Of a stretch of DNA of 11,284 nucleotides, positions 1-11,284 are shown in pieces. The stretch comes from a virus. Taxonomy: Duplodnaviria > Heunggongvirae > Uroviricota > Caudoviricetes. The notes under the pieces were generated by a model. That model made no database searches and was not told the origin of the DNA. It saw only the letters and a program-made list of their open reading frames with translations. The translations under genes and the position numbers were made by a program. Numbering within the stretch: position 1 is the stretch's first letter; the number at the start of each line of letters is the position of its first letter. Location: the IMG/VR virus record IMGVR_UViG_2663763286_000008. One strand, given 5' to 3'.

Positions 1-327
1 TCATTTTTTCCAGAGGCGGTCGAACTCCGCCTTCGCAAAATAAGCGGAAGCCTGGCGAAGGATATCGTTACTGCGGCGCAGTTCACGATTTTCACGTTCC
101 AGCTCTTTCAGACGCTGACGTTCAGCGGTGGTGAGTCCACCATCACCACTCCCGGTATCCCGCTCATGCTGACGAACCCACACACGCAGAGTCTCTGGTG
201 TACAGCCAATCTTTGGGGCAATGGAACAAATTGCCGCCCATTGTGAGTCATATTCGCCCTGACTTTCCAGAACCATACGAACTGCCCGTTGACGGACCTC
301 GGGGGAAAAACGTGTATTTTTAGTCAT
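1..327 (-). CDS. IS3-family transposase OrfA (IS629/IS1203-like helix-turn-helix subunit)
   Basis: The 108 aa product [59 protein letters not shown]...WKK matches the IS629-type OrfA as I recall it, including the HTH and leucine-zipper-like C-terminus. The stop codon lies at the first bases of the window. Confidence 0.9.
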
Positions 328-381
328 CCTGTTTACCTCTTTCTCAGGGAGTTTAGTCTCCAGGATTTCCGGGGCGGTTCA
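1..381 (-). mobile_element. IS629: IS3-family insertion sequence, IS629-like, partial: one terminus plus orfA; the element continues beyond the window start
   Basis: The minus-strand read of 327-381 is tgaaccgccccggaaatcctggagactaaactccctgagaaagaggtaaacagg followed by ATG, which matches my recollection of the IS629 left inverted repeat and orfA leader. The terminal TG...CA dinucleotide is typical of the IS3 family. orfA (1-327) is complete, and an A6 run just before its stop (plus 4-9) is a candidate -1 frameshift site for an OrfAB fusion. Confidence 0.85.
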
Positions 382-404
382 AATTGTTCTGTTTTCAGAA
401 ACAT
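382..404 (-). pseudogene. G: 5' remnant of a lambda G-like tail assembly chaperone gene (first 7 codons, MFLKTEQ) cut by the IS insertion
   Basis: The minus strand reads ggaggtcatac ATG ttt ctg aaa aca gaa caa tt and then runs straight into the IS terminus at 381. MFLKTE is the N-terminus of lambda gpG as I recall it. Position (directly downstream of V) and the GGAGG ribosome-binding site fit. Confidence 0.6.
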
Positions 405-417
405 GTATGACCTCCGT

Positions 418-1170
418 TTACCCTGCAGCGCCCGCTTCAGTAACGGTGACTTCAGCTACCGTGGCAAACTGACCATTACCGGAAATCACGGGGATACTCA
501 CTTTTCCAGCCTTAACCCCCGTCATAGTGATCACCATATCTTTCACAGCAATGGTTCCCGTTGACGGATCGGCGGAAACCGCTCTGAACGTCTTGTCGGT
601 TGCACTTTCCGGCTCAAAAGAAACAGTCAGGGTGGTTGTTTTTCCTTTTTCCACGGTACCGGATGTCGGTGTCACCTTAATTGCAGTGGCCGGCGTAATT
701 TCGCTGCGTTCTTCCGCCACGGAAGGTTTGCCCACGTTGGTCACTTTCACTGTTCGGGTGATCACTTCTTTCGCCGTCACTGCCTTACCGATACTGCTGA
801 TCCAGCCACGAAACACATCCACCGTGCCATTCGGAAAACGGATTTTATAGGCCCGCACATCCCCGCTTTCAAACCAGCCTATAAGCCCTTTCTGACCTTC
901 TTCTCCCGGTTTCCAGGCCAGTGTAAAACTGGTATCACCTGCAGATTTCTGTCCCTGCCCGGTCGCGCTCCAGTCCGCGTCTTCATCATCCAGGTAGTTA
1001 TCATCGTAGGATTCTGCCGTCATCTCGCCCGGCGTCAGATCCTTCACCTTAGCCAGTCGCTGCCAGTCATCATCTGACAACGGGTTTGCATAAGCATCAC
1101 CCTTGCCGGTGTAAACCCACAGAGTGGTACCGGCACCTTTTACCGGCGCCAGGGGATTTGGTGTTGGCAT
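418..1170 (-). CDS. V: major tail tube protein (lambda gpV homolog)
   Basis: The 250 aa product begins [20 protein letters not shown]...[26 protein letters not shown] and has an Ig-like C-terminal domain, collinear with lambda gpV (246 aa). ATG start with a GAGGA ribosome-binding site. Confidence 0.93.
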
Positions 1171-1177
1171 ATCGTCC

Positions 1178-1573
1178 TCACATCTCGTATGTAATTGAAT
1201 AAGTCAGATCTGCAGAGCTCCATAACGCCATATCGTCATCACGACGATAGTCATAGCCCTGCTGAACCATCGTGGTAATCATCCCTGCCAGTGCAGGGAT
1301 CGCGGACATCGCCGGATAAATCCGGGACTCCATCCACGAATCCAGCTCTGAATCCGGTACCTGTGCTGGTAAAAACACCTCAATATGCAGTGTGGCCCGC
1401 CAGGTATCTGCATCCAGCTCTTCACCGGTATACTCTGCATCCGTCAGATAAACCGCGACGGCCGGAAAATCCTCTTCGTCAAAAACAACGGGGCGACCAT
1501 CAAACAGCGTCGCCCCGTGTTCATGCTGCTCGAGTGCATCCAGCACTGCGGCACGGATATCAGTGTGTTTCAT
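1178..1573 (-). CDS. U: tail terminator / minor tail protein (lambda gpU homolog)
   Basis: The 131 aa product begins [33 protein letters not shown] and ends [10 protein letters not shown], closely matching lambda gpU (131 aa). Its start overlaps the Z stop as ATGA. Confidence 0.93.
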
Positions 1574-2103
1574 CGTTTTATCGCAATCCTCAGTTGTTGT
1601 TTCAGCGCGTATGCCAGTTCTCCGGGCAGACGTTCACTCCGGATACGGTCAACATTCTCATCAAACGCCTGTTTCAGTGGGGCCGCCATCGGGATTTTCA
1701 CCACATCAATGGGGTAACGGTTTTTCCCGACCACACGCTGCATGACATGCCAGCGACCATTTTTTAATCGCTGAATAAATGCCCGCTGATAACGATGCTG
1801 ACCGGCTTTGAGTATGCTGTCCGGACGACGCCCCGGCATCCTGATCCCCAGCTTAATCACCGGGAGATCACCGCGGTTAACGATAATTCTGGCATTCGGA
1901 TTTCTGACCGTGGCCCGTTTCAGTCTGGACCGTTCCTTTACCAGTTTCCGGCTCACCCTGGTCTCCCGGGCAACCTGTGACGAAGACTGATTAATCGCCG
2001 TTGTGGCCACGCGGTTAATGGCCATTGCTGAAGCCGCCGGAATGGCGTTTTTACGAACCCGGCTCAGATTTTCAATCGCCTGATCAAGCCCTTTTATCGC
2101 CAT
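1570..2103 (-). CDS. Z: tail completion protein (lambda gpZ homolog)
   Basis: The 177 aa product begins MAIKGLDQAIENLSRV and contains RLKNGRWHVMQRVVGKNRYPIDVVKIPMA, matching lambda gpZ. Confidence 0.9.
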   Translation of the reverse strand: MAIKGLDQAIENLSRVRKNAIPAASAMAINRVATTAINQSSSQVARETRVSRKLVKERSRLKRATVRNPNARIIVNRGDLPVIKLGIRMPGRRPDSILKAGQHRYQRAFIQRLKNGRWHVMQRVVGKNRYPIDVVKIPMAAPLKQAFDENVDRIRSERLPGELAYALKQQLRIAIKR

Positions 2104-2117
2104 AATTCACCCTGCGT

Positions 2118-2471
2118 TTATCGTCGCCGGTTAACTGCCGGTGGTTGCCCACGGTTGAGCCAGAGATAACAACTCCCTCCATCATCCGGAGAAACACGGT
2201 CCACCCAGAACATCTCGCCGTTAATGGTCAGCGTGTCACCACGCCGCACAGCACGAACCGTATCCGTCCGTACAAATAATGACGGGCAGCTTCCTTCAAT
2301 ACGGACCCCGCTACCGGCAAACCCCAGCGACTCCGGATCGTCAAAAACCCCCTGAACTTCGCTGCCACACTGTGCCCCCGAGGTGAACTGCGCACAGAGC
2401 CCCATCACTTCAACAATCGTGCTGTCCACCCCGGCAAGGGCAGCATCAAAGGCATTCTGAAAATCACGCAT
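2118..2471 (-). CDS. FII: head-tail connector protein (lambda gpFII homolog)
   Basis: The 117 aa product contains GVFDDPE...VRIEGS.PSLFVRTD.VR.LRRGDTLTI....FWVDRVSPDDGGSC.LWL.RG.PPAVNRRR, matching lambda gpFII (117 aa). Confidence 0.92.
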   Translation of the reverse strand: MRDFQNAFDAALAGVDSTIVEVMGLCAQFTSGAQCGSEVQGVFDDPESLGFAGSGVRIEGSCPSLFVRTDTVRAVRRGDTLTINGEMFWVDRVSPDDGGSCYLWLNRGQPPAVNRRR

Positions 2472-2847
2472 GCTCAGCCGTTCCGTGCTGTATCATGGCT
2501 GTCGCCAGTGGTGATGGCACCAGAACACGCATGCCCCGGTACGTCAGTTCAACGGGACGGCCTGTCTCCGGGCAATACCCCATCACATGCAGGCATTTCC
2601 GCACACGGACCGCTTTAACATCATCCGTAGCATCAGTGTTGTGCAACTGCTCACCATCGTCTGTGTGATTTTGCTCAGGCCCGCTCTCATCACCAGGCAT
2701 AATGCCCTCCCGGGAAGCAGCAAGCTCCTCTTCCCACTCAGACACACATTGCGCAATATCCGCAGCACTCCCCGACATATCCGCCTCGCGCCCCAGCAGG
2801 CCAGCCAGTTGACGAAGACGTTTCTGATTTTCTTCTTTTGTTGCCAT
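2464..2847 (-). CDS. FI: FI-like DNA packaging / head assembly protein (lambda gpFI position)
   Basis: Assigned by position between E and FII and by size (127 aa from the ATG at 2847 versus 132 aa for lambda FI); sequence similarity to lambda FI is weak. I prefer the ATG at 2847 (MATKEENQKRL, preceded by a GGGGG ribosome-binding site) over the GTG at 2895 given in the ORF track, because the longer ORF would read through a terminator-like hairpin. Confidence 0.7.
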   Translation of the reverse strand: MATKEENQKRLRQLAGLLGREADMSGSAADIAQCVSEWEEELAASREGIMPGDESGPEQNHTDDGEQLHNTDATDDVKAVRVRKCLHVMGYCPETGRPVELTYRGMRVLVPSPLATAMIQHGTAEHA

Positions 2848-2861
2848 ATCAGCCCCCTGTG

Positions 2862-2890
2862 AAAAAAGACACGGGGGCATTTCGCCCCCG
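2862..2890 (-). terminator. intrinsic-terminator-like hairpin immediately downstream of the major capsid gene E
   Basis: On the minus strand a 7 bp GC stem (cgggggc, loop gaaat, gcccccg) is followed by tgtcttttttc. It lies 10 nt after the E stop and ends about 15 nt before the FI ribosome-binding site. Confidence 0.6.
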
Positions 2891-2898
2891 CTCACGGA

Positions 2899-3927
2899 TT
2901 ATTTCACCTGCACCACCACAAACTCATCCGGATCCGGCAGCACCATCAGCGGTGCGGACTGCGTCATGGTAAATTCACGGGCCGGATCGCCCACGGTCAG
3001 CCAGTGTTTCGGGTAACGGGAAGAAGCCACCACACCTTCGGACAACGCCTGCGCATCCTGAATGGCACCGTAACAACGGATCCCATCTGCAGCCGTATTT
3101 CCCAGGACCAGCGTGCCCTCCGGCAGATAACGTTTTTCGGTACCGTCCTCTGCCACATAAGACGTTTTCGCCACCACAATGGCCAGATCGCCGTAATACC
3201 CTTTGAAAGACACCACCGCCCCCAGGTCTTTCACTGCCGTTTCGAGTTGTGAATTTGAGCCGCGACGGGTATCCAGTTTTTCGCGGAACAGCTTAAAACC
3301 ATTCAGCAGACACCAGACAGTACCGTCCATAATAGCAATATTCACAAGACCGCTGGCCTGATCGCAGTAGAGGTCAATATCATGCGTCGGATCAAACGTA
3401 TCACGGTCCTGCTCAGACCATTTTTTACCGTCGGCCTGCTCAATGTTATTTCCTTCAGAGCGTCCAAAATCCACCTCGACAGTATCAAACTGATCCCCTT
3501 CCATGGTGTATTTGCCATACAGCACGGCATTCACCGCCTGCATTTCTTCCACCTGGACAATGGCATGCTCTTCCTGTTTGAGGTTATCGGTGATGATACG
3601 CAGACGACGGTAGGCCGGGTCGTTCAGTTGAGCCGGATCTTCACCGGGAAGACGCTCAACCGCCTGCTGGTAATTAAATTCGTGTTTCGGCTTGACGTAG
3701 CCCGGACGTAACACGCGGGTTTCACCACCGCGATGACGCAGCACTTTTCCTTCAACAACCGGGGAGACATAGGCCGCCACCGGCGTTTTTCCGGTAATTT
3801 TGTCCAGCATCACCTCTTCGGTATGGAAATTCACCGTACGGCGGAAAAACAGCTCCAGAAACAGCGCACGAAATTTCACTTTTTGTTCGGTATAACCGAG
3901 TAACTGGCGGGTCGTAAACAATCCCAT
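2899..3927 (-). CDS. E: major capsid protein (lambda gpE homolog)
   Basis: The 342 aa product contains GYVKPKHE, EEMQAVNAVLYGKYTMEG, KLDTRRGSNSQLETAVKDLG and TVGDPAREFTMTQSAPLMVLPDPDEF, collinear with lambda gpE (341 aa). Confidence 0.95.
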   Translation of the reverse strand: MGLFTTRQLLGYTEQKVKFRALFLELFFRRTVNFHTEEVMLDKITGKTPVAAYVSPVVEGKVLRHRGGETRVLRPGYVKPKHEFNYQQAVERLPGEDPAQLNDPAYRRLRIITDNLKQEEHAIVQVEEMQAVNAVLYGKYTMEGDQFDTVEVDFGRSEGNNIEQADGKKWSEQDRDTFDPTHDIDLYCDQASGLVNIAIMDGTVWCLLNGFKLFREKLDTRRGSNSQLETAVKDLGAVVSFKGYYGDLAIVVAKTSYVAEDGTEKRYLPEGTLVLGNTAADGIRCYGAIQDAQALSEGVVASSRYPKHWLTVGDPAREFTMTQSAPLMVLPDPDEFVVVQVK

Positions 3928-3956
3928 AAATCAGTTCCTTTCATTCAGAAATCAGT

Positions 3957-3976
3957 CAGGCCACCGCGGTGGCCTG
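3957..3976. other. perfect 20 bp palindrome (caggccaccgcggtggcctg) in the D-E intergenic spacer; predicted RNA stem-loop
   Basis: The sequence is its own reverse complement. It lies between the D stop (3985) and the E ribosome-binding site and start (3927) and has no clean U-tract after it. Confidence 0.5.
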
Positions 3977-3984
3977 ATAACGTG

Positions 3985-4332
3985 TTACGGCAGCGCCGCG
4001 TGACTCAGGGCACTGCCGGCAAAGGCATTTGCCTTTTTGTGTTCATCCACACTTTCAGGCCAGCGGATTGCCTCCGTCGCAAAGGTCCCCGACTTGTAAT
4101 AGGTCAGTACCGTCTCTGTGCCTTCAAGCGGCAGTACCAGTATGCCAACTGCACTACCGGCTTTCTGTCCGTCCCAGACCACCAGTTTCCCGGTAGCTTC
4201 ATCCAGCATCAGGGGCGTCAGTGCCGGTGTTGCCGAGGAAATCCCGCTGCTGCCTGTGGCGGTATGAGCCGGATCATTACCGGCAAAAATACGTACTTCC
4301 GCACGCTGTTCAGTGATGTTTTTCGTTACCAT
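3985..4332 (-). CDS. D: head decoration protein (lambda gpD homolog)
   Basis: The 115 aa product contains NDPAHTATG, TPLMLD, KLV.WDG, AVGIL, YKSGTF and KK.AFAG, matching lambda gpD (110 aa). Confidence 0.93.
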   Translation of the reverse strand: MVTKNITEQRAEVRIFAGNDPAHTATGSSGISSATPALTPLMLDEATGKLVVWDGQKAGSAVGILVLPLEGTETVLTYYKSGTFATEAIRWPESVDEHKKANAFAGSALSHAALP

Positions 4333-4368
4333 ATTGTAAAAACCTCCTGTTGATGGTCAGCACTGACT

Positions 4369-5517
4369 TCATGGCATAGCCATGAGCATTTTCACGTCCG
4401 CATCACCGTCTGCTGACGTCTGTGGCACGCCACCCTGTACCGCTGCCGGTGAATGGTTCGCCATGATGCGTTCAAACAGGGCGGTTGTGGATGCAGAGAC
4501 CGGTTCTGCCTTACCTGATCCCGCAGCCAGCACAGCCCGGGCGCTCTCCACAGTCATTCCCGGGCAGGCAGCCAGCTGTTCAGCCTGCGCCTCAGCCCCT
4601 TTTGCCTCATCCAGTGCCATGATCTGATCACGGAGTGAGGGTCCGGCATCCGCCTGCGGTGAAGCAGCCAGGATCGGGCGGGCTTTTTCCACCGTCATCT
4701 CCGGCATCGCCGCCTGACCTTCAAAAACGGCGGCCTCTGTTCCCGTGACGGCATCAACAGACAGACCGGTAAACATGGCCACTTTTTCGGCAAACATCCG
4801 GCGCGCCGCATCAATGCGCTGCTGCATGTCCTGGCGAACCTCTGCCGGTAAGGCTTCAAACTGATTGCCATCCACCTTGTGCGCCCCTGAGTAAATCAGC
4901 GTGATATCCACACCGGCCTGCGCCAGATGACCGGCATAGCTGACATGGCTCATCATCACGCCAATGGAGCCGATACGGGATGTCTGGGTAACCAGCCGTC
5001 GGGAGCAGGCCGACGCCAGCAGCATGGCTGCAGAACAGGCCGTGTCATTGCACAGTGCCCAGACCGGCTTCTGCTGACGGAGGCGGTAAATCATGTCAGC
5101 GCAGTCAAACGCGCCGGCGGCCTGCCCGCCCGGACTGTCAATGTCCAGCAGTACGCCCCGCACCTGGCTATCCGCCATTGCCTGCTGAAGACAGGCGACA
5201 ATGCCGTCATAGCCTGTCATTCCGGAAAATGGCCGCATACCCCCCAGCCGGTGCACCAGCGTGCCGGTCACCGGCAGTACAGCAATACCGTTCACCACCC
5301 GGTAAACACGGGCCGGTCGTTTACCTCCGGCCATGTACTCGTCCGTTTCAGCCAGCATTCCGGGAGCATCAAGCTGTACCTGCTGCTGTGGTACCGAAAG
5401 ACTTGCTGCCCCCATCTCGCGCCCGAGCGCGCAAAAGAAAACCCGCGCATAGGCGGGCTCCAGAAGCAGCGGTTCATTGAATGCTGCGGCAATAATGTGT
5501 GAAAGATTACGTCTCAC
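4369..5517 (-). CDS. C: head maturation protease / scaffold (lambda gpC homolog, ClpP/S49-like fold), probably with a nested Nu3-like scaffold reading frame
   Basis: The 382 aa product contains AFNEPLLLEPAYARVFFCAL, VLPVTGTLV, LLDIDSPGG, GAFDCADMI, KPVWAL, SRRLVTQTSRIGSIGVMM, ITLIYSGAHKVDGN and ETPGMTV, collinear with lambda gpC. It starts at a GTG with a GAGGAG ribosome-binding site and overlaps the end of B by 11 nt. Confidence 0.9.
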   Translation of the reverse strand: MRRNLSHIIAAAFNEPLLLEPAYARVFFCALGREMGAASLSVPQQQVQLDAPGMLAETDEYMAGGKRPARVYRVVNGIAVLPVTGTLVHRLGGMRPFSGMTGYDGIVACLQQAMADSQVRGVLLDIDSPGGQAAGAFDCADMIYRLRQQKPVWALCNDTACSAAMLLASACSRRLVTQTSRIGSIGVMMSHVSYAGHLAQAGVDITLIYSGAHKVDGNQFEALPAEVRQDMQQRIDAARRMFAEKVAMFTGLSVDAVTGTEAAVFEGQAAMPEMTVEKARPILAASPQADAGPSLRDQIMALDEAKGAEAQAEQLAACPGMTVESARAVLAAGSGKAEPVSASTTALFERIMANHSPAAVQGGVPQTSADGDADVKMLMAMP

Positions 5518-7099
5518 GGGGTGTTGTCTCCTCTTCCGGCCTGCGACTCTCCGCTATCTGCTGCTGATACGCCTGCGCTATCCACACCGGACGTGAGAGT
5601 CCGGCTTTTTGCCGCTCTGCAGATTCCCTGACCTGCTGGCGGAAAATGTCCTGATAATCCTCGCCCATCAGCGCCAGCTCTTTCTCATACGTGCTCAGTC
5701 CGGCCTCAATGCGCATCACCGATTCCTGAACCTCCTTGAGCCCGTCAATGGCCATTCTTCCGGCACCAATCCACTCTGCCCGTGACCAGGCTGATCGCGC
5801 CTGATAAAAATCAAAACGCGCCCGTGGCGGACGGATAATCCCCCGAAGAAGTGCCTCTTCCAGCCAGCAGGAAAACATCTGCGTGGCCAGCCGGGCCGCA
5901 ATAAATTTTCGCCGCCCCATAAAATAGCGCCACGACTCATTGGCAGAGGCCCTGGCACTTGAATAACTGACCTTCGAGTAATCACGGGACAACTGTTCGT
6001 AGGAAACGCCAAGACCGGCGGCGATATACCGCAGCAGCGCCTGTTCAAGCGCCGAAAATCCATTGTCTGAATCCTGCGCAGTCTGTAGTTTCAGATCATC
6101 CCCGGGGAAAAGGTGCGGAATTTTGACACCACCCAGCGTCACGTTATTCGTGTCATACCAGCTGGAGAACTTCTCCAGAATATTAATAAGCGGATTATCC
6201 TTCTGCCCCTGCGGCGCACCGGCGATATATTCAAAGGCCTTTTCGGTATCAAGGTCACTTTCAATCGTCGCTGCATACATGGCTTTCACAATGGCCGACT
6301 GAAGCTGTGTTGCCTGCAGGGAATCGAGCATCTTCAGCCGTTCCATGACGCTGTAAAACTGGTTGGCCCCACGGGTCTGCCCGTCCTCCACCGGCTCGAA
6401 AATATGCAGCATGGCCGGACGCCCGGTGGGAAGTTCACGCGGGATCCGTTCCCATCGTCCACTCCCGGAGCGAGGAAAATCATCCTCACAGATATGGTAC
6501 GCAACGGCACGGCCATATCGATCGACCTCCACCCCGGCCCGCAGAAAACGGTTCCCCATACCGTGTCCTGGCGTGTCCACCCGTTTCGGACTCACGGCTT
6601 TAAAACGCGTACGGAATAACTGCGTGGTTTCCGTATCCCAGACCGGCTGCACAAAGATTTCGCCGTTAAACGCATGAACGCCCACACCTTCACGGATAAA
6701 TTCCGTGAACGTGCGTTTTCCTTCCACGTCGATCTCGCCAGACATCCCTTCGGCGTATTCCGACCAGGCCGCCTCCACCTCATCGACAAAGCTTTTTGCT
6801 GCGGTCTCCCGCATCCCCAGCCAGCGCCAGTTCGGACGGTAGCTGATAAGAAACATATGCCCGACAATGTGATCCTTATGCAGTGCCACCGCATTGGCCG
6901 CTATTCCGTTATTGCGCACCAGATCATCTGCCCGGGCATTCCCCAGACGCAACGCGGGCAGCAGGGCCGCATCGGCACTCTGCGCCGGTGGCAACCACTC
7001 CGCCATTTGCCCGCCAAATCCTGCACCGCCCCCGTTGTAGCTGAGACTCTCACGAAGCGGAACGCCGTTCACATCAATCAGGACAGGCGTTCGTTTCAT
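5507..7099 (-). CDS. B: portal protein (lambda gpB homolog)
   Basis: The 530 aa product contains YNGGGAGFGGQ, GNARADDLVRNNG, FEPVEDGQTRGANQFYSVME, LQSAIVKAMYAATIES, LLRYIAAGLGVSYEQLSR, ASANESW.YFMGRRKF and GRMAIDGLKEVQE, matching lambda gpB (533 aa). Confidence 0.95.
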   Translation of the reverse strand: MKRTPVLIDVNGVPLRESLSYNGGGAGFGGQMAEWLPPAQSADAALLPALRLGNARADDLVRNNGIAANAVALHKDHIVGHMFLISYRPNWRWLGMRETAAKSFVDEVEAAWSEYAEGMSGEIDVEGKRTFTEFIREGVGVHAFNGEIFVQPVWDTETTQLFRTRFKAVSPKRVDTPGHGMGNRFLRAGVEVDRYGRAVAYHICEDDFPRSGSGRWERIPRELPTGRPAMLHIFEPVEDGQTRGANQFYSVMERLKMLDSLQATQLQSAIVKAMYAATIESDLDTEKAFEYIAGAPQGQKDNPLINILEKFSSWYDTNNVTLGGVKIPHLFPGDDLKLQTAQDSDNGFSALEQALLRYIAAGLGVSYEQLSRDYSKVSYSSARASANESWRYFMGRRKFIAARLATQMFSCWLEEALLRGIIRPPRARFDFYQARSAWSRAEWIGAGRMAIDGLKEVQESVMRIEAGLSTYEKELALMGEDYQDIFRQQVRESAERQKAGLSRPVWIAQAYQQQIAESRRPEEETTPRET

Positions 7100-7302
7100 A
7101 ACCTCACTCCCAGCGGATGACGGCGACGCCGGGTTGTCCCCAGTACCGACTCCGCATCATTGATCGCCCGGTTAAGCTCATCCAGAGAAGCCGCCGTATA
7201 TTCAATTCTGCGACCATCTTTCTGGACAGACACCACCCGTTTACCGGTTAATAAATCAAGGCGCGCCTGACGCAGCGCCTGCAGTTCAGCGACTGTAACC
7301 AT
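7096..7302 (-). CDS. W: head-tail joining / head completion protein (lambda gpW homolog)
   Basis: The 68 aa product contains TGKRV..VQKDGRR.E.TA.S and RRRR, the same length and motif as lambda gpW. Its stop overlaps the B start as ATGA. Confidence 0.9.
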   Translation of the reverse strand: MVTVAELQALRQARLDLLTGKRVVSVQKDGRRIEYTAASLDELNRAINDAESVLGTTRRRRHPLGVRL

Positions 7303-9214
7303 TCACTCCTCCGGACAGCTTCGCTGCCAGTTCTTTCAGGGTTGGCCGGGTCGTCTCTTCTTCCCGGGATTTTGCCAGTACAGCCAGATCAAGCTGCCAG
7401 CGTTGCACGGACACACGTAATGCCGCGTAGGCATACACCAGGCAGTCCAGCGCTTCGTTACGCCGCTTTTTGTTATCCCACAGCAGACGCATCTTTCCTT
7501 TTTCCCACTTCTCCACCAGCTCTTCCGCCACCAGTTGCTGCGCCTCTGTCTGCGAAAAAATCTCCGGATCATCAGGAAAACGGATGGCATACGACGTGGC
7601 TTCATCCGCAGGCGAGGGATCGGCTTTCATACGGGCATAGAGAATTTCTTTTGCGGTGTCCGTTCCCACTTCACACAGATACACGCCCCGCTGATTGCGG
7701 GTTTTTGGCATGGTGATCACCGGCTTGCCATAGACAGATGCGCCTTTTACCGGCAGCACCCGGAAAACACCGTGTTTTTTTGATCTCTGATAAACAATTT
7801 CACCATCGATCCCCCCGGTGTCCCAGCAGACACGGGAAATAGTCATTTCGGTGCCATCCGCATGGCGGTATTTTTTGTTGATCGCCGCATCCACACGTAA
7901 CAGCGTCTCTTCCTCATCAGGACGCCCCATAATGATGATTTTATCCACCAGAAAGGCTTCCTCTCCCGGAGCCCATCCCCAGACATACATCTCAAAACGG
8001 TTTCGCTGCGAGTCAATGCCCGCCGTCAGATAAACCACCCGGGCAGGCACCGCCGCCGTGTAACGCACCACCTTATCCATCAGTACCTGGTGATCGAGTT
8101 TTTCGCCCACGGCCTCTTCCCAGGTCTCGCCCAGCGTGGTGTTCACAAAGGTTTTCAGGCCGTTGGGATCTTTCAGTGCATCCAGCCAGTCATAGACAAT
8201 CTGTACCCAGGTGGTGAACGGACTGTACGCCGTCCAGATATGGAAAGTGATGGAGCGCGGCGGCGGAATTTCATCACCCCGGGCGCTGAAAAACGTCAGA
8301 CCGTCACGGGTCCACATGCCCGTGTTTTCACAGATCCACCGCCCGTTGCTCTGGTCCAGTTCAGACTGATGGATCACGCAGCCATGATGTTCACAGAGGT
8401 AGAAAACACTTTCAGGGCTGTCCTTCTCCCATTTAAGCCCAAAAGGCGTGGACTCATCGCCAAATTTCAGATACTGCTCCTCCCCACAGTGCGGGCAGGG
8501 CACATAAAAACGCATAAAATGCGCCGACTCGTTAGCGGCTTTTTCGATCTGGCAGGTGCCTTTGATTTTAGGCGTCGAGCCGCGAATGGATTTTGGCCAC
8601 ACCGACCCCTCAATACGCTTATCCCCCAGCAGGGTTGGCGAGCCCTCTTTTTCGACATCCGGCTCGAACGAGGAAAGTTCGTCATAGCAGACCACGTCCA
8701 CGGATTTTTCACGGTAGTTTTTGGCGGCAGCGCCGCCCAGGCACCAGAAACCGACGCCCGATGAAAAGCGTTTCAGCGTGAGAGTATTGTCACGATGTTT
8801 ACGACCCAGCCATGGGGAAAGGTCTTTCAGGCATGGCACGTTCCGAATCGTCGCCTCCACGTGAGACTTCATAAAATCTTCAGCGGCAGAATCCGTGGGC
8901 TGAAAAAGCAGACTGTTTCGGGATTTATGCTCAATAAAATACCCGACCACCCCCAGCAACATCTTTGTATAGCCAACACGGGCAGATTTAATCAGGTTAA
9001 CCGTGCGAACCTGGTCGTTACCCATACAGTTCATAATGGCGATCTGGAATGGCAGCGTTTTCCATTCTCCCTCACCGTATGAGGATTCTTTAGGCAGATA
9101 ATAATTTTGATCAGCCCATTCAACTGCCGTCATTGGTACAACCCTGACCAGAGGCTGCAGCGCAACCGAAACGGCAGCCATCATATTATTCAGTTGTTGC
9201 TCTGATATATTCAT
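7286..9214 (-). CDS. A: terminase large subunit (lambda gpA homolog)
   Basis: From the ATG at 9214 (MNISEQQLNN) the 642 aa product contains TAVEWAD.NYYLPKES, ARVGY.KMLLGV, KSVDV..YDEL, GDKRIEGSVWPKSIRGSTPK, HFMRF.V.CPHCGEEQYLKFGD.ETPFGLKW, HIWTAYSPFTTWVQIV and KKRRNEALDC.VYA.AALR, collinear with lambda gpA. The ORF track's longer TTG start at 9271 is rejected. Confidence 0.95.
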   Translation of the reverse strand: MNISEQQLNNMMAAVSVALQPLVRVVPMTAVEWADQNYYLPKESSYGEGEWKTLPFQIAIMNCMGNDQVRTVNLIKSARVGYTKMLLGVVGYFIEHKSRNSLLFQPTDSAAEDFMKSHVEATIRNVPCLKDLSPWLGRKHRDNTLTLKRFSSGVGFWCLGGAAAKNYREKSVDVVCYDELSSFEPDVEKEGSPTLLGDKRIEGSVWPKSIRGSTPKIKGTCQIEKAANESAHFMRFYVPCPHCGEEQYLKFGDESTPFGLKWEKDSPESVFYLCEHHGCVIHQSELDQSNGRWICENTGMWTRDGLTFFSARGDEIPPPRSITFHIWTAYSPFTTWVQIVYDWLDALKDPNGLKTFVNTTLGETWEEAVGEKLDHQVLMDKVVRYTAAVPARVVYLTAGIDSQRNRFEMYVWGWAPGEEAFLVDKIIIMGRPDEEETLLRVDAAINKKYRHADGTEMTISRVCWDTGGIDGEIVYQRSKKHGVFRVLPVKGASVYGKPVITMPKTRNQRGVYLCEVGTDTAKEILYARMKADPSPADEATSYAIRFPDDPEIFSQTEAQQLVAEELVEKWEKGKMRLLWDNKKRRNEALDCLVYAYAALRVSVQRWQLDLAVLAKSREEETTRPTLKELAAKLSGGVNGYSR

Positions 9215-9695
9215 CGAGTAAATCCGGTAATTTATCCCCTGCCCGCGCACACTGATTTGCCCCCTTCGCAATAAGGGTTTTCAGATGGTCAAGATGGCGC
9301 GGTGTTAAATCAGGAAACTGTCGCTGCATGGATAAAGGGATGGAATCAAGCGTACTGGATAACGCCATTGCCAGCTTACTGAGGGCAAAAATACAGAACC
9401 CGGTGTCAATAAGTTTTCCTTTTGACACCTCATTTTTTAACTGCTGTGTAACAGCCTGTTCTGCTGTCAGTTCCCATCTGGCAATAAGCAATTTCTCCTC
9501 ATAGTCGTCTTCGCTATCGCCATCAGGCACATCGTTTTTACTTCTCCTCAGATATGATATGTAAAAATCGCGCCAGGCATCCAGATCCAGTTGCCCTCGC
9601 TTATTCGATATCGGGGCACCCGGCAATTTCTGCAATCTGCGAAGCTGGCGATCGGTCAGACTTAAATGCCTGGCAACTTCAGTCTGCGTAGCCAC
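9186..9695 (-). CDS. nu1: terminase small subunit (Nu1-like) with a divergent N-terminal DNA-binding domain
   Basis: The C-terminal two thirds (IDTGFCIFALSKLAMALSSTLDSIPLSMQRQFPDLTPRHLDHLK...LLDEYI) resemble lambda Nu1, whereas the N-terminus (MATQTEVARHLSLTDRQLRRLQ, HTH-like) does not. It starts at a GTG with a GAGGTGAGGA ribosome-binding site, overlaps the start of A by 29 nt as in lambda, and sits directly downstream of cos. Confidence 0.85.
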   Translation of the reverse strand: MATQTEVARHLSLTDRQLRRLQKLPGAPISNKRGQLDLDAWRDFYISYLRRSKNDVPDGDSEDDYEEKLLIARWELTAEQAVTQQLKNEVSKGKLIDTGFCIFALSKLAMALSSTLDSIPLSMQRQFPDLTPRHLDHLKTLIAKGANQCARAGDKLPDLLDEYIRATTE

Positions 9696-9735
9696 TCCTC
9701 ACCTCGCAAAAACTCTCACCTCACAATCACAACAA

Positions 9736-9842
9736 AACCGGTCATGTCCGGTTTACATGTCTGTTTTTTGTTCATGTCCGGTTCACAGAAGACCTGTTTT
9801 TATATTTTTCATATAGTTAACTTGAAGAGAAACCGGACATGG
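9736..9842 (-). promoter_or_regulatory. cosB-like region: three copies of an 11 bp core (catgtccggtt) flanking an AT-rich tract; predicted terminase small-subunit and IHF binding sites
   Basis: The core occurs at 9743-9753 and 9773-9783 (plus orientation) and inverted at 9832-9842 (aaccggacatg). The first copy sits inside a longer palindrome, aaccggtcatgtccggtt. An AT-rich segment (9795-9830) lies between copies 2 and 3, mirroring the lambda R3-I1-R2-R1 layout. Confidence 0.65.
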
Positions 9843-9878
9843 ATCCCGGAAAATTTTCATAAATAGCGAAAACCCGCG

Positions 9879-9890
9879 AGGTCGCCGCCC
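9879..9890 (-). other. cosN cohesive-end sequence (minus strand GGGCGGCGACCT)
   Basis: The minus strand reads gggcggcgacctcgcgggttttcgctatttatgaaaattttccgg, identical to the lambda left end as I recall it. The other side (9891-9906, minus-strand read gatccgacaggttacg) matches the lambda right terminus. Confidence 0.85.
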
Positions 9891-10097
9891 CGTAACCTGT
9901 CGGATCGCCGGAAAGGACCCACGAAAATGATAATAATTATCATCTACATGAGGTTTATCACGACATGTGTGTACGCCATCAAACCACGAGAAATAATCAA
10001 TTATTACGCAAGTATCGTATTAATTGATCTGCATCAAATTAGCGTAAAAGCAACTTCAGATAATACAAATCAGCAACACTGAATACGGGGCAACATT

Positions 10098-10322
10098 ATG
10101 TCATCAAAGAACAGAACCCGCAGAACAACAACCCGCAACATCCGATTTCCAAACCAGATAATTGAACAAATTAACATCGCTCTTGACCTGAAAGGTTCAG
10201 GTAATTTTTCAGCGTGGGTTATTGAAGCCTGCAGAAGAAGATTAATTAATGAAAAATATTCTCAATTTGTACCCAACAAAGACAAACACGACCAGAGCAC
10301 CTGTTCAGACAGGTTTACTTAA
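10098..10322 (+). CDS. small DUF3950-family protein (YlcI/YnfO-like; homolog of the small ORF at the lambda right end), probable ribbon-helix-helix fold
   Basis: The 74 aa product MSSKNRTRRTTTRNIRFPNQIIEQINIALDLKGSGNFSAWVIEACRRRL has the YlcI/YnfO-type N-terminus I recall from lambdoid prophages. The pattern of a basic N-terminus, a short beta strand (NIRFP) and two helices resembles ribbon-helix-helix DNA binders. ATG start with a GGGG ribosome-binding site. Confidence 0.75.
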   Translation: MSSKNRTRRTTTRNIRFPNQIIEQINIALDLKGSGNFSAWVIEACRRRLINEKYSQFVPNKDKHDQSTCSDRFT

Positions 10323-10340
10323 ACGACTTATATATGACAC

Positions 10341-10367
10341 AAAAAGCGACCACTAAAGTCGCTTTTT
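10341..10367. terminator. bidirectional intrinsic terminator between the convergent DUF3950 and PerC-like genes
   Basis: aaaaagcgac cactaaa gtcgcttttt: a 6 bp GC-containing stem (agcgac/gtcgct) with a 7 nt loop, flanked by an A5 run on one side and a T5 run on the other, so it can act on transcripts from either strand. It lies 19 nt after the DUF3950 stop and 37 nt after the PerC-like stop. Confidence 0.65.
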
Positions 10368-10403
10368 CTTATGGTAACAGGCAATAACGCTCTCAGATAT
10401 TTT

Positions 10404-10718
10404 TTAGCATTTTTTTGACCGCGCGTTTCCGGACGTATTCTGTTCTCCTGTCCCTTTATATCGTCGGAATACCCGCCGCTCTTCAAATCCCATTCCCAAC
10501 TCAGAATGTAGTCTGTTGACCGCTTGTTTTATTTCGGTCAGGTTCACCGGTGAAACCGGAGTCCGGCGCGCCTTACGCAAACACTCTGCTCGTTTCTGTG
10601 CCGCCACTTTTCTTTTCTGGTCATCACTTAGCTGTACCATCACTTTTGCCCATCGTTCAGCTGCTCTCCGGTACAGTCCTTTTTTCTCCAGACATTCTGC
10701 CACGTGATCATGTAGCAT
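10404..10718 (-). CDS. PerC-family transcriptional regulator (Pch-like, PerC homolog)
   Basis: The 104 aa product MLHDHVAECLEKKGLYRRAAERWAKVMVQLSDDQKRKVAAQKRAECLRKARR carries the LEKKGL(W/Y)RRA..RWA..M motif that I recognise as the PerC/Pch signature. ATG start with a GGAGG ribosome-binding site 8 nt upstream. Low GC, in contrast to the flanking phage genes. Confidence 0.75.
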   Translation of the reverse strand: MLHDHVAECLEKKGLYRRAAERWAKVMVQLSDDQKRKVAAQKRAECLRKARRTPVSPVNLTEIKQAVNRLHSELGMGFEERRVFRRYKGTGEQNTSGNARSKKC

Positions 10719-10761
10719 AAGTGACCTCCGATTATCTACAGACTGCCATCCTGAATTTACC

Positions 10762-10856
10762 TTCCCTTAATGAAATAACAATAAAAAACAAACCACGCAA
10801 AAACAATAAAACAACACACAAAAAAAACTAAATAATAAACAAAAATAATCACCTTA
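10762..10856 (-). repeat. strand-asymmetric low-complexity tract (A/C-only on plus, T/G-only on minus) in the PerC-like gene's upstream region
   Basis: About 95 bp (aaataacaataaaaaacaaaccacgcaaaaacaataaaacaacacacaaaaaaaactaaataataaacaaaaataatcacc) contain almost no G and very little T on the plus strand. The tract lies about 45-140 bp upstream of the PerC-like start codon. Confidence 0.6.
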
Positions 10857-11183
10857 TTTTATTATTTTTTGAGGGAGCAATTACTGAACAAAAAACGCTG
10901 ACTATATACTCAAAACCAAACAACTATTCTGCCAATCAGGTATCATGGCAACACACGGAATTACCGTGTTTTTGCCTTCTCTGCCCATACAATACGGGCA
11001 TATACTTCATACTCTATTGTAATATTTCTATCCATGCGCCCCACTCCATTTACCTGTAAATAATATTCAAAATATTTATCACAGAAATCGTTTTTGGCCA
11101 TGAACTGAGCACACTATAAAGTCCGGAACTGACTCTTTGTTAAATTACTTTAACGTTACCAGTAACACCTTCATAACAAAACA

Positions 11184-11284
11184 TCACGGTATACACTGGG
11201 TACGGATATATTCCTGTGCTCCTTCCAGTTGCTTCTGCATTGCCATCAGCCGTTCTCTGAGGATGAAATAATCCCGTTCAGCGG
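11184..11284 (-). CDS. Rz: i-spanin Rz, 3' end only (gene starts beyond the window end)
   Basis: The minus-strand frame ending at 11184 reads ...AERDYFILRERLMAMQKQLEGAQEYIRTQCIP*, matching the lambda Rz C-terminus (AERDYFTLRERL..MQKQLEG.Q.YI..QC) as I recall it. Confidence 0.8.
   Translation of the reverse strand, partial: AERDYFILRERLMAMQKQLEGAQEYIRTQCIP
11246..11284 (-). CDS. Rz1: o-spanin Rz1, 3' end only, embedded in the +1 frame of Rz
   Basis: The alternative minus-strand frame reads ...PLNGIISSSENG*, matching the lambda Rz1 C-terminus (PLNGIISPSERG), with the typical nesting inside Rz. Confidence 0.75.
   Translation of the reverse strand, partial: PLNGIISSSENG

Follow-up and report, generated by a model that had tools for sequence, protein, structure and literature searches.

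The joint between gene G and IS629 in a lambdoid late-gene block of Shiga-toxin-type Escherichia coli is probably an IS-mediated rearrangement joint in an already decayed prophage

Tail assembly in bacteriophage lambda requires G and G-T. In Shiga-toxin-type E. coli the inactivation and rearrangement of prophages by the insertion sequence IS629 is already well documented. IS629 makes target duplications of 3-4 bp (Rump et al. 2011, PMC3271280), and such a duplication is present at 21 of the 47 IS629 copies in O157 genomes (PMC3271280). It is known that IS629 leads to gene inactivation and that IS629 and IEE generate deletions of up to >40 kb beside the element (PMC9943667); for these deletions that paper refers to Ooka et al. 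2009 and Kusumoto et al. 2011. At a larger scale, E. coli O157:H7 chromosomes are known to be rearranged between prophages or between IS copies (PMC8743559). The present study concerns a late-gene block of a lambdoid prophage in which gene G runs directly into the end of an IS629 copy.

The window, by which we mean the whole stretch of 11,284 bp that was analysed, is the reverse complement of the entire draft contig JXWD01000077.1 (GCA_000948825.1). One end of this contig lies inside a multi-copy IS and the other inside the multi-copy lysis region (Rz). All the genes from Nu1 to V, the stub of G and the orfA of the IS are on the minus strand of the window (Table 1). Near-identical late modules exist in several copies per STEC genome, and the contig breaks at its Rz/lysis end because they occur 2-3 times per genome in related strains; positions 11184..11284 of the window fall within the Rz/lysis gene. 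At the opposite end the contig breaks within IS629, thus the far side of the IS is invisible in the window, and for the same reason a simple insertion is not visible from the window.

Only one closed assembly was found to have the G'-IS629 junction. It is a 5.2-Mb contig, JAVQNY010000001.1 (GCA_046575645.1), here called L005, which is 99.95% identical to the window across all 11,284 bp (6 nt differ) and carries the identical junction and the identical deletion in gene C. L022 is the leftward extension of the same contig, and L004 (contig JAOWNZ010000031.1) and L007 are siblings in which G is intact. The relatives of the window are O145:H28, O103, O121 and similar EHEC/STEC-type strains, in agreement with the EHEC-type E. 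coli host proposed in the original prediction. Of the complete relatives of the head module, the closest (L003) has zinT/yodB as its integration site and is uninformative on the layout in this lineage. Comparison with 5,426 complete RefSeq E. coli genomes gave no match to the G'-IS junction, the C-deletion junction or the IS-int' junction described below. Since all three are missing from the closed RefSeq genomes, the lineage is not represented there. IMG/VR viral contigs likewise gave no matches to the G'-IS junction or to the reciprocal IS-'G junction.

Table 1. Position of the genes and joints of the late-gene block within the window
Feature	Position	Strand	Basis or remark
IS629 copy, left 381 bp (IS3 family); terminal inverted repeat from 381 (TGAACCGCCCCGGAAATCCTGGAGACT...)	1..381	-	match to L005 element
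IS629 orfA, 108 aa, HTH transposase (HTH_Tnp_1)	1..327	-	PF01527, 48.1 bits; NF033516 positions 1-86
Chimeric residual ORF, 23 codons, G' read into IS end	333..404	-	called as 23-aa gene in L010
Tail assembly chaperone G remnant, ATG + 6 codons + 2 nt (MFLKTEQ/F)	382..404	-	identical to 5' end of G in relatives
V-G intergenic spacer with G ribosome-binding site GGAGG (415..411)	405..417	-	sequence
Major tail tube V, 250 aa, intact	418..1170	-	PF16461, Big_2
Tail terminator U	1178..1573	-	profile match, length
Z	1570..2103	-	ATGA overlap with U
FII	2118..2471	-	profile match, length
FI	2464..2847	-	profile match, length
Major capsid E	2899..3927	-	profile match, length
Decoration protein D	3985..4332	-	profile match, length
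Head protease/scaffold C, Nu3-type nested scaffold, in-frame deletion	4369..5517	-	382 aa vs 501
Portal B, open, full length	5507..7099	-	profile match, length
W, open, full length	7096..7302	-	profile match, length
Terminase A, open, full length	7286..9214	-	profile match, length
Nu1, open, full length	9186..9695	-	profile match, length

The IS in the window is the same element as the IS629 of EHEC O157:H7 (PMC3271280, PMC9943667), with 98.8% identity, a length of 1,310 bp, orfA/orfB and the ALIL pseudoknot in common. It is found in the same habitat, i.e. the lambdoid prophages of Shiga-toxin-type E. coli, and it has had the same outcomes, namely gene truncation, a lost target duplication and rearranged flanks. 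In contrast, the window lineage is not O157:H7, and the site in codon 8 of G together with its partner, 23 bp before the int stop, is absent from the 5,426 genomes. The original prediction that positions 1-381 are IS629-like was borne out. Of the 5,426 complete E. coli genomes, 3,754 gave IS3-family matches to this segment, the best at 99.5% identity, and it differs by 1 nt, which is synonymous, from the complete element of L005 (15137-16446). Over all of its 1,310 bp the latter shares 98.8% identity with the element annotated as IS629 in phage BP-4795, which exceeds a threshold of 95% full-length identity, and it has imperfect inverted repeats of the form 5'-TG...CA-3' (TGAACCGCCCCGG.../...CCGGGGCGGTTCA), of which the window holds the left end only. 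An orfA (HTH) and an orfB (DDE/rve) linked by a -1 frameshift with the ALIL pseudoknot were found. Base 1 of the window is the last base of the orfA stop codon, and the last ~46 nt of orfA (window 46..1) are the start of the pseudoknot, which is complete in L005 at the orfA/orfB boundary (15472-15588; RF01497, 121.5 bits, 117/117 positions). OrfB of L005 scored 311.9 bits against the IS3 equivalog NF033516.

Two IS629 copies in the relatives carry lesions. At the G joint of L005 there is an in-frame TGA in orfB (15739..15741), and given this codon the copy may be non-autonomous. L004 has an extra copy between lysozyme and Rz (2318..3626), which is 1,309 bp long with a frameshift and one ambiguous base. 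These lesions may be real defects or long-read assembly errors.

On the phage side of the joint the organization is that of lambda: G lies directly after V, it has its own ribosome-binding site, and its N-terminus is MFLKTE. The start codon ATG is at 404..402 and the stop codon of V at 420..418. It had been predicted that the IS truncates G after seven codons and that the reading frame MFLKTEQ has its own ribosome-binding site, and both statements stand, with the precision that 7 codons and 2 nt are left. These 23 nt and the spacer upstream are identical to those of the relatives. Uninterrupted V-G regions match the window from 378 onward at 98-99%, and the terminus of the IS (TGAACCGCC) begins at 381, where the phage homology ends (378-382). 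In the uninterrupted relatives G is a protein of 143 aa that matches the lambda-G equivalog (TIGR01674, 167 bits; PF06894), and past the point of the IS insertion it reads (A)ATTTGAATATAACGG. Residues 8-9 (FE) agree with G by coincidence, as the IS end TGAAC resembles TTTGAA of G. The 23-aa G'-IS chimeric ORF is not on record as a protein.

In the sibling L004 the slip site GGGAAAG is at nt 408 of the 432 nt of G and T continues for 149 codons in the -1 frame; in the uninterrupted siblings, just as in lambda, 24 nt separate the slip site from the stop. In contrast to lambda the window keeps just 23 nt of G: the body of the chaperone and T are gone, and a GGGAAAG slip site with T in the -1 frame is absent from the window. 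Our data support the loss of the G/G-T chaperone function at this locus and indicate that the late-gene unit of the window is unable to make tails, which agrees with the tail defect that had been proposed.

The far side of IS629 is seen in the closed relative. In L005 the right end of the element (...CCCGGGGCGGTTCA) runs into int' (AATCCAGTGTTGGTGTG) and not into the rest of G. This int' is on the opposite strand, its last 23 bp (6 codons) are missing, and it is followed by a DUF4224 xis-like gene and then by an 811-aa exonuclease (exo), DUF1482 and dicB. The gene for the DicF antisense RNA (L005 20822..20873, minus strand; Rfam RF00039, 77 bits) adjoins dicB in this int arm. Since the far end of IS629 joins int' and not G, T-J are not downstream in L005. 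The earlier suggestion of an insertion that is polar on T-J is not supported here, as the IS is followed by int'/xis/exo and has no target duplication. The original prediction had also looked for G to resume past the IS and had named a rearrangement junction as the finding that would count against it; L005 demonstrates such a junction. The element is flanked by AATT towards G and by AATC at its opposite end (3 bp, ATT vs AAT), so that no target duplication of 3-4 bp flanks the IS629 of L005. The lack of a duplication is weak evidence alone because only 21 of the 47 O157 copies show one; it speaks against a simple insertion and not against the identity of the element as IS629. It should be noted that simple insertions are recognizable in these genomes, since the flanks of another IS629 copy in L004, taken as a control, are contiguous in the empty site of L005.

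The int arm of L005 shares 99.9% identity with the left arm of the yccA/tRNA-Ser (serT) prophage in the strains O145:H28 RM9872, SMN152SH1 and 2014C-3011, and the match starts at the first base after the IS. Both arms match one and the same SMN152SH1 prophage, with identities of 99.71% for the late region and 99.92% for the int arm. The late genes of L005 lie upstream of int in the same orientation, which is a layout of the circular-permutation type. At the joint int' reads into the right end of IS629 and gives a 410-aa chimera (L005 16211..17443, minus strand) in which the recombinase domain is kept to residue 333. The chimera is on record from 1 contig only, and in the homology search it falls within an integrase cluster of 1,765 members. 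The reciprocal joints, IS629-'G and yccA-int3'-IS629, were not found within the reach of the search, which was 10 kb around the window-encoded proteins. Going by the near-identity of the window to L005, the genome from which the window derives probably has the same IS-int' joint.

The other side of the block ends at a second IS. In L022 an IS66-family element of 2,442 bp (3326..5767) is located 33 nt upstream of the holin gene; its flanks, AGACAAAA and TTTTCTGT, show that an 8-bp target duplication is missing. On the far side of this element the chromosome resumes with the molR-like DUF4132/WGR locus. The closest relatives have metG next to molR, ~1.5 Mb away from the yccA prophage; in L005 molR and the yccA-type int arm have been brought to 15 kb apart. 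Between them is a block of 13 kb, from holin to G', which is bounded by two IS joints, one with IS66 and one with IS629. Upstream of this block neither Q nor a late promoter is left in L005/L022, and the late operon is thus detached from Q/late promoter in the closed relative; the window itself ends in Rz. A second genome supports a block bounded by IS66 and IS629, as the draft contig L006 begins 7 nt beyond the end of IS66 and breaks off 4 nt short of the end of IS629. The IS66-holin junction was also observed in L004. The situation is like the rearrangements of O157:H7 (PMC8743559) in that loci ~1.5 Mb apart (molR/metG and yccA) have come to lie within 15 kb with mobile elements at the joints; the difference is that here copies of IS66 and IS629 bound a 13-kb late-gene block.

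The head module next to the joint had been taken as apparently intact, with every gene from Nu1 to V at full length. It was found that 11 of the 12 genes equal those of the closest relative in length and that C is the exception (382 aa vs 501), so that the set Nu1, A, W, B, C/Nu3, D, E, FI and FII is not full length throughout. Moreover, the block of the closed relative has lost Q and the late promoter to the IS66 joint. The lambda-like overlaps that had been pointed out were confirmed, viz. ATGA at Z/U and W/B and an overlap of 29 nt at Nu1/A. C has a clean in-frame deletion of 357 bp (119 aa) with its junction at ~4714 and 1 bp of microhomology. The deletion takes the end of the S49 domain and about 1.5 of the 3 scaffold repeats, and the S49 profile is matched to position 134 of 154, as against 151 of 154 in an intact homolog. 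The deleted segment is conserved with lambda gpC/Nu3 (EAIDAGLADELVN..DAI.VM). Judged from the sequence, the deletion would inactivate the protein. That it also removes the Nu3 start was considered and rejected, as the Nu3 start of lambda aligns upstream of the deletion. The allele is on record from 47 contigs, among them the G-intact L004 and L007 (99.9% identical).

Some further differences were observed around the head genes. L005 has a private CGA-to-TGA nonsense mutation in codon 194 of the portal gene (L005 8419..10011; window position 6520), which splits B into ORFs of 193 aa and 301 aa; the portal of the window is intact. Between the lysis genes and Nu1 the window encodes a PerC-family regulator of 104 aa (10404..10718, minus strand) and a DUF3950 gene (10098..10322, plus strand), the allele of which is present in 7,762 blocks. 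The Pch activators of the LEE island in EHEC are of the same size and position as the PerC-family gene, and by this analogy a PerC/Pch-type gene could explain why the remnant is retained.

The distribution of the lesions gives their order. As the siblings L004 and L007 carry the C deletion with an intact G, the deletion is older than the IS629 event. The G'::IS629 junction itself is present in at least 5 distinct contigs (L005, L008, L009, L010 and L011). L010 and L011 have 90 and 14 mismatches to the window, respectively, which are tightly clustered at window 409..1295 (V/U) and 9876..10389 (around cos); by their sequence these clusters look like recombination patches from other lambdoid prophages. 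An older C deletion that is shared, and a junction that is present in at least 5 contigs which have since diverged, point to stepwise decay and not to a single recent hit. The fairly recent inactivation that was originally suggested is hence not upheld, with a C deletion that predates the IS and some copies of the junction patched later. The block in the window is a cryptic prophage remnant that has been eroded stepwise.

Related prophages have decayed along other lines. In L004 and L007 an independent deletion has taken the 3' portion of H, all of M, L and K, and the 5' portion of I, and a fusion ORF of tape measure and gpI, H'::I (TMP_2 + Lambda_tail_I, 535 aa), is found at L004 15957..17564 and L007 9701..11713. 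The yccA/serT prophage of SMN152SH1 and 2014C-3011 contains a fusion of terminase A' to J' with loss of W-I (L014 41610..42554; L037 23388..25921). This prophage is like that of the window lineage in the int-xis-exo-dicB arm (99.9%) and in the late region from holin to A (99.7%). The two differ in that the former lost W to I through A'::J', whereas the window lineage kept A-V and lost part of C and everything after codon 8 of G.

Taken together, our data make it probable that the G'-IS629 junction is an IS-mediated rearrangement joint in an orphan late-gene block that had already decayed. C had lost 119 codons before the IS629 event. The joint most likely started as a transposition of IS629 into codon 8 of G by copy-out/paste-in, with an OrfAB frameshift transposase. 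Later on, a second IS629 copy, located at the 3' end of int, would have taken part in a recombination or rearrangement by which the far end of IS629 was fused to int' of a lambdoid prophage of the yccA/serT type. The 13-kb late block is an orphan, with IS66 joining it to molR and cutting off Q and the late promoter. Two nested inversions could be one pathway to this layout; it could also be possible that an IS629-bounded circle was excised and re-entered through IS66. Tandem duplication of the block was rejected, as the closed genome has a single place each for A and C, and so was a plain deletion between tandem prophages, as the molR flank is ~1.5 Mb from yccA in the relatives. Since a tandem duplicate is unlikely and deletion alone is excluded, we infer that at least 2 IS-mediated events were needed.

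Other explanations have to be weighed against this one. The origin of the G'-IS629 joint must have been an insertion into G, siblings with an intact G-T-H exist (L004 and L007), the window contig cannot display the far side of the IS, and the IS-int' joint is recorded in a single assembly. All of this would suit a simple, self-contained insertion of IS629, with the rest of G and T-J beyond the element, a target duplication of 3-4 bp, and an L005 arrangement that came about later in that strain only by IS629 recombination. We regard it as unlikely, for L005 differs from the window by 6 of 11,284 nt and has the same junction and C deletion, and L006 shows the block trimmed at both IS66 and IS629. 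Even in that event the older C deletion would leave neither an intact head module nor a recent hit tenable. A different course would be a one-step deletion by IS629 between tandem prophages at serT, in which 'G-J, a hybrid att and the final 23 bp of int in the downstream prophage were lost and nothing larger was rearranged. The adjacent deletions of up to >40 kb generated by IS629 and IEE provide a precedent, G' and int' are oriented as would be expected in a tandem array, and both arms match one prophage type. The other flank of the block is molR, ~1.5 Mb from yccA in the closest relatives, and because this flank sits in a full-size 5.2-Mb contig a deletion alone cannot explain the layout; in addition there is one copy each of A and C in the L005 genome. 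Such a deletion is very improbable.

That the contig ends in a multi-copy repeat could suggest an assembly artefact, i.e. a chimeric join of IS reads to phage sequence with G intact in the real genome. This is hardly credible, as the identical junction is found in at least 5 distinct contigs from different assemblies, one of which spans the whole IS, and the contig of the window continues for 381 bp inside the IS and does not branch at codon 8 of G. There is also only a very slim chance that the IS-bounded block of head and tail-tube genes is a domesticated module under selection, with the IS66 and IS629 joints marking its translocation as a unit to molR. If it were so, a satellite or a different prophage might obtain its capsids from the block, or the block might hitch-hike with the PerC/Pch-type gene. 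A rearrangement joint in a decayed block is the reading that we retain.

What IS629 is, where it is found and what it does are all well described, and the joint in the window is a real but ordinary feature of such genomes which raises no new biological question. Its value is mainly that of a warning: when a draft contig ends in a sharp IS boundary, this does not equal a simple insertion, as the far side may be a rearrangement joint, which is the case in the only closed relative. The same prophage has suffered different losses in different lineages, as seen from the C deletion, H'::I, A'::J', G'::IS629 and the portal nonsense mutation. For the genomics of STEC, the locus is one more case in which IS629 and IS66 have dismantled a lambdoid prophage and relocated its pieces.

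What the first reader, a model, noticed from the sequence alone, without database searches (positions are those of the whole stretch)
9696..9906. Mosaic cos site: lambda-identical cosN but a different cosB repeat set, paired with a divergent Nu1 N-terminus
The cohesive-end sequence and about 35 bp either side are identical to lambda as I recall it. Further in, lambda's R sites (core cgtttcc) are replaced by three copies of catgtccggtt in a two-direct, IHF-like AT tract, one-inverted arrangement. The small terminase subunit keeps a lambda-like C-terminal, gpA-interacting part but has an unrelated HTH-containing N-terminus and a GTG start. This is the pattern expected for a packaging-specificity swap like the lambda versus phage 21 difference, with the recombination joint inside cosB and nu1. 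The intact cos also means the prophage DNA could still be packaged or mobilised if the missing functions were supplied.
Basis: partly seen in the sequence, partly recalled or inferred. Interest (0 to 1): 0.5.

Follow-up and report, generated by a model that had tools for sequence, protein, structure and literature searches.

The report
Lambdoid cos site with distinct specificity
This is the DNA-packaging start site of a very common E. coli lambda-like prophage: it keeps lambda's cutting site, but its terminase-binding repeats and the matching protein domain belong to a widespread recognition class that nobody appears to have tested.

Summary
On the minus strand the window has lambda's cosQ and cosN. 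Identity to lambda runs from bp -30 to +45 with one mismatch and ends abruptly at bp 46. Three exact CATGTCCGGTT copies then sit close to where lambda has R3, R2 and R1, with an IHF-like AT tract between the first two. A 169-aa GTG-start small terminase follows.

Only the C-terminal ~92 residues align to lambda Nu1 (46% identity). The N-terminus is not unrelated, though. It is predicted to be a winged helix-turn-helix and is a remote relative of the Nu1/Rpp DNA-binding domains.

In 15 of 15 loci carrying this N-terminal type (E. coli, Klebsiella, Salmonella, Citrobacter, Enterobacter, Aeromonas, Pseudomonas), a TCCGGTT-core site lies between cosN and terS. Loci with a very similar C-terminal half but an N15-type or lambda/21-type N-terminus carry different repeats. 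So cosB plus the first ~65-90 codons of terS behave as one exchangeable specificity module.

The site is not phage 21 type. It is identical to the cos and Nu1 published for O157 Sakai prophages Sp4 and Sp14, and occurs in 1155 of 5426 complete E. coli genomes. It is an ordinary, functional lambdoid cos of a probable fourth, untested specificity class.

The parts
9914..9920 (-). cosQ (GGGTCCT), cos positions -30..-24
   Evidence: Identical to lambda. Invariant across the six enterobacterial relatives aligned. Labelled cosQ for the identical Sp4/Sp14 sequence in PMC2669165 Fig S8.
9879..9890 (-). cosN cohesive-end sequence GGGCGGCGACCT (predicted 12-nt 5' overhang); nick-site flanks reach 9877-9892
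   Evidence: Zero mismatches to lambda and phage 21. That cutting actually occurs here is inferred by homology.
9849..9861 (-). I2-type IHF-like tract TATGAAAATTTTC (cos 30-42) inside the lambda-identical block
   Evidence: Two mismatches to WATCAANNNNTTR. Labelled IHF in PMC2669165 Fig S8. Conserved in relatives.
9831..9841 (-). R3-equivalent site CATGTCCGGTT (cos 50-60), proposed critical TerS binding site
   Evidence: Exact repeat. Occupies much the same position as the annotated phage 21 R3 at 50-65. The ATGTCCGGTT core is invariant in five of the six aligned relatives and TCCGGTT in all six, while the flanks vary. In phage phiARM81ld, whose record starts at the cos end, the matching site is at bp 50-66.
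9807..9819 (-). I1-equivalent IHF-like site TAACTATATGAAA (cos 72-84) in the AT tract between R3 and R2 equivalents
   Evidence: Two mismatches to the IHF consensus. Positionally equivalent to the annotated phage 21 I1 at 74-86. Relatives have better matches at the same place, for example Klebsiella TAACCAATTGATT.
9773..9783 (+). R2-equivalent site, inverted relative to R3 equivalent (cos 108-118)
   Evidence: Exact repeat. Nearly the same position as the annotated phage 21 R2 at 107-122. AACCGGA(C/A)AT is invariant in all six aligned relatives.
9736..9753 (+). R1-equivalent: exact copy 9743-9753 in the R2 orientation, overlapping a 1-mismatch copy 9746..9736 in the R3 orientation (near-palindrome AAACCGGACATGACCGGTTT)
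   Evidence: Present in PhiR12_1, Enterobacter and Klebsiella relatives but absent in the Salmonella and Citrobacter ones, so it is probably accessory, like lambda R1. Also flagged as a weak terminator-like hairpin.
9534..9695 (-). terS 5' part encoding the N-terminal DNA-binding domain (residues 1-54; GTG start 9695; predicted recognition helix residues 15-22, DRQLRRLQ)
9186..9695 (-). terS, small terminase subunit, 169 aa
   Evidence: Pfam Phage_Nu1 at 1e-18 over residues 49-150. PHROG phrog_57 'terminase small subunit' over the full length. Matches Sakai Sp14 Nu1 as printed (OCR text) in PMC2669165 Fig S8.
9424..9845 (-). Exchangeable specificity module: cosB plus terS codons 1 to about 65-90
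   Evidence: The left edge is the end of identity to lambda at cos bp 45/46. The right edge is where DNA identity to the N15-type E. coli locus L025 rises from 35-48% to 70-92%, at terS nt ~211-271. At protein level, the joint to lambda/21-type relatives P0063 and P0067 lies just before DYEEKLL, residue ~63.
7286..9214 (-). terL, large terminase subunit (ATG at 9214; overlaps the end of terS)
   Evidence: Pfam GpA_ATPase and GpA_nuclease. 66% identity to lambda gpA, with the alignment starting at the ATG.

Best explanation
Window 9696-9920 (minus strand) is a functional lambda-type cos site of a lambdoid prophage of the O157 Sakai Sp4/Sp14 kind.

The large terminase subunit recognises the conserved cosQ-cosN-I2 block and makes staggered nicks that produce GGGCGGCGACCT cohesive ends. 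It is positioned there by the small subunit. [quoted passage not shown] A third, probably accessory, site lies at bp 138-148.

Because the repeat core (TCCGGTT) and the recognition helix (DRQLRRLQ) both differ from those of lambda, phage 21 and N15, this cos/TerS pair most likely forms a separate packaging specificity. It would package its own kind, including co-resident prophages with the same cosB, and not lambda-, 21- or N15-type DNA.

cosB plus the first ~65-90 codons of terS travel together as a recombination module.

- **Shown here:** the sequence anatomy, co-variation across taxa, the module boundaries, and the predicted fold.
- **Inferred:** TerS-site binding, IHF bending, the cut positions, and non-cross-reactivity.
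For: - **Anatomy colinear with lambda and 21.** cosQ, cosN, I2, R3, I1 and R2 lie within a few bp of the positions annotated in the phage 21 record; R1 lies about 12 bp closer to cosN.
- **Co-variation.** 15 of 15 loci with this N-terminal type have a TCCGGTT-core site between cosN and terS. None of 7 loci of other types has it in an R position. The background rate is 1 per 5641 strand-bases. N15-type loci have GGTTGTTGT, lambda has CGTTTCC and phage 21 has CATGTCGG.
- **Footprint-like conservation.** In six enterobacterial relatives the R3 and R2 equivalents, cosQ and I2 are invariant while the spacers are scrambled.
- **Finer co-variation.** Sites reading atGTCCGGTT always accompany the helix RQLRRLQK. 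Sites reading ttTCCGGTT or cttCCGGTT accompany RRLRDL, RQINNL or RQVRxL.
- **Position relative to a cos-like genome start.** The phage phiARM81ld record starts with a lambda-like cohesive-end sequence, and CATTTCCGGTTCCGGTT lies at bp 50-66 of it.
- **Viable phages carry it.** PhiR12_1 to PhiR12_5, recorded with K-12 and E. coli C as hosts, carry this region at 96.5% identity with all sites intact.
- **Published packaging.** Sakai Sp4, with the same cos and a broken nu1, is packaged.
- **Module boundaries.**
Against: - There is no binding, cutting or packaging experiment for this class. Specificity is inferred from sequence only.
- The repeat shares CATGTC with phage 21 R2/R1 (TTTCATGTCGG), and the Pseudomonas version (CGTTTCCGG) shares 8 bp with lambda R3. 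Some cross-recognition cannot be excluded; N15 terminase packages lambda DNA despite divergent elements (PMC4669245).
- The IHF-like sites have 2 mismatches each.
- Co-variation counts are not phylogenetically independent.
Confidence: 0.8

Rival explanations
1. The site has the same functional specificity as an already documented class. Phage 21 is the obvious candidate because of the shared CATGTC; lambda is the other. On this reading it is a sequence-diverged but cross-packaging member, not a separate class.
For: Phage 21 R2/R1 read TTTCATGTCGG(A/G)CC against CATGTCCGGTT here. cosQ, cosN and I2 are identical to lambda. There is a precedent for asymmetric cross-packaging: N15 terminase packages lambda DNA.
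Against: - After CATGTC the sites differ (GGnCC versus CGGTT).
- CATG is not the conserved part of this class. Relatives have GATG, CATT, CGTT or GCTT, and the invariant core is TCCGGTT.
- The recognition helix DRQLRRLQK differs from phage 21 PRTIERWQS and lambda IRTIQNWQE at most positions. The whole domain is undetectable by BLASTP, Pfam or PDB sequence search.
- Lambda and 21 differ far less from each other, yet exclude each other more than 1000-fold.
Confidence: 0.08
2. The repeats are not TerS sites. They might instead bind another protein such as a regulator, form an RNA or terminator structure in the late transcript, or simply be inherited sequence, with TerS recognising something else.
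For: The R1-equivalent near-palindrome and a hairpin overlapping R3 are flagged as terminator-like. The R3 and R2 equivalents can pair in RNA. An ORF on the opposite strand (9666-9866) overlaps the region, and a shorter opposite-strand ORF in this region is annotated as hypothetical in PhiR12_1.
Against: - RNA folding is no better than shuffled sequence (z -0.48; 60 of 200 shuffles fold as well).
- No promoter-like sites were found.
- The sites track the TerS N-terminal type across genera, while the rest of cosB and the flanking genes change.
- Position relative to cosN is fixed at bp ~50-60, the place where TerS must sit in lambda and N15.
Confidence: 0.05
3. The cos is an inert relic in a decayed prophage. 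It is conserved only because it is recent, and it is no longer used.
For: Many lambdoid prophages of pathogenic E. coli are defective (PMC2669165). The window's protease/scaffold gene is 119 aa shorter than its PhiR12_1 counterpart.
Against: - All head and terminase ORFs in the window are open.
- Five phage records with K-12 or E. coli C as host carry the same cos.
- The module is found in 1155 of 5426 genomes at 90-100% identity in nearly all of them. Site-specific conservation extends to other genera.
- The 119-aa difference lies in a stretch that looks internally repetitive.
Confidence: 0.05

Closest known systems
Phage lambda cos (cosQ-cosN-I2-R3-I1-R2-R1) with gpNu1/gpA terminase
   Same: cosQ, cosN and the sequence through bp 45 are identical, with 1 mismatch across -30..+45. 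The order is the same, and the spacing of R3, I1 and R2 is nearly the same (R1 lies ~15 bp closer to cosN). terS starts at bp 196 here versus 191 in lambda. TerL is 66% identical. The TerS C-terminal half is 46% identical.
   Different: The R core is CATGTCCGGTT here versus CGTTTCC(g/t)TTCT in lambda. The third site has the orientation of R2, not of R3. The N-terminal DNA-binding domain is not alignable by BLASTP or Pfam, and TerS is 12 aa shorter.
Phage 21 cos / gp1 (the classic alternative specificity; OL657228)
   Same: cosN is identical and the architecture is the same. The R sites share the hexamer CATGTC.
   Different: The phage 21 core continues GGnCCTT versus CGGTT here, and starts 3 bp further from cosN in R3. 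Phage 21 gp1 has a lambda-like N-terminus (MKVNKKRLAEIF..RTIERWQSQG), whereas this one is MATQTEVARHL..DRQLRRLQKLPG.
Phage N15 and 'Monarch'-group prophages (third documented specificity; PMC4669245)
   Same: The cosB plus TerS N-terminus is swapped as a unit on a related C-terminal half and TerL. E. coli, Klebsiella and Salmonella prophages with the N15-type N-terminus share up to ~92% DNA identity with the window downstream of terS nt ~270. Relatives of the present class also exist in both 'simple' (R3 only) and 'complex' (three sites plus IHF) forms. Some simple ones carry an inverted copy ~195 bp downstream inside terS, like N15's rR2.
   Different: The R core is GGTTGTTGT and the N-terminus is MAVLLNKSDMASS.... 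hhalign probability against the present domain is 1%.
E. coli O157:H7 Sakai prophages Sp4 and Sp14 (Asadulghani et al. 2009, PMC2669165, Fig S8)
   Same: The Nu1 protein matches (169 aa), and so does the cos sequence as far as it is shown. The neighbouring PerC-family gene also fits this kind of prophage. The paper shows packaging of nu1-defective Sp4 DNA and attributes it to Sp14 terminase.
   Different: As held in text form, the figure stops at ...CCGGGATCCATGT and labels only cosQ, cosN and IHF. I found no description there or elsewhere of the cosB repeats or of a specificity class.
PICI Rpp proteins (RppA/B/C; 6HN7, 6HLK)
   Different: Rpp proteins lack the TerL-binding C-terminus and act as heterodimers with a helper TerS. 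PICI cosB (GTGACACCACCACC) has no TCCGGTT and no repeats.

Membership tests
Lambda-type cos site (cosQ-cosN-cosB) | 12-nt cohesive-end sequence related to GGGCGGCGACCT, with a conserved cosQ heptamer ~30 bp upstream | tested here: met
   Exact GGGCGGCGACCT at 9890..9879 and GGGTCCT at 9920..9914. Identical to lambda from -30 to +45 except at position -17.
Lambda-type cos site (cosQ-cosN-cosB) | A TerS-binding R3 site at about bp 50-65 from the left cohesive end | tested here: met
   CATGTCCGGTT lies at bp 50-60. The site is conserved at the same position in relatives and at bp 50-66 of phiARM81ld, whose record starts at the cos end. Binding itself was not tested.
Lambda-type cos site (cosQ-cosN-cosB) | An IHF site between R3 and an inverted R2 | tested here: inconclusive
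   The inverted R2 equivalent at bp 108-118 is clear. The IHF-like TAACTATATGAAA at bp 72-84 has 2 mismatches to the consensus, though it lies where phage 21 I1 is annotated and relatives match better.
Lambda-type cos site (cosQ-cosN-cosB) | R1 in the same orientation as R3 (the arrangement in lambda, 21 and Monarch) | tested here: not met
   The exact third copy (9743-9753) has the orientation of R2. Only a 1-mismatch overlapping copy has the R3 orientation, and it is not conserved in the Klebsiella or Enterobacter relatives.
Lambda-type cos site (cosQ-cosN-cosB) | Virion DNA ends generated at cosN | not testable with these tools
   This needs end-mapping of packaged DNA. PhiR12 records are not deposited starting at cos.
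Nu1-family small terminase (Pfam PF07471 / PHROG 57) | Central and C-terminal (TerL-binding) region homologous to Nu1, encoded directly upstream of and overlapping a gpA-type TerL gene | tested here: met
   PF07471 at 1e-18 over residues 49-150. BLASTP 46% identity over residues 73-164. TerL has GpA_ATPase plus GpA_nuclease domains and overlaps the terS end.
Nu1-family small terminase (Pfam PF07471 / PHROG 57) | N-terminal winged HTH DNA-binding domain of the Nu1 type | tested here: inconclusive
Phage 21 packaging specificity | R sites of consensus (T)CATGTCGGnCCTT and recognition helix RTIERWQS | tested here: not met
   The best match of CATGTCCGGTT in phage 21 cosB has 3 mismatches. The helix here is DRQLRRLQ.
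Lambda packaging specificity (lambda, 434, phi80) | R sites with core CGTTTCC and recognition helix RTIQNWQE | tested here: not met
   No CGTTTCC occurs in the window's cosB, and the helix differs.
N15/Monarch packaging specificity | R sites with core GGTTGTTGT and N-terminus MAVLLNKSDMASS... | tested here: not met
   The motif is absent here but present 3 times in loci L025-L027 and once in N15. hhalign probability is 1%.

The most novel reading that the evidence does not exclude
This is a fourth lambda-type packaging specificity, beside lambda, 21 and N15, defined by a TCCGGTT-core cosB and a highly diverged winged-HTH TerS domain. It would be mutually exclusive with the three documented classes. 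It is carried by about a fifth of complete E. coli genomes, often in two or more copies. Co-resident prophages of EHEC/EPEC, which carry PerC/Pch regulators and effectors, would then form a private cross-packaging pool. Sub-specificities inside the class would be set by recognition-helix residue 20: Arg with atGTCCGGTT, and Asp/Asn/Ser/Thr with ttTCCGGTT.
Probability: 0.6. Interest if true: 0.45.

Novelty: new member of a known kind. Interest (0 to 1): 0.3.

Why it matters
Packaging specificity decides which DNA a terminase will encapsidate. It therefore decides which defective prophages, islands or cos plasmids a given helper can mobilise.

- **Prevalence.** This module is in 1155 of 5426 complete E. 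coli genomes, with a median of two copies per genome that has any. Those genomes include O157:H7, O26:H11, O103, O111 and ST131 strains. In the window it sits next to a PerC-family regulator gene. Knowing that it forms its own recognition class would predict which prophages can rescue one another, as proposed for Sakai Sp4 and Sp14.
- **A natural experiment.** The Feiss laboratory noted that the lambda, 21 and N15 comparisons do not probe how far a TerS DNA-binding domain and its sites can diverge while still steering a conserved TerL to a conserved cosN. This class is a more extreme case.
- **Practical use.** It could provide an orthogonal cos/terminase pair for cosmid or phagemid delivery.

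None of this changes the known mechanism. It extends a known family.

Tried and rejected
- **PDB sequence search with the whole TerS.** Only chance hits at E >= 0.7 and nothing to Nu1 or Rpp chains.
- **Pfam on the N-terminal 64 aa at E <= 10.** Only a sub-threshold Sigma70_r3 hit.
- **RNA-structure reading of the repeats.** Rejected; z -0.48.
- **Promoter reading.** No sites found.
- **Link to PICI cosB.** Rejected; the PICI R3 region is GTGACACCACCACC.
- **Phage 21 identity.** Rejected after fetching the annotated phage 21 cos.
- **Literature.** Full-text searches for cosB/TerS specificity classes, for the repeat sequences themselves, and for the PhiR12 phages found no description of this class. 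The two key Virology papers (PMC4461450, PMC5006951) are not held, so I cannot exclude a mention there.
- **Statistics.** The three-mismatch-tolerant motif count over the whole window is not significant (6 observed, 3.67 expected). The case rests on the three exact clustered copies and on co-variation.

Full report
**What is in the sequence.** The packaging genes read on the minus strand. I number cos positions so that position p corresponds to window coordinate 9891-p.
- GGGCGGCGACCT lies at 9890..9879 and GGGTCCT (cosQ) at 9920..9914.
- An ungapped comparison with the joined lambda right and left ends is identical from -30 to +45, apart from a C/T difference at -17. From +46 onward matches are only scattered.
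- Three exact CATGTCCGGTT copies follow. One is at 9841..9831 in the sense of the genes. Two are inverted, at 9773-9783 and 9743-9753. A one-mismatch copy at 9746..9736 overlaps the last one and forms a near-palindrome.
- Three copies of any 11-mer in this 195-bp interval arose in 2 of 5000 dinucleotide shuffles.
- The looser whole-window motif count is not significant by itself.
- Between the first and second copy lies TAACTATATGAAA at cos 72-84. This is an imperfect IHF consensus placed where the phage 21 record annotates I1.

**The small terminase.**
- The ORF 9695..9186 starts at GTG directly after an in-frame stop, with GAGG 6 nt upstream. The N-terminus MATQ is invariant in 29 of the 31 aligned relatives, several of which start with ATG, so the start is sound.
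- Pfam Phage_Nu1 covers only residues 49-150. BLASTP to lambda Nu1 covers only residues 73-164 at 46% identity.
- TerL (9214..7286) is 66% identical to gpA.
- The protein part is therefore a separate old lineage of the lambda terminase family. It is not lambda with a patch.

**Is it phage 21 type?** No. The phage 21 record (OL657228) annotates R3, I1, R2 and R1 at 50-65, 74-86, 107-122 and 150-166.
- Its sites read AATCGTGTCGGTACTT, TTTCATGTCGGACCTT and TTTCATGTCGGGCCTTG. They share CATGTC with the window's repeat but then diverge.
- Phage 21 gp1 has a lambda-like N-terminus.

**Co-variation, which is the main evidence.** A protein search returned relatives in which a very similar C-terminal half is joined to three N-terminal types:
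- the present type (MATQxEVAxHL..., ~169 aa);
- an N15 type (MAFLLNKSDMASS..., 168 aa);
- a lambda/21 type (MKVNKKELADFF..., 184 aa).

I fetched loci for each type, and also phage 21, N15, Aeromonas phage phiARM81ld, Pseudomonas phage LPPA33 and E. coli phage 705R4.
- All 15 loci with the present N-terminal type have a TCCGGTT-core site between cosN and terS. None of the 7 others has it in an R position. Lambda has one copy inside the conserved I2 block.
- N15-type loci have GGTTGTTGT instead. That matches the published N15 R3, GAGGTTGTTGTT.
- In six enterobacterial relatives, cosQ, I2 and the R3 and R2 equivalents are invariant while the spacers differ freely.
- The phiARM81ld record begins with a lambda-like cohesive-end sequence, and its site is at bp 50-66.
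- Inside the class, atGTCCGGTT sites go with the helix RQLRRLQK. ttTCCGGTT or cttCCGGTT sites go with RRLRDL, RQINNL or RQVRxL.

These counts are not phylogenetically independent. However, they span Escherichia, Klebsiella, Salmonella, Citrobacter, Enterobacter, Aeromonas and Pseudomonas.

**Module boundaries.**
- Against an E. coli prophage with the N15-type N-terminus (L025), DNA identity is 35-52% from cosB to terS nt ~+200. It then rises to 70-92% through terL.
- At protein level, the lambda/21-type Salmonella proteins P0063 and P0067 become near-identical to Salmonella proteins of the present class (e.g. P0028) from DYEEKLL, residue ~63.
- cosB plus terS codons 1 to about 65-90 is therefore exchanged as a unit. 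This mirrors the laboratory hybrids lambda-21 hy51 and lambda-N15 hy4.

**Nature of the N-terminal domain.**
- It has no sequence match in PDB or Pfam.
- An AlphaFold2 model (mean pLDDT 76) gives helix 4-10, helix 15-22, a loop or wing, and helix 38-54.
- Foldseek hits are weak (E > 0.5), but those matching the N-terminal domain are MerR-like winged HTH proteins and 6hn7_B.
- hhalign gives 15% against lambda/21-type domains, 73% against Rpp domains and 1% against N15-type domains. Lambda-type against Rpp is 97% and against N15-type is 80%.
- PHROG 57 (terminase small subunit) covers the whole protein.

I read this as a very diverged member of the same winged-HTH group, not an unrelated domain. 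The evidence for that is moderate.

**Is it functional, and is it known?**
- Five phage records (PhiR12_1 to PhiR12_5), with K-12 MG1655 or E. coli C given as host, carry the region at 96.5% identity with all sites intact.
- Fig S8 of Asadulghani et al. 2009 prints the cos and Nu1 of O157 Sakai Sp4 and Sp14, and both match the window. The text reports that Sp4, whose nu1 is interrupted by an IS, is nevertheless packaged, probably by Sp14 terminase.
- As held in text form, that figure stops at the first bases of the R3 equivalent and labels only cosQ, cosN and IHF.
- Feiss et al. (PMC4669245) state that only the lambda, 21 and N15 specificities are documented.
- My searches found no description of this class. 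Two relevant Virology papers could not be read.
- The cosB plus N-terminal module occurs in 1155 of 5426 complete E. coli genomes, with a median of two copies per genome that has any.

**Rivals.**
- *Cross-specificity with 21 or lambda.* This is unlikely given the divergence of the helix and the core, but only an assay can exclude it.
- *RNA or terminator function.* RNA folding is unremarkable (z -0.48), and no promoter-like sites are present.
- *Inert relic.* This is contradicted by the phage records with laboratory hosts and by conservation across genera.

1. The N-terminus is remotely related to Nu1, not unrelated.
2. The C-terminal half is Nu1-family rather than close to lambda.
3. The third site is oriented like R2, which departs from lambda.

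This is a normal, functional lambdoid cos belonging to a common but experimentally uncharacterised recognition class. It is a new member of a known kind, of modest interest.

Noticed in passing
window 10404-10718 (-) and 10098-10322 (+): A PerC-family transcriptional activator gene (Pfam PerC, 3.8e-44) and a DUF3950/YlcI-YnfO family gene lie between the lysis genes and cos. This is a typical cargo position in EHEC/EPEC lambdoid prophages, and the RefSeq annotation in an O103:H2 strain agrees.
   Followed up: partly
L032 (phiARM81ld) terS nt 173; L033, L009, L014 nt 173; L034 (705R4) nt 182: Relatives with a 'simple' cosB (a single R3-type site ~22 bp before terS) carry an inverted AACCGGA inside terS, about 195 bp downstream of R3. 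This resembles the remote rR2 site proposed for N15. It falls on a (K/E)PE codon run in the otherwise variable linker, so protein constraint is an alternative explanation. Four other Pseudomonas loci lack the exact match.
   Followed up: partly
TerS residue 20 (window ~9636-9638) versus cos bp 53 (window 9838) and equivalents: Within the class, Arg at recognition-helix position 20 (RQLRRLQK) always accompanies G in atGTCCGGTT (5 loci, 13 exact-core sites). Asp/Asn/Ser/Thr accompany T or C at that base (10 loci). This suggests a direct Arg-guanine contact and sub-specificities.
   Followed up: partly
lambda cos bp 40-47 (L002) and window 9846-9851: Lambda's own conserved I2 block contains TTCCGGTT, the core of this class's R sites, just upstream of lambda R3. 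The window keeps TTCCGG there but not the TT. The Pseudomonas R3-type site CGTTTCCGGTTCC shares 8 bp with lambda R3, CGTTTCCGTTCT. This hints that the R-site families are related by descent.
   Followed up: no
window 4369-5517 (-): The head protease/scaffold (S49 peptidase, lambda C/Nu3 equivalent) is 382 aa here versus 501 aa in PhiR12_1. The 119 missing residues fall in a stretch that looks like repeated EAKG(R/A)E...MTVE.AR.IL units, and the ends are near-identical. It looks like in-frame repeat-number variation rather than a lesion, but function is untested.
   Followed up: partly
cosN in L022, L023, L024, L027, L028: [quoted passage not shown] This agrees with what is reported for N15 and gifsy-1.
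   Followed up: no
window 9666-9866 (+) and L001 6077-6199 (-): A 66-aa ORF on the opposite strand overlaps cosB and the terS start, and a shorter opposite-strand ORF in this region is annotated 'hypothetical protein' in PhiR12_1. It is probably a spurious call over the cos site.
   Followed up: no
window 9735-9754 (-): The R1-equivalent near-palindrome AAACCGGACATGACCGGTTT followed by TGTTGTGATT is flagged as a terminator-like hairpin just upstream of terS. It could also be a symmetric site for a TerS domain dimer.
   Followed up: no
window 10760-10880: A long A-rich, low-complexity stretch (aaaaaacaaaccacgcaaaaacaataaaacaacacacaaaaaaaactaaataataaacaaaaataat) lies upstream of the PerC-family gene. 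It was not examined.
   Followed up: no
E. coli complete genomes; plasmid collection: The cosB plus TerS N-terminal module occurs up to 4 times per genome. It also appears on 9 records filed as plasmids (171-1413 kb), most of them predicted non-mobilizable. These may be phage-plasmids or misassigned contigs.
   Followed up: no

What the first reader, a model, noticed from the sequence alone, without database searches (positions are those of the whole stretch)
10404..10718. PerC/Pch-family regulator gene in the position lambda uses for bor, between Rz/Rz1 and cos
Between the spanin genes and cos, lambda carries the lysogenic-conversion gene bor. Here that slot holds a 104 aa protein with the PerC-family signature (LEKKGLYRRAAERWA), transcribed in the late-gene direction, with its own ribosome-binding site and a terminator, in an AT-rich segment that contrasts with the GC-rich head genes. 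PerC homologues (Pch) in EHEC activate the LEE type III secretion regulon via ler. This is therefore a candidate prophage-borne virulence regulator whose expression could be coupled to late transcription or silenced by H-NS.
Basis: partly seen in the sequence, partly recalled or inferred. Interest (0 to 1): 0.6.

Follow-up and report, generated by a model that had tools for sequence, protein, structure and literature searches.

The report
Known EHEC virulence regulator gene pchA

Summary
The 104-aa ORF at 10404-10718 (minus strand) is real. It matches Pfam PerC (PF06069) over its full length (E 3.8e-44). It is 100% identical in protein and DNA to pchA (ECs_1091) of E. coli O157:H7 Sakai, one residue from PchB and two from PchC. 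RefSeq and UniRef already annotate this exact protein. The gene order Rz/Rz1, AT-rich spacer, pch, ylcI (opposite strand), cos, Nu1 is the same around pchB and pchC in Sakai prophages Sp11 and Sp14 and in O103:H2 prophages. The gene occurs in 673 of 5426 complete E. coli genomes, usually in three copies. That is close to the 697 genomes that carry ler. Published work shows that PchA/B/C activate the LEE1/ler promoter by displacing H-NS-type silencers, and that pchC (and, non-significantly, pchB) rises after SOS induction. Lambda bor is transcribed against the late genes, whereas pch runs with them. The slot also holds a DUF3950 (ylcI) gene. The terminator is a hairpin shared by the two convergent genes. 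Verdict: correct, ordinary, already known.

The parts
10404..10718 (-). pch coding sequence, 104 aa, identical to Sakai pchA
   Evidence: ORF and translation. Pfam PerC E 3.8e-44. 104/104 identity to ECs_1091, with the DNA identical across the gene.
10725..10729 (-). Shine-Dalgarno GGAGG, 6 nt upstream of the ATG
   Evidence: Read directly from the sequence; identical in Sakai Sp4.
10719..11183 (-). 465-nt AT-rich spacer between the Rz stop and the pch start. It is the presumed 5' region and promoter region, and a likely substrate for nucleoid proteins. It contains A/T-rich imperfect repeats at 10773-10849.
   Evidence: GC 0.32-0.35. Low-complexity repeats. No minus-strand terminator-like site here. 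One promoter-like site (10951-10923, minus strand), which is not above chance. Four SNPs against Sakai Sp4 over the 985 nt aligned (10300-11284), all in this spacer.
10341..10367 (.). A-tract/stem/T-tract hairpin between the convergent pch and ylcI genes; candidate bidirectional intrinsic terminator
   Evidence: 11-bp stem; the 79-nt stretch containing it folds at MFE -17.3 kcal/mol (centroid, essentially the hairpin alone, -15.3), z -2.2. Not called by the consensus scan.
10098..10322 (+). YlcI/YnfO (DUF3950) gene, 74 aa, on the opposite strand to pch and the late genes
   Evidence: Pfam DUF3950 E 1.3e-17. NCBIfam YlcI_YnfO_N. Annotated in relatives.
11184..11284 (-). 3' end of the spanin gene Rz, cut by the window edge; the Rz1 3' end is embedded at 11246-11284
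   Evidence: Translations. Positions of the annotated Rz/Rz1 in Sakai Sp4 and the O103:H2 prophage.
9846..9890 (-). Lambda-type cos (cosN cohesive end GGGCGGCGACCT and adjacent sequence)
   Evidence: Exact 45-nt match to a stretch recalled as the lambda left end (not compared with the lambda record), 0 expected by chance.
9186..9695 (-). Terminase small subunit (Nu1), the first gene after cos
   Evidence: Pfam Phage_Nu1 E 1e-18; annotated in the relative.
10961..11101 (-). 46-aa ORF in the Rz-pch spacer, in the late direction; status uncertain
   Evidence: Full-length match to phrog_2157, E 2.3e-37. Not annotated in the RefSeq relatives. Both differences from Sakai inside it are non-synonymous.

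Best explanation
This is an intact group-1 pch gene whose product is identical to PchA of E. coli O157:H7 Sakai. It is cargo of a lambda-like prophage and sits between the spanin genes and cos. Its product is a small helical protein of the PerC family. According to published experiments, it binds DNA at the LEE1 (ler) promoter and other horizontally acquired loci and displaces the H-NS/StpA/Hha silencing complex. This turns on ler and, through Ler, the LEE type III secretion system and associated effectors. In a lysogen it is presumably expressed from its own regulated promoter in the AT-rich spacer. Because it lies in the sense orientation inside the late operon (pR'-S-R-Rz-pch-cos-Nu1...), with no terminator-like site found on that strand between Rz and pch, it should also be transcribed when the prophage is induced. 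Shown here: the identity, the family membership, the intactness of the gene and the gene order. Taken from the literature: the activity of the identical protein. Inferred: the promoter location, late read-through, and that this particular host carries LEE.
For: The ORF is intact. Pfam PerC scores 149.3 bits against a 22.6 cut-off and covers profile positions 1-89 of 90. The protein is 104/104 identical to Sakai PchA, and the gene, RBS and downstream hairpin are identical at DNA level. It is 103/104 identical to PchB and 102/104 to PchC. The exact sequence is in the public collection, named 'PerC family transcriptional regulator' and 'PchABC family transcriptional regulator'. Relatives share the same Rz-pch-cos-Nu1 layout. 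The gene is in 673 of 5426 complete E. coli genomes with a median of 3 copies, and ler is in 697 of 5426. The best whole-window relatives are O103:H2 and similar strains, and several of them appear in the ler-positive sample (H125, H136, H137, H138). Literature: PchA/B/C each raise ler::lacZ at least 4-fold in K-12, while PchD and PchE do not (PMC5931665). Pch relieves H-NS/StpA/Hha silencing at LEE1 (PMC4764244). pchABC are needed for full LEE expression (reviewed in PMC4456613). No minus-strand terminator-like site lies between Rz and pch.
Against: The window holds no host chromosome, so the presence of LEE in this strain is only a statistical expectation. No promoter signal above chance was found upstream. 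Late read-through is inferred from gene order alone. The single-sequence AlphaFold model was of low confidence (pLDDT 51) and there is no solved relative, so the DNA-binding mode has no structural support here.
Confidence: 0.9

Rival explanations
1. The gene is intact, but in this host it is silent or irrelevant cargo. The strain may lack LEE, or other pch copies may dominate, so this copy contributes nothing to virulence regulation.
For: The host is unknown. pch-positive genomes usually hold several copies (median 3). In strain PA20, pchC dominated expression after induction while pchA reads were low (PMC5931665). The prophage carries a 357-bp in-frame deletion in its protease/scaffold gene relative to its closest relatives and may be defective.
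Against: The counts of pch-positive and ler-positive genomes nearly coincide (673 against 697 of 5426), and the sampled accessions overlap about as often as near-complete co-occurrence would predict. The coding sequence, RBS and proximal upstream region are identical to the functional Sakai pchA.
Confidence: 0.1
2. The primary role is for the phage. Pch would be a late-expressed anti-silencing factor that relieves H-NS repression of AT-rich phage or neighbouring prophage genes during lytic growth, and LEE activation would be a secondary, co-opted effect.
For: The gene lies in the sense orientation inside the late operon with no terminator-like site before it. This position after Rz is conserved across prophages. 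The SNP-resolved increase after SOS induction was significant for pchC only; pchB rose without reaching significance (PMC5931665). Pch binds many chromosomal sites beyond LEE (PMC4764244, citing Abe 2008). PerC-like PHROG families are labelled phage transcriptional activators.
Against: No data show any effect of Pch on phage development. Group-1 pch tracks ler-positive genomes rather than lambdoid prophages in general: Rz-cos flanks occur in 4633 genomes but pch in only 673. This argues for selection through LEE.
Confidence: 0.08
3. It is an inactive short or degenerate PerC-like variant, of the PchD/PchE type or a pseudogene.
For: None found.
Against: The protein is full length at 104 aa, is identical to PchA, and covers the whole Pfam model. 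There is no frameshift or premature stop.
Confidence: 0.01

Closest known systems
PchA (ECs_1091, prophage Sp4, E. coli O157:H7 Sakai)
   Same: The protein is 104/104 identical. The coding DNA, RBS and downstream hairpin are identical, with only 4 SNPs over the 985 nt aligned (10300-11284), all in the Rz-pch spacer. Both lie directly after Rz/Rz1.
   Different: In Sakai Sp4 the holin-to-pchA block is inverted between IS629 and ISEc8 and so is disconnected from Q and from cos/Nu1. In the window the block keeps the native orientation: Rz, pch, ylcI, cos, Nu1.
PchB (ECs_2182, Sp11) and PchC (ECs_2737, Sp14) of Sakai
   Same: They share the intact genomic layout, with pch between Rz/Rz1 and the small terminase subunit and in the same direction. 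Both are 104 aa and belong to the same functional group 1.
   Different: One substitution (V6L) against PchB, and two (V6L, V58M) against PchC.
PerC of EPEC E2348/69 (plasmid pMAR2, perABC operon)
   Same: Same Pfam family. Both activate the LEE1/ler promoter according to the literature (PMC4764244 introduction; PMC4456613).
   Different: Only 47% identity over residues 2-88. PerC is 89 aa and lacks the basic C-terminal tail. It is plasmid-borne, downstream of perB, rather than on a prophage.
PchD, PchE and K-12 YfdN (other PerC-family paralogues)
   Same: Same family, and also carried on prophages or prophage-like elements (PMC6265319, PMC5931665).
   Different: They are reported to have little or no ler-activating activity, and PchE instead represses curli and flagella (PMC5931665, PMC6265319, PMC7369912). 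Their sequences were not compared here.
Lambda bor (lysogenic-conversion moron between Rz and cos)
   Same: It occupies the same interval of the lambdoid map, between Rz/Rz1 and cos, and is accessory cargo that affects host-pathogen interaction.
   Different: bor is an outer-membrane lipoprotein gene on the strand opposite to late transcription (46459-46752, complement). pch is a cytoplasmic regulator gene co-directional with the late genes. There is no sequence relationship.

Membership tests
PerC family (Pfam PF06069) | Significant full-length match to the family profile, above the curated threshold | tested here: met
   149.3 bits against a 22.6 cut-off, E 3.8e-44, residues 1-89 on profile positions 1-89 of 90.
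Group-1 Pch (PchA/B/C) of EHEC | A 104-aa protein nearly identical to Sakai PchA/B/C, differing only at the known variable positions (nt 16, 172, 183) | tested here: met
   100% identity to PchA, 99% to PchB (V6L) and 98% to PchC (V6L, V58M). The variable positions are as described in PMC5931665.
Group-1 Pch (PchA/B/C) of EHEC | Intact reading frame, with no truncation or frameshift | tested here: met
   ATG to stop, 104 codons; the DNA is identical to Sakai pchA.
Group-1 Pch (PchA/B/C) of EHEC | Carried on a lambda-like prophage, downstream of the lysis cassette | tested here: met
   Rz/Rz1 tails, lambda-type cos, Nu1 and the head genes flank it. Sp11, Sp14 and the O103:H2 prophage have the same layout.
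Group-1 Pch (PchA/B/C) of EHEC | Activates the LEE1/ler promoter by relieving H-NS-type silencing | not testable with these tools
   Shown experimentally for PchA of Sakai and PA20, to which this protein appears identical (PMC5931665, PMC4764244). Not measured for this locus.
Group-1 Pch (PchA/B/C) of EHEC | The host carries the target (LEE / ler) | not testable with these tools
   The window is all prophage. Indirect evidence: pch is in 673 and ler in 697 of 5426 genomes, and the nearest relatives of the window are ler-positive.
Lambdoid 'moron' of the bor type | An autonomous unit (own promoter and terminator) in the Rz-cos interval | tested here: inconclusive
   The location is met. A hairpin terminator candidate is present but was missed by the consensus scan. 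The promoter-like site is not above chance.
Lambdoid 'moron' of the bor type | Transcribed against the late operon, as bor is | tested here: not met
   pch is on the same strand as Rz and Nu1, whereas bor is on the complement strand in lambda. The opposite-strand gene here is ylcI.

The most novel reading that the evidence does not exclude
Because pch lies in the sense orientation inside the late operon, with no terminator-like site found between Rz and pch, prophage induction itself would deliver a burst of Pch. This would couple lytic or SOS induction in a subpopulation to LEE/T3SS activation. More speculatively, Pch would serve the phage as a late anti-H-NS factor. In this picture the native-orientation copies (as here, and pchB/pchC) would be inducible, and the inverted Sakai Sp4 pchA would not.
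Probability: 0.15. Interest if true: 0.4.

Novelty: already known. Interest (0 to 1): 0.1.

Why it matters
It marks the window as part of a lambda-like prophage of an attaching-and-effacing E. coli (EHEC or atypical EPEC type) that carries a master activator of the LEE type III secretion system. This is useful for annotation and for pathotype inference. The gene, its product, its activity and its prophage location have been described since 2004-2005 and are routinely annotated, so nothing new follows from it.

Tried and rejected
1. NCBIfam has no model that hits the Pch protein; only Pfam and PHROGs do.

2. The phage GenBank collection holds just one tiny unannotated record with this protein, so it gave no context. 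The context came from the E. coli genomes instead.

3. The consensus promoter scan found one minus-strand candidate upstream (10951-10923). The region as a whole has fewer such sites than shuffled sequence (2 against 3.8), so no promoter can be claimed.

4. The consensus terminator scan did not call the post-pch hairpin, because its T-run is part of the stem. Folding shows the hairpin.

5. Single-sequence AlphaFold2 gave pLDDT 51 and pTM 0.33. That is too poor for a fold search, so none was run. I ran no further search on an alignment-based model because it could not change the verdict.

6. There is no solved structure for any relative.

7. A literature search for a mapped pchA promoter or transcription start site returned nothing usable in the open-access library. 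One further search failed on a term that was too short.

8. The truncated or inactive variant hypothesis was rejected.

Full report
**Observation.**
The window is the late region of a lambda-like prophage, read on the minus strand. The order is the 3' ends of Rz and Rz1 (stops at 11184 and 11246), then a 465-nt AT-rich spacer, then the ORF in question (10718 to 10404). After it come a 74-aa gene on the opposite strand (10098-10322) and a 45-nt exact match at 9846-9890 to the sequence I recalled as the lambda left end, which begins with the cohesive end GGGCGGCGACCT (not checked against the lambda record). These are followed by Nu1 (9695-9186), terminase A, W, portal, protease/scaffold, D, E, FI, FII, Z, U, V and the start of G.

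- It encodes 104 codons plus a stop and begins MLHDHVAECLEKKGLYRRAAERWA.
- A GGAGG lies 6 nt before the ATG.
- GC content is 0.32-0.35 just upstream, 0.46-0.47 across the gene and 0.52-0.63 in the head genes.
- An 11-bp A-tract/T-tract hairpin at 10341-10367 lies 36 nt after the pch stop and 18 nt after the stop of the convergent gene (79-nt fold MFE -17.3, centroid hairpin -15.3 kcal/mol, z = -2.2).
- The simple terminator scan missed this hairpin, because the T-run is inside the stem.

**Identity.**
- The protein matches Pfam PerC (PF06069) end to end, with 149.3 bits against a gathering score of 22.6 and E 3.8e-44. It also matches PHROG families of PerC-like phage proteins.
- I fetched the three annotated group-1 pch genes of E. 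coli O157:H7 Sakai for comparison. The window protein is 104/104 identical to PchA (ECs_1091, prophage Sp4).
- It is 103/104 identical to PchB (ECs_2182, Sp11; V6L) and 102/104 identical to PchC (ECs_2737, Sp14; V6L and V58M).
- These are the variable positions (nt 16 and 172) that PMC5931665 uses to tell the three genes apart.
- At DNA level, 985 nt from the Rz tail to beyond the hairpin differ from Sakai Sp4 at only four positions. All four lie more than 290 nt upstream of the ATG.
- The exact protein is already in public databases as 'PerC family transcriptional regulator' and 'PchABC family transcriptional regulator', on at least 1000 contigs. RefSeq annotates it in every close relative.

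**Context and distribution.**
- The order Rz/Rz1, pch, (ylcI), cos, Nu1 recurs in Sakai Sp11 and Sp14 and in an O103:H2 prophage.
- In Sakai Sp4 the holin-endolysin-Rz-pchA block is inverted between IS629 and ISEc8. It is therefore uncoupled from Q and from the head genes. The window has the native arrangement.
- The pch gene is present in 673 of 5426 complete E. coli genomes, almost always at 99% identity or more, with a median of three copies.
- The LEE master regulator gene ler is present in 697 of 5426 genomes.
- Only samples of each hit list are shown, but four accessions of the 40 shown for pch recur among the 60 shown for ler. About 3.4 would be expected if all pch genomes carry ler, and about 0.4 if the two were independent.
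- The best relatives of the whole window are O103:H2 and similar strains at 98-99% identity, and several of them appear in the ler-positive sample (H125, H136, H137, H138).
- The host of this window is therefore very probably LEE-positive, but the window itself cannot show it.

**Comparison with lambda.**
In lambda the Rz-cos interval holds bor (46459-46752, complement strand) and two predicted ORFs. However, bor is transcribed against the late operon, whereas pch runs with it.

**Mechanism.**
- Published experiments show that each of PchA, PchB and PchC raises a chromosomal ler::lacZ fusion at least 4-fold in K-12. PchD and PchE have little or no effect (PMC5931665).
- pchABC are required for full LEE expression and adherence (Iyoda and Watanabe 2004, as cited in PMC4456613 and PMC6265319).
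- Pch activates LEE1 only when the promoter is silenced by H-NS/StpA/Hha/YdgT. It reduces H-NS occupancy in vivo and in vitro without binding H-NS itself, and it co-activates Ler-dependent promoters (PMC4764244).
- pch expression is reported to respond to LrhA, Lrp/butyrate and LeuO (PMC4456613).
- Because the window protein is identical to Sakai PchA, which is the protein used in PMC4764244, these properties transfer directly.
- The rest is inferred. The gene lies in the sense orientation inside the late operon, and no minus-strand terminator-like site lies between Rz and pch. Q-modified transcription from pR' should therefore read through it.
- That inference fits the SNP-resolved RNA-seq of PMC5931665. 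After SOS induction pchC rose about 8-fold and pchB more than 3-fold (the latter not significant), while pchA did not rise. pchA is the copy that is inverted in Sakai Sp4. Linking these two facts is my inference, and strain PA20 may differ from Sakai.
- No promoter signal above chance was found upstream.
- The structural basis of DNA binding remains open. There is no solved relative. A single-sequence AlphaFold model was helical (four helices, residues 3-74, with a disordered basic tail) but of low confidence (pLDDT 51), so no fold search was done.

**Relation to other family members.**
EPEC PerC on pMAR2 is 47% identical over residues 2-88. It is shorter (89 aa), plasmid-borne and part of the perABC operon. 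More distant PerC-family genes occur on plasmids of E. albertii, Salmonella, Klebsiella and Pantoea.

**Verdict.**
The feature is a textbook EHEC/aEPEC virulence regulator gene that is already annotated and functionally characterised. Novelty: already known. Interest is low (0.1). The only mildly open point is how far expression of native-orientation pch copies is driven by prophage late transcription, which partly published data already suggest.

Noticed in passing
window 10098-10322 (+): A 74-aa YlcI/YnfO (DUF3950) gene lies between pch and cos, on the strand opposite to the late genes. It is convergent with pch and shares the hairpin at 10341-10367. It has the orientation that bor has in lambda, and its function is unknown. 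It is not annotated in the Sakai record at the equivalent place, but it is annotated in newer RefSeq records.
   Followed up: partly
window 10961-11101 (-): A 46-aa ORF in the Rz-pch spacer matches phrog_2157 over its full length (E 2.3e-37), but it is not annotated in the RefSeq relatives. The two differences from Sakai Sp4 inside it are both non-synonymous (R22H, Y31N), so whether it codes for a protein is unclear.
   Followed up: partly
window about 4713/4714, inside ORF 4369-5517 (-): The S49 prohead protease/scaffold gene (lambda C/Nu3 equivalent) is 382 aa here and 501 aa in the O103:H2 relative, with which it is otherwise 99% identical. This is a clean in-frame loss of 119 codons (357 bp), removing the end of the protease domain and the first scaffold-type repeats. 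At least one near-full-length relative spans 357 bp more (H72; only H72 was checked). The prophage may be defective in head assembly.
   Followed up: partly
window 9742-9757, 9772-9787 (+) and 9830-9841 (inverted): There are three copies of CATGTCCGGTT(T/C) between cosN and the Nu1 start, two direct copies 30 nt apart and one inverted. They are arranged like the R sites of cosB that bind the small terminase subunit, but with a sequence different from what I recall of lambda's R sites (not compared here). The lambda Nu1 profile matches only residues 49-150.
   Followed up: partly
window 10773-10849: A strongly strand-skewed, very AT-rich tract with imperfect 21-25-nt repeats (A-rich on the plus strand, T-rich on the pch sense strand) lies 55-130 nt upstream of the pch ATG. 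It is identical in Sakai Sp4. It could be curved DNA or a binding region for nucleoid proteins.
   Followed up: no
L002 (Sakai Sp4) 32131-39827: In Sakai Sp4 the holin-endolysin-Rz-pchA block is inverted between IS629 and ISEc8 relative to Q and the terminase genes, and Nu1 is truncated. This may explain why pchA, unlike pchC (and, non-significantly, pchB), did not rise after SOS induction in published RNA-seq.
   Followed up: partly
plasmid records H142-H146; 15 plasmid places: Identical or nearly identical group-1 Pch genes also occur on records classed as plasmids (59-439 kb). These may be phage-plasmids, or prophage-bearing large plasmids or chromids.
   Followed up: no

What the first reader, a model, noticed from the sequence alone, without database searches (positions are those of the whole stretch)
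10762..10856. About 95 bp A/C-only tract upstream of the PerC-like gene
The plus strand here is built almost entirely of A and C (one or two G, few T), with recurring aacaa, aaaac and acaca units. That degree of strand asymmetry is unusual for enterobacterial intergenic DNA. It sits where the promoter or 5' UTR of the PerC-like gene should be, so the transcript leader would be a U/G-rich unstructured RNA and the DNA an A-tract-rich, probably curved segment. Either could be a regulatory input (H-NS or Fis binding, Hfq or CsrA-type RNA binding, or slippage-prone phase variation). No coding function is plausible in any frame.
Basis: seen in the sequence. Interest (0 to 1): 0.45.

Follow-up and report, generated by a model that had tools for sequence, protein, structure and literature searches.

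The report
Promoter of the prophage pch gene
The odd A/C-only stretch is the T-rich promoter, and the DNA just upstream of it, of a well-studied prophage virulence regulator gene (pchA/B/C of EHEC); it is not an RNA leader, so it is real but ordinary.

Summary
The tract is real. Positions 10762-10856 are A59 C19 T15 G2, and the core 10777-10845 is A50 C13 T5 G1. It is the most A/C-skewed 95-nt stretch of the window.

It lies upstream of a minus-strand PerC-family gene (10404-10718, a group-1 pch gene). That gene is a moron between the lysis gene Rz and cos of a lambdoid prophage.

Published Cappable-seq data for EDL933, whose copy is base-identical here, put the dominant pch transcription start at window 10771. 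The signal was seen in all 8 conditions. The tract core is therefore promoter positions -6 to -75:
- -10 hexamer TATTGT (10783-10778)
- 17-nt spacer
- -35 hexamer TTGTTT (10806-10801)
- T8 run at -49 to -56

The real leader is only 53 nt and is not U/G-rich.

The tract is conserved at all group-1 pch loci examined. 672 of 5426 complete E. coli genomes carry it, with a median of 3 copies. T positions are kept while G and A interchange. The T8 run is T7 in about a third of loci, on several haplotype backgrounds. Rare spacer indels and one 48-bp deletion also occur.

The 500-bp fragment containing the tract is the published butyrate-responsive "PpchA" promoter.

Verdict: a known promoter region. 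The leader-RNA reading is refuted. H-NS binding, curvature and slippage ideas are only weakly supported. Low interest.

The parts
10762..10856 (-). Reported tract. It reads T/G-rich on the pch sense strand and A/C-rich on the + strand.
   Evidence: Composition A59 C19 T15 G2; the most A/C-rich 95-nt stretch of the window.
10777..10845 (-). Core of the tract, equal to promoter positions -6 to -75. On the sense strand it is T50 G13 A5 C1.
   Evidence: Maximal-scoring segment; positions relative to the mapped start.
10771..10771 (-). Dominant transcription start (+1, an A) of pch.
   Evidence: Cappable-seq on EDL933 gives TSS 1271063 for RS06260 in all 8 conditions, signal 164-2240 (PMC10469882 supplementary files 6 and 8). 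Window 10380-11010 is base-identical and colinear with that copy.
10778..10783 (-). -10 hexamer TATTGT (-12 to -7), followed by the AT-rich discriminator TATTTC.
   Evidence: Position relative to the TSS. Invariant in group-1 loci; TATTAT or CATTAT in divergent alleles.
10801..10806 (-). -35 hexamer TTGTTT (-35 to -30), with a 17-nt spacer.
   Evidence: The spacer is 17 nt in almost all of the loci where it could be measured, 16 nt in 3 and 18 nt in 1.
10820..10827 (-). T8 homopolymer (A8 on the + strand) at -49 to -56. It is length-polymorphic and overlaps the position of a distal UP-element subsite.
   Evidence: T8 in 49 loci, T7 in 29, T6 in 1. Both lengths occur on 6 of 18 haplotype backgrounds. 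The T7 form is 100% identical in several complete genomes.
10719..10771 (-). Actual 53-nt 5' UTR of pch. It holds the Shine-Dalgarno sequence GGAGG and three GGA motifs.
   Evidence: The fold shows the Shine-Dalgarno sequence pairing with the early coding sequence, as described for pchA in PMC7769764.
10404..10718 (-). pch gene: 104 aa, PerC family, group-1 pchA/B/C type.
   Evidence: RefSeq annotation of the identical EDL933 copy.
10341..10367 (-). Intrinsic terminator hairpin downstream of pch (AAAAAGCGAC...GTCGCTTTTT).
   Evidence: Sequence; fold.
10719..11218 (-). The 500-bp fragment used in the literature as the butyrate-responsive promoter 'PpchA'.
   Evidence: The primers of PMC10101121 map exactly to 10719-10739 and 11198-11218.
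10857..10960 (-). Upstream block (-86 to -190). Its distal part, from about 10876 (-105) outwards, is more sequence-conserved than the tract among E. coli pch loci; the part next to the tract (10857-10875) varies between allele classes. Candidate site for activators; not conserved in E. albertii.
   Evidence: Alignment; E. albertii locus.

Best explanation
The tract is the sigma-70-type promoter of a group-1 pch gene (pchA/B/C type) together with its T-rich upstream region. The gene is a PerC-family activator of the LEE virulence island. It is carried as a 'moron' between the lysis gene Rz and cos of a lambdoid prophage.

Transcription starts at window 10771 on the minus strand. The -10 hexamer (TATTGT), the 17-nt T-rich spacer and the -35 hexamer (TTGTTT) all lie inside the tract. 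The remaining roughly 40 nt, including a T8 run at -49 to -56, form the immediate upstream region.

The inferred mechanism is as follows. The core hexamers are weak (4/6 and 3/6). They are probably helped by the AT-rich, T-tract-rich upstream DNA, either through contacts with the RNA polymerase alpha C-terminal domain (UP-element-like) or through DNA shape. The same AT-rich island (GC 0.22 in a roughly 0.55-GC phage) is the likely platform for the nucleoid proteins and regulators reported to control pch: Lrp with butyrate, LrhA, and possibly H-NS.

The strand asymmetry (T-runs broken by single purines) most likely reflects growth of the tract by slippage or duplication of T-rich units of about 21-25 nt. 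Selection appears to act on AT-richness and T-runs rather than on 'no A/no C' as such.

On prophage induction, antiterminated late transcripts read through the whole region. Only then is the tract part of an RNA.

Shown: the start site, the hexamer positions, conservation, polymorphism, promoter activity of the 500-bp fragment, and the moron layout. Inferred: the UP-like role, regulator and H-NS binding within the tract, and the origin by slippage.
For: - Start site. Cappable-seq in EDL933 places TSS 1271063 (window 10771) in all 8 conditions, with signal 164-2240. Minor starts lie at window 10756 and 10746. The window is base-identical to that copy over 10380-11010.
- Hexamers. TATTGT lies at -12 to -7 and TTGTTT at -35 to -30, with a 17-nt spacer. 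In the E. coli loci where they could be read, the -10 hexamer is conserved with only a G/A change and the -35 hexamer is unchanged apart from one allele. The -10 also persists in E. albertii and more divergent alleles.
- Promoter activity. The 500-bp fragment 10719-11218 drives a reporter with high basal activity and is induced by butyrate (PMC10101121). Lrp/butyrate and LrhA control of pchA is reported (PMC7279287, PMC4456613).
- Moron layout. GC is 0.39 against 0.55 for the structural genes, and the gene has its own terminator. Genomes without pch match only from 11194 onwards, within Rz, and phages without pch match only up to 10232.
- Induction. Group-1 pch expression rises with SOS/prophage induction (PMC6265319).
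- No known RNA. Rfam finds nothing, and the minus-strand RNA across the tract folds no better than shuffles (z = +1.5).
- Composition is conserved rather than sequence. T counts are 49-51 of 70 in nearly all group-1 alleles while G and A interchange. Allele L085 has a different sequence that is still T/G-only.
- Internal repeats and a deletion between TTAGTTTTTT direct repeats fit an origin by slippage.
Against: - The start site comes from one published data set on one strain. The three near-identical pch paralogues could share multi-mapped reads. I could not retrieve the rows for the other paralogues.
- The -35 match is weak (3/6).
- The match to the UP-element consensus is only partial: 7 of 14 specified positions, in the distal half only.
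- No experiment has dissected the 500-bp fragment. PMC10101121 itself says the operator is unknown.
- No H-NS, Lrp or LrhA occupancy data for this DNA were available to me.
- The motif scans were weak.
Confidence: 0.85

Rival explanations
1. The tract is mainly a 5' leader. pch mRNA would start further upstream, for example from the promoter-like site at 10951-10923, or would come from read-through. The U/G-rich RNA would then be bound by Hfq, CsrA or ribosomal protein S1 to control translation or stability.
For: - A 9/12 promoter-like match lies upstream, at 10951-10923 on the minus strand.
- A weak start at window 11146 exists.
- Late-operon read-through on induction would transcribe the tract.
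Against: - The dominant start is at 10771 in all 8 conditions. The only upstream start was seen in 1 of 8 conditions, at a signal roughly 60- to 800-fold lower.
- Promoter-like matches are no more frequent than in shuffles: 2 found against 2.6 expected.
- The RNA shows no structure signal.
- All GGA motifs lie in the real 53-nt leader, not in the tract core.
Confidence: 0.07
2. The tract is a phase-variation or rheostat element. Slippage in the T-runs changes promoter geometry and switches or tunes pch expression.
For: - The T8 run is T7 in 29 of 83 loci and T6 in 1. Both lengths occur on 6 of 18 haplotype backgrounds, and the variation is real in complete genomes.
- The spacer is 16 or 18 nt in 4 loci.
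- One allele has a 48-bp deletion between direct repeats.
Against: - The variable run lies upstream of the -35 hexamer (-49 to -56), not in the spacer.
- Runs of 8 nt or fewer slip far less than the runs of 9-10 nt or more typical of contingency loci (established knowledge).
- The spacer is 17 nt in the great majority of loci.
- The variation seen is between lineages, and nothing shows within-strain switching.
- The rare spacer indels are single loci from draft assemblies and could be sequencing errors.
Confidence: 0.12
3. The primary role of the tract is as a nucleation site for H-NS, Hha or StpA (xenogeneic silencing), or as a curved-DNA element. The promoter hexamers would be incidental.
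For: - GC is 0.22 over about 110 bp inside phage DNA of 0.55 GC.
- Modelled curvature exceeds the 95th percentile at 10800-10820 and reaches the 99th percentile at 10870.
- pch belongs to the H-NS-controlled LEE regulatory network (PMC4764244).
Against: - No match to the H-NS high-affinity motif lies within the tract, even allowing 2 mismatches.
- Uninterrupted A/T-tracts with few TpA steps are not the preferred H-NS substrate (established knowledge).
- The promoter is active in all 8 Cappable-seq conditions and has high basal activity on a plasmid, so it is not strongly silenced.
- The curvature model uses recalled parameters, and the tract is not the window maximum.
Confidence: 0.3
4. The functional product is a plus-strand, A/C-rich RNA. 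It would be either an antisense transcript across the pch 5' end or a divergent small RNA (about 10872-10975) whose promoter uses the tract as upstream DNA.
For: - Antisense starts lie at window 10552 (4 conditions) and 10724 (1 condition).
- The hairpin at 10948-10977 has the shape of an intrinsic terminator only on the + strand.
- A 9/12 promoter-like site lies on the + strand at 10836-10865.
Against: - No + strand start near 10872 appears in the held part of the TSS tables, though these tables are truncated.
- There is no Rfam match.
- The promoter-like match is at chance level.
- The antisense starts are of the pervasive kind that PMC10469882 describes.
Confidence: 0.05

Closest known systems
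PpchA, the promoter region of pchA of EHEC O157:H7 (Nakanishi et al. 2009, as used in PMC7279287 and PMC10101121)
   Same: It is the same DNA. The published 500-bp fragment equals window 10719-11218. It is butyrate/Lrp-responsive and LrhA-activated.
   Different: The literature treats the 500 bp as an unbounded promoter with unknown operator. Placing the core hexamers inside the T-rich tract comes from combining the public TSS table with the sequence here.
Phage morons with their own promoter and terminator, such as lambda bor and lom (Juhala/Hendrix concept)
   Same: A single gene of lower GC sits between conserved late genes (Rz and cos/nu1). It has its own constitutive promoter and its own terminator, and it is expressed from the prophage.
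   Different: It is oriented with the late operon, so it is also read through on induction. The promoter is unusually T-rich and low in complexity.
Promoters with UP elements or upstream A/T-tracts (rrnB P1; Estrem et al. 1998; Aiyar et al. 1998)
   Same: AT-rich DNA from -38 to about -75 lies upstream of weak core hexamers, with a T-run at -49 to -56 where the distal UP subsite lies.
   Different: Only 7 of 14 specified consensus positions match, and the proximal subsite is absent. Dependence on the alpha C-terminal domain is untested.
Simple-sequence contingency promoters (Haemophilus hifA/B TA repeats; Neisseria porA/opc and Bordetella fim homopolymers in the spacer)
   Same: Homopolymer runs in a promoter show length differences between isolates.
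   Different: The variable run lies outside the -35/-10 spacer and is only 6-8 nt. No within-strain switching is shown.
H-NS-silenced AT-rich promoters of horizontally acquired genes (for example LEE1/ler and proU)
   Same: A low-GC island in acquired DNA, within the Pch/Ler/H-NS regulatory circuit.
   Different: It is active in all conditions assayed. It has no high-affinity motif, and no occupancy data were available.

Membership tests
Sigma-70-type bacterial promoter | An experimentally mapped primary (5'-triphosphate) transcription start | tested here: met
   Published Cappable-seq gives TSS 1271063 in 8 of 8 conditions. It maps to window 10771 through a base-identical, colinear alignment.
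Sigma-70-type bacterial promoter | A -10 hexamer ending about 7 nt before the start, with A at position 2 and T at position 6 | tested here: met
   TATTGT at -12 to -7. It is conserved as TATTGT, TATTAT or CATTAT in all alleles.
Sigma-70-type bacterial promoter | A -35 hexamer 16-18 nt upstream of the -10 | tested here: met
   TTGTTT (3/6, with the TTG kept), spacer 17 nt. The match is weak.
Sigma-70-type bacterial promoter | The DNA drives expression of a reporter | tested here: inconclusive
   This is shown in the literature only for the whole 500-bp fragment 10719-11218. The tract alone has not been tested.
UP element | Match of -59 to -38 to NNAAAWWTWTTTTNNNAAANNN | tested here: inconclusive
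   By hand: 7 of 14 specified positions match. The distal T-run matches and the proximal AAA does not.
UP element | Stimulation depends on the RNA polymerase alpha C-terminal domain | not testable with these tools
   This needs in vitro transcription with alpha-truncated RNA polymerase.
5' UTR regulatory leader (Hfq/CsrA/S1-bound U-rich RNA) | The element lies within the mRNA made from the gene's own promoter | tested here: not met
   The start at 10771 leaves the core tract (10777-10845) untranscribed. The upstream start is about 60- to 800-fold weaker and was seen in 1 of 8 conditions.
Phase-variable simple-sequence promoter | The repeat tract lies in the -35/-10 spacer or in an activator site | tested here: not met
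   The variable T6-8 run lies at -49 to -56. The spacer is 17 nt in the great majority of loci where it could be measured.
Phase-variable simple-sequence promoter | Tract-length variation | tested here: inconclusive
   Differences of one nucleotide between lineages are real and recurrent. Within-strain switching cannot be tested here.
H-NS xenogeneic-silencing target | An extended AT-rich segment relative to the genome | tested here: met
   GC is 0.22 over -1 to -110, against 0.55 in the structural genes.
H-NS xenogeneic-silencing target | A high-affinity nucleation motif (TCGATAAATT-like) or measured occupancy | tested here: not met
   No match with up to 2 mismatches lies inside the tract; the nearest is at 11137-11146. 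ChIP data were not available.
Phage moron | A gene with its own promoter and terminator and deviating GC content, inserted between conserved phage genes | tested here: met
   Promoter, terminator, GC 0.39 against 0.55. Homology with pch-less genomes and phages resumes at 11194 and at 10232.
Intrinsically curved DNA | A-tracts phased at about 10.5 bp that give high predicted curvature | tested here: inconclusive
   Fourier power at 10-12.5 bp is modest. The wedge model gives 13-15 degrees per turn, above the 95th percentile but not the window maximum, and its parameters were recalled from memory.
Known RNA family (Rfam) | A covariance-model match | tested here: not met
   No match at E <= 1 on either strand of 9600-11284.

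The most novel reading that the evidence does not exclude
The low-complexity T-rich promoter may act as an evolvable 'rheostat'. Recurrent one-nucleotide slippage in the T-run at -49 to -56, occasional spacer indels, G/A swaps and repeat-mediated deletions would set heritably different expression levels of the pchA, pchB and pchC paralogues and of different EHEC lineages. They would do this by shifting the phase between the conserved upstream activator block and the core promoter, and so tune LEE virulence output.
Probability: 0.15. Interest if true: 0.35.

Novelty: already known. Interest (0 to 1): 0.15.

Why it matters
pchA/B/C are master activators of the LEE type III secretion island in EHEC. 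Their promoter is also used as a butyrate biosensor part. Pinning the core promoter to this T-rich tract gives a start at 10771, a -10 at 10778-10783 and a -35 at 10801-10806. That narrows the 'unbounded 500 bp' used in the literature. It also suggests where to look for the Lrp, LrhA and H-NS sites, namely -40 to about -190. Beyond that practical annotation, the finding does not reveal a new kind of element.

Tried and rejected
- Rfam scan of both strands of 9600-11284 at E <= 1: nothing.
- RNA folding of the putative long leader: no better than shuffles, z = +1.5.
- Divergent + strand small RNA (about 10872-10975, promoter-like site plus hairpin). The fold is modestly better than shuffles (z = -2.2). 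There is no TSS support in the held tables and the promoter match is at chance level. I kept it only as a side note.
- Esr41 and HnrS, two EHEC prophage or island small RNAs. Esr41 is in OI-43, and HnrS is in Sp9/10/12 late regions, not the pch prophages. I did not check the HnrS sequence against the window because the text read did not give it.
- H-NS ChIP tables (PMC4764244 supplement) and Sakai dRNA-seq tables (PMC7547250): no usable per-gene data are held.
- Melson & Kendall 2019 (DicF-pchA): not held. I used a review's description instead.
- GTDB genome scan for Pch relatives: only 2 loci. A second viral scan with a divergent query mostly re-found the same loci, plus L085.
- pchE-type PerC gene of EDL933 (L084): it has its own TSS but no T-rich tract, so the tract is specific to group-1 pch morons.
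- Motif scans for IHF, H-NS, Lrp and Fis: only weak, degenerate matches.
- TSS rows for the other EDL933 pch paralogues: I could not retrieve them.

Full report
**Observation.** The reported interval 10762-10856 is A59 C19 T15 G2 on the + strand. A maximal-scoring segment analysis narrows the core to 10777-10845 (A50 C13 T5 G1). No other 95-nt stretch of the window is as A/C-rich: the count here is 80, against a mean of 50.8 and sd of 5.5. In 300 first-order Markov simulations of the window the highest value reached was 74. Given the AT-richness, the A-over-T excess has binomial p = 2.6e-7. Tandem Repeats Finder sees about three degenerate units of 21-25 nt, score 63, which 1.5% of shuffles of the segment reach. 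'Few T' holds for the core rather than for the whole interval.

**Context.** The gene to the left, 10404-10718 on the minus strand, encodes a 104-aa PerC-family protein (Pfam PF06069, E = 4e-44). It is identical or nearly identical to the group-1 Pch proteins of EHEC. On the minus strand the order is:
- 3' end of the lysis gene Rz (stop codon at about 11184)
- 465-bp intergenic region containing the tract
- pch
- a hairpin terminator at 10341-10367
- an oppositely oriented DUF3950/ynfO-like gene
- cos/nu1/terminase

E. coli genomes without pch match only from 11194 onwards, and pch-less phages match only up to 10232. GC is 0.39 in 10233-11193 against 0.55 in the structural genes, and 0.22 over the 110 bp upstream of the start. 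This is the classical layout of a phage moron. Reviews confirm that pchA, pchB and pchC sit on lambdoid prophages, activate LEE1/ler, and are induced with the SOS response.

**What the tract is.** The decisive evidence is a public transcription-start map. Cappable-seq of E. coli O157:H7 EDL933 was done in eight conditions with triplicates (PMC10469882). For the PerC-family gene EDL933_RS06260 (CDS 1270696-1271010, minus strand) it lists a start at 1271063 in all eight conditions, with signal 164-2240. Minor starts lie at 1271048 (one condition) and 1271038 (two conditions). The window aligns colinearly with that copy and is base-identical to it from 10380 to 11010. The start therefore transfers exactly to window 10771, the A of TTTC[A]TTAAGGG.

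Relative to this start:
- TATTGT occupies -12 to -7 (10783-10778).
- TTGTTT occupies -35 to -30 (10806-10801), with a 17-nt T-rich spacer.
- The discriminator is the AT-rich TATTTC.
- The T8 run lies at -49 to -56 (10820-10827).

The core tract is therefore promoter DNA from -6 to -75. Only about 10 nt of the reported interval are transcribed from the gene's own promoter. The real leader is 53 nt (10719-10771) and is not U/G-rich. It carries the Shine-Dalgarno sequence, which in the predicted fold pairs with the early coding region. This agrees with the anti-SD mechanism described for pchA and the small RNA DicF. The only start further upstream (record 1271438, window 11146) was seen in one condition at signal 2.9.

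**Independent functional support.** Two synthetic-biology papers use 'PpchA' as a butyrate-responsive promoter. The primers of one of them map exactly to 10719-10739 and 11198-11218. The published promoter fragment is therefore this intergenic region. It has high basal activity in E. coli BL21 and roughly two-fold butyrate induction. The authors state that its operator has not been delimited. LrhA and Lrp/butyrate are the reported activators.

**Comparative evidence.** In 80 IMG/VR prophage loci plus the window, the tract is present upstream of every group-1 pch gene except one deletion allele. 672 of 5426 complete E. coli genomes carry it, with a median of three copies and a maximum of five.
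- Sequence is not strictly conserved. Three main allele classes differ by G/A swaps on the sense strand: GCGTGGTTTGT, ATATAATTAGT and CTGTGATTTAT. T content stays at 49-51 of 70 in nearly all group-1 alleles. The 'A/C-only' look is therefore specific to this allele, while T-runs broken by single purines are the conserved property.
- A more divergent allele (L085) has a different sequence that is still T/G-only.
- E. albertii and a 77%-identical Escherichia sp. copy keep only the proximal T-run plus a -10-like (C/T)ATTAT.
- The pchE-type PerC gene of EDL933 has its own start but no such tract.

**Length variation.**
- The T-run at -49 to -56 is T8 in 49 loci, T7 in 29 and T6 in 1.
- Both lengths occur on 6 of 18 otherwise identical haplotype backgrounds.
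- The T7 form on the window's background is found at 100% identity in several complete genomes, so it is not a sequencing artefact.
- The -35/-10 spacer is 17 nt in almost all loci where it could be measured, 16 nt in three and 18 nt in one.
- One allele (L062) lacks 48 bp between two TTAGTTTTTT direct repeats.

The tract is therefore mildly slippage-prone. The variable run lies outside the spacer, and nothing indicates on/off switching.

**Other readings tested.**
- Rfam finds no family on either strand.
- A long U-rich leader would fold no better than shuffles.
- One minus-strand frame is open across the tract (31 aa, hydrophobic). It begins upstream of the start, and the common T7 alleles break it.
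- A simple wedge model, with parameters recalled from memory, predicts moderate curvature: 13-15 degrees per turn at 10800-10820 (above the 95th percentile) and 17.8 at 10870 (about the 99th percentile). This is not the window maximum, and A-tract periodicity is weak.
- Motif scans for H-NS, IHF, Lrp and Fis give only degenerate matches.
- Hand comparison of -59 to -38 with the UP-element consensus gives 7 of 14 specified positions, all in the distal half.

**Mechanism.**
- Shown: the tract contains the core promoter of pch and the DNA immediately upstream. The promoter is active in all conditions assayed. The surrounding fragment is a working, butyrate-responsive promoter. The gene has its own terminator and sits in the late operon.
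- Inferred: weak hexamers are compensated by T-rich upstream DNA, either through UP-like contacts with the alpha C-terminal domain or through DNA shape.
- Inferred: the AT-rich island, together with the better-conserved block further upstream (from about 10876 to 10960), hosts Lrp, LrhA and possibly H-NS.
- Inferred: the AT-rich discriminator would fit the positive ppGpp/DksA control reported for pch. That report is from my own recollection of Nakanishi et al. 2006 and is not verified here.
- Inferred: the strand asymmetry is a by-product of expansion of T-rich units by slippage.

**Novelty and verdict.** This is the promoter region of a well-studied gene, and its start site is already in a public table. 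The only increment here is placing the hexamers inside the T-rich tract and documenting its allelic and length variation. The leader-RNA branch and its Hfq/CsrA corollary are refuted for the gene's own transcript. The H-NS, curvature and phase-variation branches remain weakly supported speculation. Interest is low.

Noticed in passing
window 10719-10771 (minus strand): The real 53-nt pch leader carries three GGA motifs: AGGGAA at 10763-10765, CAGGAUGG at 10749-10751, and CGGAGG (the Shine-Dalgarno sequence) at 10727-10729. This is the arrangement typical of CsrA-repressed leaders. In the fold, the Shine-Dalgarno sequence pairs with the early coding sequence.
   Followed up: partly
window 10948-10977 and 10961-11101: The hairpin GGCAACACACGGAATTACCGTGTTTTTGCC has the shape of an intrinsic terminator only on the + strand. 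A 46-aa minus-strand ORF with no Pfam hit ends in its loop. The EDL933 annotation used by PMC10469882 evidently tagged this ORF as RS29835. It has a weak start at window 11146, in 1 of 8 conditions.
   Followed up: partly
window 10552 and 10724 (+ strand): Published antisense starts lie inside pch (4 conditions) and in its 5' UTR (1 condition). Such transcripts would carry the A/C-rich, G-poor tract and could end at the + strand hairpin near 10975.
   Followed up: no
window 10757-10852 (minus strand): A 31-aa, very hydrophobic ORF starting with GTG (MIIFVYYLVFFVCCFIVFAWFVFYCYFIKGR) is open across the tract in this allele. It is a by-product of T-rich codons. It starts upstream of the transcription start and is frameshifted in T7 alleles.
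   Followed up: yes
L062:1000-1200 (IMGVR_UViG_2728369393_000011): This natural pch allele has a 48-bp deletion between two TTAGTTTTTT direct repeats. The deletion removes the -35 region and most of the tract but recreates a T-rich context upstream of a TATTAT -10.
   Followed up: partly
L085:490-560 (IMGVR_UViG_2724679239_000010): A divergent pch allele has a shorter upstream tract that differs in sequence but is still T/G-only: CTTTTTGGTTTTTTATTTTTTTGTTTTTATTTTTATTATTATG. Composition, not sequence, is what persists.
   Followed up: partly
window 10785-10849: The tract is built of about three degenerate units of 21-25 nt, and TTTTATTGTT recurs 24 nt apart, covering both the -35 and the -10 hexamers. 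This suggests local duplication as its origin.
   Followed up: partly
window 10098-10322 (+ strand): A 74-aa DUF3950 (YlcI/YnfO-type) gene lies opposite to pch, between the pch terminator and cos. In EDL933 the equivalent gene is truncated by an IS element.
   Followed up: no
not in this window (Sakai prophages Sp9, Sp10, Sp12): A 2026 paper describes HnrS, a multicopy 66-nt small RNA in the late regions of EHEC prophages that represses hha. It is reported from prophages other than those carrying pchA/B/C. Its sequence was not in the text I read, so I did not search the window for it.
   Followed up: no
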